From: Alphaproteobacteria bacterium
GTDB taxonomy: Bacteria; Pseudomonadota; Alphaproteobacteria; SP197
Assembly: GCA_965228895.1 (NCBI GenBank)
Contig: OZ245842.1
Location: forward strand, 3,968,001 to 4,032,000
Length of the DNA stretch: 64,000 bases
Reading direction: 5' to 3'
The first letter of the stretch is position 1; every line of letters starts with the position of its first letter. Below are positions 1 through 64,000 of the stretch, piece after piece. The notes below the pieces were generated by a model that had not been told where the DNA came from, did no database searches, and saw only the letters and a program-made list of their open reading frames with translations. A program made the translations under genes and the position numbers.

Positions 1-493
1 CGAAGAGATGCCGCGGCTTGAGGCCGGGCCAGGAACCGGAGCCGTAGCGCAGGCCGACATCGATGCCTTCCTCGATCATGTCGAGCGGCGCGTCCGACAC
101 CCTGATGCGCAACTCCAGATCCTTGTTGGCCGAGCGAAACGCCGGCAGGCGCGGCGTCAGCCAAAATGTGGCGATGGCGACCGTGGCGGTCACGGTAACC
201 CGGGACGACCCGGCGACGTGACCCAGTTCGCCAGCGGTCTTGGCGATGTCGCCCAGGCTCTTTGAGACCGTCGCATGAAGCGCGTGACCGGCTTCGGTCA
301 GCTCGATGGCGCGGTGGCGGCGGAAGAAGAGATCGGTGCCCAGATGCTCTTCCAGGATGCGGATATGCCGGCTCACCGCCTCGCGGCTGACGGTCAGTTC
401 CTGGGCCGCGCGGGTAATGCTCAAATGCCGGGCAGCCGCCTCAAAGGCGACCAGACTGTTGACCGGCGGAAGACGCATACGCAGGCTTTGCAT
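1..493 (-). CDS. LysR-family (GcvA-like) transcriptional regulator, partial (runs off window start)
   Basis: Manual minus-strand translation from ATG at 493: MQSLRMRLPPVNSLVAFEAAARHLSITRAAQELTVSREAVSRHIRILEEHLG..., a LysR HTH. Absent from the ORF track because no stop lies in the window. Divergent from the flavin reductase gene. Confidence 0.9.
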   Translation of the reverse strand, partial: MQSLRMRLPPVNSLVAFEAAARHLSITRAAQELTVSREAVSRHIRILEEHLGTDLFFRRHRAIELTEAGHALHATVSKSLGDIAKTAGELGHVAGSSRVTVTATVAIATFWLTPRLPAFRSANKDLELRIRVSDAPLDMIEEGIDVGLRYGSGSWPGLKPRHLF

Positions 494-598
494 GAAAAAA
501 AGCTTACGCGAAGATCAGCCTTTTTCAAGTTTACCGAACGCCTCGGGAAACCCTCTACTGCGTGGCGTCGCACCGTGCCGCGAACCGGAGGTCTGATC

Positions 599-1114
599 AT
601 GAGCTTTTTCGAATGCGCCCCCAGGCTTGGCTTTCACGACGCCTTTCGCCAGGCGATGCGCGGGGTCGCCGGCACGGCGCACCTGATCACCGCGGTCGAC
701 AAGGAAGGCGCCTGGTACGGCATGGCGGCAACAGCCGTGTCGTCCGTGTCGATGGATCCACCATCCATTCTGGTTTGCATCAACCGCGACGCCGCGACGT
801 GCGCGCCGATCGACGAGCGCGGCCAGTTCTGCGTCAACGTGCTGGCGGAGGATCACCGCGACCACTGCGCGCGCTTCGGCCGGCCGGACGCCCGCCACAC
901 CCGGTTCCATCACGGCGAGTGGCTGGACCACGACGGCCTGCCCTATCTGGCCGACGCCCAGGCCGCCATCTTCTGCGACGTCGCGCAGCGCGTCAGCCAC
1001 GGCACGCATAGGATCTTCATCGGCAATGTCAGCGACATCATGCTGCCGCGCGAAACGGTCAATCCGCTGGTCTACCTCGACCGCAACTTCGTTTCGCTGG
1101 CCGCGACAGCCTGA
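599..1114 (+). CDS. Flavin reductase family protein
   Basis: FRQAMRG...GMAATAVSSVSMDPPSILVCIN...HGTHRIFIG...PLVY motifs; GGAGG RBS before ATG at 599. Confidence 0.9.
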   Translation: MSFFECAPRLGFHDAFRQAMRGVAGTAHLITAVDKEGAWYGMAATAVSSVSMDPPSILVCINRDAATCAPIDERGQFCVNVLAEDHRDHCARFGRPDARHTRFHHGEWLDHDGLPYLADAQAAIFCDVAQRVSHGTHRIFIGNVSDIMLPRETVNPLVYLDRNFVSLAATA

Positions 1115-1245
1115 GGAGCGTTTCACCCCAACAACGGTTGGCCGGCCTGCGATCCGCGATTGCGGTGGATCGTGCGCCATGGCATGTCGCGTTCCATCAG
1201 ACAGTGCCGTAACCGGCCACGACAAGAACAGGAGAGGCACTGCCC

Positions 1246-2058
1246 ATGGAAGCCACCGACACCGGCATGCGTCTTGAAAGGCGCGGCCATGTTCTGGAGA
1301 TCACGCTCGACCGGGGCAAGGTAAACGCCATCGACAACGCCATGAGCCGCGAGCTCGGCAAGGCGTTTGTCACCTTGCGCGACGATCCCGACCTCAGGGT
1401 CGGCCTGATCACCGGCGCTGGCGAAAAGATCTTCTCGGCAGGCTGGGATTTGAAGGCGCTCGACAGCGGCGACCAGGCGCTCGACAACTGGTGGGAGAGC
1501 GAGGACGCGGCGTCCGGTGGTTTCGCCGGCATCACCGAAATGTGGGACCTGAACAAGCCGGTCATCGCCGCGCTGAACGGCATGGCGATCGGCGGCGGCT
1601 TCGAGATCGCGCTGGCCTGCGACCTCATCATTGCCGCCGACCACGTCCAGTTCCAACTGCCCGAAATGCCGCTCGGCATCGTGCCCGACGCCGGCGCCCT
1701 GCAGCGTCTGCCGCGCCGCCTGCCCTATACGATCGCGCTCGAAATGCTGCTGATGGGCCGGCGCATGCCGGTCGAGGAGGCCCAGCGCTATGGCCTCGTC
1801 AATCTGATCGTGCCCGCCGCCGATCTGATGACGACGGCGCGCGCCTGGGCCGATCAACTGGCCGAGTCGGCCCCGCTTGCCGTGCAGACGGTGAAAGAGG
1901 TGCTGCGCGCCGTCGAGGACGACACCATCCAAACTGCATTCCACACCATGCGCACCGGCGATCTGCCGACCTATCGCCACATGCTGCGCTCCGACGATGC
2001 CAAGGAGGGCGTGCGCGCCTTCGTCGAGAAACGTAAACCCAACTTCAAGGGGGCCTAG
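1246..2058 (+). CDS. caiD: Enoyl-CoA hydratase, carnitinyl-/crotonobetainyl-CoA hydratase (CaiD-like)
   Basis: FSAGWDLK, GGFAGITE, KPVIAALNGMAIGGGFE, LPEMPLG crotonase motifs; next to a carnitine dehydrogenase-like gene. Confidence 0.8.
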   Translation: MEATDTGMRLERRGHVLEITLDRGKVNAIDNAMSRELGKAFVTLRDDPDLRVGLITGAGEKIFSAGWDLKALDSGDQALDNWWESEDAASGGFAGITEMWDLNKPVIAALNGMAIGGGFEIALACDLIIAADHVQFQLPEMPLGIVPDAGALQRLPRRLPYTIALEMLLMGRRMPVEEAQRYGLVNLIVPAADLMTTARAWADQLAESAPLAVQTVKEVLRAVEDDTIQTAFHTMRTGDLPTYRHMLRSDDAKEGVRAFVEKRKPNFKGA

Positions 2059-2068
2059 GGAACCGGGA

Positions 2069-3025
2069 ATGGCGAGAAAAGAACCTGGCGCGGTAAAGCG
2101 CATCACCAGCATCGGCGCCGGCCCGATCGGCGGCGGCTGGTCGACCTACTTCCTGGCAAAGGGTTACGACGTCACCGCCTATATCCACGACGCCGCTGAA
2201 GAAGAACCGCTGCGCGGCCTGATCGATAACGCGTGGGCGGCCATGGAAGAGCTGGGTCTGGCCGAGGGCGCCTCGCGTGACCGGCTGACCTGCACGACCG
2301 ATCTTGCGGCGGCCGTCGCCGATGCCGAGTTCGTGCAGGAAAGCGTGCCGGAAATCCTGGATCTCAAACAGTCGATCTACGCCAAGCTCGGCGACATGGT
2401 GCCCGAAGACGTCGTGATTGCGTCCAGCACGTCGGGCCTGATGATGACGGACATCCAGGCAACGTGTTCGACACCGGAACGCACGGTCACCGGCCATCCC
2501 TTCAACCCGCCTTATCTAATGCCGCTGGTCGAGGTCGTCGGCGGCGAGAGAACGGCGCCGGAGACTGTCGAATGGGCCGGCGCGTTCTATGAGCACGCCG
2601 GCAAGGCGCCGTTGATGATGACCGCCGAGGTGCCGGGCTTTGTCGCCACGCGCCTGCAGGAAGCGATCTGGCGGGAGGCGCTGCACATGGTCAATGAGGG
2701 CGAAGCCACACCCGAGCAGATCGACACCGCCATCGTCAACGGGCCGGGGCCGCGCTGGGCGATCATGGGACCGTGCATGGTCTATCACGTCGGCGGCGGC
2801 GAAGGCGGCATGGAGTACTGTCTGGAACAGTTCGGCCCGGCGCTGAAACTGCCGTGGACCCGCCTGGTGGCGCCGGAACTGACACCGGAACTGCGCGCCA
2901 AGATGGTCGACGGCTGCGACCGCATGGCCGGCGACAAGGACTTCCGCCAGCTGACCCGCGAGATGAACGACGGTTTGGTCGCCATCGCCAAGGCGCTTAA
3001 CGCCATCAGGGCGGCATCGTCCTGA
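2069..3025 (+). CDS. L-carnitine dehydrogenase-like 3-hydroxyacyl-CoA dehydrogenase family protein (no fused thioesterase)
   Basis: IGAGPIGGGW Rossmann motif, QESVPE, SSTSG, GHPFNPPYLMPLVEVVGG, GPGPRWA, QFGPALKLPWT. Confidence 0.85.
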   Translation: MARKEPGAVKRITSIGAGPIGGGWSTYFLAKGYDVTAYIHDAAEEEPLRGLIDNAWAAMEELGLAEGASRDRLTCTTDLAAAVADAEFVQESVPEILDLKQSIYAKLGDMVPEDVVIASSTSGLMMTDIQATCSTPERTVTGHPFNPPYLMPLVEVVGGERTAPETVEWAGAFYEHAGKAPLMMTAEVPGFVATRLQEAIWREALHMVNEGEATPEQIDTAIVNGPGPRWAIMGPCMVYHVGGGEGGMEYCLEQFGPALKLPWTRLVAPELTPELRAKMVDGCDRMAGDKDFRQLTREMNDGLVAIAKALNAIRAASS

Positions 3026-3123
3026 ACCCAACGACCAGTTCACGACGAAATTCGCTTGGTGCGTCCGAAGGGATCGTGAAGGATGCGCCAAGACGAATCG
3101 CGACCGAACAAGGGGCAGAAACC

Positions 3124-3651
3124 ATGGCCGTTCCAGCAGAGCTTAAAGCCGTCTTCGAGGCCGACACGGCCGACGATGCCAAGATGGGCGACCTCATGAA
3201 GGTGCTGTGCGACGTGCTGGACTGCGATCGCTGCCTTCTGTTCCTGCGCGATCCCGATAGTCGCAAGTCGCGCTGCACCCATGGTTATGAGACCGACCCT
3301 TCCTATGCGCTTGACCGGCCTGATGACGGCTGGGCGACGGAACCGGAAAACCTGGTGAGCGACGACCCGATGTTCGCCGAGGCCATGCACAATCCCGAAG
3401 CGCTCTATATCGACAACATCGAGACCGCGTCGCCCGACCTTGTGAACGCTGCCTATGAGCGCGAACACTTCAAACACCAGGCGCTCGTCCACGCGCCGCT
3501 GCAGCAAGGCGGCAAGCTCTACGGCATTCTGGAGCCCTGCACGATCGCCGCACCACGCCAATGGACCGATGCCGACCGCGAGACGATCGCCTGGACCATG
3601 GAACAGCTAACCCCGATCGCCGTGGCCTATGTCGCCGCGAACTGTCACTAA
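3124..3651 (+). CDS. Stand-alone GAF-domain protein
   Basis: [13 protein letters not shown]...[17 protein letters not shown]...PRQWT GAF-like pattern. Confidence 0.75.
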
Positions 3652-3716
3652 TCCTTTTGCGGCCCCGACCTTTTGACAACCCGGGGGCCGCCCCAACCCA
3701 TGAGGACCGAACGACC

Positions 3717-4604
3717 ATGAATACCGACGTCATCATCACATGCGCCGTGACCGGCGCCGGCGACACCACCGGCAAGAGCGACAAGGTGCCGGTGACACCG
3801 GAGCAGATCGCCGACGCCGCCATCGAGGCCGCCAAGGCGGGCGCGGCCGTCGCCCACATGCATGTGCGTGACCCTGAGACCGGCAAGGGCGCACGCGATG
3901 TCGAGCTGTTCCGCGAGGTCGTCGACCGGGTCAAGGCGAGCGACACCGATGTCGTGATCAACCTGACCGCCGGTATGGGCGGCGACTTCGTGCCCGACGA
4001 GAACGATCCGACCGTCGCCGCGCCGGGCAGCGATCTGATCGGGCCGAAGGAACGGCTGGCTCATGTCGAGGCGCTCCGCCCGGAGATCTGCAGTCTGGAC
4101 TGCGGCACCATGAACTTCGGAAACGGCAACGAGACCTATATCAACACCGCGGCCTTCATTCGCCAGATGGCGGCCGACATCAAGGAACTCGGCGTCAAGC
4201 CGGAGCTTGAGGTCTTCGACCTCGGCCAGGTGCGCCTGGCGAGCCAGATGGTGACCGAGGGTTTGATTGCCGAACCACCGCTGTTCCAGGTCTGCCTCGG
4301 CATTCCCTGGGGTGCGGGCGCCGATACCCGCTCCATGACCGCCATGGTCGACGGCCTGCCCGAAGGCGCCAACTGGGCGGGCTTCGGCATCAGCCGCATG
4401 CAAATGCCGATGGTGGCGCAGGCCATGCTGCTGGGCGGCAACGTCCGCGTCGGGCTGGAGGACAACATTTATCTCGATCGCGGCGTCCTGGCATCGAACG
4501 GCGATCTTGTGGCACGCGCGGTCGAGATCATCCAGCGCCTTGGCGGCAAGGTCCTGAATCCCGAAGAGGCCCGTCAGAAGCTGGGATTGCCGACCAAGCA
4601 TTAG
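3717..4604 (+). CDS. Beta-keto acid cleavage enzyme (BKACE/DUF849), 3-dehydrocarnitine cleavage-like
   Basis: [41 protein letters not shown]. Confidence 0.92.
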
Positions 4605-4668
4605 AGCGGATTCACCCGCCTTGACGGGGTCGCAAAGCGATCCCATCACAACAGGATCTGCTCTAATG
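4599..4668. repeat. Inverted-repeat element overlapping the BKACE stop codon
   Basis: CATTAGAGCGGAT (4599-4611) pairs 12/13 with ATCTGCTCTAATG (4656-4668); internal hairpin GGGGTCGC-AAA-GCGATCCC. Confidence 0.55.
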
Positions 4669-4798
4669 GATCGAAAGTATTAGGAAGACTTATCCACAAG
4701 GGGTGTCTTGTTTTACCCCCTATTGGTTAGTACTTCGTTCGGTGTTTGTTTCGCGATGTTCTCATTTCCGAGCAGCCAGCTCGGGATTCACCGCTGAA

Positions 4799-5563
4799 TC
4801 AGGTGGAATCGCTCGATAACGCGCCGCCGTCCATGGCCAGCATAGAACCTGTCATGAACGCGGCCGCTGGCGAGCAGAGAAACAGGATGCCCTGGGCGAC
4901 CTCCTCGGCGGTGCCGACGCGGTCCAGCGGGTACCATTCCTTCAGATCGTCGATGGTCGCGCCGGGTTTGCCGAAGATATCGAGGTTCTGGCCGCCCATC
5001 TCGGTCGCGATGACCGCCGGGCAGACGCAGTTCACGCGAATGTCCGGCGCCAGCTCCTGGGCCATGGCGCGGGTCAGGTTGACCACCGCGCCCTTGGTCG
5101 CGCAGTAGACGGTGGTCTGAGCCGAGCCGGCGAGACCGGCACTGGAGCCCAAATTGACGATCGCGCCCTTTGAGGCGCGCAGCGCCGGCAACAGCGCGCG
5201 CGACAGGAAGAACGTCGCCTTGACGTTGATGTCGTTCAGGCTGTCCCACGCCGCCTCGTCGCTGTCCTCCATGGAGGCCACGACGTAGATGCCGGCGTTG
5301 TTCACCAGGTAGTCCAGACCGCCCAGACCGTCGACCGCGGCCTTGGCGACCGCCTCGCAGACCGCGACCTCGGATAGATCGCCGGGCGCCGGCACCATGT
5401 TGTCGCCACCCAGATCCGCCATCAGCCGGTCGACGCTTTCCTGGCTGCGACCGTTGACAGCCACACTCGCTCCGGCTTCAAGAAACGCCACCGTCGTGGC
5501 GCGCCCGATGCCGCGCGTCGCGCCCGTCACCAAAACTTTCTTGCCGGAAAAATCCATGGTCAT
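4799..5563 (-). CDS. SDR family oxidoreductase
   Basis: TGATRGIG, NNAG, YCATK. Confidence 0.92.
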   Translation of the reverse strand: MTMDFSGKKVLVTGATRGIGRATTVAFLEAGASVAVNGRSQESVDRLMADLGGDNMVPAPGDLSEVAVCEAVAKAAVDGLGGLDYLVNNAGIYVVASMEDSDEAAWDSLNDINVKATFFLSRALLPALRASKGAIVNLGSSAGLAGSAQTTVYCATKGAVVNLTRAMAQELAPDIRVNCVCPAVIATEMGGQNLDIFGKPGATIDDLKEWYPLDRVGTAEEVAQGILFLCSPAAAFMTGSMLAMDGGALSSDST

Positions 5564-5566
5564 CTC

Positions 5567-6445
5567 CTACCAGCGCAACAGGGGGATCGCCGCGACCGGG
5601 CGGACATTGGCGTCGCGGCAGGCGGTGTCGATCAAGTGTTGATCGGGCATGGCGTCAGGAGCAATGCCCCAATCGTGGGCCGGCAGGCCACCGGTAATCC
5701 ACACCGCGTCCAGCCCGGCCAGACGGGCGCCCAGAATATCGGTGTGCAGGCCGTCGCCGATCGCCAGCATCGAGGCGCCAGGCGCTTCGCCCAACACGTC
5801 CAGACAGTGGCGATAGACGCCGGGCAGCGGCTTGCCTTCCTGGCGCATGTCGCCGCCCAGTTCGACAAAGCGCTCGGCAATGCGCCCGGCACACAGTTCT
5901 CGGGACTCGCCACGCAACACCGACTTGTCGGGATTGGTACAAACCATCGGCAAGCCCAATTCCAGGAATTCGGCCAACATGGTCTCAAAATCGGAGAGCT
6001 GCTCGTCGCGGGAGCGGATGCCGCAACACAGGACGAAGTCGGCGTCCTTGGCCTCGGCCACGCGTTCGAAGCCGAGGCCGTCCAAGAGCTTGGCGTCGGG
6101 CTCCGTGCCAATATGAAAGAACCGGTGGCCCAGTCCGGCATACCAGGGATCGGTCGCCTCCTCGATCTCCAACCGGACCGCTTCACCCGCCGTCATGATG
6201 GCATCGTAGGTGCCGGGCTCGACACCCATGCGGCCGATCTGATGCGCGACGGCCGACGACCGGCGCGGTGCGTTGGAGAGGAAAATGACCTTGGCGCCAT
6301 CGCCTCTGACCCGCGCCATCCAGGCGAGCGCGGCGGGATAGGCCTCTATGCCGTTATGCAGGCAACCCCACAGGTCGACCACATAGACATCATAGCCGGC
6401 ATCCAGTTCCGAAAGGCCGGCAAGCCTTGGTATCCCTGCTGTCAC
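5567..6445 (-). CDS. HAD-superfamily class IIA hydrolase (TIGR01459-like)
   Basis: DLWGCLH, SNAPR, CTNPD, GKP, IGDGLHTDILGA. Confidence 0.9.
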   Translation of the reverse strand: MTAGIPRLAGLSELDAGYDVYVVDLWGCLHNGIEAYPAALAWMARVRGDGAKVIFLSNAPRRSSAVAHQIGRMGVEPGTYDAIMTAGEAVRLEIEEATDPWYAGLGHRFFHIGTEPDAKLLDGLGFERVAEAKDADFVLCCGIRSRDEQLSDFETMLAEFLELGLPMVCTNPDKSVLRGESRELCAGRIAERFVELGGDMRQEGKPLPGVYRHCLDVLGEAPGASMLAIGDGLHTDILGARLAGLDAVWITGGLPAHDWGIAPDAMPDQHLIDTACRDANVRPVAAIPLLRW

Positions 6446-6448
6446 GCC

Positions 6449-6913
6449 TCAGCCGCCGTCGGACGTCGCCGCGTCCGTCATGCCGCCCAACCCCTTGTTC
6501 ATCATCTCTATTCGCGCCTCTTCGCCCTCGATGCCATAGCGCTCGACAATCAGCACTTCCGGCTTGGCGTAGGCGAGCCAGACCTTGCCGTCGGCGTCCT
6601 CGTAGACAACCACCTTGATCGGCAGGTCGATTCCGATCAGCGGATTCTTCGCCATCAGCGGCGTGCCAAGCGCGGGCTTGCCAAAGACCAGAACCTGGTT
6701 CGGCGCCAGGTCCATTTCGACAGACGCGGCCGCGGCGGCATGGTCGACCCGTGCGATCACGACGAACTCCTTCTCCTGAACGATGGCCTCCAGGCGATCC
6801 ATCGTCTCCTGCACCGAATGGGCGCTCGCCTTGATGATAAAGGCGTCGTTTGCCGCCGCCTGCATAGGCAAGGCAACGGCGATGAGTGCGAACAAGGCGA
6901 ACAGTCTTTTCAT
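6449..6913 (-). CDS. DUF302-domain exported protein
   Basis: Signal peptide MKRLFALFALIAVALPMQAAA; ARVDHAAAA...FGKPALGTPLM...GIDLP. Confidence 0.85.
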   Translation of the reverse strand: MKRLFALFALIAVALPMQAAANDAFIIKASAHSVQETMDRLEAIVQEKEFVVIARVDHAAAAASVEMDLAPNQVLVFGKPALGTPLMAKNPLIGIDLPIKVVVYEDADGKVWLAYAKPEVLIVERYGIEGEEARIEMMNKGLGGMTDAATSDGG

Positions 6914-7033
6914 GGCGGTCTCTCCGGTTTCGGCGCCCGGCGCACCATGCCAGATAGGCACCACGTGCCGTCAAGGACGGAACACGCGAGCGCCGGTTCA
7001 ATCGGCCGTGAAACAGGGCCGCGCAAGGCAGCG

Positions 7034-8173
7034 TTAGAGATCCTGTCTGGTTCCCAGGCCGCGATCCAAGATCGTTTCGACGGCCAGGATCATGGTCATG
7101 TAGCCCTGCCAGTCGACGTTGTCGGGATCGACATGGGTGAAACTCGACACCAGAAAGAGATCGGTGTCCGGCACGGCCGATTGGAGGTTCAGGCTCTCGG
7201 TATAGGGCACGATCTGATCGTCGAGCCCATGGACCAGGATAAGCTCGCCTGCCAGCGGTTCGACGTCATGGCGCGATGGCGAGAGCGCCGTCAGCGACGC
7301 AAGGATCGATGGCGGCAAGGCCTCAAGCAGCGCGCCGGTCTGATCGGGATCACGGTTTTCGAACAGATCCATCAATGCCAACGCGTCGGTCCCCAGATAG
7401 CCGCGCAGGTTGGAGAGGTCGACATTGGGATCCTCTGCCTTTTGCCGCGCGGCTTCCTGCAGCAGATCGCCTTCGGCCGGGTCATGCCAGCGCGCGGCGT
7501 TGGCGGCCATGAAAACCCAGCCGGCGCGCAGGTTGCCGGGACCGTACTGCCAAGTCGTCTCGCCGGTCTGACGAAACGCACCGGTGGTGAGATAGGTGAT
7601 AACGCTCTCAGCGTCGTGATAGCCGCCCAACGCGACGACGTAATCGACCTCAGCGGCAACGCGTGGATCGATCGCCGCGACAATCGCCGGTCCGGCGGCG
7701 TAGGAAACCGCCGCCATACCGACCGGTGTATCGTCGCCGGCATCGCCGGTCCGCGCCTTGATTGTCGCAATCAACCCTTCGACATCGACCTCGCTGACCA
7801 TCAGGCTGCGCGACCCCGGCAGGTCGGGCACGTGAACGGCGAAGCCGGCGCGCGCGAACGTCTTGGCGAGCGCCATCAGGCGCATATCGTCTTTGCCGGC
7901 CGGAGAAAATCCCGGCACCAGGATCAAGTGACCGCGATACCCGGCACGGTCGACATAGGTGTCAACGCCAAGGCTTTCGCCGGAAAGGGGCACGAACCCG
8001 GTCGAACGAACGGGCGCATCAGTCAAATCCTTGATCAGGCTTGCCCCGTCGGCGGCCACCATGTCCTGCAGTACCATGGCCGGCGTGGCGAAGCGCCACA
8101 GCAGAAAGCCGGCAACGATGAAACAGACAACGAGCAGCCCCAGGCCGGTGCGGATCAGAAGTCGGCGCGTCAC
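7034..8173 (-). CDS. Membrane-anchored alpha/beta-hydrolase fold protein
   Basis: N-terminal TM helix; AVSYAAG elbow-like motif, HGLDDQIVP, FTH. Confidence 0.65.
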   Translation of the reverse strand: MTRRLLIRTGLGLLVVCFIVAGFLLWRFATPAMVLQDMVAADGASLIKDLTDAPVRSTGFVPLSGESLGVDTYVDRAGYRGHLILVPGFSPAGKDDMRLMALAKTFARAGFAVHVPDLPGSRSLMVSEVDVEGLIATIKARTGDAGDDTPVGMAAVSYAAGPAIVAAIDPRVAAEVDYVVALGGYHDAESVITYLTTGAFRQTGETTWQYGPGNLRAGWVFMAANAARWHDPAEGDLLQEAARQKAEDPNVDLSNLRGYLGTDALALMDLFENRDPDQTGALLEALPPSILASLTALSPSRHDVEPLAGELILVHGLDDQIVPYTESLNLQSAVPDTDLFLVSSFTHVDPDNVDWQGYMTMILAVETILDRGLGTRQDL

Positions 8174-8379
8174 GGACGTGCTTTCTTCACCGTGGGCCGG
8201 CGGGCATGGGCGGACGGTTTGATGTTATGGCTTGCAGCATGGCCGAGGCGCCTGAACTCTCTACCGAACAGAGGGCATTAGACCCTCTGGAAGATGGCAA
8301 TCATGGGGCGATCGCGCGACCCTTCGCCGACGTCCCGACAAAGGGCGGTACGATCGTTACGCCCGTCGACGATTGCCGT

Positions 8380-9354
8380 TCAGGCCGACTTGCGGCGGTG
8401 ATCGAAATTGCGGTTGGTGAACGCCAGGATGTGGTCGAGGTAGCGGATCGGCGGGAACGCAGGCGGTCTGTCGGCGTTCTGGCAGGTCGGCAGGCAGGCG
8501 ATCTCGGCCTCGAAATCCGGATCGAAGAAGAACGGGATCGAATAGCGTTCGGCGCCGGCCAGATTGACCACCCGATGCGGCGTCGAGGGGTAGAGACCGT
8601 TGGTCCAGCGGCTCAGGATCTGGCCGATATTGACCAGAAACATGCCGGGCATAACGGGTGCCGGAAACCATTCGCCGTCGCGGCTTTGAATGTCGAGCCC
8701 GCGAACGTCGGCTTGCGCCAGATAGGTCGTGAAGCCGGCATCGGTATGCGGCCCGGTGCCGAACTCCTCACCGTCGAAGCGGTCCTGCGGCGGGTAGTGC
8801 GAAATGCGCAACGTAATGCTGGGTTCGCGGAACGATCCGCTGAAATAGTCTAGCGGCAGATCCAGTGACGCGGCGAACAGCGGCAGCATGCGGTGGCCGA
8901 GCGCCTCCATGGCGTTCATGTACTCCAGCATGGCGGGCCGAAAGCCAGGAAGCTCCGCGGGCCACTGGTTCAGACCGCGCAACGGAAGACCGGCCACGAC
9001 GGCGGGGTCGTCGGGGTCCCGGTCACGCTTCATAAAGTATGATGCCACCAGATTGGGCCGGGTTGCCGCATGCACCGTCGAGCTGCGCTGCATGCTGGTT
9101 TGCGAGGCCATGTAGCCGATGTTGTGCTCGTTGATCGTGTAGGCCTGTTTGACGTCCAGCGGCAGGGCGTGAAGCGCGCGGGTTTCGGCGAACGCGCCAT
9201 CCACGGTTTCCTGGGGCACGCCATGGCCGGCCAGAAAAAAGAACCCGACATCGATGCAGGCGGCCCTGAGTTCCCGGCCAAGACGTTCGTGAGAGGCCTC
9301 GTCGCCTGCCTTCAGCGATCCGACATCGATGACCGGTATGCCGCCGCTTTCCAT
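8380..9354 (-). CDS. Isopenicillin N synthase-family 2OG-Fe(II) oxygenase
   Basis: IPVID, GFFFLAGHG, HTD...H iron triad (GPHTDAG, STPHRV), RYS. Confidence 0.92.
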   Translation of the reverse strand: MESGGIPVIDVGSLKAGDEASHERLGRELRAACIDVGFFFLAGHGVPQETVDGAFAETRALHALPLDVKQAYTINEHNIGYMASQTSMQRSSTVHAATRPNLVASYFMKRDRDPDDPAVVAGLPLRGLNQWPAELPGFRPAMLEYMNAMEALGHRMLPLFAASLDLPLDYFSGSFREPSITLRISHYPPQDRFDGEEFGTGPHTDAGFTTYLAQADVRGLDIQSRDGEWFPAPVMPGMFLVNIGQILSRWTNGLYPSTPHRVVNLAGAERYSIPFFFDPDFEAEIACLPTCQNADRPPAFPPIRYLDHILAFTNRNFDHRRKSA

Positions 9355-9406
9355 CGTTGGCCTCGTTACCTGTGGCTGATACCCGCCATGGTAGACCAGC
9401 GGGCCC

Positions 9407-10918
9407 CTATCGGGTACCCGCGTCAAGACACGCGTCGAACGCGCCGTCGCGCAGCATCGTGGTAACCGCCTCCAGATCAACCGTCAGGCTGCGGTCCTGA
9501 TCCAGCGGCTCGACCGCCTCGCGCACGCGGTCGCGCAGCGCTTGGGCGACCGGCGCCACCCGATCCAGACGGCGCAGATCGAGGGCCTGTGCACCGACGA
9601 TCAGTTCGGCCGCCATGATCTGTTGCATAAGTTGAAGTGCCTCCGCGGCCTTGCGCACCGCGAGCGGCGTCATCGGCGCGTGATCCTCAACCGGGTAACC
9701 CATGGAATCGAGCAGGCTGGCCGGTTGCGCCTTCATCTTGACCTCCTTGGCGAGCGCCTCGGTGGTCGCCGTCATCAGCGCGAGACCGGTATGGACAATG
9801 CCGCGCTCGGTCAGCAAATCCGGCAGATCGGTGAACTCGGACTTCATCATCCGCGCGACACGTTGCGACGCCAGCGTTGCCGTCTGCGCAACCGCCAAGC
9901 CGAGAGCGTCGAAAGCGACGGCCATGGCGGGCGTGTGAAAGTTGCCGTTCGACAACACCTCTTCGTCATCGACCAGAACCAGCGGGTTATCGCCGGCGCC
10001 GTTAATCTCAACGAGCACGTTGGGCGCGCAGAAATCGATGGCCGCGCGCAAGCTGCCGTGCACGTGGCTGACACAGCGCAGGCTGATCGGATCCTGAAGC
10101 CGTCGCGGTTCGCCGTCCTCGAACAGGGTGCTGCCTGCCATCTTGTCACGCAGACTGGCCGCTGCCCGGGCTTGACCGGGAGCACCGCGCGACCGGACGA
10201 CCCGGGGATCGATGGGGCTGGGGTTGGCACGAAACGCCTCGAATGAGAGGACCGCGATGGCATCCAGAAGTTCGGCCATATGGGCGGCATCGTGAAGGAC
10301 CAACGCGCCATAACCCGCCGAAATCGAGTTGGCGCTGCACAGTGCCAAGCCTTCTTTCTCGAGCGGTTCGACCGTCTCGATACCGGCCCTTGCCATGGCG
10401 TCGGGCCCAGTCATCGTCTCGTTGGCGAACGTCGCATGGCCCTCGCCGATCAGCGGCAAGGCAAGGTTGGCGAGGAGCGGCAGGTCCGACGCGCCGAGAG
10501 AACCGACCGACGGCACCAGCGGATGAACGCCGGCGTTCAACATGGCGCACTGGGTCTCGACGATAAGCGGCCTGACGCCGGCGCCACCCTGGGCCATGCT
10601 GCTGGCGCGCGCGGCCAGCGCGGCGCGTACGACCTCGTCCGGCAGATAAGGTCCGGCGCCGCAGGCACGCGCCAGGACGACGATCCGGCTGGAACCTTGG
10701 CGCTGGTCCTCGTCAATCTCGTGGACCACCCGTCCGCCGAGGCCACGGGTCATCCCGTAAACCGGCCTGCCCTCTTCGGCAAATCGCTCGATCACCTGTC
10801 GCGAGCGGTCCATCCGCTGCCGGGCCGGCTCGCTCAGCGCCACCGTGCCGCCGCCGCGCGCAATCGCCACAATCTCGGCGATACCGATCGCCTCCAAACC
10901 CAAATGAACGTCTGCCAT
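9407..10918 (-). CDS. Histidine/aromatic amino acid lyase-family protein, MIO-less variant
   Basis: VYGMTRGLG, GSLGASDL (no ASG), KEGLAL, QDPISLRC, DNPL, NGNFH, VEDH; GGAGG RBS before ATG at 10918. Confidence 0.85.
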   Translation of the reverse strand: MADVHLGLEAIGIAEIVAIARGGGTVALSEPARQRMDRSRQVIERFAEEGRPVYGMTRGLGGRVVHEIDEDQRQGSSRIVVLARACGAGPYLPDEVVRAALAARASSMAQGGAGVRPLIVETQCAMLNAGVHPLVPSVGSLGASDLPLLANLALPLIGEGHATFANETMTGPDAMARAGIETVEPLEKEGLALCSANSISAGYGALVLHDAAHMAELLDAIAVLSFEAFRANPSPIDPRVVRSRGAPGQARAAASLRDKMAGSTLFEDGEPRRLQDPISLRCVSHVHGSLRAAIDFCAPNVLVEINGAGDNPLVLVDDEEVLSNGNFHTPAMAVAFDALGLAVAQTATLASQRVARMMKSEFTDLPDLLTERGIVHTGLALMTATTEALAKEVKMKAQPASLLDSMGYPVEDHAPMTPLAVRKAAEALQLMQQIMAAELIVGAQALDLRRLDRVAPVAQALRDRVREAVEPLDQDRSLTVDLEAVTTMLRDGAFDACLDAGTR

Positions 10919-11115
10919 CGCGCCACCTCCTCTACCGGCGGGTGAATCCGCCCCGCCACCTGCTTCTAACGGGGCGGCCGCACCGTGCCAATTGTTGGAA
11001 ATTCCTGCCGGGTGATCATGGTCACTGGCAATTCGTACGGATGTGCCAACATTTAAGGTGTTCATAAGAACAACGAGTTTCGAAGACAGCGCAAACCTCT
11101 TCGAATCAGCACTTT

Positions 11116-11155
11116 AGCCCCCGCTGAACCAGGCCTCGGGTCAGCGGGGGCTTTC
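11116..11155 (+). terminator. Strong hairpin, probable intrinsic terminator of a candidate sRNA
   Basis: Perfect 12-bp stem AGCCCCCGCTGA/TCAGCGGGGGCT followed by a short T run. Confidence 0.55.
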
Positions 11156-11386
11156 ATGTCTGCTCCACAGCACCCATCCGGCTGGCCAAACCACCCCTTT
11201 CGATCCGTACGCCTTCGCCCAAAGGGTGTGATGAGCATCATCAATGCGACCGGTTTTCGTCAGGTTCCCTTGCCGGCCTGCGAAGCCAACAAAACCGCAA
11301 TCGGTCGTTGCTCCGACACCGACGGACGTCTTATCAAGAACACATTCTGGCCCTAGTGATTCGGCCGGGGCTGTCTTGCGGGGATT

Positions 11387-13438
11387 GTGATGAAAAAGCT
11401 TCTGATTGGCGTTGGCGTTGTCATCGTCCTGTTGATTGTCGTCGTGCTGGTCGCGCCGATGTTCATTCCGATCGATTGGGTGAAGGAACAAATCGTCGCA
11501 CAGGTGAAAGAGAGCACCGGCCGCGACCTGAAACTGGACGGCGATGTCAGCGTGTCGCTGTTGCCCACCACCTCCGTCGAGGTCACCGACGTCGCACTCA
11601 GCAACCGGCCGGGCAGCGATGTCACGGACATGGTGACCCTGAAAGGCCTGGAGTTGGATGTCGGGCTTTTCCCGCTGATCGACGGCCAGCTCGAAATCAA
11701 CCGCTTCGTCCTGATCGAGCCCGATATCTATCTGGAAGTCGATCAGCAAGGCCAGGGCAACTGGGTGTTTGAGGGCCAGGGCGGCGAGACCACGACGGCT
11801 GACGACACCTCCGGCGACACATCGTCAGGTGGCGGCGCCGATCTCGGCAGCATCAAACTGGGCGACGTGCGGATCGAGAACGGCCGCCTGACCTATGCCG
11901 ATCTCGCCACCGGCGAGACGACCGTTATCTCGGACCTCAACATCACCTTCGATCTGCCGGACATGGATAGCCCCTTTGTCGGCGACGGCAGCCTGACGTT
12001 CAACGACCAGCCGGTCACCTTCACGGTCTCGACCGGCGCGCCCGCAGCGCTGAATGCAGGACAGCCCGTCGATGCGTCCTTCGAGCTGACGAGCGACAGC
12101 GTCACAACCACCTTCAACGGCACCATGGCGACCGGCAACGGCCCAGCGCTGAACGGCCAGTTGGATCTCCAGATCCCCAGTCTGCCGGGTCTCGTCGCGT
12201 GGGTCGCCGAACCTCTGCCGGACGACACACCGGCACCGGAGGCCATCACAATCACCGGTCAGCTCGATCTGGCCGCGGCGCGGTATGCGTTCAACAGCGC
12301 TTCGATCAAGATCGACGAGATGACCACCGAGGGCGACATGGCGGTCGACATGAGTGGCGCCAAGCCGATGGTGACCGCATCCCTCGCCGTCGATCACATC
12401 AACCTCAATCCCTATATGGGCGACACGGCCGGTGATGGCGAAGCCTCAGGCGATAGCGGCGGTACCGCTGACGGCGGCGATACAGGCGGCCAGCAACAAG
12501 GCTGGAGCGAGGAACCGTTCGACTTCTCCGCTCTTGATCTTCTTGACGCCGATCTCTCGCTGACTGCCCAGGCCATTACCATTCAGGAAATCAAGATTGG
12601 TCCCAGCGCCGTCGACGTCGACATCACCGATGGTTCGATGAACGTGAACCTGAAGGAGATGGAGCTCTACGACGGTCAGGGTACGGCGACGGTCGAGCTC
12701 AACCGCGGCGGCTCGGTGCCGCAGATCAACAAGACGTTGAATGTCCAGGCGATCCAGGCGGAACCGCTGCTGACCGACGCCGCCGGGTTCGAAAAACTGT
12801 CGGGCACCGGCGCCATTCAGATGCAGGTTACAGCCTATGGCAACTCGCAAAAGGAGATGGTCGACACGTTGAACGGGGATGGCAGCATCATGTTCCAGGA
12901 CGGCGCCTTCCAGGGCATCAACCTGGCGAGCATGCTGCGCAACTTCTCTTTGGAAGCCCTGCAAGGCGCCATGGACTCAACGCAGAAGACCGACTTCGCG
13001 GAGCTGTCAGGCACGTTTACCATCGACAACGGTATCGTCAGCAACAACGACCTCTTGATGGTCGCACCGCTGCTGCGTGTGAATGGCGAAGGCACGATAC
13101 CTATGCCGCCGCGCACCCTCGACTATCTGATCGTGGCCAAGGCGGTTGCCTCGCTGGAAGGTCAAGGCGGCGAAACGGATCAGAGCGGCGTTCCGGTGCC
13201 GTTGAAGATCACGGGTTCATGGGATAACCCGTCGGTTCAGCCGGACATGGAAGCCATGGCGCGCGGCCTGTTGGAAGACCCCGATGCCATCGGCGACCAG
13301 CTGCAGCAGCTTCAGGAGGGACTGGGCGGCGGCGAAGACGGATCCGGCGGTGTCGGCGATTTGCTTGAGGGTGTCACCGGCGGCGGCGAAGAAGGCTCCG
13401 GCGACGCGACGGAAACACTCAAGGGCCTGTTCGATTAA
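11387..13438 (+). CDS. AsmA family protein
   Basis: N-terminal TM, VKESTGRDLKLDGD, TDFAELSGTFTIDNG, VPLKITGSWDNP. Confidence 0.9.
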   Translation: MMKKLLIGVGVVIVLLIVVVLVAPMFIPIDWVKEQIVAQVKESTGRDLKLDGDVSVSLLPTTSVEVTDVALSNRPGSDVTDMVTLKGLELDVGLFPLIDGQLEINRFVLIEPDIYLEVDQQGQGNWVFEGQGGETTTADDTSGDTSSGGGADLGSIKLGDVRIENGRLTYADLATGETTVISDLNITFDLPDMDSPFVGDGSLTFNDQPVTFTVSTGAPAALNAGQPVDASFELTSDSVTTTFNGTMATGNGPALNGQLDLQIPSLPGLVAWVAEPLPDDTPAPEAITITGQLDLAAARYAFNSASIKIDEMTTEGDMAVDMSGAKPMVTASLAVDHINLNPYMGDTAGDGEASGDSGGTADGGDTGGQQQGWSEEPFDFSALDLLDADLSLTAQAITIQEIKIGPSAVDVDITDGSMNVNLKEMELYDGQGTATVELNRGGSVPQINKTLNVQAIQAEPLLTDAAGFEKLSGTGAIQMQVTAYGNSQKEMVDTLNGDGSIMFQDGAFQGINLASMLRNFSLEALQGAMDSTQKTDFAELSGTFTIDNGIVSNNDLLMVAPLLRVNGEGTIPMPPRTLDYLIVAKAVASLEGQGGETDQSGVPVPLKITGSWDNPSVQPDMEAMARGLLEDPDAIGDQLQQLQEGLGGGEDGSGGVGDLLEGVTGGGEEGSGDATETLKGLFD

Positions 13439-13465
13439 GGAGAACTGAGGAGCGCGACGCCGCGC

Positions 13466-14827
13466 TTAACCGGTGCCGCGCTCGCTCTGACTGGGTGAGA
13501 TAAGACGCGATGCCGGAAGCCTAACCGTCACTCTGGTGCCGACACCCGGTCTACTGTCGAGGCGCAGGGTGCCGCCATGGAGTTCCGTCAGCGCTTTGGA
13601 CAGCGGTAGACCGAGCCCCGTGCCTTGGTTTCGCGAATCGCCGGTCTGGCCAAAGCGCTCGAGGACACGCATCTGGTCTTGCGGCTCGATGCCGACGCCG
13701 GTGTCCTCGACACGGATGCAAAAATCGCCACTGGTTTCGACGCTGCCGGACAACGTCACCTTGCCGCCATGGCCAGTGAACTTGACGGCATTGTCGAGCA
13801 GGTTCAGCAAGATCTGCTTCAGCTTACGCCCATCGGCCAGCAACACGGCATCATTGGGCGTCGTCCAGGCATCAAGCGCAATCGACATGCGGCTGGCGCG
13901 CTCGCGCACAAACCAGATGGATGAGTCAAAGGCGTCACGGATAATGACCTCTTCCTCGCGCAAGGACAGCTCGCCCGCCTCGTACTTGGACAGATCAAGA
14001 ATATCGTTGATCAGGTCGAGCAGGTGCTCTCCGCTGTCGCGGATAAACAGGGCGTAGTCGCGGTAAGCATCGTGGCCCAAGGGACCAAGCTTTTGGTCGA
14101 TCAGCAACTCGGAGAAGCCGCTGATCGCGTGCAGCGGCGTGCGGAACTCATGGCTGATGTTGGCCAGGAACTCCGTCTTCGAACGGTTCGCCGCATCGGC
14201 CTCCAGTCTGGCGCGCTTGACATTGCGCTCGGTCATCTTCAGATCGGTTACGTCATGGACGGTGTAGATGACGCGCGCCCAGGTCTCGCGAAAGGCCGGC
14301 GGAACGTAATAGGTCTCCTTGATCCAACGCGGCGCGCCATCTGGATAGGGCTGACACTGGCTGGACCAGGAGTGGCTGGCGGCGCCGCGATCCAACGCCG
14401 CCAGCATCACGGCCGCCGACCACAGTGAGCCAAAAGGCGGATCGTCGTAGAGCCGCTCGACCAGCGCCCGCTTCGATGACTCCGAAAAGAACGCAAGCGC
14501 CGCATCGTTCATGTCGAGCTGAACGACATTGCTGTAGACCTCCATCAACAGCTGCAGGTCCTGCTGAAGATCGTGTTCCAGGTTCGGGCGACCGCGCAGG
14601 CCCCTTTCCTCGAGAGCCGGCGGCACGCCCGACCAGTCCTCGATCCAAATCGGCGTCGGCATCTGGTTGAACAGTTCTGCATAGACGGCTTCATCGATAC
14701 GCAACGTCGGTTGCGCGTTGTTGAGCCGGTCCATCGCCTCAACCCAGGCCTGGTTGCGAGTTCGTTCAAGATCGCTCGTCACGGAGGGGGGCTCCCATGC
14801 AGCATCCAACGACAACAATTCTGCCAC
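13466..14827 (-). CDS. Cytoplasmic sensor histidine kinase (PAS-like + HisKA + HATPase)
   Basis: FLANISHEFRTPL, NLLDNAVKFT, DTGVGI, GTGLGL. Confidence 0.92.
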   Translation of the reverse strand: MAELLSLDAAWEPPSVTSDLERTRNQAWVEAMDRLNNAQPTLRIDEAVYAELFNQMPTPIWIEDWSGVPPALEERGLRGRPNLEHDLQQDLQLLMEVYSNVVQLDMNDAALAFFSESSKRALVERLYDDPPFGSLWSAAVMLAALDRGAASHSWSSQCQPYPDGAPRWIKETYYVPPAFRETWARVIYTVHDVTDLKMTERNVKRARLEADAANRSKTEFLANISHEFRTPLHAISGFSELLIDQKLGPLGHDAYRDYALFIRDSGEHLLDLINDILDLSKYEAGELSLREEEVIIRDAFDSSIWFVRERASRMSIALDAWTTPNDAVLLADGRKLKQILLNLLDNAVKFTGHGGKVTLSGSVETSGDFCIRVEDTGVGIEPQDQMRVLERFGQTGDSRNQGTGLGLPLSKALTELHGGTLRLDSRPGVGTRVTVRLPASRLISPSQSERGTG

Positions 14828-14866
14828 GACCGGCCCATGATTGCGAAGCCCGGTCTCACCGGTACG

Positions 14867-15928
14867 TCAAGCATGGTCGGCGCCGATCGCATCGGCAGCA
14901 GTCTGGAATCCGTCCCGGCGCAGAAGGTCGGCCAGGCCGCGATCGATATCACGGACCAGACGCGGACCGCCATAGATCAGCCCGGTATAGAGCTGCACCA
15001 GTGTCGCGCCGGCCCTGATCTTGGCATAGGCATCGTCCGCGCTGGCAATCCCGCCGACCCCGATTAACGGCAGGCGTCCGGCCGTCTCCCGGTAGACGTG
15101 GCCTAAAAGCGCGGTCGAGCGGGCAAACAGCGGTCGCCCGGACAGGCCGCCGGCTTCGTCTCGGTGGCGCGAAACCAGGTCGTCCGGCCTGACAACCGTC
15201 GTGTTGGAGATCGTCAACCCGTCGAGGCCGAGCTCAAGCGCCAGGCGGGCGACCTCGACAGCGTCCTCGTCGGCCAGGTCCGGTGCGATCTTCAGGCAAA
15301 TCGGACACGCGCGCGCCGGGTCCCGCAGGCCTTGCCGCGCTGCGATGAGCGCCTCAAGCAACGGGTGCAGGTTATCGATGGCATGGAGATCGCGCAGGCC
15401 CGGTGTGTTGGGCGACGAGATGTTGACGACGACATAGTCGGCCAACGGCGCCATGACCTTGAGCCCGGCGACATAGTCGGCGATCGCATCGGTGGTGTCC
15501 TTGTTGCGCCCGATATTGGCGCCAACAAGACCATGTCCTTTCCGGGCCGCCAGACGTCGCGCGGCGGCGTCCAAACCTTGATTGTTGAAACCCAGCCGGT
15601 TGATGACCGCGGCGTCGTCAATCAGCCGGAAGACACGCGGCTTCGGATTGCCCGGTTGAGGCCGTGGCGTCACCGTGCCGGTTTCGACAAAACCGAAACC
15701 CAGCGCCAGCATGGCTTTGAAGACGCGGGCATCCTTGTCAAAGCCGGCGGCCAGGCCGATCGGGTTAGGGAAGTCGCGTCCCCAGCAGCGTGTCGCCAGG
15801 ATCGTGTCGCTTGTTGCGCCGCCACCGCCGGCAAGTCCCAATTCCAGCGCGCGCAATGTCAGGTTGTGGGCTGACTCCGGCTCGATTGAGCGCAAGACAG
15901 GGCCGAACAGACGAAATGGATCCGGCAA
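14867..15928 (-). CDS. pyrD: Quinone-dependent dihydroorotate dehydrogenase
   Basis: NPIGLAAGFDK, GNPKPRVFRL, NISSPNTPGLR, KIAPDL, GGLSG; TTG start. Confidence 0.96.
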   Translation of the reverse strand: MPDPFRLFGPVLRSIEPESAHNLTLRALELGLAGGGGATSDTILATRCWGRDFPNPIGLAAGFDKDARVFKAMLALGFGFVETGTVTPRPQPGNPKPRVFRLIDDAAVINRLGFNNQGLDAAARRLAARKGHGLVGANIGRNKDTTDAIADYVAGLKVMAPLADYVVVNISSPNTPGLRDLHAIDNLHPLLEALIAARQGLRDPARACPICLKIAPDLADEDAVEVARLALELGLDGLTISNTTVVRPDDLVSRHRDEAGGLSGRPLFARSTALLGHVYRETAGRLPLIGVGGIASADDAYAKIRAGATLVQLYTGLIYGGPRLVRDIDRGLADLLRRDGFQTAADAIGADHA

Positions 15929-16047
15929 ATTCCCTCACCGCGAGTTGACGCGCCCTTCAGCCTAACGCAAGCGCGCAAGACTGCACAGGCGGCCTGAGAC
16001 GTGATAACAAACCGCCCCTCCCGAGTCCCAGCAAGAAGGATCGCGCC

Positions 16048-16899
16048 ATGCAGTCCCTGACCTATTACGACGGTGACTTTACCGAAGGCAATCCCATGAT
16101 CATGGGACCGATGGACCAATCCTTCTGGTTCGCCACCATGATCTTCGATGGCGCGCGGGCGTTTGACGGTGTGTTGCCGGATATCGAGAAGCACAGCGAG
16201 CGCTGTCTTAACTCGGCCCGCATCATGGGCATGGAGCCGAAAGAAACCCTCGACGAGCTGGTCGACCTGACGATCACCATGGCGCGCAAGTTTCCGCGCG
16301 ACATGCAGCTTTATGTTCGACCGACCTATTGGTGCGGCGAGACCGATGCGCTCTATCCCGACCCGGACCTCACCAAATTCCTGCTGTGCCTCCACGAAGC
16401 GCCGATGGAGGAACCGAAAGGAGCAAGCGTGACGTTGTCGTCGTTCCGTCGTCCGGCACCGGACATGGCGATGACACTGGCCAAGGCGTCGAGCCTTTAT
16501 CCAGTGACCGGCGAAGCGCTGCGCGAGGCCCAGAAGAAGGGCTTCGGCAACGCCGTGATGCTGGATCACAAAGGCCATGTGGCGGAGTTCGCGACCTCCA
16601 ATCTGTTCACCGCGAAGGACGGCGTCGTGCATACGCCTGTGCCCAACGGCACATTCCTGAACGGGATCACGCGCCAGCGGGTGATCGGTCAGCTTCGCGA
16701 TACCGGCATCGAGGTCGTCGAACGCCAGATGACCTATGACGACGTCACGAGTGCCGACGAGGTCTTTTCGACCGGCAACTACAGCAAGGTCCTGCCGATC
16801 ACCAAGGTCGACAACCGCGATCTGCAGCCCGGGCCGATCTATCGCAAGGCCCGCGAACTCTATTTTGATTTTGCACGGGAATCCGCCACCACGTACTGA
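16048..16899 (+). CDS. Class IV (branched-chain-type) aminotransferase
   Basis: IFDGARAF, AKASSLY, EFATSNLF, LNGITRQ. Confidence 0.9.
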   Translation: MQSLTYYDGDFTEGNPMIMGPMDQSFWFATMIFDGARAFDGVLPDIEKHSERCLNSARIMGMEPKETLDELVDLTITMARKFPRDMQLYVRPTYWCGETDALYPDPDLTKFLLCLHEAPMEEPKGASVTLSSFRRPAPDMAMTLAKASSLYPVTGEALREAQKKGFGNAVMLDHKGHVAEFATSNLFTAKDGVVHTPVPNGTFLNGITRQRVIGQLRDTGIEVVERQMTYDDVTSADEVFSTGNYSKVLPITKVDNRDLQPGPIYRKARELYFDFARESATTY

Positions 16900-16921
16900 C
16901 GGATCCGACAGGATAAGAACA

Positions 16922-17731
16922 ATGAACGAAGCACACGAAATCAACAAAAAGTGGTGGAACGAGGTCACGCCGGTGCATGTCGACAGCGACTTCTACGCGG
17001 TCGACCGGTTTCTCGCCGGCGAGAACAAGCTGGGCAAAGTCGAGCGCGACGCGGTCGGCGATGTCACCGGCAAGCGGCTCCTGCATCTGCAGTGTCACTT
17101 CGGCATGGACACGATGTCGTGGGCCAGGCTGGGCGCTAAGGAAGCGATCGGCGTCGACTTTTCTGAAGAGGCCGTCAAGGCGGCGACCGACCTCGCAGAG
17201 AAAGCGGGCCTTTCGGACCGCGCGCGTTTCGTCGAAGGCGATGTTCAGGAGATCGGAGAGGTCGAGGGCGGCAATTTCGACGTCATCTTTACGTCCTTCG
17301 GCACCATCGTGTGGCTGTCGGATCTGAAGAAGTGGGGCCAGACGATCGCCCGGAACCTCGCCAAGGACGGTTTCTTCTATTTCCTCGATAGTCATCCGAC
17401 CTATCTGATGTACGACGAGGCCAAGAGCGACCTGACGCTGGCCTACGACTACTTCCATAACGCGGAGCCGATCGTCGATCCGCCCGGCAGCGTGAGTTAT
17501 GCCGACGAGACCTACACGATCCAATCGGGTACCCACGAGTTCCAGTGGCCGCTTGAGGACATGTACGGCGCGTTGGAGGCCGCGGGTCTGACCGTGTTCG
17601 AGACACGCGAGTACCCGTTCGGCGCCTGGCGCATGTTCCCGGACATGGAGATCGCCGAGGACGGCTATTGGTACCGCAAGCAGGCCGGCCTGCGCATACC
17701 CCTGCTGCTCGGCTTTAAGGCACGCTGGTAA
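16922..17731 (+). CDS. Class I SAM-dependent methyltransferase
   Basis: LLHLQCHFGMDT, GVDFS, FDVIFTSFG. Confidence 0.88.
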   Translation: MNEAHEINKKWWNEVTPVHVDSDFYAVDRFLAGENKLGKVERDAVGDVTGKRLLHLQCHFGMDTMSWARLGAKEAIGVDFSEEAVKAATDLAEKAGLSDRARFVEGDVQEIGEVEGGNFDVIFTSFGTIVWLSDLKKWGQTIARNLAKDGFFYFLDSHPTYLMYDEAKSDLTLAYDYFHNAEPIVDPPGSVSYADETYTIQSGTHEFQWPLEDMYGALEAAGLTVFETREYPFGAWRMFPDMEIAEDGYWYRKQAGLRIPLLLGFKARW

Positions 17732-17773
17732 GGCCGTGACGGCCCCTCACCGGGGCCGCTCACAGCTCGACCA

Positions 17774-17796
17774 TTGACATAAGGATATCTTTATAT
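17774..17796 (+). promoter_or_regulatory. -35 box (TTGACA) overlapping a palindromic operator, probably the SahR-type autoregulatory site
   Basis: TTGACA at 17774; near-palindrome ATAAGGATATCTTTAT at 17779-17794 just upstream of the ArsR-methyltransferase/metF operon. Confidence 0.6.
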
Positions 17797-17808
17797 CCTA
17801 ATGTCCAC

Positions 17809-18786
17809 ATGCTGAATGAAACGACCTTCGACACGATGCTCGCCGCCCTCAAGGCGGTCGGCGAGCCGACGCGGCTGCGCCTGCTGTGCTTGTGCGCCCA
17901 TAACGACCTCACCGTTTCCGAGCTGGTGCAGATCCTCGGCCAGAGCCAGCCCAGGATCTCACGTCACCTGAAATTGCTCTGCGAGGCCGGCCTTTTGGAA
18001 CGGCGCAGCGAAGGCAACTGGGCCTATTTCCGTGTCACAGATCGGGGCGCGACGGCCGATCTCAGCCGCCACTTGGTCGACCTCCTGGGCCCTGGCGACA
18101 CGGTGCTGCAGGGCGATCTCGAGCGCCTGGAAAGCCTGATACGCGCGCGCATCGAACGCGCCGACGCCTACTTCGCGGAGAACGCCGCGCGCTGGCATGA
18201 CATCCGTTCGCTCTATGTCGATGAAGCCGAAATCGAACGCTGCCTGATCGACGCCATGATGAACGAGACCGTCGACGACCTGCTCGATATCGGGACCGGT
18301 ACCGGGCGCATGGTCGAACTTTTGGCGCCGCGGGTCGGCCGCGCCATCGGGGTTGATCAGTCGCGCGCCATGCTGCAGGTCGCGCGCGCCAATCTCGAAC
18401 GCCACGGCATCAAGAACGGATCGGTCCAGCGCGCCAACATGTACAGCCTGCCCATGGCGCCGCGTTCGTTCGACGGCATCGTCATGCATCAGGTTCTGCA
18501 CTATGCCGAGCGGCCGGGCGAGGCGATCGCCGAGGCCGGCCGCGTGCTGCGCGACGGCGCGCCGCTCGCCATCGTCGACTTTGCCCGTCACGAGCGGGCC
18601 GACCTGCGCGACGCCCACGCCCATCGCTGGCTCGGCTTCGATTCCGACGACATCGCCACATGGGCGAAACGCGCCGGGCTTGCGGTCGACCGTACCGTCG
18701 ACCTGCCGGGCGCCGAGCTCACCGTTCTCATCTGGATTCTTCGCCGCACACCCACCGACACCCGACCGAACAGGAGTGCCCGATGA
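17809..18786 (+). CDS. ArsR HTH + methyltransferase-domain regulator (SahR-like)
   Basis: LKAVGEPTRLRLL...SQPRISRHLKLL; LLDIGTGTG; overlaps the metF start (ATGA). Confidence 0.88.
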   Translation: MLNETTFDTMLAALKAVGEPTRLRLLCLCAHNDLTVSELVQILGQSQPRISRHLKLLCEAGLLERRSEGNWAYFRVTDRGATADLSRHLVDLLGPGDTVLQGDLERLESLIRARIERADAYFAENAARWHDIRSLYVDEAEIERCLIDAMMNETVDDLLDIGTGTGRMVELLAPRVGRAIGVDQSRAMLQVARANLERHGIKNGSVQRANMYSLPMAPRSFDGIVMHQVLHYAERPGEAIAEAGRVLRDGAPLAIVDFARHERADLRDAHAHRWLGFDSDDIATWAKRAGLAVDRTVDLPGAELTVLIWILRRTPTDTRPNRSAR

Positions 18787-19688
18787 CCTCAACGCCCGAC
18801 TTGGCTCCATGGAGCGAGCGCGTTCACCCGCTGGCCCTGCCCCATGTCTCCTTCGAGTTCTTCCCGCCAAAGAGCCGCAAGATGGAAGGCGTGCTGTGGC
18901 GCGAGATCAAGCGGCTGGAGCCGCTGGCGCCGCGCTTCGTCTCGGTCACGTTCGGTGCCGGCGGCGGCACGCGCGACACGACCCAGGCAACGGTCACGCG
19001 CATCCGCCAGGAGACGCGCCTGCAGCCCGCCGCGCATCTTACCTGCGTCGGTCTGACGACCATGGAGGTCGACGACATCGCGCGCTGCTATTGGGAAGCC
19101 GACATCAAACACATCGTCGCCCTGCGCGGCGATCTGCCGGGTGACGGCAGCGATGCGATCACGAGACAACGCTATCATTCGGCGGCGGAGCTGGTCGCGG
19201 GTCTGCGTGACGTCGCCGACTTCGACATCTCGGTCGCCGCCTATCCGGAGGTCCATCCGGACGCGGCCAGCCCCGGCGCCGATCTCGACAACCTCAAACG
19301 CAAACTCGATGCGGGCGCGACGCGCGCGATCACGCAGTTCTTTTTCGATCCCGATCTCTTCCTCGACTTTGTCGAGCGTGCCCGCGCCGCCGGCATTACG
19401 GCGCCGATCGTGCCGGGCATCCTGCCGGTCACCAACATCCAGCGCACCATTGCCTTCGCCGAGCGCTGTGGCGCCACCGTGCCGGGCTGGCTGATTGCGC
19501 TGTTCGACGGCATTGCGCCCGACGACGAGGAGACGACCAACCTGGTCGGTGCTGTCGCCGCGGCGGAACTGTGCCGCTATCTGCAGGCGCGCGGGATCGA
19601 AGAGTTCCACTTCTACACCCTCAACCGCGCCGACCTGACGACAGCGATCTGCCGCATTCTGCAAACGCCAGTGCTCACCACGACCTAG
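18783..19688 (+). CDS. metF: 5,10-methylenetetrahydrofolate reductase
   Basis: SFEFFPPK, AHLTCV, ALRGD, AAYPEVHP, ITQFFFD, HFYTLN. Confidence 0.96.
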   Translation: MTSTPDLAPWSERVHPLALPHVSFEFFPPKSRKMEGVLWREIKRLEPLAPRFVSVTFGAGGGTRDTTQATVTRIRQETRLQPAAHLTCVGLTTMEVDDIARCYWEADIKHIVALRGDLPGDGSDAITRQRYHSAAELVAGLRDVADFDISVAAYPEVHPDAASPGADLDNLKRKLDAGATRAITQFFFDPDLFLDFVERARAAGITAPIVPGILPVTNIQRTIAFAERCGATVPGWLIALFDGIAPDDEETTNLVGAVAAAELCRYLQARGIEEFHFYTLNRADLTTAICRILQTPVLTTT

Positions 19689-19770
19689 GCGGAACCGCCA
19701 AAGGCAATTCCACTCGACTGCCATCTGCTCTAGGTTCGCGGGTCCGTTCGTCACTCGTGGAGTTGGCCCC

Positions 19771-20616
19771 GTGCGTTTTGAAGGTACCGATACCTATGTT
19801 GCGACCGAGGATCTTGCGGTCAGCGTCAATGCCGCCATCGCGCTGGAGCGCCCGCTCCTGATCAAGGGCGAGCCCGGCACCGGCAAGACGATCCTGGCCG
19901 CCGAAATCGCCAAGTCGCTGGGCCGCAACCTCATCGAGTGGACGATCAAGTCGACCACCAAGGCCCAGCACGGGCTCTATGAGTACGACGCCGTGGCGCG
20001 CCTGCGCGACGGCCAGTTGGGCGACGAGCGCGTGCACGATATCGCCAACTACATCGTGCCTGGCAAGCTGTGGCAGGCCTTTGTCGCCGGCGACACGCCG
20101 GTCCTTTTGATCGACGAGATCGACAAGGCCGATATCGAGTTTCCCAATGACCTCTTGCAGGAACTCGACCGCATGGAGTTCTTCGTTCACGAGACCCAGG
20201 AGACGGTGCGCGCACAGCAGCGCCCGATCGTCGTCATTACGTCGAACAACGAAAAGGAGCTGCCCGACGCCTTCCTGCGCCGATGTTTCTTCCACTACAT
20301 CCGCTTCCCCGACGCCGACACCATGGCGCAGATCGTCGAGGTCCATCACCCGCAGATCAAACCGCGCCTGGTCAGCGAAGCGCTCAACGTCTTCTTCGAA
20401 CTGCGCGACGTGCCTGGCCTGAAGAAGAAACCGTCGACCTCTGAGCTGCTCGATTGGCTGAAGCTTTTGATGGTCGAGGATCTGCCCCCCGACGCACTAC
20501 GCGCACAGGACACAGGTTCGCTCATTCCGCCGCTCTATGGCGCGCTGCTCAAATCCGAGCAAGACGTCCACTTGCTGGAGCGTCTGGCGTTCCTCGATAG
20601 GCGCGAGCGCGGATAA
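19771..20616 (+). CDS. MoxR-family AAA+ ATPase
   Basis: GEPGTGKT, LLIDEIDKAD, ELPDAFLRRC. Confidence 0.93.
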   Translation: MRFEGTDTYVATEDLAVSVNAAIALERPLLIKGEPGTGKTILAAEIAKSLGRNLIEWTIKSTTKAQHGLYEYDAVARLRDGQLGDERVHDIANYIVPGKLWQAFVAGDTPVLLIDEIDKADIEFPNDLLQELDRMEFFVHETQETVRAQQRPIVVITSNNEKELPDAFLRRCFFHYIRFPDADTMAQIVEVHHPQIKPRLVSEALNVFFELRDVPGLKKKPSTSELLDWLKLLMVEDLPPDALRAQDTGSLIPPLYGALLKSEQDVHLLERLAFLDRRERG

Positions 20617-20644
20617 GCCATGCTCAACTGTCGTCGAAACGGCT

Positions 20645-20713
20645 CCAGCCCGCTCCCCCTCCCGGCCACCCCGAGGATGCTGCCATGGGTGGCCGGGAGG
20701 GGGAGCCGGCTGG
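20645..20713. repeat. 69-bp palindromic dispersed repeat, copy 1
   Basis: 27-bp arms and a 15-nt loop; matches the reverse complement of 53250-53318 at 66/69 positions. Confidence 0.9.
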
Positions 20714-20745
20714 CGATGCCAGCTAGATCGAGAAGGCGTTAGCCG

Positions 20746-21924
20746 ATGTTCGTCACGCTGTTCACCGAATTGCGTGATGCCGGCGTACCGGTTTCGCTGA
20801 GGGAGTATCTCGATCTCCTGGAGGCGACCGATTACGGCCTCGCCAACTACAAGGTCGACGATTTCTACTATCTCTCGCGCACGGCGCTGGTGAAGGACGA
20901 GAAGTATCTCGACCGCTTCGACCAGGTGTTCGGTCATGTCTTCAAGGGCCTTGAAGCGCCCGACGGCGAGGAGGGCACGGCCGAGATCCCCGAGGAGTGG
21001 CTCAAACGCCTCGCCGAACTGAACCTGACCGACGAAGAGAAAGCCGCGATCGAGGCCATGGGCGGTTTCGAGAAACTCATGGAAACGCTGAAGCAGCGCA
21101 TGGAGGAGCAGGAGAAGCGCCACCAGGGCGGCAGCAAGTGGATCGGCACCGCCGGCACCTCGCCGTTCGGCGCCTATGGCTACAATCCCGAGGGCATCCG
21201 CATCGGCCAGGACGGCAACCGCAACTTCAGCGCCGTCAAGGTGTGGGACAAGCGCGACTTCCGCGACCTCGACGGCGAGTCGGAAATCGGCACGCGCAAC
21301 ATCAAGGTCGCGCTGCGCCGCCTGCGCCGCTTCGCCCGAGAAGGCGCGGCCGACGAACTGGATATCGACGACACCATCCGTTCGACCGCCAAGAATGGCG
21401 GCTGGCTGGATCTCAAAATGGTGCCCGAGCGCCACAACGCGGTGAAGGTGCTGCTGCTGCTCGATATCGGCGGCTCGATGGACTGGCACATCCGCGCCTG
21501 CGAGGAGCTGTTCAGCGCCGCGCGCACGGAGTTCAAGCACCTCGAGCACTACTACTTCCACAACTGTCTCTACGAAAGCGTGTGGCGCGAGAACGCGCGC
21601 CGCCACCGCCAGCGCACGCCGACCTACGACCTCATGCACACCTATCCCGCCGACTACAAATTGGTCTTCGTCGGCGATGCCTCGATGAGCCCATACGAGA
21701 TCGCCGTGCCCGGCGGCAGCGTCGAGCACATGAACGACGAGCCGGGCGAGCTCTGGCTGCGCCGCATGCTGGCGCTCTACACCAAGGCCGTCTGGCTCAA
21801 CCCGATCCCACAAGACAAGTGGCGCTACACCGGCTCCATCGGCATGATCCGCGAAATCATGGAAGGGCGCATGTTCCCGCTGACCCTCGAAGGTCTCGAC
21901 GACGCCATGCGGGCGTTGGTGTAG
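20746..21924 (+). CDS. VWA-domain protein (CoxE-like MoxR partner)
   Basis: DIGGSM MIDAS-like motif, YFHNCLYE, VGDASMSPYE. Confidence 0.9.
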   Translation: MFVTLFTELRDAGVPVSLREYLDLLEATDYGLANYKVDDFYYLSRTALVKDEKYLDRFDQVFGHVFKGLEAPDGEEGTAEIPEEWLKRLAELNLTDEEKAAIEAMGGFEKLMETLKQRMEEQEKRHQGGSKWIGTAGTSPFGAYGYNPEGIRIGQDGNRNFSAVKVWDKRDFRDLDGESEIGTRNIKVALRRLRRFAREGAADELDIDDTIRSTAKNGGWLDLKMVPERHNAVKVLLLLDIGGSMDWHIRACEELFSAARTEFKHLEHYYFHNCLYESVWRENARRHRQRTPTYDLMHTYPADYKLVFVGDASMSPYEIAVPGGSVEHMNDEPGELWLRRMLALYTKAVWLNPIPQDKWRYTGSIGMIREIMEGRMFPLTLEGLDDAMRALV

Positions 21925-21973
21925 ACACCAACAGCGACCCGGCCGGATAGCCGGGACGCGACAGAGGCTTCCT

Positions 21974-22822
21974 CTACTTCCGACGCGACGGCGGTTCGAC
22001 ACCCGTCAGGTGCTTGCGTGCGGTGCGCCACAGCACATCCATAGCTTCGCGATAGGCGACGCCGTCGCGCGCGAGGATACGGCCCCACAGGCCGCTCTCG
22101 TCCGGCAACGTCGAGAGCCCGCAATAGGTGCCCGCGACATCGTCGACGGCTTCGCGCAAGGCAGTGAGCAAGCTGTTGCGGTCATCGTCGGTGACAACAC
22201 CGAAGGAGGCGTGGATCGGGTAACCGGCGGTCACCGCGCCGCCGTCGGCGGCCATCACATCGCCGTCGATCACGAACCGGTCCACTGCCATCACTTGCCC
22301 GCCTCGTGACAGCATGGTCTCCGACGCCAGTTCCGAAAAACGACCGTCCCCGCCTTTCGGATCGTGCATGATGATGCCGTCGCACCAAAGGACCGTCGCG
22401 CCCGGTTCGATGTCGAGCAGCAGCCGCGTCTTCAGCCGGCTCTCAGGAAACAGGATGAGCGCATCGGGCAGATATTCGACAAACGCGCCGTCGCGCGCGA
22501 CGACATGAGCGGTCTGCTCGGCATGGCCTTCGTTCATGGTGTGGACGACCGTCGAGGCCTGGGTCGTTAGATGGACGGCGGCGCCGGGCTCGGCCTCAAC
22601 CGCCATGTCGATACGGTCGCCCTGCAGGATGCCGGCGCCAATCGACTGCACGATCAAGGTCGCCATGCCTTCAGGCTTCGTGTCGAGCGCAAACGGACGG
22701 GTGATGTGAAACGGGAACCCGGCGATCTGGCGCGCCAGAAACGTCGCGCCATCGGGCGCGCGCCGGAACCTCAGGTCAAGTTGGCGGCCGATACGGGAGG
22801 GGTCGCCGAGCGCCCTATTCAT
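21974..22822 (-). CDS. ureD: Urease accessory protein UreD/UreH
   Basis: [26 protein letters not shown]; last gene of the ureEFG cluster. Confidence 0.85.
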
Positions 22823-23447
22823 CGAACAAGACGTCGCGGGCGATCTGCGCGACGACCGCGTCCAGCCCCTCGCCGGCGCGGCAGTTGGTCACGATCACCG
22901 GTTTGTCGCCGCGAATCTGGCGCGCTTCTTCGACCATCCGGTCGAGGTCGACGCCGACATGAGGCGCCAAATCAGCCTTGTTGATAATCAAGAGATCGGC
23001 CTGGACGACGCCCGGCCCGCGTTTGCGCGGAATATCGCCGCCGCCGGCGACATCGATGACAAAAAGCCAGTAGTCGACCAGCTCGAGCGAAAAGGTCGAG
23101 GCCAGGTTGTCACCACCGGATTCCAGCAGGATGAGATCGAGCGGCGCGAAACGCGCCTCCAGCGTGTCGGCGGCGTCCAGGTTCAGCGTCGGATCTTCGC
23201 GGATCACCGTGTGCGGACAGGCACCCGCTTCGACCGCCAAAACGCGCTCCGGTGCGATCAGGCCGCTTTGGCGCAGACGTTCGGCGTCCTCCTTGGTCAC
23301 CAGATCATTCGTGATAACGGCAAGCGCTGTGCCGCGCGCACCAAAGCGCGGGATCAACTGCTCCACCAGCGCCGTCTTGCCCGAGCCGACCGGCCCGCCA
23401 ATGCCGACGCGCGCCGCTCCGGGTTCGGACGATTGTGCAAGGCTCAT
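22815..23447 (-). CDS. ureG: Urease accessory GTPase UreG
   Basis: [23 protein letters not shown]. Confidence 0.95.
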
Positions 23448-23465
23448 GTGTCTTCCCCCCGGCGG

Positions 23466-24140
23466 TCAGGTGGCGAACAGACGGGCGTCGCCCGTTTCGT
23501 GACGCATGACGGCGATCTCGGCCGCCGGCGTAAAGGCGTTCGGTCGGTCGGGCACCGGCTGGTCCAGCAACGCCGTGATGTCCTCGCGCAATCCCGCCAG
23601 CAGTGCTTGCGCCTCCATCGGACCCAGAATCGCAAGTCGTATCGCCGCCTGCGTGATGCCGCTGGCGAGCGTAAAGGCGGCGACGGTCTCGATCTCCGCC
23701 AGGGCGAGCCCAGCGCCGGACCAGGCGACCCCCTGGGCCACCGGCAGATGACCATAGGCCTCGCCGCGCTTGACCGCCGCCTGATAGGCCAGCACCCCAG
23801 GCGTCTCCAACTTCGCATGGGCACGCAACAGCGAGCGCCCGGCGCGGCGCGATCCCTCACGCATTTCGGCCGGCAAGGTCAGCGCCTCGACTTCGCGGTC
23901 GAGCGACGCCAAACGGTCGAGATCGTCCGTTACTTCCACGGCGCGACGCAGAAACAGCCGGTCCGATGTGGACCAACGATGGGCCAACTGACTGCGCGCG
24001 AAGGATGCCACGCCTGCCGCATCGTTCACCAAGCTGTCCGCCTTGAGCGTCTCCAGCCCCCATGAAAACGCGAACGCGCCGGATGGAAAGGCGCTGTCGC
24101 CGTGCTGCAGGGCGATCAGGAGGGCTCTCGCGTCAGTCAC
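23466..24140 (-). CDS. ureF: Urease accessory protein UreF
   Basis: DSAFPSGAFAFSWGLE, C-terminal HETGDARLFAT; GTG start overlapping ureE. Confidence 0.92.
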   Translation of the reverse strand: MTDARALLIALQHGDSAFPSGAFAFSWGLETLKADSLVNDAAGVASFARSQLAHRWSTSDRLFLRRAVEVTDDLDRLASLDREVEALTLPAEMREGSRRAGRSLLRAHAKLETPGVLAYQAAVKRGEAYGHLPVAQGVAWSGAGLALAEIETVAAFTLASGITQAAIRLAILGPMEAQALLAGLREDITALLDQPVPDRPNAFTPAAEIAVMRHETGDARLFAT

Positions 24141-24582
24141 GATCGACCACCCGGGCGCGGCCATCGGTCAGGTAAGCATCGAGCCTGTCGAGGTAGACCT
24201 GTTCGGGCCCCTCAAGCGCAATGGCCAGGGTGCCGGCGTTGAAATGGACGCGCCAATGCATGTTGCCGGCGTGATAGCCCAGCTCCAGCGCCGCGGCCGC
24301 GTCGCGCGGTTCCAGGCGCAGCCAGCGTTCGTCAGCGGCGCGCACGACAATGGCCCGATCGTCCTCCAGGAGCAGAACAGCGCCGTCCTCAAGGTCGCGA
24401 TCGCGCGGCAAAGCGACGGCGCACACGGTGCCCTTATCGGTTTCTGCACGCAAGCGGTGTCGAAGCATGTCGCGACGTTCCAGGCGAATCGTCTCGACGG
24501 CGTCGCGATGAGCCAGGTCGTGCAGGCGCTCGTGCAGATCCCCGTCGGTCGCCAGACCGACGATGGTCGTGAGTTTCAGCAT
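24133..24582 (-). CDS. ureE: Urease accessory protein UreE (no His-rich tail)
   Basis: RHRLRAETDKG, LEDGAVL, LGYHAGNMHW. Confidence 0.85.
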   Translation of the reverse strand: MLKLTTIVGLATDGDLHERLHDLAHRDAVETIRLERRDMLRHRLRAETDKGTVCAVALPRDRDLEDGAVLLLEDDRAIVVRAADERWLRLEPRDAAAALELGYHAGNMHWRVHFNAGTLAIALEGPEQVYLDRLDAYLTDGRARVVDRD

Positions 24583-24672
24583 GGCCGCCACGATGCCGTC
24601 CGCGGCCGGGTTTCACAAGAGGTCTCGGCCTGGCCGTGTTTCTCCTTGCCACGGCCCATCCGGTCGTGACCA

Positions 24673-25584
24673 ATGGGTTTCCCGCCGCCGGATCCCGTCA
24701 TGCGCCTCATCGACATTCTGACCGCCATCGCCGTCCCGATGATCTGGGGTTTCGGCTTCGCGCTGGCCAAGGATGCCTTTGACCAGTTCCCGCCGATCTT
24801 CCTGATGTCCATGCGGTTCGGTTTTGCCGCCCTGGTGCTGATCTGGTTCGTCGGCAGGTTGCGGACAGGTGAAGGACCGCGCCTGGCCCTGATCGCCTTT
24901 GTCGGCGGTACCGTGGCCTATGGCCTCCAGTTCACGGGCCTTGAAGGTCTCGACGCGTCGACCGCAGCACTGATCGTTCAGCTCGAGGTGGTGTTCGCCA
25001 CGATCTTCGCGGCCATCTTTTTGGGCGACCGGATCGGCTGGGTGCGCGCTGCCGCCATGGCATCGGCCTTTATCGGCATCGGCCTGATCGCCGGCGAGCC
25101 CAGCCTGCACAACAGCACCTTTCACCTGACGCTGCTGATCATCGGCGGCATCGCCTGGGCCGGCGGCCAGGTCTTGATCAAGACCCTCGGCGCCTTTGGC
25201 GGTTTGAGGTTGATCGCCTATTTCGCCGTCTTTGCCGCGCCGCAGATGCTGGTCGTCTCGCTGATCGTCGAAGACGGCCAGTGGCAGGCGGTCTCTACTG
25301 CCAGTGCCTTGGACTGGATCAAGGTGCTCTATCTCGCCTTCATCATGACCGCGGCCGGTTATGCTCTGTGGTACCGCCTGATCGGCCATTACCGGCTGAG
25401 CCAGGTTATGCCATTCATCCTGCTGGTGCCGGTGACCAGCGTTGCCGGCGGCATCGTCATGCTGGGCGAGAGCCTGACGTTCAACATTGCGGTGGGCGGT
25501 ATCATCATCATGGGGGCGGTCGCCGCCATTCAGTTGATCCCGCCGCCGCCCGAACGCCGGCCCACCGGCGAGGCGGCGGACTGA
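24673..25584 (+). CDS. EamA/DMT family transporter
   Basis: About 10 hydrophobic segments; IWGFGF, FPPIFLMSMRF, PFILLVPV; start may be 24700. Confidence 0.9.
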   Translation: MGFPPPDPVMRLIDILTAIAVPMIWGFGFALAKDAFDQFPPIFLMSMRFGFAALVLIWFVGRLRTGEGPRLALIAFVGGTVAYGLQFTGLEGLDASTAALIVQLEVVFATIFAAIFLGDRIGWVRAAAMASAFIGIGLIAGEPSLHNSTFHLTLLIIGGIAWAGGQVLIKTLGAFGGLRLIAYFAVFAAPQMLVVSLIVEDGQWQAVSTASALDWIKVLYLAFIMTAAGYALWYRLIGHYRLSQVMPFILLVPVTSVAGGIVMLGESLTFNIAVGGIIIMGAVAAIQLIPPPPERRPTGEAAD

Positions 25585-25860
25585 GATTTCGGGTTCTGGC
25601 TGGCATTACCGGCCCACTCGTTCGGCGTGAAGCCACGGAATCATCACAAAACGTCCCCACTTGCGCCGTGATTGGAGCGCCTCATAGCCTTGCCGGACCA
25701 ACCGCCGGCAACGAGCACAATTGTCGGATACAGCGGCAATCGCGCTCGTGACGCGACGGACCGGGGTGACGCCCTTCAACGTCCCCTGCGCCGCCCGGCA
25801 GCCCCCCGGGTAAGACGCAAACCTCCAAGCCCCGGTTCGTACGCGCCCTTCTTTCATAGT

Positions 25861-26499
25861 CTAGGGATCGAAGGTGACTGTCTCGAAGGCACGCGCCGTC
25901 TTGTCATCCGGCCAAATCACCGGATCGGACGGCTGGGTGGCGGCATCGGTGACCGTCGTGCCCTCGCCAGTCGCCGTCAACAGGACCGTGCCCGCCTCGG
26001 TCGTGACCGAGATCGAGCCTTCCAGCAGCAGAACACCGTAGTTGCCGTCAATCGGCCCGCCCCAGAACTGGGTGCCGCGAATGCCGACCACCGCCAGATT
26101 GGTAAGGACCGTCACGTTGTCAGGGTCCTGTTTGCCAATGTCGCCGGTCGCCATCAGAAACGCACCGGCGATCATGTCGAGCGTGCTGACGCTGTTGTCG
26201 CCGTCGGGATCGTAGACGTAGTCGCTGATCTCCAGCACGGCGTTCTCGCCCAAGGTAACCACCGTGCCGTCGACAAACGTGACCTCAAGGCGCGCCTGGC
26301 GCCCGGTCGACAGCACATCGCCGTCGTAGATGTCCGATCCCGTCTGAAGCGTGCGGTTTTCGTCGACGTTCTTCGCCGTCGCGTCGGCCTGCACCCGTGT
26401 CACCTCGCCGACCCGATCGGCGGCCGCGGCCGGCATGCCAATCGCCAGACCAGCGGCTGCCACGATCACGACGACAAGAAGTCTTTGCAAAACAAACAT
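25861..26499 (-). CDS. FecR-domain exported protein
   Basis: Signal peptide; GDVLSTGRQARLEVTFVDGT, AVVGIRGT. Confidence 0.8.
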   Translation of the reverse strand: MFVLQRLLVVVIVAAAGLAIGMPAAAADRVGEVTRVQADATAKNVDENRTLQTGSDIYDGDVLSTGRQARLEVTFVDGTVVTLGENAVLEISDYVYDPDGDNSVSTLDMIAGAFLMATGDIGKQDPDNVTVLTNLAVVGIRGTQFWGGPIDGNYGVLLLEGSISVTTEAGTVLLTATGEGTTVTDAATQPSDPVIWPDDKTARAFETVTFDP

Positions 26500-26571
26500 G
26501 GTTCTTCCCCCGGTTTGACACCCGCTAGATGGCACCGGCGAACCGGCAGGACAACCCGCCGAAGTGTTGCA

Positions 26572-27540
26572 TTAGGGTTTCAATGATTCGCCAATCTGCC
26601 CCGATTGGATCATCGCGGCGATCGCCGTCAGCACCATACGCGCGCAAACGGTTGCGCCGATGCCGCTGGAAAAGTCGTGTTCGGGGCCAAATTCGACGAT
26701 ATCCAGGCCGGCGATACGGCCCTTTTGCGCAACGCCGCGAATCAGATCGATGACGTCGTAATAGGAGATGCCGCCGGGCGCCGGCACGCTGAGGCTGGGA
26801 AAATCCGCGGGATCAATGCCGTCGCAATCGATGGTGATCAGAAATTCACTGCCTTCGGGCACCTGATCCAGAGCCGCCGCGATCCCGCCCTCGCGGACGG
26901 CGCGCGCGGTCACCAGACGCGAACCCCAGGCCTCGGCATCGGCGACCTCCGACGGCCGGGCACTGCCGATGCCTCTGAGGCCGACCTGAACCATGCCGGT
27001 AACACAATCAAGCTCTGAGGCGCGCCGCATCGGGCTCGAATAGCCGAACCGGCTGCCATAGACCTCGTCGCGCCAATCGAGATGCGCATCGACCTGGATG
27101 ACGGTGAACGGCCCGCGCCCCTCAAACGCTCTGAAGAACGGAATCGGCACGCTGTCATCGCCGCCCAGCACGATCGGCACGGCGCCCTTGTCGAGGATCG
27201 CACGCACGGTTGTCGCGGCGCGCTCGCGATTGGTCTCGCCGTCGGCGGGATTGGGCCCGCCGACCACATCGCCGCAATCGGCGATGCGCACATCGACACC
27301 GTCGAGCAGCGCACGGCCGATATCGAAGTCATAGTGCTCCAACGAACGACGGTCGGTGCGCGCACGAATCGCCGTGGGCGAACCGGCGCTTTCGTTAACC
27401 GGCGTTTCCGTATCGTAGGTCGTGCCATAGGGAATGCCGAGCACAGCGACATCGGCCTCAAGGGCCGCCAGGTCGGTAACGACGGGGACGCCGGCAAAGC
27501 TGCGGCCGCCCTCCGGCAGCCGGGTCATAGATGCGGTCAT
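26572..27540 (-). CDS. Ureohydrolase (agmatinase/arginase family)
   Basis: GGDDS, DAHLD, SSPMRR, DCDGIDP, PGG, DIVE. Confidence 0.9.
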   Translation of the reverse strand: MTASMTRLPEGGRSFAGVPVVTDLAALEADVAVLGIPYGTTYDTETPVNESAGSPTAIRARTDRRSLEHYDFDIGRALLDGVDVRIADCGDVVGGPNPADGETNRERAATTVRAILDKGAVPIVLGGDDSVPIPFFRAFEGRGPFTVIQVDAHLDWRDEVYGSRFGYSSPMRRASELDCVTGMVQVGLRGIGSARPSEVADAEAWGSRLVTARAVREGGIAAALDQVPEGSEFLITIDCDGIDPADFPSLSVPAPGGISYYDVIDLIRGVAQKGRIAGLDIVEFGPEHDFSSGIGATVCARMVLTAIAAMIQSGQIGESLKP

Positions 27541-27684
27541 GGTTCACTGCCTTTTGGTCAGGGGAACGGATCGATGCGGCGACCGGGACAAAACCTAGCC
27601 CGAATACCCGGCAAAGACAGTAGGTGTCAGGAGGCCGGAAACCACAGGTGGCGGCGAGGCCCGGAACTTAGTAGGACTGATGCC

Positions 27685-28896
27685 ATGACCGAGACGCCTC
27701 TCCAGCTCACCAACCTGCAAGCGCGCCACCTGTTCATGGATCTGCAGGGTTTGGCCGAACCGTGCCACCTGAAGCTCACCAAGGACGCGCTTTACGATCT
27801 CATCGAGCGCATGGGTTTCGTGCAGCTCGACAGCATCTCGACCGTTGAGCGCGCCCATCACCTGACGCTCTATTCACGTTACCAGACCTACCGTCCGCGC
27901 CATCTGGAGCGGCTGATCGAAGACGACAGGATGCTGTTCGAGAATTGGACCCACGACGCTTCGGTCATCCCGACCCGGTTCTATCCCTATTGGAAACACC
28001 GCTTTGCGCGCCGCCGCGACGAACTGCACGCCAACGCTTGGTTCAACGAACGTGTCGGTGAGAACGGCCATGAAGTCATTACCAAACTGATCGGCCACGT
28101 TCGTGACAACGGCCAATCGATGTCGCGCGACTTCACCGACGATGAGCACAACGGCGTCAAAGGCGGCTGGTGGCATTGGGGGCCGTCGAAGGCGGCGCTG
28201 GAATATCTGTGGCTGACCGGCGAACTGGCCGTCGCCAAGCGCATCAACTTCCAGAAGGTCTACGATCTCACCGAACGCGTCATTCCCGGTGAGCACCATG
28301 AGCGGGAACCGGATTGGGAAGAGTGTGTCGACTGGCATTGTACGTCGGCGCTCGACCGCTTGGGTACGGCGACGCCCGGCGAACTCGCGCAGTTCTGGGA
28401 TGCCTTCTCGCCGGATGTTGCGAAGACGTGGTGTGCCGAGAACAAAGATCGGTTACAGGTCGTCGAAGTCGCCTCGGCCAACCGCGGCAAACCCCGCGCG
28501 GCGTACGCTTGGCGCGACCTGGAGGACCGGCTGGCAGGCGTGCGCGAACCGGCCGCGCGCTTGCGGTTCTTGAGCCCGTTCGACCCGGTCATCCGCGACC
28601 GCAACCGCGCCCAGCGCCTGTTCGGTTTCGACTATCGTTTCGAAGCCTTCGTACCCAAGGCCAAGCGGCAGTATGGCTATTACGTGCTGCCGATTCTGGA
28701 AGGCGAGCGTTTTGTCGGCCGCATCGACATGAAACACCATCGCGCCGAAGGCCGGCTGGCGGTCAACGGTCTGTGGTGGGAACCGAAGGTCAAGGCGGGC
28801 ACGGGCCGTGTCGCGGCGTGCCAAGCCGAACTGGAACGCCTTAGACGTTTTATCGGCGCCGAGGCCATCGACGATTCGACCGGTCTGCTCGGCTAA
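27685..28896 (+). CDS. YcaQ-family winged-helix DNA glycosylase (crosslink repair)
   Basis: VQLDSI (QxD), ERAHHL, LFENWTHDAS, LSPFDP, YGYYVLPIL. Confidence 0.88.
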   Translation: MTETPLQLTNLQARHLFMDLQGLAEPCHLKLTKDALYDLIERMGFVQLDSISTVERAHHLTLYSRYQTYRPRHLERLIEDDRMLFENWTHDASVIPTRFYPYWKHRFARRRDELHANAWFNERVGENGHEVITKLIGHVRDNGQSMSRDFTDDEHNGVKGGWWHWGPSKAALEYLWLTGELAVAKRINFQKVYDLTERVIPGEHHEREPDWEECVDWHCTSALDRLGTATPGELAQFWDAFSPDVAKTWCAENKDRLQVVEVASANRGKPRAAYAWRDLEDRLAGVREPAARLRFLSPFDPVIRDRNRAQRLFGFDYRFEAFVPKAKRQYGYYVLPILEGERFVGRIDMKHHRAEGRLAVNGLWWEPKVKAGTGRVAACQAELERLRRFIGAEAIDDSTGLLG

Positions 28897-28918
28897 CCCG
28901 TTCAAAGGAAAAACCTCC

Positions 28919-29425
28919 ATGATGCATCACAAGGCGTTCGTGCCGCCCGCCTTCGACGTACCGGAACGACTCGAAACAGCGCGATTCACCCTTCGCATGC
29001 TGACCATCCACGACCTGATCAAGGACTACGACGCCGTCATGTCGAGTGTCGAGCAGCTGCAGGGAAGCTACAGCGCGGTCTCCGGCAGCACGTGGCCGGA
29101 GGGCCTGACGCTGGAGGAGGATCTGATCGACCTCGCCTGGCACCAACGCGAGTTCACGATCCGCTCGTCGTTCGCCTATACGATGATGGCGCCGGACGAG
29201 TCGATGTGCCTGGGCTGCGTCTACATCAACCCAAGTATCAAGCAGGGTTACGACGCCATGGTGATGCTGTGGGTCCGCACGTCGGAACTTGCCAACGGTC
29301 TGGATGACGAGCTCTTTGCGACGGTTTGTTCGTGGGTTGCCGGCGATTGGCCGTTCGAAAACGTCGCCTATCCCGGCCGCGACATCAGCGCCGCCGACTG
29401 GCACGCCCTGACAGACAAGGCGTGA
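28919..29425 (+). CDS. GNAT-like N-acetyltransferase
   Basis: DYDAVMSS, DLAWHQREF, SFAYT, LGCVYINP, WPF. Confidence 0.7.
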   Translation: MMHHKAFVPPAFDVPERLETARFTLRMLTIHDLIKDYDAVMSSVEQLQGSYSAVSGSTWPEGLTLEEDLIDLAWHQREFTIRSSFAYTMMAPDESMCLGCVYINPSIKQGYDAMVMLWVRTSELANGLDDELFATVCSWVAGDWPFENVAYPGRDISAADWHALTDKA

Positions 29426-29445
29426 TGCCGGCGGCGCATTGACGC

Positions 29446-30294
29446 TTAGAAGTGAATGACCAGATCGGTCGTGACGCGTGACCCGAAGACGCTGTTGTCG
29501 TTGCTCGTGACCTCAGTTTCAGCACCAAAACCCAGCAATGTGTTGTCATTAATGCGATAGCGGAAACCGCCGCCCATCGTCACCGTCGTGCCGCGATCGG
29601 AGCTGCCGAAGTTTGCAACATCGGCACCGTCGAGCTTGGCCAGCGCACCGGTGATCCGGTTGGCATGGTTGAAGGCGGTGAAACCGTTCGCCTCGACCAG
29701 CGGGAAGAAACCCGGCCACAGCTCGTAGTCGGCGTGCAGCGAGTAGTGGATGAAGGAGTCATCGACATTGTCGTCGACGGCAACGTTCGCACCGAAGCTA
29801 CCTTGCACGCCCACACGACCGATCAACGTCGATGCCGTGATGAACGGATTGACGAAAGCATCGCCATCCCCGGCCAGTTCTATCCCGGTGGTCTCCAGAT
29901 CGTTGACCGGGATCTCGTAGCGGATGCCGGCGGTAACCAGCGTCTCGCTCTCGGCAATGGAAATGAAGTTGTACTTCAGGCCCGCCGCGATGTTGTTCCA
30001 GCCATCCGTATCGGCAAGACCCGCCTTGAAGTTGTACCAGGTATAGCCATCCTTGGTCGCGATCAGGCCAAGACGCTCGGTGATCGCGAGCCGACCCTGC
30101 AGCGCGACGACATTGGCATGCCCGCCGCCGGTCACGAAATCGCTGGGCAGATCGTGATAGGCATAGAGCGGTTTGACTTCCGTCGTGATGTAAGGCGTTT
30201 CGTTGAACAGAAAGTCGGTAACCGGCGGCACGTAGCGACTGTGCAGGCCGTCACCGAGTGATCCCTCAAGGTCCAACCCCAGAAAAGGATCAAG
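29446..30294 (-). pseudogene. Outer-membrane beta-barrel-like protein, apparently 5'-truncated (5' boundary approximate)
   Basis: Alternating amphipathic strands and C-terminal Phe (DLVIHF); no signal peptide or convincing RBS/start upstream. Confidence 0.5.
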
Positions 30295-30458
30295 CCGCGC
30301 CCCCCAAATCCGAACAGCATATTTCGATAGCCTGTGGTTGTTGCACGCAGTCGGCAGTTCGACCTGTGGTGACCAATCACAACGGCCAGAGCTCATCGAG
30401 CGCCGGGCCGACGCACCGCACATCGATCGGTCCGCATCTCAACGAAAAAAGTAGAAAG

Positions 30459-30477
30459 ATTATTGTAATACGATAAT
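30459..30477. promoter_or_regulatory. Palindromic operator upstream of the DUF2975-XRE operon
   Basis: ATTATTGT-AAT-ACGATAAT (7/8 inverted match) in an AT-rich promoter region. Confidence 0.6.
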
Positions 30478-30518
30478 AAATGCGATTAAGATGCCAAAAC
30501 CAGCATTGGAGGACGGAC

Positions 30519-31052
30519 ATGAGCAGAGACAGGATTCGCCGGGTCAGCCGCATCATGTCGGCCTTGTGTCTGATCGGCATGGTCGGCTTGCCGGTCTCCT
30601 TGGCGCTTGGCTGGTGGTACCCGCAGATACTCGGCGGCCCCTACCCGGCGAGCGAGGGTCTTTGGGGCGCCCCCGATGACCTGCCGGCCGTGAACCGCCT
30701 CCTTGGCTTCGTGGTGTCCATGGTACCGGCCGGTATTCTGATATTCGGCTTGGCGCGTTTGCGCGCGATGTTTGGCCTTTATCAGGCCGGCGAGATCTTC
30801 AGCGTTCGGTCGGCGCGTTGCCTGAAACAGTTCGCGATGACCGTCTCGGTGCAAGCCCTCCTTCAGCCTCTTGCCGGCGCCGCCCATTCGGTGATCGTCA
30901 CGTTTGATAACCCGCCGGGCGAACGCATGCTGACCTTGTCCTTCGGCAGCGCCGAGTACTCGGCGATCCTGCTCGGTGGGTTGCTGCTTGTGATCGCCTG
31001 GGTCATGGGCGAAGGCGCCAAGATGGCGGACGAGAACCGTCAGTTCGTCTGA
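30519..31052 (+). CDS. DUF2975-family membrane protein
   Basis: 4 TM segments, GEIFS, C-terminal MADENRQFV, followed by an XRE gene. Confidence 0.82.
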   Translation: MSRDRIRRVSRIMSALCLIGMVGLPVSLALGWWYPQILGGPYPASEGLWGAPDDLPAVNRLLGFVVSMVPAGILIFGLARLRAMFGLYQAGEIFSVRSARCLKQFAMTVSVQALLQPLAGAAHSVIVTFDNPPGERMLTLSFGSAEYSAILLGGLLLVIAWVMGEGAKMADENRQFV

Positions 31053-31065
31053 GAGGGAGCGCGCC

Positions 31066-31278
31066 ATGGCCATCATCGTCCGGCTTGATGTCATGCTGGC
31101 ACGCCGCAAGATGCGCTCGAAGGATCTGGCGCAGCAGATCGGCATCACCGAACAGAATGTCTCGTTGCTCAAATCCGGCAAGGTCAAAGGCGTCCGGTTC
31201 GAAACACTCAATCGGATTTGCGAGGTTCTCGACTGTCAGCCCGGCGACCTCCTGGAGTTCGAATCGGACCCAACATAG
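31066..31278 (+). CDS. XRE/Cro-family HTH regulator (YozG-like)
   Basis: MAIIVRLDVMLARRKM...GITEQNVSLLKSGKVKGVRFETL...CQPGDLL. Confidence 0.92.
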   Translation: MAIIVRLDVMLARRKMRSKDLAQQIGITEQNVSLLKSGKVKGVRFETLNRICEVLDCQPGDLLEFESDPT

Positions 31279-31281
31279 AAA

Positions 31282-31318
31282 GGGCCGGGTGCGCAAACTG
31301 TGGCGTGCACCCGGCCCC
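31282..31318. terminator. Hairpin between convergent genes
   Basis: GGGCCGGGTGC / GCACCCGGCCC perfect 11-bp stem. Confidence 0.6.
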
Positions 31319-31343
31319 TCCGTCCGATCACACGGTCAATGAC

Positions 31344-32429
31344 CTAGCCGCAGGTATAGAGACCACCTGCTGCCTGACGAATGGCGTCATAGTCCTTGAA
31401 GATCTGAACCACCTTGGCCTGGGTCTCGCCGGTTTCGGCGATTTCATCCCAGAACGAGGCGGCGGCTTCCTCGACCTCACGCCACTCGTCGGCCGGAATC
31501 GACTGGACCTTCAGCTTCGTGCCTTCGGCGCGCAGCTTGGCCTCGCCGCCCCAGTACCATTGGTTACGGTACTCGTGGCTGGCGCCGATCGCCGCCATGA
31601 CCACGCCCTTAAGGTGCTCAGGCAGTTCGGCCCATTTTTCCTCGTTGACGAACCACGATCCAATCCAGGCACCGGAGATGTTGTTGGTCAGGAAATAGTC
31701 CGTCACATCGGCCCAACCGACCGTGTAGTCCTCGGTGATGCCCGACCACGCCATGCCGTCCAACTCACCGGTCTGCACCGCGACCTCGGCGTCTTCGTAC
31801 GGGATCGAAACCGGCACGACACCGAAACGCGCCAAGAAGCGACCGGCGGTCGGGAAGGTGTAGAGACGCAGACCCTCCAGGTCGGCGAGCGACTTTACGT
31901 CCTTTTTGATGTTGAAGTTGCAGGGATCCTGACCGGCCGCCGATAGCCAGACGACACCGCCTGCCTTCTTGTAGGCTTCCGACCAGATCTCCGCGAAACC
32001 GTATTGCTCGAACAGCGTCGGCACGTCGAGCGCGTGGCGCGTCGCCATCGGGAAGTAGCCACCGAACACCGCAACGTCGACGGGCGCGGCCATCGAGTCA
32101 TCGTCGGAATGGACGGCGTCGATGGTGCCCGCCTGCAAGGCGCGGAACAATTCGCCGGTCGGCACCAACTGGTCGGCGTAAAACAGCTCGACTTCAAGCT
32201 CGCCGTTGGACGCCGCGTTGATCATGTCGATCGCCGGCTTCGTGACGAACTGCCCCAGCGCCGAACCGGCATAGGTCTGGAACCGCCACCGGATTGGCTC
32301 CTGAGCAATGACCGCCGGCGCGGCCAGTGTCGATGCCGCGCCTGCCCCCACAGCCGACACGCCGGCCTTCTTCAGAAAGCCGCGACGGCTCGCCGCTTTG
32401 GCCGCTTGTTTGGTTACTTTTTTCGTCAT
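31344..32429 (-). CDS. dctP: TRAP transporter solute-binding protein (Tat signal)
   Basis: SRRGFLK Tat motif, APAVIAQ, WRFQT, QTGELDG; follows dctQM. Confidence 0.92.
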   Translation of the reverse strand: MTKKVTKQAAKAASRRGFLKKAGVSAVGAGAASTLAAPAVIAQEPIRWRFQTYAGSALGQFVTKPAIDMINAASNGELEVELFYADQLVPTGELFRALQAGTIDAVHSDDDSMAAPVDVAVFGGYFPMATRHALDVPTLFEQYGFAEIWSEAYKKAGGVVWLSAAGQDPCNFNIKKDVKSLADLEGLRLYTFPTAGRFLARFGVVPVSIPYEDAEVAVQTGELDGMAWSGITEDYTVGWADVTDYFLTNNISGAWIGSWFVNEEKWAELPEHLKGVVMAAIGASHEYRNQWYWGGEAKLRAEGTKLKVQSIPADEWREVEEAAASFWDEIAETGETQAKVVQIFKDYDAIRQAAGGLYTCG

Positions 32430-32494
32430 TTTCTGCCTCCAGGCCTTTCTTTGATTTCAGAAAGCCGCCCCTGTGCTTTCTGGTTTTTGGTTGC

Positions 32495-33820
32495 TCAGTT
32501 TCCGTAGTGCCATTCGGGCAGCCACAGCGCGATCTCAGGGAACGCCATGGTCAGACCAAGGGCGAGGCACATCACGAAAACGAACGGGATGATCGATCGG
32601 TAGATGTCGGCCAGTGTGATTTCCGGTGGCGCCATCGCGCGCATCAAGAAGAGGTTGTAGCCGAACGGCGGGGTCATATAGGCGATCTGGCAGGTGATCG
32701 TGTAGAGCACGCCGTACCAAATGAGGTTGAAGCCGAGCTCACCGACCAAGGGCACATAGAGCGGCGCGACGATGACCAGCATCGCCGTGTCATCCAGGAA
32801 CATGCCCATGATGATGTAGGAGAGCTGCATCAAGATCAGCACTTCCCACGGGCTGAGCTTGAGGTCGCCGATAAACAGACCCTCGATCGCCTTGACAGCA
32901 CCCAAGCCGTCGAAGACGGCGCCAAACGCCAGCGCGGCCAGGATGATCCACATGAACATGCAGGTGACTTCCAGCGTCTTGCGCAGGGTCGTCTCCAGCA
33001 CCTTTCGGTTCAGCCGTCCCTTGACCAGAGCGGCCAGCGTCGCGGCCGTTGCTCCGACGGCCGAGCTTTCAACCAGGCTGGTGACGCCCATGACGAACAG
33101 ACCGGTCATCGAGAAGAAGATGAGAAACGGCAGAATGCCCGCGCGCAGAAGGCCGATCTTTTCCTTCCATGTGATATCGACGCGTTCCGCCTTGGAAAGT
33201 GGCGGGCCCAGATTGGGCTGCAGCTTGCAGCGCACGACGATATAGAGGACGAACAGGAACGCCATCATCAAGCCGGGCAACACGCCGGCCAGCCACAGTT
33301 GTCCGACCGGTTGGCGCGCGATCATGCCGTAGAGCACAAGGACGACGCTGGGCGGCACAAGGATACCGAGCGAACTGCCCGCCTGGATGGTGCCGGTTAC
33401 CATGACCTTGTCGTAGCCGCGCCGCAAAAGCTCCGGCAGCGCGATGGTGGCGCCGATCGCCATGCCGGCAACGGAGAGTCCGTTCATGGCCGAAATCACG
33501 ACCATCAACAGAATGGTGCCGACCGCGAGCCCGCCATGCACCGGACCCATCCAGACGTGGAACATGCGGTAGAGATCGTCGGCGATCCGCGACTCCGACA
33601 TGATGTAGCCCATGAAGACAAACATCGGCAGGGTCAAAAGCGGATACCACTTCATCAACCGGATCGACGCCGAGAACGGCATCACCGAACCGCCGTCGCC
33701 CCACAGCAGAAGCGCCGCCAGACCTGCCACAAATCCGATGGCGCCAAATACACGCTGCCCGGTCAGCAGCATCAGCATCATGGTCGCGAACATCAGGGCA
33801 GCGATGAGTTCGTAACTCAT
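32495..33820 (-). CDS. dctM: TRAP transporter large permease
   Basis: SSLGILVPPSVVLVLYG, TPPFGYNLF, PEIALWLP. Confidence 0.95.
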   Translation of the reverse strand: MSYELIAALMFATMMLMLLTGQRVFGAIGFVAGLAALLLWGDGGSVMPFSASIRLMKWYPLLTLPMFVFMGYIMSESRIADDLYRMFHVWMGPVHGGLAVGTILLMVVISAMNGLSVAGMAIGATIALPELLRRGYDKVMVTGTIQAGSSLGILVPPSVVLVLYGMIARQPVGQLWLAGVLPGLMMAFLFVLYIVVRCKLQPNLGPPLSKAERVDITWKEKIGLLRAGILPFLIFFSMTGLFVMGVTSLVESSAVGATAATLAALVKGRLNRKVLETTLRKTLEVTCMFMWIILAALAFGAVFDGLGAVKAIEGLFIGDLKLSPWEVLILMQLSYIIMGMFLDDTAMLVIVAPLYVPLVGELGFNLIWYGVLYTITCQIAYMTPPFGYNLFLMRAMAPPEITLADIYRSIIPFVFVMCLALGLTMAFPEIALWLPEWHYGN

Positions 33821-34326
33821 GACAGCGACCTCCCGGTGGCTGTCGCCAAGTCCTTGAAGAACTGCGAAATCGCCTGAAGCAGCATCAAGATGATGCCAAA
33901 GGTCATGACCGATTTGACCGGCCACATGAAGGGACGCCAGATCGAATAACTGCGTTCGCCAAACTCGATGGCATAGATCAGGCTCTCGACGCTGCCGTAC
34001 AGCAGCATGACCAGATAGCCGATCATGATCAGCGTCGTGAACGAATCCCACCGGCTCTGCCTCAGCCTGGACCAGTTGCCGTAGAGCAGATCCATGCGCA
34101 CATGGCCGTTGAGCTGCAGGGAATAGGCGCCGCCGACCAGGAAATAGGCGACCATCATGTATTGCGAAAATTCGACGGTCCAAAGGGCGGGGTTGAAGAA
34201 GGTCTTCGCGATCGCCGAATAGAACAGCACGCCGACCATCACGAAGATCATCATCATGACAGCGCGCCCAATCCAATAGTTCGCGCCGTCCACGACGCGG
34301 ACATACGCCTTAATGAATTCTGGCAT
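33817..34326 (-). CDS. dctQ: TRAP transporter small permease
   Basis: 4 TM segments, HVRMDLLY; ATGA overlap with dctM. Confidence 0.92.
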   Translation of the reverse strand: MPEFIKAYVRVVDGANYWIGRAVMMMIFVMVGVLFYSAIAKTFFNPALWTVEFSQYMMVAYFLVGGAYSLQLNGHVRMDLLYGNWSRLRQSRWDSFTTLIMIGYLVMLLYGSVESLIYAIEFGERSYSIWRPFMWPVKSVMTFGIILMLLQAISQFFKDLATATGRSLS

Positions 34327-34671
34327 TGATTTGCTCGAACAGGTCCCCCAGACGTCATCGGAACCCAATTCGCCCGAAACATCCAGCTTTCCCGTCGATC
34401 ATCCTGTCAACCCGGCAGACAGGCGACCATCCGGCGTCGCGGCAACGCTTTCCAACGCCGAGCGAGAGGCACAGAACGTCACGATGTGAGCTGCGTGGCC
34501 CTCAAGGATCGACCCCGACAAAGTCGTTTATTCGCAATAGGTTAGATAATGCGCCATCAATCCAGCAGACCGCGCTCGCCAGATTGCACACGGCGAGGCG
34601 CCATTTACAACCGCAGCCGCTGATCGGTCATCACAACAGTGCGACGCAATCCCACAACGTCGGGATCTGCA

Positions 34672-35028
34672 CTAGGTCGCAAGGTCCAAGAACGGTTGAA
34701 AGATCTGCGCGTCGAACGCCTTGAACGTGGCTTTCACCTCATCGCTCACGTCACCGAAGACCTCGACTCTCACGATCTTGGCAATCTCTTCGACATGGCT
34801 GACGTTCTCGCGGGCGTTCTTCATGTGCGCGACCAGCGCGTCGGAATCGGCATAACGTTCCAGCGAGACCGCGACGCTTCGGTCGTCATTGAAGAACTGG
34901 CTGAAAGAGAGCGTACCCGGCTCCTTCGACTTGGCGATTTCCCGTTCCCTTTGGCTGATTTCCGCAAACTCGTCAGCCTTGCCATCAGCGATGGCGAGTT
35001 CGACCAGAACGGTGACCTGCCCACTCAT
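34672..35028 (-). CDS. ABM/putative quinol monooxygenase family protein
   Basis: KEPGTLSF, ERYADSDALVAH. Confidence 0.75.
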   Translation of the reverse strand: MSGQVTVLVELAIADGKADEFAEISQREREIAKSKEPGTLSFSQFFNDDRSVAVSLERYADSDALVAHMKNARENVSHVEEIAKIVRVEVFGDVSDEVKATFKAFDAQIFQPFLDLAT

Positions 35029-35186
35029 CTCAAATCTCCCTGTCAGCTTGTTCTCGGACGTTGCGTTGGCTTGAGCCGATACGTGTCTGCCAGCGCAAAT
35101 CTAAACACAGCCGCAAGACGTCGCCAATGTCGACGGTTCGACAGGCGGCCTACCAGATCACGCGATGCCGGATTGCGATGGGCTCG

Positions 35187-36350
35187 TCAGGGGATCGTCT
35201 TGTCCAGGCCCCGCGCGATCTTCTTTTCAGGATCGTAAAACGGCAGATCGACGATCTCGCACGGATGGGTGGATCCGTCCGGCTTGGCCAAGGTCAGCTG
35301 CCGCCCGGACCACGCGCCCGTCTCGGCGAACTGGACGTAGCCGATGTTGCACGCGAGAAAGGGCGAGTAAGCACCGGCTGTCGTGCGCCCGACCACCTGG
35401 TCGCCATCAAGCACCGCGCCGTTCATGACCGGCATCGCATCGGTTGACTTCACGCCATAGATCCGCGTGGCCCTGTCGGCATCGACCAGGGCGTCACGGC
35501 CGATGAAATCGCTTTTGTCCATATCGATGAACCGTTCCAGGCCGGCCTCGAACGGGGTCATCGTCCAATCCATGTCGGTGATGTTGTCGAGAATACCCGC
35601 CTCCAAACGGCGGATCTCCATGGAACTGCCGCCGGAGAACTCCATGCCGTGCGGTTCCCCGGCGGCCATCAGATGATCCCACAGCCGCGGATAATCGGTC
35701 TTGTCGCCTTGGCTATAGACTTCGAAGCCAAGCTCGCCCGTCCAACCGGTTCGCGAAACATAGAGCTCCTGTCCCCCGAGATCGAAGAAGCCGGCATGGA
35801 AGTACCCCATGCTTTCGTCGATCGCGCCATCGGAGGCCATGCGCATAATCTCGAGTGAGGCCGGACCCTGGATTTGAAGCACGCGCGACTTGGGATCGCT
35901 GACCTCAATCTCGAAGCCGCCGCTGTGGGCAATCAACCAGGTCTCCAGCGCGCCGTCGGGCTGCACGTACCAGAAACGATTCTCCGCAAGCTTGAACAGC
36001 AGGCCGTCCATGAAGACCCCGCCTTGCGGCGTGCAGGCGATCGCATAGCGCCCGCGACCTTCCTTTAGCGTCGCGACATGTCGCGCGAGAACCTTGTCCA
36101 GAAACGGCACGACGTCGGGCCCCGAGATCTCCACCGGCCGTTCGGGCACGTCGTAGATCGCCGCCTTGCGCCGGAGCGCCCAGTATTTCTCAGCGGGATC
36201 GTCGCCGTTGAACATCGGATAGAGGCGCCCGGCATAGACACCGCACACCATGTCCGGGCGGCTGTAGCAGGGGAAGTAGGGCGATTGCTCGAACCGCCTC
36301 GCGCTGATGGGCACGGTCCGGCTGGCATCGCCGTGGATGGACTCGCTCAT
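35187..36350 (-). CDS. GcvT-family THF-dependent aminomethyltransferase/demethylase (DmdA-like)
   Basis: YDVPERPVEISGPD, QIQGP, SRTGWTGELGFE, RRLEAG, PFYDPEK. Confidence 0.88.
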   Translation of the reverse strand: MSESIHGDASRTVPISARRFEQSPYFPCYSRPDMVCGVYAGRLYPMFNGDDPAEKYWALRRKAAIYDVPERPVEISGPDVVPFLDKVLARHVATLKEGRGRYAIACTPQGGVFMDGLLFKLAENRFWYVQPDGALETWLIAHSGGFEIEVSDPKSRVLQIQGPASLEIMRMASDGAIDESMGYFHAGFFDLGGQELYVSRTGWTGELGFEVYSQGDKTDYPRLWDHLMAAGEPHGMEFSGGSSMEIRRLEAGILDNITDMDWTMTPFEAGLERFIDMDKSDFIGRDALVDADRATRIYGVKSTDAMPVMNGAVLDGDQVVGRTTAGAYSPFLACNIGYVQFAETGAWSGRQLTLAKPDGSTHPCEIVDLPFYDPEKKIARGLDKTIP

Positions 36351-36522
36351 GGCGCTTGGCCTCCCTTGGTTGCTTAGCGCAGAGATACTTAACAGTCCTT
36401 AGGTGACTTTGCAGCGCAGCGCGCCAATAGAACAAAGCCTTTCTAGCGGATGAATGTAGTATTCCTGGTCGGGACCACCGAGTCATTTGAACTGACCCCA
36501 ATGGTTAGATAAACTTACTTTT

Positions 36523-37470
36523 ATGGAATCGTGGCTTCCGTCGTTGAACGCCCTTCGGGCCTTTGAGACCGTGGCGCGGCATTTGAACTACCGCAAAGCC
36601 GCCGAGGAGCTTCACGTCAGCCCGGCGGCGGTCAAACAACTGGTGCGAAAGCTCGAAGACACGACGGGAACAGCACTGCTTGAACGCCGCGGCCGTGGCC
36701 TGGCCCTGACCGAAACAGGCGCGGTTGCGGCTCAGGATCTCTCAAGGGGTTTTCGGCAGATTGTCGATGCCGTCGACACCATGCGCCAAACCGATCGCGG
36801 CCGGCGTCTGATCATCACAAGCGACCCGTCGTTCGCAGCGGTCTGGCTCGTGCCAAGGCTGGAGACGTTCAAAGTGCAAAACCCGACGATCGACGTGCTG
36901 GTCGATTCCTCACCACAGATTGCCGACCTTCAAGGTGGCGCGGCGGATATCGCCATTCGCTTCGGCGTACCGCGTGATGACACCATGTTGTGCCACCGAC
37001 TGTTCGACGAAGAGTTTGGCGCGTATTGCAGCCCGTCACTGGCCAACGGCGAACCGGGCCTGCGCGACATCGAAGATCTCGAGCGCGTTCCCTTGCTGCG
37101 CTGGGATCTCTCGCAGTTCAGCTGGGCCTCGGTCACAGCCAGATGGAACGGCTGGCGCCATTGGCTGGAAGAGGTCGGCGCGCCCCATGTTCGGCCCCGG
37201 GCAGGGTTGCGCTTCAATGACTATAATCTGGCGTTGCAGGCTGCCATTGCCGGCCAAGGCGTCATCCTGGGCAGCGCCCCCATCCTGCGCGATCTGGTCG
37301 ACGCCAAGCTGCTTGTCAGCCCCTTCCGCGAGGTCGCCGTGACCGACATTGGTTACGATCTCGTCACAACACCGGCCGCCGTCGCGCGCACCGAGGTCGC
37401 GTCGTTTCGAGATTGGATCATGTCGGAGGCACGGTCCCAGCGGGCCGCGATGGATGTCCCGGCGACCTAG
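36523..37470 (+). CDS. LysR-family (GcvA-like) regulator
   Basis: LPSLNALRAFETVARHL...WLVPRL; divergent from the GcvT-family gene. Confidence 0.93.
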   Translation: MESWLPSLNALRAFETVARHLNYRKAAEELHVSPAAVKQLVRKLEDTTGTALLERRGRGLALTETGAVAAQDLSRGFRQIVDAVDTMRQTDRGRRLIITSDPSFAAVWLVPRLETFKVQNPTIDVLVDSSPQIADLQGGAADIAIRFGVPRDDTMLCHRLFDEEFGAYCSPSLANGEPGLRDIEDLERVPLLRWDLSQFSWASVTARWNGWRHWLEEVGAPHVRPRAGLRFNDYNLALQAAIAGQGVILGSAPILRDLVDAKLLVSPFREVAVTDIGYDLVTTPAAVARTEVASFRDWIMSEARSQRAAMDVPAT

Positions 37471-38231
37471 ATCCCGACCACCGGATCGCCGCCATTGGGA
37501 CACAATACCTGGCCGGTGTAGTAGGCGCCGCCGGGCGCCATCAAGAAGACGGCCGTGGCGGCGATCTCGTCCGGCGTCGCCCAGCGTTTGACCAGATTGT
37601 CTTGCGCTTCCTCATGGACCGCGTCGATGCCGTGCGCCAGTGTCATCGGCGTCATCACGACACCCGGCGCGATCGCGTTGACCAGGATGCCCGAGGGCGC
37701 CAACTCCTTGGCCCAGGCCTTGGTCAGGCCGATCAGCGCCGCCTTGGCACCCGAATAGTGCGACCCCAACGTGAAGCCGACCTGCCCCCGGTTCGATGCG
37801 ATGTTGACGATGCGCCCATAGTTCTGCCGCCTCATCCCCGGCACCACCATCTGGGTGACCTGAAAGGCGCCCTTCACGTGGACCGCGAACATACGGTCGA
37901 AGTCTTCCTCCGTGACGTCGACCAGCTCGCCCGGTCCCATCAGGCCGACGCCGGCGTTGTTGACCAGGAGATCGACATCGCCCTGTTCGGTAACAGCCTT
38001 GTCGAATGCCGCCTGCATCGCGGCCGCGTCGCGAATGTCGACAGGCATGGTCGCGACATCGACACCCAGCTCGCCAATCTCCGCCGCAGCCGCGGCAAGT
38101 TCGTCGGTCTTGATGTCGTGCAGGATAATCGAAGCGCCGTGTTCGGCCAGGCGATACGCGATGGCCTTGCCGATGCCGTCCGCCGAACCGGTCACCAAGG
38201 CGACCATGCCGACAAATTCGCGGCCGATCAT
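37467..38231 (-). CDS. SDR family oxidoreductase
   Basis: [17 protein letters not shown]; start overlaps the lysS stop. Confidence 0.92.
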
Positions 38232-39832
38232 GCCGCCGGCGCGCCGCCCGCGACGAGGTCGCCACGCAAGGCCTCTTCGATCAGCGCCAGGGTTTCGCTC
38301 TTGCCATAGAGCGCCACGAACGAGCCGAAGCGCGGCCCCTGGCTCTGGCCGAGCAGCACCTCATAGAGCGCCTTGAACCAGGCGCGCAATGGATCGAACC
38401 CGTGCTCCTTACCGACCGCATAGACCTCGGTCTGAATGGTCTCGCTGTCCGCGTCGTCCGGCAGGGCGGCGATGCGTCCCGCCAGATCCTCCATGGCTTT
38501 GTGTTCCATGTCGGTGGCCGCGCGAAACACGCGCTCGGGCTTGACGATGTCCTGGTAATAGTTGACCGCCAGACCGGCGAGCTGGTCCAGCAACGGCGCG
38601 GTTTCCGCCGTCGTGCCCGGCAGGTAGCGGCTGATGAAACCCCACAAGACACTGCGGTCTTCGGCGTTGCACACACTCGCCAGGTTCAGCAGGACCGCGT
38701 AACTTAGCGGCTGTTCGTCAAGTGTCGGCTCGCCGTTGTGGATATGCCACAGCGGGTTGTCGATGCGCTTGGCGGGATCCTCGTCCTTGGCGTACTGCGC
38801 GGTATAGGCGGCGTAGTCGTCGACGTTCTTCGGGATGACATCGAAGAAGAGCTTTTTCGCTGTCCTCGGCTTCACGTACATGAAGAGCGACAGGCTGTCC
38901 TCGGTACCGTAGCGCAGCCACTCCTCGATGGTCAGGCCGTTGCCACGCGACTTCGAGATCTTTTCGCCGTTCTCGTCGAGGAAGAGCTCGTAGTGAAAAC
39001 CGGCCGGCGGGTTTCCGCCCAGGACCTTCAGGATGGTGTTGGCGACCTTGACCGAGTCGATCAGGTCCTTGCCCGACATTTCGTAGTCGACATCCAGGGC
39101 CTTCCAGCGCATCGCCCAGTCCGGGCGCCAGTTGAGCTTGCAGTGGCCGCCGGTGACCGGGACTTCAGTGACCGTGCCGTCCTCGTCCTCGAACGTAAAC
39201 GTGCCGGCTTCAGGATCCGTCGCGATCGTCGGCACCTGCAGAACCTTGCCGGTCTTTGGCGAGATCGGCAGGAACGGCGAATAGGTCTGGCGGCGCTCCT
39301 CGCGCAGCGTCTTCAGCATGATCGCCATGACGTCGTCGTAATGGCGCAGCACGTTTAGGAGTTCATCGTCGAAGCGGCCGCTGGTGTACCAGTCGGTCGA
39401 ACTCTGGAACTCGTACTCGAAACCGAACTGGTCCAGGAACGCGCGCAGGCGTGCGTTGTTGTGATGGCCGAAGCTTTCGTATTCGTTCGAGAAGGGATCG
39501 GGCACCTTGGTCAAAGGCTGGCCGATGTACTCCTCCATCATCGCCTTGTTCGGCACGTTATCCGGCACCTTGCGCAGGCCGTCCATGTCGTCGGAAAACG
39601 CGAACAGCCGCGTCGGCATGTCGCTCAAGACCGAGAACGCGTGACGCACCATGGTCGTGCGCACGACCTCGCCGAACGTACCGATATGCGGCAGGCCGGA
39701 GGGACCGTAGCCGGTCTCGAACAGCACGTAGCCTTTCTCCGGCAGCTTGCCGTCGAGCCGTTTGATCAGCTTGCGCGCTTCCTCGAACGGCCATGCCTTG
39801 CTGTCCTGGGCGAGCTCGCGAAGCGACGCCAT
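38228..39832 (-). CDS. lysS: Lysine--tRNA ligase, class I
   Basis: [15 protein letters not shown] (HIGH-like), KISKS, GPRFGSF. Confidence 0.96.
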
Positions 39833-39918
39833 CGGTCTGTCCTCCAAGTGTAGAAAGCGCGGCGGACCCTATGTGGATGGCGCCTGGGCGTCAATTGATT
39901 GCGATCACACGCCCGCCG

Positions 39919-40503
39919 TTAACCGTTGCCTCCCAGATCTTCGATCAGCCTGTAGTCGGTCGGCGGATCGGCGCACACGCCGGGCCCGCATTCGATCAGC
40001 GTCGAAACGGCGTTGCCCACCGTCAGCACCAGCATCAGGACGAAGGCGAACTTGGCGAGCTTGTGCCCGCCGAACTTTTCGTGGCCCGGCTGATCTTTCA
40101 GCGGCGTTTTGTACTGGCCTTCGAACAGCAGCATGACCGCGGTACCGACCAGCACCAGGAAGAACGCGATGCCGGCCCAGGTGTAGTAGTGCAGGCCCAG
40201 GAACGGCGAGCCATAGGCGCCGGTCCCCGGAATGATGTGCAAGAGGATCTGCCGGATTGAGACAGACATGCCAAACAGACCGCCGATCAGCATGATGCCG
40301 TAGTGGTGCGGTTTGGCGCCGTAGATCAGGTTGAGTGACAGGCCGAAGCCGACCGCGACCAGGCCTACCCGCTGCAACAGGCAGAGTGGGCACGGCAGCT
40401 CGTCGAGAGCAAACTGGAACGCGTAGGCCGCGATCAGGATGAAACAGATGACCAGCAGGCCGATGGCGTTCAGGGTCCGTGACGGATGGGGTGCAACAAT
40501 CAT
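39919..40503 (-). CDS. DsbB-family disulfide bond formation protein
   Basis: ELPCPLCLLQR, RQILLHI, YTWA. Confidence 0.88.
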   Translation of the reverse strand: MIVAPHPSRTLNAIGLLVICFILIAAYAFQFALDELPCPLCLLQRVGLVAVGFGLSLNLIYGAKPHHYGIMLIGGLFGMSVSIRQILLHIIPGTGAYGSPFLGLHYYTWAGIAFFLVLVGTAVMLLFEGQYKTPLKDQPGHEKFGGHKLAKFAFVLMLVLTVGNAVSTLIECGPGVCADPPTDYRLIEDLGGNG

Positions 40504-40513
40504 CGCCCGGCCC

Positions 40514-40669
40514 TCACAACTTGATCTCGAGCGTTGTCGTCGCGTGGTAGTCGAACCAGTAGATGCTCAACAGGATCGACACGGCGAACAACCAATAGGC
40601 CGACCGCCAGCGGTCGAACCAGGCCAGCACCATCGCTACCGCGAACAAGGCAAAGAGAAGCGCAATCAT
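40514..40669 (-). CDS. Small 51-aa two-TM protein upstream of DsbB-like gene (DUF5993-like)
   Basis: Manual translation MIALLFALFAVAMVLAWFDRWRSAYWLFAVSILLSIYWFDYHATTTLEIKL*; GAGG RBS; shorter than any ORF in the track. Confidence 0.75.
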   Translation of the reverse strand: MIALLFALFAVAMVLAWFDRWRSAYWLFAVSILLSIYWFDYHATTTLEIKL

Positions 40670-40823
40670 GACCTCACCCCCCACAGGATCCGTCTACCCC
40701 AAACAATCATAGCACGATACGTCACCGGTTCGCTCACCCGCACGCCGCGATCATGAGCGCGTGTGTCATGACACCGATGCCACGACGTGCTTACATCACC
40801 GTCTCCCAAGATCGGAAGGTCAC

Positions 40824-41183
40824 ATGACGCAACACGAAGGTGGCTGTCACTGCGGCAAGGTCCGGTTCCGAATCGCCGCGCCCGCGGACATCACGGTTCT
40901 CGACTGCACCTGCACGATTTGTCAGATGATCGGCTATCAGCATCTGATCGTGCCGACATCGGACTTTGAGCTGACCCAGGGTGAAGACAGCCTGACCCTC
41001 TATACCTTCAACACAGGCATCGCGAAGCACTACTTCTGCTCGGTGTGCGGCATCAAGTCGTTCTACATTCCGCGCTCCCATCCCAACGACGTCAGCGTCA
41101 ACGCCCGGTGTCTGGATCCCGGCACCGTCACCAGCGTGACGACCAAGGTGTTCGACGACGCCACGCGGTCGATTCAGGATTGA
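40824..41183 (+). CDS. GFA/CENP-V family protein
   Basis: GGCHCG, CTCTIC, FCSVCG, VNARCL. Confidence 0.9.
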   Translation: MTQHEGGCHCGKVRFRIAAPADITVLDCTCTICQMIGYQHLIVPTSDFELTQGEDSLTLYTFNTGIAKHYFCSVCGIKSFYIPRSHPNDVSVNARCLDPGTVTSVTTKVFDDATRSIQD

Positions 41184-41283
41184 GTTCTTGCCGGCAGCGG
41201 AGCCTGCCAGCAGACAACGAGCATGATGGGCGAGGCCTTCGTTTCGGCTGGCCCTCGGCATGCTGACGCTATAGTGCTGACCC

Positions 41284-44016
41284 ATGCTGCATGACCACGA
41301 ATCCCTGACCGGTCCGCGTCCCGCCGATGTTCTTGTCGCCGGCGCCAGCGGTGCGCTGTTGCTGAACGGCGATGGCGAGATCGACGAGCTGACCGCAGCC
41401 GACGCGCGCCGGCGCTGGGAAGCCGGTCCGGCGCCGCTGGTCTGTCATGCCGCGTCGTTGCGCCGGCGCATCGGCGCACGCGATGCGCCCGCGCTCGATC
41501 TGCTGGAACTGTGGGCGTTCGTGCGCCCGGCCCAGTTCTGTGTCCCCACACCGCACGGCCTTGCCGAAGCCTTGGCCGTTGCACTGCCTCGCGATCTCGC
41601 CGACCAGGCGCTTGTGTTGCGACGCGCCGCGCAGATCCTGCTCGATGACCTTCTTGGCCTCGTTGCCGACGAACGGGACAAGGCCCAGGCGGTCGCTGCC
41701 GCCATGGGGCGCGGCGGCTGGCTGTGGGCGGACGCCGTGCTGTTCGCCTTGCGCGCAGAAACCACGGTCCGGGCCGGCCTGGATGTCTGGCATCAGATCG
41801 ACGAATGGGACGAGACGGCGCCGCGCACGCCGCCTGGCCATCATCCGGTCACCGACGAGGAAGCCCGGTTGCGTCTTGCCGAACTGCTCGGCGATGGCGC
41901 GGAAGCCAGGCCCCAGCAGGCCGACTATGCGGCGGCCCTCGTCCCGGCCTTCCAGCCGCGCGAACGGGCCGGTCATCCCCATGCGGTCTTGGCCGAGGCC
42001 GGGACCGGCGTTGGCAAGACACTCGGCTATATCGCGCCGGCCAGCGTGTGGGCGCAGAAGAACGACGGTGCCGTCTGGATCAGCACCTACACCAAGAACC
42101 TGCAGCGTCAGGTCGACCAGGAACTCGATCGTCTGTTTCCCGATCCCGCCGCCAAATCGCGCCGCGTTGTCGTGCGCAAGGGCCGCGAGAACTATCTGTG
42201 CCTGCTGAATCTAGAGAACGCCGTCCAGGCCCTTGGCGGCCGGACCTCCGATGCTGTGGCGCTGGGCCTTGTCGCGCGTTGGGCGGTGGCGACCCGTGAC
42301 GGCGACATGGTCGGTGGCGACTTTCCTTCCTGGCTGACCGACTTGATGGGCACCCGACGCACGCTGGCGCTGACTGATCAGCGCGGCGAGTGCATCTATT
42401 CGGCCTGCCCGCACTACCGGCGCTGCTATGTCGAGCGCTCGATCCGCAAGGCGCGACGCGCCGATATTGTCGTCGCCAACCACGCCTTGGTGCTGATCCA
42501 GGCCGCCATGGCCGACGACGACAACGACGGCCTGCTACCGACACGCTATGTGTTCGACGAGGGGCATCATCTGTTCGACGCCGCCGACGGTGCCTTCTCC
42601 GCCCACATCACCGGCATGGAAGGCGCGGAGCTGCGTCGCTGGATCCTGGGCGCCGAAGGCCGTCGCACCCGGGCGCGCGGTCTGGAACGCCGGGTCTCCG
42701 ACCTGATCGACGATGAGGGGCTTGAGCACCTTCAGGCCGCGCTGAAAGCGGCGCGCTGTCTGCCCGCCGAAGGCTGGCGTCAGCGTCTGGTCGATGAGGT
42801 GCCGCGCACGCCCGCAGAGAAGTTCCTGGCCCATATCCGCCGCCAGGTTCTGGCACGCGTCGGCGAGGATGACCGGGGCTATGGGCTTGAGTGCCAGGTG
42901 ACACCCGCGGTCGACGGCTTGATCGACGCGGCGCGTGCCCTGGACGGCGCCCTACAGGAGCTTGCAGAGCCTTTGCTGCGGCTGGCGCAGAACATCAAGA
43001 CCCAGCTGGACGACAACGCCGACACGCTGGAGACATCGACCCGCGTTCGTATGGAGGCGATGATCCGTGGCCTCAAGCGGCGCGGCATCGTCACATTGGC
43101 GGCGTGGCGGCGCATGCTGGCCGAACTGGAGCAGGAGACGCCGGAGGTGTTCGTTGATTGGTTCAGCCTGGACCGCATCGATGGGCGCGAGCTTGATGTC
43201 GGCATGCACCGGCACTGGCGTGACCCCGGCCTGCCCTTTGCCAATCATGTCGCCGAACGCAGCCACGGTCTGATCGTCACGTCGGCGACCCTGCGCGACC
43301 GCGCCGGCGACGAGGAAACCGACGACTGGGATTCAGCACGACTGCGCACCGGCCTGCGTCACCTCGCCGAACCGGCCGATGTCGCGGAGGTGCCCTCGCC
43401 CTTCGACTACGCCGAACAGACACGCGTCTATGTCATCACCGATGTCGGCCGCAACCAACCCGATCAGGTTGCCGCTGCCTACCGCGAGTTGTTCAAGGCG
43501 TCTGGCGGCGGCGCGCTCGGCCTGTTCACCGCCATCAGCCGCCTGCGCCGGGTGCACAAGGGGATGGCGGCCGACCTGGATGCCGCCGGTCTGACGCTCT
43601 ATGCCCAGCATGTCGACGCCATGGACACGGGCACCCTGGTCGACATTTTCCGCGCCGAGACCGATTCCTGCCTGTTGGGCACCGACGCGGTGCGCGACGG
43701 CGTCGATGTGCCCGGCCGCTCCCTGCGCCTCGTCGTCTTCGACCGCGTGCCCTGGCCGCGCCCGGATATCGTGCACAAGGCCCGGCGCGAGGTCTTCGGC
43801 GGCAACCGCTATGACGATCTTTTGACCCGGCTACGGCTGCGCCAGGCCTTCGGGCGCCTGGTCCGCCGGGGCGACGACAAAGGCGTCTTCGTCATGCTCG
43901 ATAAGGCCCTGCCCTCAAGGCTACTGACCGCGTTTCCCGCCGAAGTCGAGGTCGAGCGTATTGGCCTGGCTCAGGCAGTTGGTGAAATCGCCGAATTCCT
44001 GGCAAAAACGCCCTGA
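41284..44016 (+). CDS. dinG: DinG-family ATP-dependent DNA helicase
   Basis: EAGTGVGKT, KGRENYLC, CIYSACPHYRRC Fe-S cysteines, DEGHH, TSATL, QAFGRLVR. Confidence 0.92.
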   Translation: MLHDHESLTGPRPADVLVAGASGALLLNGDGEIDELTAADARRRWEAGPAPLVCHAASLRRRIGARDAPALDLLELWAFVRPAQFCVPTPHGLAEALAVALPRDLADQALVLRRAAQILLDDLLGLVADERDKAQAVAAAMGRGGWLWADAVLFALRAETTVRAGLDVWHQIDEWDETAPRTPPGHHPVTDEEARLRLAELLGDGAEARPQQADYAAALVPAFQPRERAGHPHAVLAEAGTGVGKTLGYIAPASVWAQKNDGAVWISTYTKNLQRQVDQELDRLFPDPAAKSRRVVVRKGRENYLCLLNLENAVQALGGRTSDAVALGLVARWAVATRDGDMVGGDFPSWLTDLMGTRRTLALTDQRGECIYSACPHYRRCYVERSIRKARRADIVVANHALVLIQAAMADDDNDGLLPTRYVFDEGHHLFDAADGAFSAHITGMEGAELRRWILGAEGRRTRARGLERRVSDLIDDEGLEHLQAALKAARCLPAEGWRQRLVDEVPRTPAEKFLAHIRRQVLARVGEDDRGYGLECQVTPAVDGLIDAARALDGALQELAEPLLRLAQNIKTQLDDNADTLETSTRVRMEAMIRGLKRRGIVTLAAWRRMLAELEQETPEVFVDWFSLDRIDGRELDVGMHRHWRDPGLPFANHVAERSHGLIVTSATLRDRAGDEETDDWDSARLRTGLRHLAEPADVAEVPSPFDYAEQTRVYVITDVGRNQPDQVAAAYRELFKASGGGALGLFTAISRLRRVHKGMAADLDAAGLTLYAQHVDAMDTGTLVDIFRAETDSCLLGTDAVRDGVDVPGRSLRLVVFDRVPWPRPDIVHKARREVFGGNRYDDLLTRLRLRQAFGRLVRRGDDKGVFVMLDKALPSRLLTAFPAEVEVERIGLAQAVGEIAEFLAKTP

Positions 44017-44154
44017 TTCGACTGCCCTCGACAAGGGGCCACGCAATACCTACATTCCGCCCCGAGGCCGCTCAACATCACGTGCTTAGAGCGGTTCTGC
44101 TATCTGTTCCAGGGGACACCCCGTCAACACCTTCAAAGAGGTTAGCGACGCGCC

Positions 44155-44565
44155 ATGACGCAGCTCGACCAACACGCCGCGCTTATCTACACCATGGTCA
44201 TGGTGTCGGCGGCCGACAGCAACATGACCGACAGCGAACTGCAGACCATCGGCGACATCGTCCGCCGGCTGCCGGTCTTCAAGGACTTCAACGAAGAAGA
44301 GTTGCCCAAGATCGCCCAGTCATGCGCGACCATGCTGAACGAAGACGATGGCTTCGAGACTGTGCTGACCGTCATCTTCGAAGCGCTGCCGGCCAAACTG
44401 CGGGAAACTGCTTATGCGTTGGCTTGTGACGTCGCGGCAGCCGATCTCGATATCGTGGAATCGGAAATGACGATCCTGCAGCAACTGCGCTGGCGCCTCA
44501 GCATCGACCGCCTGACCGCCGCCGCCATCGAACGCGGCGCTCGCGCCCGGTTTCAGACGGCCTGA
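44155..44565 (+). CDS. TerB-family (tellurite resistance-like) protein
   Basis: MVMVSAAD...E, ETAYALACDVAAAD, AAAIERG. Confidence 0.85.
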   Translation: MTQLDQHAALIYTMVMVSAADSNMTDSELQTIGDIVRRLPVFKDFNEEELPKIAQSCATMLNEDDGFETVLTVIFEALPAKLRETAYALACDVAAADLDIVESEMTILQQLRWRLSIDRLTAAAIERGARARFQTA

Positions 44566-44671
44566 CCCGACCCGGCCGGGGCTGAACAACACGGCGGGGC
44601 GACCCGCGCGCAGTGGTTGCGGACAGATAGTTTTGATACACTCCACGCGAAAGCAGGCGCGGAGTGAACAT

Positions 44672-45268
44672 ATGGGATCAAAGTCGGGTCGACTTGTCAT
44701 TGTCCTGCTGTTGCCGATGCTGCTGTCGGGTTGCGGCATCAATGACATTCCAACATACGAGGAACAGGCCAAAGCCGCCTGGGCTCAAGTCGAGAATCAG
44801 TATCAGCGCCGTGCCGACCTGATCCCCAATCTGGTCGAGACGGTGAAGGCCTTCGCCGCGCAGGAACAGGAGGTACTGACGGCTGTCACGGAGGCGCGGG
44901 CATCCGCAAGCCAGGTCAATGTAACTGCTGACATGCTGACCAATCCCGATGCGTTTCGCGCCTTCGAAGCGGCACAGGCGGATTTGACCTCGGCGCTCTC
45001 TCGCTTGCTCGTCACGGTCGAGGCCTATCCACAGCTGACCTCGAACCAGAACTTCCTCGCCCTGCAGTCGCAGATCGAAGGCACGGAGAATCGCATCGCC
45101 GTCGCCAGGCGCGACTACATCGAGGCGGTCCGGCTCTACAACACCGAGCTCAGAACGATTCCGGGACGCTGGTGGAAAGCCCTGGTGTACCCGGACGCCG
45201 AACCGATGGCGACGTTCTCCGCCGATCCCGAGAGCTCCGCGGTCCCCGAAGTCGACTTCAGTTCCTGA
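44672..45268 (+). CDS. lemA: LemA family protein
   Basis: LSGC lipobox, YQRRADLIPNLVETVK, EGTENRIAVAR. Confidence 0.93.
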   Translation: MGSKSGRLVIVLLLPMLLSGCGINDIPTYEEQAKAAWAQVENQYQRRADLIPNLVETVKAFAAQEQEVLTAVTEARASASQVNVTADMLTNPDAFRAFEAAQADLTSALSRLLVTVEAYPQLTSNQNFLALQSQIEGTENRIAVARRDYIEAVRLYNTELRTIPGRWWKALVYPDAEPMATFSADPESSAVPEVDFSS

Positions 45269-45296
45269 AGCCAGCCGGTAGGAGAACGAGGACGCC

Positions 45297-45914
45297 GTGG
45301 CCCTTCTTACCGAAGTCGACCGCAAGCGCATTCGCGATGCGGTTGAAGCCGCCGAAGACGCAACGGCCGGCGAATTCGTCACGGTCATCGCACGGCGCGC
45401 CGATACGTATCCTTTCATTCCCCTGATCGTGGCGGCGTTGGTGACGCTGTTGGTGTCTGGATTGGCTTTGATCGTCTGGCCCACCCTGTCCGCCGGTCAA
45501 CTCTATGTCGGCCAAGTCATCTTGTTCGTCCTGCTTGCCCTGGTTTTTCGCTGGCCGCCCCTGACCATCCTGCTGATCCCGAAGGCGATAAGGCAGGCGC
45601 GGGCCAGTAGACTGGCGCGGGAGCTCTTCATGCGCCTCGAACTCTCCGCGACGGAGGAGCGGACGGGCGTCATGCTGTTTGTCTCCGCGGCCGAACACTA
45701 TGTCGAAATCATCGCTGATCGCGGCGTGCATCAGCATGTCAGCAACGAGGATTGGCAACACATCGTCGATGGTTTCATCAAAAGAGTACGCGCAGGTGCC
45801 GTCGCGGACGGGTTTGTCGAGGCGATCGACGCCTGCGTAGCCTTGATGGCGCACCACCTGCCGCCTCGCCCGGGACAGCAAAACAGGCTGCCCGATCACC
45901 TGATCGAAATCTGA
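45297..45914 (+). CDS. TPM-domain membrane protein
   Basis: AEDATAGE, TGVMLFVSAAEHYVEIIADRG, NRLPD. Confidence 0.88.
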   Translation: MALLTEVDRKRIRDAVEAAEDATAGEFVTVIARRADTYPFIPLIVAALVTLLVSGLALIVWPTLSAGQLYVGQVILFVLLALVFRWPPLTILLIPKAIRQARASRLARELFMRLELSATEERTGVMLFVSAAEHYVEIIADRGVHQHVSNEDWQHIVDGFIKRVRAGAVADGFVEAIDACVALMAHHLPPRPGQQNRLPDHLIEI

Positions 45915-45915
45915 C

Positions 45916-46845
45916 ATGCAGCGCACCATTGCAGTCGGCCTCACCGTGCTCGCCTGCCTGAGCTTAGGCGTCACGACGGCAGCAGCGCTCGACTTTCCAG
46001 ACTTGAGCGGGCGCGTCGTCGACCAGGCGGACTTGCTCGACGATCCGATGGAACGGTACCTGACGAGCCTGTCAGCACAGCATGAATCCGTGACCAGCAA
46101 TCAGGTCGTAATCGTTACGCTTCCTTCGCTGCAGGGAACATCGATCGAGGACTTCGGCTACCAGCTTGGCCGACACTGGGAGATCGGCCAGGCCGAAGCT
46201 GATAACGGATTGCTGCTGATCGTGGCGCCCAACGAGAAGAAAGTCAGAATTGAGGTTGGCTACGGTCTCGAAGGCGTCATGACGGACGCCATCGCGCGAA
46301 CCATCATCGAGACGGAGATCCTACCGCACTTCCGCGCTGGCGATTTCCAACGCGGCGTTGCCGACGGTGCCGCGTCGATCATCGCAGTCCTGGAGGGCAC
46401 TTCGACCTATAAGCCAATCGAACCAGTCAGCACGGCGCAGGATGACAACCTGTTCAATTGGGTCGGCACCTCTGCGGCGATCGTCTTTTTCGTTCTAATC
46501 ATGCTGCTCCTTGGCATCATCAGCCTCGAGCCCTACAGGCGGGGCTACTTCCTTTACCTCAAGTACGTTCGCGGCCAGTCCGATCTGCGCTTCGCCTGGT
46601 ACGAGGGGTGGCTCGCCTGGCGACGAGAAGCCGGCTATCTGAGAAGCAAGTACTATCCGGTGACGGCGTCCGGGCCCCCCGACGATGGCGGACCCGACTT
46701 CTACTCTTCCGGCGAGAGTTCGGGCAGCGGTTTCTCCATCCGCTCCTCCTCCGGCGGCGGGTTCCGCGTCGGCGGTTCCCGCGGCGGCGGGTTCCGCGGT
46801 GGCGGCGGCGGCTTCGGTGGTGGCGGCGCATCGGGAGGATGGTAG
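45916..46845 (+). CDS. TPM-domain protein (YgcG-like) with Gly-rich tail
   Basis: RVVDQADLL, RIEVGYGLEG, GGGGFGGGGASGGW. Confidence 0.9.
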   Translation: MQRTIAVGLTVLACLSLGVTTAAALDFPDLSGRVVDQADLLDDPMERYLTSLSAQHESVTSNQVVIVTLPSLQGTSIEDFGYQLGRHWEIGQAEADNGLLLIVAPNEKKVRIEVGYGLEGVMTDAIARTIIETEILPHFRAGDFQRGVADGAASIIAVLEGTSTYKPIEPVSTAQDDNLFNWVGTSAAIVFFVLIMLLLGIISLEPYRRGYFLYLKYVRGQSDLRFAWYEGWLAWRREAGYLRSKYYPVTASGPPDDGGPDFYSSGESSGSGFSIRSSSGGGFRVGGSRGGGFRGGGGGFGGGGASGGW

Positions 46846-46877
46846 CTTCTTAACGTGATTTGCCGAGGACTTTGACC

Positions 46878-47969
46878 ATGACAGCACCCAGCACGTTCTT
46901 TTCCACCAGCTATGCCGAGGCACGGCAGAAGTTTCTCGACGCTGCGTCATCAGCCGGCCTAGATGCTGAACATCACGTCAACCCCAACAAGGGCATGGCG
47001 GGCGAGGAGATCGCCACCGATGTCGTGCGCATCGGGCCTGACGACGCCGGCATCGTGTTCTTTACGATGTCCGCAACCCATGGCGTCGAAGGGTTTTGCG
47101 GCTCCGGCGCCCAGGTCGGCACGCTGGCGTCGGGTCAGGCGGACGAGCTGCCCGACGACACGGCGATGGTGCTGATCCATGCGATCAACCCCCACGGCTT
47201 TTCCTGGCTGCGCCGGGTCAACGAGGACAATGTCGACCTGAACCGCAACCACGTCGACCATGCCGCGCCCTACCCGCAAAACCCGGGCTATGAGCACCTG
47301 ATGCACGCCATCTGTCCGGCCGAGTGGTCGGACGCCGCGCGCGCCGAGGCCGACGCGATCCTGCAAGCCTATGCGGACGAGCACGGCGACATGGCGCTCC
47401 AGGGCGCAATCTCTCGGGGTCAGCATGTGCACCCGGAAGGCCTCTTCTTCGGCGGCCAGTTCGAGATCTGGTCGACCGGTCGGATGCACGACATCGTCTC
47501 ACGCCATGCCGCGAACGCGCGCCATGTCGGTTTCATCGACTATCACACCGGCCTCGGCCCCTATGGTTATGGCGAACCGATTTCCGATCACGCGCCAGAC
47601 GAACCCGGACACCAGCGCCTGACGGACTGGATCGGCGACGACGTAACGTCGACCGATGACGGTTCGTCGACATCGGCGCCTTTGACCGGCGTCAATGCCG
47701 TGACCATCAAGGAAGCCTCACCGCACGCCAGCCATACGCTCGTAACGCTGGAGTACGGCACCCAGCCGGTGCCGGAAGTCCTGGGCGCGCTGCGCGCCGA
47801 CTGCTGGCTGCATAACCACGGCGACCTCGACAGCGACCAGGGCCGCGCCATCAAGGCCGAGATCCGCCGCTGTTTCTACGGCGACGACGACGCCTGGAAA
47901 CGTGACGTCTGGGATCGCGCCCACGACACTCAGCGCCGCATGCTCGCCGGCCTGGCGGCGATGGGTTAG
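46878..47969 (+). CDS. DUF2817 / M14-like metallopeptidase
   Basis: SATHGVEGFCGS, NEDNVDLNRN, DYHTGLG, LEYGT. Confidence 0.85.
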   Translation: MTAPSTFFSTSYAEARQKFLDAASSAGLDAEHHVNPNKGMAGEEIATDVVRIGPDDAGIVFFTMSATHGVEGFCGSGAQVGTLASGQADELPDDTAMVLIHAINPHGFSWLRRVNEDNVDLNRNHVDHAAPYPQNPGYEHLMHAICPAEWSDAARAEADAILQAYADEHGDMALQGAISRGQHVHPEGLFFGGQFEIWSTGRMHDIVSRHAANARHVGFIDYHTGLGPYGYGEPISDHAPDEPGHQRLTDWIGDDVTSTDDGSSTSAPLTGVNAVTIKEASPHASHTLVTLEYGTQPVPEVLGALRADCWLHNHGDLDSDQGRAIKAEIRRCFYGDDDAWKRDVWDRAHDTQRRMLAGLAAMG

Positions 47970-49045
47970 ACGACTGCCGACAAGACCTGCTTGATGAAGC
48001 CGTCATGGGCGGCATCGTCGAGCCACCGCATGACCGCCGCCATGTCGCGGTCGGGATCGATCCAGATCACATGACCGCCCGCGCCCAGTGCAAAGAAGCT
48101 TGATTCAGGTGCCGACGGGAAGAGTTCGCGTTTCGTGTTCAGCCACCACAGAAAACCATAGGGCGCATAGATGTCGCACGGCGTTCTGGTCTGCGCGATC
48201 CATGCCTTTGACAAGATCTGCCGCTCGCCCCATTGCCCGTCATTCAGGTAGAGCAGGCCGAACCGCGCGAGGTCCCGGGCCGAGACAAACATGCCGCCGC
48301 CCCAGTGGCCGCCGCCCGAGACTGACTGATGGCGCTCGCCGTCAAGCTCGACCCACGAGTTCTCGTAGCCATGCCATTCCCAGCCATCGGAGGCCCCGAT
48401 TGGATCCATGACCGTCTCCTTCAGCACCACCGGGAGCGGCTGGTTTAAGAGATGCATCAGAGCCAGGCTCAGCCGGTTGACCCGGACGTCGTTGTACTCC
48501 CAGTGTGTGCCCGGCGTCTGAAGCTCACGATGCTCGCCTTTCTGGCTGTTATCGCCGCCGGAGACGTCGCGGTTACGGTCGACCAGATCGGGCTTGTCCC
48601 ACAAGGTGCCTTCCCATTCACTGGTCTGCTGAAGCAGATGGCGCCATGTGATCGCCGCGTTCTGCGGACCGTCAAACCCGCCATCGTCGATCAGCTCGGC
48701 CACGGGCGCATCGAGATCGGGCAGCAGACCGCGATCATAGGCGACGCCGGCAACCGCCGACATCGCGCTCTTGGTGACGCTGAACGTCATGTCCGCGCGC
48801 TCGATATCGCCCCACGACGTAACGAGCCGGCCGTTCCGGATGATCAAGCCGGCGGGTCCGCCGCGCGGACGCGTCGGTCCGATGATGGCGCCGTGTTCGC
48901 GGTCTAGAAAACGGCCGTCCCCCAAGTGCTTGCCGACATCCCGAGGCCACGGCGTCTCGTTCGCTTCGGCATGGGCCACGGCCGCGGCCAGCGCGTCGGC
49001 ATCGAAACCCGCTTCGGCGGGGGCGACCGGTTCGAACGGCGTCAT
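47966..49045 (-). CDS. Serine hydrolase, beta-lactamase (AmpC-like) family
   Basis: FSVTKS (SxxK), WEYND, ARFGLLYL. Confidence 0.88.
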   Translation of the reverse strand: MTPFEPVAPAEAGFDADALAAAVAHAEANETPWPRDVGKHLGDGRFLDREHGAIIGPTRPRGGPAGLIIRNGRLVTSWGDIERADMTFSVTKSAMSAVAGVAYDRGLLPDLDAPVAELIDDGGFDGPQNAAITWRHLLQQTSEWEGTLWDKPDLVDRNRDVSGGDNSQKGEHRELQTPGTHWEYNDVRVNRLSLALMHLLNQPLPVVLKETVMDPIGASDGWEWHGYENSWVELDGERHQSVSGGGHWGGGMFVSARDLARFGLLYLNDGQWGERQILSKAWIAQTRTPCDIYAPYGFLWWLNTKRELFPSAPESSFFALGAGGHVIWIDPDRDMAAVMRWLDDAAHDGFIKQVLSAVV

Positions 49046-49055
49046 CGCCCGGCTC

Positions 49056-49730
49056 TCAGAAGGTTTCCTTCCACGGTCTCAGCTCGACCTCCCAGGTCCA
49101 CGCACTGCGGTGCTGGCGATGCACGTCCAGATAGGTCTGGGCAATGGCATCGGGATCGAGGCGGGTGTCGTCATCGGACTTGCCGATACCGCCGTCGATA
49201 ACGAAATGCGCGACATGGATGTTCTTGGGCTGCAGTTCACGCGCCATGCTCTGGATCAGACCGCGCAGGCCGAACTTGCCCATCGCGAAGGGCGCGGAAT
49301 TGACGTACCCCTTCACGCCCGCCGAGGCGCCGGTGAACAGGATCGTGCCGCCGCCCTTTTCCTCCATGCGCCGCGTCGCCTGCTGGCCGACCAGAAAACC
49401 GCCGTAACAGGTGATCATCAGCGTCTTCTTCACCTCGACGGGATCAAGCTCGGCAACCGGCCCGCGGACACGATAGCTGGGGTTGAAGACAACGATGTCA
49501 GGCGCGCCGACGGCCTCATCAACCGCGCCGAACAACGCGGCAACGGAATCGGGGTCGGCGACATCGCAGGCGAAGGCCGTCGCGCCTGTTTCGCTGGTGA
49601 GGTCGCCTAGCTTGTCGGGGTTACGGGCCGCGAGCGCCACCGTCATGCCTTCGGCGGCAAACAAACGCGCCAGCGAGGCGCTGAGCCCGGAGCCTGCGCC
49701 GACAATCAGGGCTGTTTCTTTCTCTGCCAT
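49056..49730 (-). CDS. SDR family oxidoreductase
   Basis: VGAGSGLS, FTGASA, KFGLRGL, HFVIDG. Confidence 0.9.
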   Translation of the reverse strand: MAEKETALIVGAGSGLSASLARLFAAEGMTVALAARNPDKLGDLTSETGATAFACDVADPDSVAALFGAVDEAVGAPDIVVFNPSYRVRGPVAELDPVEVKKTLMITCYGGFLVGQQATRRMEEKGGGTILFTGASAGVKGYVNSAPFAMGKFGLRGLIQSMARELQPKNIHVAHFVIDGGIGKSDDDTRLDPDAIAQTYLDVHRQHRSAWTWEVELRPWKETF

Positions 49731-49744
49731 ATGTCCTCCGTCAA

Positions 49745-51793
49745 TCAAACGTTGTCGCGCGGGATGGTCTCGGTCCAGCGCTTGGAAAAGATACGCCGCC
49801 CGCCGTCGAACGCATCGAGGTCCGCGTCGATCTGGAAGTCGGCGGCGGTCGCGCGGATGGTCATGGCGCTGCGGCTTTCGACATCGTAATCCGCCCCGTC
49901 GCGGCGGCGTCGATTGTGCCAGCGATAGGTGATCTGCGCGCTCAAGGGATCGTCGTTTTGGATATGTGCTTCCCACGTCACGCCATCGGCGCAGGTGACG
50001 TCGACCGGCGTCAGATACCAGACACCGCCGTCCTCGACGACACGGACAAGCTGTTCGGCCGTGGCCAGGTCGCGTTCGACGGTGCGCGTTCCCTGGCCGT
50101 CCTGGATGACGCGGGTTTCGACCAGCGGCGCCATTTGCGGTGACGCAAAGGCTGTCACGTCGGCATCGTCGCCGCGCACCGGCAACTCGAGGAAACTGGC
50201 GCCTGTTGCAAGCGACAGGGTCACCGGTTCCGGCGAAGGCCAGACCATCGGCCAGTAGGTCGTCGAGATGGCAACGCGGATTCTGTGGCCGGGCCGGAAG
50301 ACGTGGGCGATGTCGTTGAGCTGGACTGTCACGACCTTGAAAGCGCCCGGCGTCATCGGCTCAGGAAACTCGTGACTGTTGCGATGGGACAGGTTCAGCA
50401 CGCCGAAGGTGACACGCTGCACCTGACCGTCGGGATGCACGTCGTTAAGGCGCACGGCGACGAAGCCTTGGGGCCGGTCGATGGCGAGTTTCAGGCCAAC
50501 CACCGGCGCGCCCATGATCTCAATCGCGTCTGTGAGTGGCGCACGATCGAAGTAGAGCGAACGCGCGTCGTCTTCGCGTTGATCAATCGGCAGATCCGGA
50601 CTGGAGCCGCCCAGACCATAGGGACACCAGACGCCGGCGGTGACGCCGACGGTTTGCGGTGAGCAGTGGTCCAATACGGTTTCGCCGCCTGCTTTCTCCG
50701 ACAAACCATCTGCGTTGAGCACAATTGTCTTCGTGGCGATGTTGGGCGACGGCCACGCCGGCTCGGTAACCCACCGCCCGGGGACGGCAGCCTGACTGGC
50801 CTCGGGTTTCGCGGGCTCGCCCATCCAGACGCGGTACATCGGCTCGTCCATGATGCCGGTGTCCTGATCCTTCAGCCAATGGTCCCACCAGCGCAGTGAG
50901 TCCTGAAGAAAGCCGATCGAAGGTGCTGGAATAGCGTCCTGCGGGTACTTGTGCCCCCACGGTCCGACCAGCCCTTTGCGCGGGCATGAGAGGTTCGCCA
51001 GCATGCGCGGGACCGCGTTCGAATAACCGTCGTTCCAGCCGCCGACCGCATAGACCGCGCATGTGATGTCATCATAGTTCTCGCACACCGAACCGTGTTT
51101 CCAATAGGCGTCGCGCCGCTGATGCTGCATCCAGATCGATGTCACCGCGGGTTCGGCGTTTTCGAGACGCGCCTTCCACGCCTCGCGCCAGCCGTCACCG
51201 ACGATCGCCGGGTCGGGCTGTTTCGACGCGATAATGTGAAAGCCAGAGCCCCAGAAAAAACCGTCCGACAGCAGGCAACCGCCCATGAAATGCACGTCGT
51301 CGGCGTAGCGGTCGTCGGTCGAGCAATGGGTGATGATGGCTTTGAGCGCCGGCGGCCGGCGCGCGGCGACCTGCAAGCCGTTGAAACCGCCCCAGGAAAT
51401 GCCCGTCATGCCGACCTTGCCCGTGCACCACGGCTGCGCGGCGATCCAGGCGATGGCCTCGACGGCGTCGTCCTGTTCCTGGAGCGCGTACTCGTCGGTG
51501 ATCAGACCTTCTGATTCGCCGGTGCCGCGAATGTCGAGACGGATCGAGGCATAGCCGTGGCCCGCCCAATAGGCATGGCGCGGATCGTCCCAGCCGCGCG
51601 TGCCGTCGCGCTTGCGGTAGGGGATGTATTCCAGGATCGCCGGCACCGGATCGGTTTCGGCATCGTCGGGCAGCCAGATCCGCGCCGACAGCCGCACGCC
51701 GTCGCCCATCGGGATCCACTGGTGTTCGACCTCATTGATCTTCCGAGGGAAGTCCGTGATGACGGCGGGTTCGTTGGGGTCGGGGCAAATCAT
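49745..51793 (-). CDS. CocE/NonD-family hydrolase
   Basis: IPYRKRD, GISWGG, GGWNDGY, GPWGH; start overlaps the ygfA stop. Confidence 0.92.
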   Translation of the reverse strand: MICPDPNEPAVITDFPRKINEVEHQWIPMGDGVRLSARIWLPDDAETDPVPAILEYIPYRKRDGTRGWDDPRHAYWAGHGYASIRLDIRGTGESEGLITDEYALQEQDDAVEAIAWIAAQPWCTGKVGMTGISWGGFNGLQVAARRPPALKAIITHCSTDDRYADDVHFMGGCLLSDGFFWGSGFHIIASKQPDPAIVGDGWREAWKARLENAEPAVTSIWMQHQRRDAYWKHGSVCENYDDITCAVYAVGGWNDGYSNAVPRMLANLSCPRKGLVGPWGHKYPQDAIPAPSIGFLQDSLRWWDHWLKDQDTGIMDEPMYRVWMGEPAKPEASQAAVPGRWVTEPAWPSPNIATKTIVLNADGLSEKAGGETVLDHCSPQTVGVTAGVWCPYGLGGSSPDLPIDQREDDARSLYFDRAPLTDAIEIMGAPVVGLKLAIDRPQGFVAVRLNDVHPDGQVQRVTFGVLNLSHRNSHEFPEPMTPGAFKVVTVQLNDIAHVFRPGHRIRVAISTTYWPMVWPSPEPVTLSLATGASFLELPVRGDDADVTAFASPQMAPLVETRVIQDGQGTRTVERDLATAEQLVRVVEDGGVWYLTPVDVTCADGVTWEAHIQNDDPLSAQITYRWHNRRRRDGADYDVESRSAMTIRATAADFQIDADLDAFDGGRRIFSKRWTETIPRDNV

Positions 51794-52371
51794 GATCGAT
51801 CGAACGCCGTTGCGCCCTCCTCGGTGATAATCCAATCCAGCGGCTGGTCGAAGTGATTGCGTGGTACCGCATCGACCTGCTGCGCCGCATAGGCGACGCC
51901 GACCGCCAGCGTCGATGGGTTGGACGTTTTCAGCAACGATAACGTTCTGTCATAGAAGCCGCCGCCATAACCCAGACGATAACCGGCGGCGTCAAACGCC
52001 AGCATAGGCACCAGCAACAGGGTAGGCACGACGACCGGCGCATCATCCGGCGGCACCGGAATGTTGAGCGCGCCGTCGACCAGCGCGTCACCTGGCGCCC
52101 AGGCGCGGAACACCAGGGGCTCACCCTTGCCCGACACGAACGGCAGACCGGTCGCACAGCCATGACGGTTGGCGGCAGCGAGAAACGGCACCACGTCAAA
52201 TTCGTCGTCGACCGGCAGGTAGCCCGAGACGACGGCGCCGTTCGCGAAACCTAGGGAGTCAAGGAAATGTCTGAGCGCGCGCTCCGGCGCGCCGGGTTGG
52301 TGGCTGTGGGCCTCGGCGCGTCGTGCGCGCGCTTCGGCGCGCATGAGCTTTTTTTGCTTCTTGACGTCCAT
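51790..52371 (-). CDS. ygfA: 5-formyltetrahydrofolate cyclo-ligase
   Basis: VPMLAFD, RLGYGGGFYDR, DWIITE; downstream of 6S RNA. Confidence 0.95.
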   Translation of the reverse strand: MDVKKQKKLMRAEARARRAEAHSHQPGAPERALRHFLDSLGFANGAVVSGYLPVDDEFDVVPFLAAANRHGCATGLPFVSGKGEPLVFRAWAPGDALVDGALNIPVPPDDAPVVVPTLLLVPMLAFDAAGYRLGYGGGFYDRTLSLLKTSNPSTLAVGVAYAAQQVDAVPRNHFDQPLDWIITEEGATAFDRS

Positions 52372-52387
52372 AGCCCCCGGATCGGTC

Positions 52388-52556
52388 TGGACGGGGCCGC
52401 CTCGGCCGGCAACCGCAATCTACCTTCCACTGTGGCCTGCATCAGCAGGTGGGCGCCGCGTAACGAGGGCAAGACCCCCGACAGAGACAGCTCCCAGTGA
52501 AAGCGCATTGGCCCCAGGGAACGGATACGGCCATCGCACCGCGCAGCGCCCGTCCA
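52388..52556 (-). ncRNA. ssrS: 6S RNA
   Basis: Canonical position between zapA and ygfA; closing stem TGGACGGG/CCCGTCCA; TTCCCTGGGGCC and GGCGCCCACCT segments typical of alphaproteobacterial 6S. Confidence 0.88.
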
Positions 52557-52567
52557 AGCTATGTTAG

Positions 52568-52879
52568 TTAGTGGCTCTCCAGGTGGCCCGCAAGCGCCTC
52601 GATGCGTCCGGCCAGATTTTCGATGGCCGCCGCACGGGTCTCCGAGACCTGATCGACAACCGGCTGGCCGGCGGTTTCGCGCGATTCCCACAGTTCGTCG
52701 GAGATCACCAGCGCGGCTAGAACCAAGAGACGCTGGTCGCCCAGATTGCCAAGCGAGCCCTTCAGGCCGGCTATTTTGCTGTCGACATAGGCGGCGAGTT
52801 GCTCGATGCGCTGCTCCTCGCCATCGCCGCAGGAGACGGAGTACGCACGCCCGTTGATGATGACCGAGATCTGAGCCAT
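52568..52879 (-). CDS. zapA: Cell division protein ZapA
   Basis: INGRAYSVSCGDGEE, RLLVLAAL. Confidence 0.93.
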   Translation of the reverse strand: MAQISVIINGRAYSVSCGDGEEQRIEQLAAYVDSKIAGLKGSLGNLGDQRLLVLAALVISDELWESRETAGQPVVDQVSETRAAAIENLAGRIEALAGHLESH

Positions 52880-52880
52880 G

Positions 52881-53129
52881 TCAGGCGCCGAGCACCGTGC
52901 GCAGGTCGTTGATTGCGCCGTCGATCTGCTTGCCGGCATCACGGACGCGGCCTTCCAGATCCGCGCGCGCGGCCTTGGCTTCGCTCAGCGCGGCGCGGAG
53001 CTGCTCGTTTTCCTGTTCGATCTGCCCAAGCTTGGCGTCGCCACCTTGTTGCGCACGCTCGGTGAGCGCAGCCTCAAGATGGGTGATCGCACGTTCAAGC
53101 TTTCTAAGGGCGGTGTCCTCAACCGTCAT
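52881..53129 (-). CDS. Small coiled-coil protein upstream of zapA (DUF4164-like)
   Basis: Coiled-coil character; conserved position between tkt and zapA. Confidence 0.75.
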   Translation of the reverse strand: MTVEDTALRKLERAITHLEAALTERAQQGGDAKLGQIEQENEQLRAALSEAKAARADLEGRVRDAGKQIDGAINDLRTVLGA

Positions 53130-53249
53130 TTGCGGCACTTTTCAACACGTTGCCTTGGCTTTCTACCATAGCGCCTTATCGCGTGCCGATAAAGTGCCTG
53201 ATCTCGGCCTCCTGCGGCGGCCGAAATCGGATTGTTTTGGCCGGCACCA

Positions 53250-53318
53250 CCAGCCCGCTCCCCCGCCCGGCCACCCATGGCAGCATCCTCGGGGTGGCCG
53301 GGCGGGGGAGCGGGCTGG
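53250..53318. repeat. 69-bp palindromic dispersed repeat, copy 2 (inverted relative to copy 1)
   Basis: Perfect 27-bp arms; loop ATGGCAGCATCCTCG is the reverse complement of the copy 1 loop. Confidence 0.9.
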
Positions 53319-53456
53319 CCACGGTGGCCCGCGCGGTCCAGACACCATGCAAAACGCGGGATAAGTCAGTTGACGCTCTGGGCCTGTGACGCCATGTTGC
53401 GCCCGACTTCGACCGGCGCCCAATGCGGCGGTTTTTTCTTTCGGGACATCCATACA

Positions 53457-55448
53457 ATGACGCGCGATTCCACAAGCCAGGTTTCGGAACGCGACATGGC
53501 CAACGCGATCCGGGCGCTGGCCATGGACGCCGTGCAGAAGGCCAACAGCGGCCATCCGGGCATGCCCATGGGCATGGCCGATGTCGCCACCGTGCTGTTC
53601 ACCCGGTTCCTGAAGTTCGACGCCAGCGCACCCGACTGGCCGGACCGCGACCGCTTCGTTCTGTCGGCCGGCCACGGCTCGATGCTGCTTTACGCCCTCC
53701 TGCATCTGACCGGTTATCAAGACATGACCATGGACGAGCTGCGCAACTTCCGCCAGCTCGGCAGCCGCACGGCGGGCCATCCGGAGTTCGGCCACGCCGC
53801 CGGCATCGAGACGACCACCGGCCCCTTGGGTCAGGGTTTCGCCAACGCGGTCGGCATGGCGCTCGCCGAGCGCATCATGGCCGCCGAGTTCCCCGATCTC
53901 GTCGATCACCACACCTATGCCATCGCCGGCGACGGCTGCCTGATGGAAGGCGTCAGCCACGAGGCCGCCTCCATGGCCGGCCATCTGGGGCTGGGCAAAC
54001 TGATCGTCCTGTTCGACGACAACGAGATCTCGATCGACGGTCCGACCTCGCTTGCCGAGTCCGACGATACGCTGCAGCGCTTCGATGCCTATGGCTGGGA
54101 CACCATGGCGGTCGACGGTCACGATAACGACGCGGTCGCCGCGGCTATCGAGGCCGCGCAGAAGACCGAACAACCGAGCCTGATCGCCTGCCGTTCGATC
54201 ATCGGTTATGGCGCGCCCAACAAACAGGGCACCGCAGCGACCCATGGCGCGGCGCTTGGCGAGGACGAGGTGGCCGCCACCCGCGACGAACTCGGCTGGC
54301 CACACGAACCTTTCGACATTCCCAACGCTATCGTACAGGCGTGGCGCAAAGCCGGTTCCCGTGGCGCCGAAGCGCGGACGGCGTGGCTGAAGACCCATGA
54401 CGTCACCGGCGCGTCGCTACGCCACGAGTTCGACCGTCGCATCGCCGGCGACCTGCCCGGCGACATCGCCAAGGCCGTCGCGACCTACAAGCAGTCGCTG
54501 ATCGCCGAGCCGCAGAAGGTCGCGACCCGCAAGGCGAGTGAAATGGCGCTGAACGTCCTGATCCCCGCCGCGCCGGAGATGATCGGTGGTTCGGCCGACC
54601 TGACGGGATCCAACAACACGCGCACCGGCAACATGAAGGATATCGCGCCCGGCGACTTCGGCGGCCGCTATATCCGTTACGGTGTGCGCGAGCACGCGAT
54701 GGCCGCCGCCATGTCGGGCATGGCGCTGCATCGCGGCATCATTCCTTACGGCGGCACCTTCCTGGTGTTCACGGATTACTGCCGTCCGTCGATCCGGCTC
54801 GCCGCCCTGATGGAACAGCGGGTCATCTACGTCATGACCCACGACTCGATCGGCCTGGGCGAAGACGGCCCGACCCACCAGCCGGTCGAGCACCTGGCCT
54901 CGCTACGCGCGATGCCCAATCTCAACGTGTTCCGCCCGGCCGATGTGATCGAAACGCTCGAGTGCTGGCAGGTCGCGCTCCAGGCAGCCAAGACACCGTC
55001 GGTTCTGGCACTGACCCGCCAGGGTGTGCCCCAACTGAGACTTGATCCCCGCGACGACAATCCGTGCGCACGCGGCGGTTATGTGCTGCGGCCGGAAAGT
55101 TCGACCCACAAGGCAACCATTGTCGCGACCGGTTCGGAAGTCTCGCTGGCCTGTGACGCCCGCGACAGTCTGGAGGCCAAGGGCATCGGAACCCGTGTCG
55201 TCTCTATGCCTTGCTGGGAGCTGTTCGCCAATCAGGACGCCGCCTACCGCGACGGCGTCATGGGCAACGGTGTCGCCAAGGTTGGCGTCGAAGCCGCTTC
55301 GGGTTTCGGCTGGCAGGAGATCCTGGGCGGTGACGGCGGTTTTGTCGGCATGACCGGCTTCGGCGCTTCCGCGCCGGCCGGCGATCTTTACAAACATTTC
55401 GGTATCACCGCCGAGGCGGTGGTCGCGGCGGTTAAACAGCGTATTTAG
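53457..55448 (+). CDS. tkt: Transketolase
   Basis: [33 protein letters not shown]. Confidence 0.97.
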
Positions 55449-55458
55449 GGTCGGATCG

Positions 55459-56562
55459 CTAGTCGTCTGCCAGACAATCGACCAGGCCGTCGGCAAGACC
55501 GGTCATGAGCTTGCCGTAGAGCGCCTGGCCCGGTTCCAGATCGGCGCCAAGCGGATCCAACACACCGACCCGGACATCCGTCCCTTCGATGATCGTGTCG
55601 ATGATACGTGGCGAGAACTGCGGTTCACGGAACACGCAGACAATGTCCTCGTCGGCCAGGCGATCCCGGATTGCCGCGATGCGCGCGGCGCCCGGCTGGC
55701 GTTCGGGCGACAACACCACTGAGCCGACCGCGTCGGAGCCGAAGTGCTCACCGAAATACTGATAGGCATCGTGGAAGACGAGGTAGGGCCTGTCGCTGAC
55801 CGGCTCGAGCTTGGCGGCAATCTCAGCAGACATCGCGTCGATCTCGCCCGCTAACCGGTCGCCATTGGCCTGATAGGCCACGGCGTTATCCGGATCGATC
55901 TCGACCAATTCGGCCACCACCACCGCGACGATCGCCTTCGCGTTGTCGGGATTAAGCCAGATATGCGCGTCGGCGCCGTCGTGGGCATGATCATCATGGC
56001 CGTGGTCGTCATGGCCAAGGTCGTCCGCTTCGGCATGCGCGTCATGATGCGCGTCAGCGTGATCGTGTTCGTCTTCGTGACCATCGTCGTGCGCAGCGTG
56101 GTCTTCGTGATGTTCATTGTCATGATCGGCATGGTCGTCGTGGCCATGATCGTCATGATCGGCATGGTCCGCCTCATCGTCGTGGGCGTGCTGCTCCCAA
56201 CTCCCGCCTTCGCGGAACGCCAGCACCGCGACACCCGGTGCCTCAGCCAGCTCCAGGACATGGGCGTTGGTTGCCAGGGTCGGGATCGCGTCGGCCAGGA
56301 AGGTCTCCATGTTCTCGCCGACCCAAACCACAAGATCGGCCTGCTGCAGCGCCTCGGCCTCCGAGGGCTTGAGCGCGTAGGCGTGCGGCGATCCGGCGCC
56401 CCGAACGATTAACTCGGGCTCGCCAACACCGTCCATCACACCGACGACGAGCGAATGGATGGGTTGGATAGAGACCACCACGTTGGGCGTGTCCGCCGCC
56501 CTGACGGCAGTGGCCGGAAGAAGACAAAGTGCGGCAACACTGCTCAGCAGAAAGTTTCTCAT
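55459..56562 (-). CDS. znuA: Zinc ABC transporter substrate-binding protein with long His/Asp-rich loop
   Basis: SPHAY, long His/Asp tract, DAHIWL, FHDAYQY, EPQF. Confidence 0.92.
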   Translation of the reverse strand: MRNFLLSSVAALCLLPATAVRAADTPNVVVSIQPIHSLVVGVMDGVGEPELIVRGAGSPHAYALKPSEAEALQQADLVVWVGENMETFLADAIPTLATNAHVLELAEAPGVAVLAFREGGSWEQHAHDDEADHADHDDHGHDDHADHDNEHHEDHAAHDDGHEDEHDHADAHHDAHAEADDLGHDDHGHDDHAHDGADAHIWLNPDNAKAIVAVVVAELVEIDPDNAVAYQANGDRLAGEIDAMSAEIAAKLEPVSDRPYLVFHDAYQYFGEHFGSDAVGSVVLSPERQPGAARIAAIRDRLADEDIVCVFREPQFSPRIIDTIIEGTDVRVGVLDPLGADLEPGQALYGKLMTGLADGLVDCLADD

Positions 56563-56601
56563 GGTTGTTCGCTAGCTCCCTCGAAACACAGCATCCATGG
56601 C

Positions 56602-56618
56602 ATGTTATGATATAACAT
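56602..56618. promoter_or_regulatory. Zur-box-like palindrome upstream of znuA
   Basis: ATGTTAT-GAT-ATAACAT perfect 7-3-7 inverted repeat 40 bp upstream of the znuA start. Confidence 0.8.
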
Positions 56619-56759
56619 ACAATACCCTTTCGGATCGCGCTGGCGATGCCGGGATCGAGCGAGCGCCATTGTCGTTGACCTCGCTAACCGCGCTGGCTAG
56701 GAAGGCGCCACCATTTCGCGTCGCCGACCGCAACGCATTACCGCCATCGGGAGATCAGC

Positions 56760-57767
<1,008 letters not shown>

Positions 57768-57783
57768 CCCGTACGCCGCGATC

Positions 57784-58980
57784 ATGACCGCGTACCGCAC
57801 CCTCGACGATCTGGACGTCGCCGGGCAACGCGTTCTCGTGCGCCTCGACCTCAACGTGCCGATGGCCGACGGCCGGGTCACCGACGCGACGCGCATCGAG
57901 CGCGCCGTTCCGACCATCCGCAATCTCGCCGACCGCGGCGCCCGCGTCGTCCTGCTCAGCCACTTCGGCCGGCCCAAGGGCAAGGTCGTCGCGGACATGT
58001 CGCTCGGTCCCCTGACGGAACCGCTTGGTGACGCGCTCGGCAAACCTGTGGGCTTCGCGAACGACTGTATCGGTGACAAAGCGGGCACCGCCGTCGCCGG
58101 CCTCGAAGACGGCGACGTCCTGCTGCTCGAAAACCTGCGCTTCCACGGCGGCGAAGAAGCCAACGACCCGGCCTTCGCCGATGCGCTCGCCGCGCTCGGC
58201 GACCTCTACGTCAACGACGCGTTCTCCGCCGCCCATCGCGCCCATGCCTCCGTCGTCGGCCTTGCCGAACGGCTTCCGGCGGCGGCCGGCCGTTTGATGC
58301 AGGAGGAGCTTGAGGCGCTCGGCAAGGCGCTCGGAAAGCCTGAGCACCCGGTGGCCGCCGTCGTCGGCGGCGCCAAAGTCTCGACCAAGCTCGACCTGCT
58401 CGCCAACCTGGTCGGCCGGGTCGATCTGCTCGCCATCGGCGGCGGCATGGCGAACACGTTCCTTTATGCGCAAGGCGTCGAGGTCGGCGCGTCGTTGTGC
58501 GAGCACGACATGGCCGACACCGCCCGCGACGTCCTGGCGCGCGCCAAAAACACCGGCTGCGAGATCGTCCTGCCCAACGATGCGGTGACGGCAACAGAGT
58601 TCAAAACCGGCGCGCCGTCGACCGTCGTCGATGTCGCCGATGTGCCCGCCGATGCCATGATCCTGGATGTCGGCCCGAAGAGCGCCGAGGTCCTGGCGTG
58701 CCGTCTCGCAAACTGCCGCACCCTCGTTTGGAACGGTCCCATGGGCGCCTTCGAACTGGAAGGCTTCGACCACGGCACCAACCGCGTCGCCCAGGCTGCC
58801 GCTGAGCTAACCCGGGCCGGCACGCTGCTTTCCGTCGCGGGTGGAGGCGATACGGTCGCTGCCTTGGCCCATGCCGGCGTGCTCAAAGATTTCAGTTACG
58901 TCTCGACCGCCGGCGGGGCGTTCCTGGAATGGCTTGAGGGCAAGGAACTGCCGGGTGTGGCTGCGCTAGCTCGGTCGTAG
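57784..58980 (+). CDS. pgk: Phosphoglycerate kinase
   Basis: DLNVP, SHFGRP, LENLRF, WNGP, GGGDT, STAGGA. Confidence 0.98.
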
Positions 58981-59038
58981 CGGGCTAACGCACACCGTTC
59001 CTGAAGACATCGATAGTCATGCCGTGCGGCGGCGCGAT

Positions 59039-60229
59039 CTAGGCTGCGGTTTCGTCGCTCCCGCCAGCCGCTCTTCGGCGTCTCATGTACGCCACAATGG
59101 GAAACGGCAGGTAGATCAGAAGCAGCGCGACGACCGCGATCGGCAGGCCGTGTGGCGGCAGGAGATCCATGACGCCGCCGGCGACCGGCGGGCCGACGAT
59201 ACTGCCGATGCCCCACATCGAGCTGAAGACGGCAGTCGACGCCGCAAGATCGGCGCCGCGAAACTGTTCACCCAGCAGCACCAGGCCAAGCGTGTAAAAG
59301 CTGCCGAGTACCCCGCCGACAACGAACATAAAAAGCCAGTTCCATGGCACCGATGCCGCCAGAAGCGGCAACGCGGCAAAGACGACGGCCACAAGAAATA
59401 CACTCGCCGCCAACAGCAGGCGGCGGTCCATGTAGTCGGCCAGCCAGCCTATCGGGACCTGACAGGCAATACCGCCCACACCCATGGCCACAATCATGTA
59501 AAGCGCGAGGTCTTCCATCAGTCCCTGGTCGATGGCGTAGAGCGGCAGAAAGGTAATGAGCACACTGTCGACGGCGGCAGCGGTGAAGTTGGCCAGCATT
59601 GCCGCTGGCGCCAGCAGCAGGAACATCAACAGGCGTGCGGACGTCTTGCCGTGCATGGTCGGCGCGACCGATTGCGCAAAAAGAAGAGGTATCGCCGAGA
59701 TCGCAATCATCGCAGCGGCCAGAAGGAACGGCAGCCATCCCTCACTTCCGGTTTGCGCCAGGACGAGCGGACCAAGCGCGAAGCCGCCGGCAAGCGCGGC
59801 GCTGTAGAGACCGACAATGCGGCCGCGCGAGCGTTCCTCGGCGATTTCGTTGACCCAGACCTCACCGGCGATCCACAGAAAGGCGTTGGCCGAACCCAAC
59901 AGGAAGCGGATGAGGAACCAGGCGTAGACGTTCGGGAAGACGGGCAGCAGCAGAAACAGCGTCAGGCTCAAGCCGACGGAGATCAGCATCAGGCGGGCCG
60001 GGCCGAGCGTGCCGATGACCCGCGATGCGATCGGCGCAACGGCGAAGACCGCGAGGCCTTGCACCGCCGTGTTCAATCCGATCATCGTATCGTCGACGCC
60101 TTGCCGTTCGAGGATCAGGGCGAGCAGCGGATAACTGAAGCCATAAATCAGACTCGTCACGGCCATCGACGAGACGACCGCAACAAGACTGAGCCGCCGT
60201 TTGCCGGCGCTTGCAATGGCGGTGTTCAT
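59039..60229 (-). CDS. MFS transporter
   Basis: About 12 TM segments, GWLADYMDRR, RGRIVGLY. Confidence 0.9.
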   Translation of the reverse strand: MNTAIASAGKRRLSLVAVVSSMAVTSLIYGFSYPLLALILERQGVDDTMIGLNTAVQGLAVFAVAPIASRVIGTLGPARLMLISVGLSLTLFLLLPVFPNVYAWFLIRFLLGSANAFLWIAGEVWVNEIAEERSRGRIVGLYSAALAGGFALGPLVLAQTGSEGWLPFLLAAAMIAISAIPLLFAQSVAPTMHGKTSARLLMFLLLAPAAMLANFTAAAVDSVLITFLPLYAIDQGLMEDLALYMIVAMGVGGIACQVPIGWLADYMDRRLLLAASVFLVAVVFAALPLLAASVPWNWLFMFVVGGVLGSFYTLGLVLLGEQFRGADLAASTAVFSSMWGIGSIVGPPVAGGVMDLLPPHGLPIAVVALLLIYLPFPIVAYMRRRRAAGGSDETAA

Positions 60230-60292
60230 CGGCCGTCCAACGCCGCCATGTATCCGCGAGGCATCACCAACCTCTTCGGTTCCTCGGGCGTA

Positions 60293-61303
60293 CTAGTCGT
60301 AGGGGTCCCAGGCCGGCGCGCCGGTCGTGAGCGCTTCCTTCACTGCGGCGAGGAACCGGTCGGGGTCGATCGTGCTCTCGGCGCCGTTGGTCGTGTGCAG
60401 CGCCGGTGCAATTTGTTCGACACCGTCGAACTGCCAGGTCGCCCCGCCGGTCTCCAACGCGGTGAGTTTCTCCGCCAGCGGCTTGAGGTCGCGGCGTTCC
60501 GGTGGCGGATCGTTGACCATCTGCACCCAGCTTTCGTAGCGATAGCCTAACCGCAGCCGCTGGCCGCACACCGTCGCCACCCGGTTGCAGTGCGTCCGGT
60601 TGTGAACGGCCATCGGGTGGCACAGCACCTGGCGGTCTTGGGTGAATTGGTGAGCCGGCCGCTCCTTCCAGTTTGACGGGATGCGCACGACCACGAGGTC
60701 GGCGTCGTTGTCCTCCTCCAAGACAATCTCACCGCGGTCGATGGCGTCTTCGCTGTCGTCCAGCAGCGCGTCTTCGTCCTTCCAGAGATCGCGAAACGCG
60801 TCGGTATCGGCCGCGATGTCGGCGATCATCGGAATAAGGCGCGTATACATCTCCGCGCAGTAGGCCATGTAGTCGTCCGGAAATGCCGCCGGTGGCAGGG
60901 TCGACGTTTCCTTGTGAGCCAACGCCGAAAGCGTGAAGGCGATGCGCGCCGCCTGACGCGTGCGGTAGGTCGAGAAATCGCCGGCATGGGACGCATCGCA
61001 CAAGAGTTTGCGGTGACTGAGCGCCGTCTCGGGATCAATCATCACGAACAACGCGATCAGCCCGTCCTCGTCGAAGTGGTCGTTGGTCACCACCTCGACT
61101 GGTTTGTGGAACGACGCGTCGTCGAGATAGCGAAAAACGATCTCGACCGAGGTGTCTGCCTTCAACGCTTTTGGCGTTCCACTCTTGGGCCAATGCGACA
61201 GCGACAACACGGTGTGATCGTTGGCGCCGCCGTCGACCACGATGTTTTCGGCTTGGGCGGCTTCGGCATAGGGCACATAACGATGGCGGACGGGCAGTGT
61301 CAT
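60293..61303 (-). CDS. Conserved hypothetical protein (DUF6687-like, DHH-phosphoesterase-like motifs)
   Basis: VVDG, LSHWP, DHFDEDG, AGDF, YESWV. Confidence 0.6.
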   Translation of the reverse strand: MTLPVRHRYVPYAEAAQAENIVVDGGANDHTVLSLSHWPKSGTPKALKADTSVEIVFRYLDDASFHKPVEVVTNDHFDEDGLIALFVMIDPETALSHRKLLCDASHAGDFSTYRTRQAARIAFTLSALAHKETSTLPPAAFPDDYMAYCAEMYTRLIPMIADIAADTDAFRDLWKDEDALLDDSEDAIDRGEIVLEEDNDADLVVVRIPSNWKERPAHQFTQDRQVLCHPMAVHNRTHCNRVATVCGQRLRLGYRYESWVQMVNDPPPERRDLKPLAEKLTALETGGATWQFDGVEQIAPALHTTNGAESTIDPDRFLAAVKEALTTGAPAWDPYD

Positions 61304-61371
61304 GACAGGTCCCTCCTTGAGCGTCATGATGGCAAAACCCTCATTTTTGTAAAGGATTTTGTTTCGTTATT

Positions 61372-61767
61372 ATGGGTGATACTCCCCGACCTGCTGTCAT
61401 CGTGCATACGGCAGAGCACGTACGCCTTGTCCTCGACATCGCGGGCACCGCTCAGCCGGTCGTGCTGACACCGCCTGGTGCCCAAGCCTACGCGGGTGTT
61501 GCCTATTTGTGGGCGATGACGGCGCCGGCGCGCGCGGCAGGTCTTGAGGTCCGCATCGACTGTGGCGGCGATGCGGGTTTTGCCATGGCGGCCATCCGCA
61601 CGGGATGGCGGCACCTTCACATGTCCGGCGTTGACGCCATGCTCGCCAAGATCGAGGACATGGTGGGTCAGGTCGGCGGCACGCTCTACCGATCGCTTCC
61701 GCCCGCCATCGATCTTGCCCAAGCCGATCGCCCCGAAGCCGCGTTGAAAGACTGGTTTGGCGTCTGA
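61372..61767 (+). CDS. Hypothetical protein upstream of fbaB
   Basis: Plausible ORF with DCGGDAGFAMAAIRTG; same strand as fbaB. Confidence 0.6.
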   Translation: MGDTPRPAVIVHTAEHVRLVLDIAGTAQPVVLTPPGAQAYAGVAYLWAMTAPARAAGLEVRIDCGGDAGFAMAAIRTGWRHLHMSGVDAMLAKIEDMVGQVGGTLYRSLPPAIDLAQADRPEAALKDWFGV

Positions 61768-61842
61768 GTTCCGTTGCAAAGCCGGGTGCCGTGGGCTATC
61801 CAGCAGCGAGCACCAAAACGGTGAAAATCGGGGACGGAAACC

Positions 61843-62763
61843 ATGAAAATTACGCGTCGCGTCAAGCAGATCCTTTCCTATTACGAGGGCGAAACGCCGG
61901 GCGTGAAAGCGAACCTGGCGCGTATCCTGATGCATGGCCGTCTGGGCGGTTCGGGTCACGTAGTGATCCTGCCCGTCGACCAAGGCTGGGAACACGGACC
62001 GGCGCGCAGCTTCGCCAAAAATCCGCCGGCCTATGACCCGCACTATCATTACCAGCTCGCCATCGATGCCGGCCTGAACGCGTACGCCGCGCCGCTGGGA
62101 TTCCTGGAAGCCGGCGCCGATACGTTTGCCGGCGCCATCCCGACCATCCTGAAAGCCAACAACTCCAACAGCCTGGCGACGACGAAGGACCAGGCGGTCA
62201 CCGCCTCGGTCGAAGACGCGCTACGGCTGGGCTGTTCGGCCATCGGCTTCACCATGTATCCGGGATCCGACCAGCAGTTCGAGATGGTCGAGGAGATCCG
62301 CGAAATGTCGCTGGAGGCGAAGTCCTACGGCATCGCCACCGTCGTATGGTCCTACCCGCGCGGCGGCAACCTCTCCAAGCAAGGCGAGACGGCGATCGAC
62401 ATCACCGCCTACGCCGCCCAGCTTGCCGCCCAAATCGGCGCCAACATCATCAAGGTGAAACCGCCGACAGATCACATCGAGCAGGACGAAGCCCGCAAGG
62501 TCTACGAGTCGGAGAAAATCGATATCTTGACGCTTCACGCGCGCATTGCCCACGTCATGCAGTCGGCCTTCAACGGCCGCCGGCTTGTCGTCTTTTCGGG
62601 CGGCGCGGCCAAGGATCTGGACGGCGTCTTCTCCGAGATATCGGAGATCCATAAGGGCGGTGGCACCGGGTCGATCATCGGTCGCAACACGTTCCAGCGT
62701 CCGCGCGAAGACGCACTCGCCATGCTCGACCGCATCATCAAGATCTACCAGGGCAAGGGCTGA
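61843..62763 (+). CDS. fbaB: Class I fructose-bisphosphate aldolase (DhnA/FbaB type)
   Basis: LPVDQGWEHGP, WSYPRG, IIKVK, FSGGA, IIGRN. Confidence 0.93.
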   Translation: MKITRRVKQILSYYEGETPGVKANLARILMHGRLGGSGHVVILPVDQGWEHGPARSFAKNPPAYDPHYHYQLAIDAGLNAYAAPLGFLEAGADTFAGAIPTILKANNSNSLATTKDQAVTASVEDALRLGCSAIGFTMYPGSDQQFEMVEEIREMSLEAKSYGIATVVWSYPRGGNLSKQGETAIDITAYAAQLAAQIGANIIKVKPPTDHIEQDEARKVYESEKIDILTLHARIAHVMQSAFNGRRLVVFSGGAAKDLDGVFSEISEIHKGGGTGSIIGRNTFQRPREDALAMLDRIIKIYQGKG

Positions 62764-62777
62764 TCTGACCGAAGGCC

Positions 62778-63383
62778 ATGCCCGCCGCCGAGCCTTGCCG
62801 GCTCTACCTGATTTCGCCAGCAGCGCTTGAGCCCGCGTCCTTTGCCGAGACGCTCGACGGCGTACTCGGCGCCGGCGATGTCGCGTGTTTTCGTCTGGAC
62901 ATCGACGGCGACGGCGACGCCATCGTGCAGGCCGCTGCGGCCCTGGTGCCTGTGTGCCAGGCGCATGACACGGCCCTGCTGCTGACCGACGCGTCAGGTT
63001 TGGTCGCACCGACCGGGGCCGACGGTGTCCACATGACCGGCTCGCTCGACGACATCCGCGAACAGTTGCCGGACGGCGCCATACTGGGCGCAGGCTGCGG
63101 CCTGTCGCGCCATGACGCGTTGGTCGCCGGCGATCTGGAGGCCGACTATGTCAGCTTCGGGCCGGCCGGTCCCGAGGCCGCCGAGATCATTGGCTGGTGG
63201 AACCAGATGGTGGTCCTGCCCAGCGTTGCCGAGGGCATCGGCTCGCTGGATGACGCCGCAATAATGGCCGGCTCGGGCGCTGACTTTCTGGGCCTGCGCG
63301 CGGTCGTATGGGATCATCCGGAGGACCCCGAAGCCGCGGTTGCGGCGTTCGACACCGCGATTGCCAAGTACCGGGACCACTGA
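62778..63383 (+). CDS. thiE: Thiamine-phosphate synthase-like protein
   Basis: RLYLISP, GADGVH, SRHDA, DYVSFG; usual position before efp. Confidence 0.75.
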
Positions 63384-63426
63384 TAGCTTCCGCGCCCGCA
63401 ACCAACCCATCCAGATAGGTCATTCG

Positions 63427-63993
63427 ATGAAGATCGACGGCAACGCGATCCGTCCAGGCAACGTGATCGAACACAAAGGCCGCCTGCTGGTCGCGACCAA
63501 GATCCAGCATACCCAGCCCGGCAAGGGCGGCGCCTACCTTCAGGTCGAACTGAAGGATATCCGCGACGGCACCAAGCTGAACGAGCGTTTCCGCTCATCG
63601 GAATCGGTCGAGCGGGTGCGCCTCTATGACAAGCCCTATCAGTACCTCTTTGCCGACGGCGATCTCTATACCTTCATGGATACGGAGACCTATGAGCAGA
63701 TCACCATCAACGGGGACATGCTGGGCGACCAGGCCGCCTATCTGCAGGACGGCATGATGGTGACGGTTCTGTCCTATGAAGACGAGCCGATCAGCATCGA
63801 ACTGCCGGAAACCGTGACACTGGAGATCACCGAGACCGAAGCGGTGGTCAAAGGCCAGACGGCCACCTCGTCCTATAAGCCCGCGACACTGGAGAACGGC
63901 CTGCGTGTCATGGTGCCGCCCCACGTCGAAGCCGGCACCCGCATCGTCGTCAGTACCGTCGACTCGACCTACCGCGAACGCGCGAAGGACTGA
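63427..63993 (+). CDS. efp: Elongation factor P
   Basis: [28 protein letters not shown]. Confidence 0.97.
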
Positions 63994-64000
63994 GAGTGTT

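Follow-up and report, generated by a model that had tools for sequence, protein, structure and literature searches.

A MIO-less lyase of the histidine ammonia-lyase fold beside a 2-oxoglutarate oxygenase in an alphaproteobacterium: a candidate betaine lyase from a clade distinct from HutH

Background

Here, I show that the window, namely the whole stretch of 64,000 nucleotides analysed, encodes a lyase of the histidine ammonia-lyase (HAL) fold, P0001, which by its sequence belongs to a widely distributed clade marked by a shortened loop, by Arg at the position of HAL His83 and by Ile, Leu or Val at that of Tyr280; this large clade is distinct both from HutH and from the trimethylamine-releasing lyases of the same fold. 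The loss of the MIO triad, the retained catalytic and carboxylate-binding residues, the clade membership and the pattern in which the lyase and a neighbouring Fe(II)/2-oxoglutarate (2OG) oxygenase are inherited are read directly from the sequences compared. As to function, I somewhat favour an enzyme of trimethylamine-lyase type that acts on a histidine-betaine derivative, the oxygenase being an accessory tailoring partner.

The recognition that HAL-fold proteins without MIO can be lyases releasing trimethylamine from ergothioneine and hercynine is recent. The substrates of the present clade, once found, would correct the annotation 'histidine ammonia-lyase', and in marine and soil Alphaproteobacteria the clade could prove to be a further source of trimethylamine or dimethylamine. 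PaIPNS-like 2OG oxygenases have no known natural substrate; for the subclade under study, a first function could be assigned to one of them.

The lyase gene and its shortened loop

The features of the lyase are as follows.

9407-11065, minus strand: lyase open reading frame
9407..10918, minus strand: MIO-less aromatic-amino-acid-lyase-fold protein P0001, 503 aa (PF00221, fold match)
10757..10759, minus strand: codon of Tyr54, predicted inner-loop catalytic base (equivalent of HAL Tyr53 by alignment)
10667..10669, minus strand: codon of Arg84, at the position of HAL His83, an imidazole-binding and selectivity residue (by alignment to 1GKJ)
10481..10504, minus strand: GSLGASDL (residues 139-146), a loop with one residue fewer than GSVGASGDL, which forms MIO
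10073..10096, minus strand: QDPISLRC, residues 275-282, with Gln275 and Arg281 retained and HAL Tyr280 replaced by Ile278

Translation is taken to start at ATG 10918, which has GGAGG about 8 nt upstream and yields a length (503 aa) in agreement with the homologues; the stop is TAG at 9407-9409. PF00221 matches the protein at 442 bits, the AF2 model has a pLDDT of 91.1, and the best fold match of that predicted structure is ergothionase 6S7J (TM 0.93, rmsd 2.1 Å). No leader is evident when the sequence is read by eye.

An earlier note on this DNA had described GSLGASDL as lacking the Gly of the MIO triad, and both the codons (GGT TCT CTC GGC GCG TCG GAC CTG) and the HMMER alignment to GSVGASGDL of Pseudomonas putida HAL, with a single-residue gap at the MIO glycine, bear this out; its readings of QDPISLRC and of VYG (residues 53-55) hold as well. 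Of 81 family sequences, 80 have the short loop and the other one is partial; among the 120 nearest homologues in the database, not one has a motif of ASG length. The stretch 8380-10918 is also present in an independent contig (run X2), which differs by 17 substitutions and has no indel. Because the deletion recurs in the family and in the independent contig, it is not an assembly error, which the note had named as one ground for refutation; the missing codon is real and conserved. Judged from the residues present, P0001 is unable to form the MIO electrophile.

Distinction from HutH

P0001 shares with HutH (P. putida 1B8F; TIGR01225) its fold, its length, the catalytic Tyr and the equivalents of Gln277, Arg283, Asn313, Phe329 and Glu414, at 31-32% identity. 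It differs in the absence of the Ala-Ser-Gly triad, in the substitutions His83 to Arg, Tyr280 to Ile and Asn195 to Ser, and in the location of its gene outside any hut cluster. On the NCBIfam models TIGR01225 and NF006871 it scores 386.1 and 404.7, against cut-offs of 539.15 and 524, whereas a canonical HutH elsewhere in the genome reaches 666.8 and 695.3, respectively. These scores, the true HutH of the genome and the separate clade agree with the earlier proposal that the protein is not HutH. The idea of a plain HutH misread in sequencing, or of a relic without activity, draws only on the overall similarity to P. putida HAL; it is refuted by the conserved deletion and the independent contig, runs against the sub-cut-off scores, and its probability is practically negligible.

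Active-site residues

The equivalents of HAL Tyr53, Gln277, Arg283 and Asn313 are present in P0001 as Tyr54, Gln275, Arg281 and Asn311. Tyr54 is Tyr in 80/81 family sequences (the remaining one is partial), Gln275 and Arg281 are conserved in 81/81 each, and Glu411 and Phe327 in 80/81 each. The column of Arg84 is likewise invariant (Arg in 81/81), while the HutH of the same genome has His there. The conservation of Tyr54, Gln275, Arg281, Arg84, Glu411 and Phe327 argues for an active enzyme. Other positions vary: the equivalent of Tyr280 is Ile, Leu or Val in the clade, that of Asn195 is Ser in P0001 and mostly Ser across the family, and Arg58 is found in 54/81 sequences.

As a counterpoint to the favoured reading, P0001 has Arg at the position where HAL, ergothionase and hercynine lyase have the imidazole-binding His, and Ser for Asn195. 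A second Arg, Arg58, is seen in the subgroup of P0001 and could mean a different, perhaps anionic, substrate side chain.

The partner oxygenase

Downstream of the lyase, on the same strand, are two further features.

9355..9406, minus strand: 52-nt spacer, with a GAGG Shine-Dalgarno 6 nt before the oxygenase ATG at 9354
8380..9354, minus strand: Fe(II)/2OG oxygenase of IPNS/DIOX_N type, P0002, 324 aa (PF14226 + PF03171)

The oxygenase is thus the next gene, 52 bp downstream of the lyase TAG, exactly as noted earlier. Its DIOX_N (PF14226) and 2OG-FeII_Oxy (PF03171) domains score 87.5 and 86 bits; aligned to 9OVH and 6JYV, it has the metal residues His203-x-Asp205 and His260 and the 2OG site Arg270-x-Ser272. 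Both this architecture and the metal and 2OG residues are shared with PaIPNS (PDB 6JYV; 171 bits) and with ethylene-forming-enzyme relatives, the score to 9OVH being 214 bits. According to the accessible part of PMC12329707, 9OVH is a reconstructed ancestor and PaIPNS is without known function; as far as that source goes, neither can lend a substrate to P0002.

No terminator-like site was found on the minus strand of the spacer, and a sigma-70 promoter scan returned 0 hits against 0.8 expected. The oxygenase is probably on the same transcript as the lyase, with its own ribosome-binding site, as far as the sequence tells. A search for lyase-oxygenase fusions of at least 882 aa found none, which is weak evidence.

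Conservation and inheritance of the pair

The earlier note had made conservation of the pairing a test of its reading. In the family as a whole the pairing is not conserved, the pair occurring in 10 of 80 related loci; within an order-level clade it does look ancestral. Among 33 genomes of the order, 25 have the lyase, and 11 of those 25 have an oxygenase orthologue (at least 69% identity) while 14 have none; all 11 orthologues adjoin the lyase and are co-oriented with it. The lyases that have the oxygenase form the basal branches of a 23-row lyase clade. The pair thus looks ancestral to the order-level clade and later lost, as judged from the trees and gene contents. One oxygenase copy (L036) is internally deleted; this decaying copy and the 14 of 25 lyase-bearing genomes without the gene mean that the oxygenase is dispensable to the lyase.

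The same figures lend themselves to a simpler explanation, namely that the oxygenase is a mere syntenic neighbour of unrelated function and that the lyase works alone: the pair is rare among related loci, the oxygenase was lost in more than half of the lyase-bearing genomes of the order, and other downstream neighbours are partly syntenic too. Such an explanation has to contend with the adjacency of all 11 orthologues, which persists in a different flanking context (L013) and across a 1.2-kb insertion (L021/G016), with a subclade identity that falls from 66% to 53% outside the lyase-oxygenase pairing, and with an oxygenase tree congruent with that of the lyase. It is regarded here as decidedly unlikely.

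The lyase clade and its gene neighbourhoods

In the lyase tree, a single clade (SH-aLRT 97) holds 79 family rows and excludes both HutH and the ergothionases, the latter represented by context-defined proteobacterial sequences, i.e. those encoded beside thiourocanate hydratases. Genes of the relatives were called by the GC3>GC1 rule for high-GC DNA, and lyase and oxygenase positions were checked by tblastn. By a pattern search, the 185,579 species genomes of one collection contain 525 relatives. No characterisation of the function of the Arg84 lyase clade was found in the literature searched. Automatic annotation labels its members 'histidine ammonia-lyase'.

In Pandoraea anhela (L054), which belongs to a sister subclade, the genes after that of the lyase are for an S-methyl thiourocanate hydratase (scoring 956.7 against a cut-off of 880) and an S-methyl thiohydantoin desulfurase (494 against 450), by NCBIfam NF058531/NF058532; no paper on either enzyme was found in the literature searched. 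The L054 lyase belongs to the same Arg84/Arg58 clade, is 46-47% identical to P0001 and has near-identical core active-site columns; it differs in helix 380-388, in loop 408-413 and in having no oxygenase after it. Within the subgroup of P0001 (53 loci), L054 alone has an informative catabolic neighbour. In a deeper subgroup of 27 loci, the flanks include hutI (7/27), hutF (7/27), hutU (4/27), OpuAC-type betaine binding proteins (5/27) and MttB (8/27). Because same-clade relatives thus lie in S-methyl-ergothioneine and Hut/betaine clusters, the 'histidine-betaine-like compound' of the earlier note is a reasonable guess as substrate; the changes of His83 to Arg and of ergothionase Lys384 to Ala qualify it.

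As an alternative, the lyase might act on an alpha-N-methylated amino acid or other onium compound with a non-imidazole side chain (an acidic, phenolic or indole betaine), the oxygenase hydroxylating or demethylating the same scaffold. Arg84, invariant in the family in place of His83, and Arg58 would then be side-chain binders, and the prevalence of Ser for Asn195 would fit. Also in keeping with this are the gene contexts: hutI, hutF or hutG adjoins the lyase in 0/53 loci of its own subgroup, by profile score the genome has neither a thiourocanate hydratase nor a thiohydantoin desulfurase above cut-off, and paralogues of the oxygenase at 47-51% identity sit in heterogeneous contexts, near arginase-family, TauD and Rieske/SoxG genes. 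Yet lyases with Arg84 also lie in the S-methyl-ergothioneine cluster and in hutU-hutI-hutF clusters, nearly the whole family retains Glu411 (in HAL the second ligand of the imidazole), and Arg58 also occurs in the ergothionase of Treponema denticola. A non-imidazole substrate is considered rather unlikely.

Comparison with ergothionase and hercynine lyases

In the parts available of two preprints (bioRxiv 10.64898/2026.04.22.720169; 10.1101/2025.08.13.670108), MIO-less PF00221 members are described as trimethylammonia-lyases for ergothioneine, hercynine and N-pi-methyl-hercynine, and Lys384 of ergothionase as essential for thiolate binding. As far as the accessible ergothionase and hercynine-lyase literature goes, the positions of HAL His83 and T. 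denticola Lys384 are both substrate-binding.

P0001 and T. denticola ergothionase (6S7J/6S7Q) have in common the MIO-less HAL fold, an equal loop length (SLGASDL versus SIGEGDI), Arg at the Arg58 position, a non-aromatic residue for HAL Tyr280, the catalytic Tyr, the Gln/Arg/Asn carboxylate site and the Glu of EDH. They differ in overall sequence (28% identity), at HAL-83 (His in ergothionase, Arg in P0001), at Lys384 (Ala384 in P0001) and in clade, as judged from the context-defined ergothionases that resemble the T. denticola enzyme. The latter sequences are 27% identical to P0001 and retain both His and Lys. NCBIfam holds no ergothionase model, and one context-defined ergothionase is matched by general HAL/PAL/TAL models only.

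The earlier comparison with the MIO-independent ergothionase stands as regards the closest solved fold; the low identity to context-defined ergothionases limits the kinship. A genuine ergothionase, converting ergothioneine into thiourocanate and trimethylamine, with an oxygenase that desulfurises thiourocanate, would account for the fold match, the loop length, Arg58 and the loss of Tyr280. It is nonetheless very improbable, for the Lys reported to bind the thiolate (in the preprint parts available) aligns to Ala384, the T. denticola and thiourocanate-hydratase-linked enzymes keep His and Lys, and 14 genomes carry the lyase without the oxygenase.

The histidine-betaine and N-pi-methyl-histidine-betaine trimethylammonia-lyases of Shewanella (Swoo_3913, SO_3299), which are MIO-less PF00221 proteins, share with P0001 a neutral residue in place of the ergothionase Lys, the comparison being by their description in the part of the source available. 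By the same partial description, they are periplasmic, have kept the His that binds imidazole and have flavocytochrome urocanate reductases as their partners in anaerobic respiration, whereas P0001 has Arg84 and no evident leader and is paired with an O2-dependent oxygenase. Of the imidazole ligands described for Swoo_3913, His117 and Glu467, the Glu is present as Glu411 and the His is Arg. The neighbours of the P0001 gene are AsmA and the 2OG oxygenase, with no periplasmic urocanate reductase beside it.

Proposed function and the Hut pathway

Since P0001 is unable to form the MIO electrophile, a trimethylamine-lyase-like action is inferred. Acting as a HAL-fold C-alpha-N lyase independent of MIO, it would use Tyr54 to take the beta-proton, while a good leaving group, tri- or dimethylammonium, would depart from C-alpha of a histidine-betaine-type substrate, both the leaving group and the imidazole being presumed; the product would be a urocanate derivative. 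The oxygenase, presumably translated from its own ribosome-binding site and inherited vertically with the lyase as an accessory partner, would most likely tailor the substrate or the substituted urocanate product, e.g. by demethylating it oxidatively or by taking off a ring substituent, and the tailored product could then enter the Hut pathway of the genome.

A more specific version may be envisaged, and is at present unlikely: a new aerobic two-enzyme route in which the Arg84 lyase releases trimethylamine from a hercynine with a ring substituent (e.g. ergothioneine/hercynine in S-methylated, oxidised or N-methylated form, acquired from seawater) and the oxygenase then strips the ring substituent from the urocanate, leaving plain urocanate for Hut. 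If true, removal of a ring substituent would be a new reaction for the IPNS-type oxygenase family, and the Arg84 clade would be a large betaine-lyase family with several substrate specificities.

For the consumption of urocanate, the Hut pathway of the genome is complete, in favour of the proposed function. In accordance with the earlier observation that hutU, hutI and hutG are missing from the window, the genome's hutU, hutI, hutF, hutG and canonical hutH all lie outside it, hutU being 7.2 kb before its start. The only urocanase homologue of the genome reaches 972.8 with the hutU model, and 698.5 with that of thiourocanate hydratase, whose cut-off is 930. Two genomes of the order, G016 (100% complete) and G026 (97%), have hutU and the pair and no canonical hutH, which speaks for the proposal; the argument from such hutH-less genomes is weakened by G006, in which hutU is present and both lyases are absent. 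In the genome under study, canonical hutH and hutU also have MttB, OCD and desaturase-like genes at their flanks, so as neighbours these are not specific to betaine chemistry.

Turnover of the cell's own ergothioneine was rejected, EgtD and EgtB being below cut-off in the genome. A third urocanase-type paralogue (about 590 bits) was considered as a replacement for the oxygenase and does not complement it cleanly: it is present in 9 of the 14 oxygenase-less lyase genomes, and is also found in one genome with the oxygenase (G005) and in two that lack the lyase (G020 and G029). Its scores on all three urocanase-type models are equal.

The gene pair and its missing codon

The minus strand of window positions 8380-11065 carries two co-oriented open reading frames:

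9407-10918, minus strand: lyase P0001, start ATG 10918, stop TAG 9407-9409; 503 aa; Pfam Lyase_aromatic, 442 bits
8380-9354, minus strand: oxygenase P0002, start ATG 9354; 324 aa; DIOX_N and 2OG-FeII_Oxy domains

ATG 10918 was chosen as the lyase start on account of a GGAGG 8 nt upstream and of homologues of about 503 aa. The spacer between the frames is 52 nt, with GAGG 6 nt ahead of the oxygenase ATG; a search for a terminator-like site between them on the same strand found none. P0002 carries His203-x-Asp205, His260 and Arg270-x-Ser272. In a HMMER alignment, residues 139-146 of P0001 (GSLGASDL) face GSVGASGDL of the Pseudomonas putida histidine ammonia-lyase (HAL) with a single gap, the glycine of the Ala-Ser-Gly triad that yields the built-in MIO cofactor; the loop codons read GGC GCG TCG GAC. 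Residues 275-282 are QDPISLRC in place of QDPYSLRC, and the inner-loop Tyr is retained (VYG, 53-55). The loop with its codons, the QDPISLRC and VYG readings and the co-oriented oxygenase 52 bp downstream had been read in the earlier note and were confirmed here.

The missing codon is real, and the assembly error named in the earlier note as a possible refutation can be set aside: a contig of another study (run X2) covers 8380-10918 with 17 substitutions and no indels, and the short loop occurs in 80 of 81 family sequences (80 loci plus the window; one is partial), an MIO-length loop such as that of the own-genome HutH in none. The ASG-length motif is likewise absent from all of the 120 closest database homologues, among which the pattern-matched sequences read GSxG[AT][SA]D[LMI].

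On the 3' side of the oxygenase lie a gene for a 379-aa protein (7034-8173, minus strand) with an N-terminal hydrophobic segment, faint alpha/beta-hydrolase matches and no curated family, found behind the oxygenase in the window and at three loci (L007, L008, L009), and one for a DUF302 protein (6449-6964, minus strand).

Relation to HutH and the ergothionases

P0001 is distinct from HutH, as the earlier note had it: it reaches 386.1 on TIGR01225, where the cut-off is 539.15, and 404.7 on NF006871, where it is 524. The genome encodes three PF00221 proteins, namely P0001, a very divergent third copy and a canonical HutH at ~2.90 Mb (GSVGASGDL, SH, QDPYSLR; 666.8 and 695.3 bits) that adjoins hutI and hutF; hutU lies 7.2 kb ahead of the window start and hutG at 2.13 Mb. 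The window is indeed devoid of hut genes, as noted earlier, but the whole Hut pathway is encoded elsewhere in the genome. The third copy (G000:C1 ~3387933-3389408, that is L093:6933-8408, minus strand, outside the window; 491 aa, 196 bits) reads GQGGAGEIL in the MIO region and YQAPVSFR for QDPxSLR, hence another MIO-less variant, and adjoins TetR and CMD-family genes.

When one genome per species was scanned with a sequence pattern, 525 stretches encoding relatives were found; the best 80 of these, most of them alphaproteobacterial and the others from Betaproteobacteria, Actinomycetota and one NC10 genome, were analysed. The maximum likelihood tree has 82 rows: the window itself, 78 of the loci (L043 and L050, both partial, are excluded), the own HutH and two context-defined ergothionases, i.e. 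lyases at most 10 kb from a thiourocanate hydratase over its NCBIfam cut-off. Such a hydratase occurs in 5 of 401 sampled genomes (a sample including one unpublished genome, G415, on which none of the conclusions depends), and a lyase in three of the four hydratase regions retrieved from these five. All 79 family rows form one clade (SH-aLRT 97), so that P0001 groups with neither HutH nor the context-defined ergothionases. These ergothionases share only 27% identity with P0001 and have 6S7J as their best PDB match; they read GSIGCADI, RAHHFG and PIIKLAG, retaining His and Lys. Tree separation, low identity and the retained His and Lys together argue that the Arg84 clade, as the family is called here for its Arg in place of HAL His83, is a third lineage, neither HutH nor ergothionase, and that P0001 is a predicted MIO-independent lyase of this distinct clade.

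According to passages of two preprints (bioRxiv 10.64898/2026.04.22.720169; 10.1101/2025.08.13.670108), characterised MIO-less PF00221 proteins are trimethylammonia-lyases: the ergothionases (those of T. denticola and Burkholderia, and SO_3057), the hercynine lyase Swoo_3913 and the N-pi-methyl-hercynine lyase SO_3299. They are described there as retaining the imidazole-binding His and Glu, with Lys384 setting ergothionases apart. By alignment with HAL, P0001 has Arg84 for His83, Arg58 for Thr57, Ser195 for Asn195 and Ile278 for Tyr280, and keeps Tyr54, Gln275, Arg281, Asn311, Phe327 and Glu411. Arg84, Gln275 and Arg281 never vary among the 81 sequences; Tyr54, Glu411 and Phe327 each occur in 80 of them, and 80 carry Ile, Leu or Val at position 278; conservation of this order argues against a relic. 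The AlphaFold2 model of P0001 (pLDDT 91.1) best matches the T. denticola ergothionase 6S7J (TM 0.93, rmsd 2.1 A, 28% identity), with P. putida HAL a close second (TM 0.92, 31-32% identity). The ergothionase shares with P0001 an equally shortened loop (SIGEGDI) and Arg at position 58; it has Leu at HAL-280 (Ile278 in P0001), yet keeps His at HAL-83, where P0001 has Arg, and has Lys384, where P0001 has Ala384.

The oxygenase as a probable partner

Homologues of P0002 (tblastn E <= 1e-5) occur at 10 of the best 80 of 525 loci, always directly downstream of the lyase, with a 1.2-kb insert at L021. In the L036 oxygenase gene (L036:9595-10302), about residues 144-209 are deleted internally and in frame, the HxD iron ligands with them, and the gene appears to be caught mid-loss. 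Among 33 genomes of the order, the own included, oxygenase orthologues (at least 69% identity) are found in 11, in all 11 next to the lyase and co-oriented with it; full-length lyase orthologues (at least 62%) are found in 25, plus a partial one in G030, and 14 of these 25 genomes gave no oxygenase match (E <= 1e-60). Neither gene was found in G004, of the same genus (500 contigs, 95% complete). In the protein database the oxygenase subclade ends at 66% identity, the next relatives standing at 53%.

In a 23-row clade of the lyase tree (SH-aLRT 96), the rows with an oxygenase branch off one after another at the base, and 12 oxygenase-less rows nest with L013 in a clade of support 99; oxygenase presence over the whole tree takes at least three changes, e.g. 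one gain and two losses, and the oxygenase tree is broadly congruent. The oxygenase therefore depends on the lyase, and not the reverse; the pair appears to be an ancestral module of the order, later lost in one lineage. The pairing put forward in the earlier note thus stands as seen from the oxygenase and fails as seen from the lyase, and P0002 can be regarded as a putative clade-specific accessory partner.

The closest solved structures to P0002 are 9OVH (214 bits) and 6JYV (PaIPNS; 171 bits), described in PMC12329707 as a reconstructed ancestor and as a protein of no known function, respectively; neither allows a substrate to be inferred. Paralogues of P0002 in the order (47-51% identity) adjoin a TauD-type dioxygenase accompanied by SBP5 and RidA genes, a couple of arginase-family genes, or a Rieske oxygenase together with SoxG.

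Genomic neighbourhoods and the probable substrate

A deeper subgroup comprises 27 of the best 80 of 525 loci (41-54% identity; Thr58, Lys at column 384), flanked by hutI (7), hutF (7), hutU (4), hutG (2), an OpuAC-type betaine binding protein (5), MttB-family (8) and ornithine-cyclodeaminase-family (OCD) genes (17). NCBIfam models identify genuine hutU, hutI, hutF and hutG with OsmF/ProW/ProV-like transporters at L072, L075, L078 and L081. MttB, OCD and desaturase-like genes also flank canonical hutH/hutU in the own genome, so these neighbours do not mark the MIO-less lyase in particular.

The partners of the own hutH and hutU are the same as those of deeper-subgroup lyases elsewhere: two MttB-family genes (non-Pyl betaine/TMA methyltransferase-like), hutI and hutF surround hutH (L092, 2.892-2.908 Mb), and hutU has a fatty-acid-desaturase-like gene next to it and an OCD/mu-crystallin gene in the vicinity (L091, 3.950-3.968 Mb). 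An OCD/mu-crystallin gene lies near the deeper-subgroup lyase at L058, L063, L065, L066, L068, L070, L072-L077 and L080-L084, directly upstream in mapped loci; its identity of 65-100% between Actinomycetota, Pseudomonadota and NC10 is an unusual degree of conservation for hosts so far apart.

The subgroup of P0001 (53 loci, mostly Arg58) has hutI, hutF or hutG nearby at none of its 53 loci; two contexts, both in the sister 13-row clade, are informative. In Pandoraea anhela (L054:893-13719), a compact cluster comprises an SBP5 ABC transporter, a porin, the Arg84-clade lyase and then genes for S-methyl thiourocanate hydratase (956.7 against a cut-off of 880), S-methyl thiohydantoin desulfurase (494 against 450) and 3-mercaptopyruvate sulfurtransferase; this is likely an S-methyl-ergothioneine utilisation locus. 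In Lichenihabitans, a cupin of the Pfam PF16867 DMSP_lyase family (104-108 bits) either forms one protein with the lyase (P0107, 720 aa) or lies directly ahead of it (L059:7211-7966 with L059:7890-9506), near a dihydropyrimidinase/ErtD-like hydantoinase, a CN-hydrolase, FAD oxidases and an SBP5 protein. The cupin is a second, independent association of the clade with a cupin-fold metal enzyme.

These contexts connect the Arg84 clade with the breakdown of histidine betaines and of 2-thio forms of these, a link that would extend to P0001 itself by homology alone. P0001 most probably belongs with the trimethylamine-lyases and has a histidine-betaine derivative as its substrate. There is a real chance that its substrate is another one, given that the imidazole-binding His is substituted and that its own subgroup has no hut neighbours. 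The interpretation given in the earlier note is partly supported.

In the own genome, thiourocanate hydratase and thiohydantoin desulfurase gave no match over cut-off, nor did EgtD and EgtB; any substrate would therefore be imported, and a usable product would need to arrive at HutU. Of the order's 33 genomes, 32 have hutU and 26 a canonical hutH; in G016 (100% complete) and G026 (97%), hutU and the lyase-oxygenase pair are present and canonical hutH is missing, gene sets compatible with a urocanate-producing role. Counter to such a role, hutU occurs in G006 with no lyase of either kind, and G015 (91% complete) has the pair without hutU.

A urocanase-family paralogue (L128:8844-10637 in G007, L129:6042-8174 in G005) occurs in 12 of the 33 genomes; it scores about equally on the hutU, thiourocanate hydratase and S-methyl-thiourocanate hydratase models (565-605 bits, under both thio cut-offs), and in G007 it and a HutH-scoring lyase are divergently oriented.
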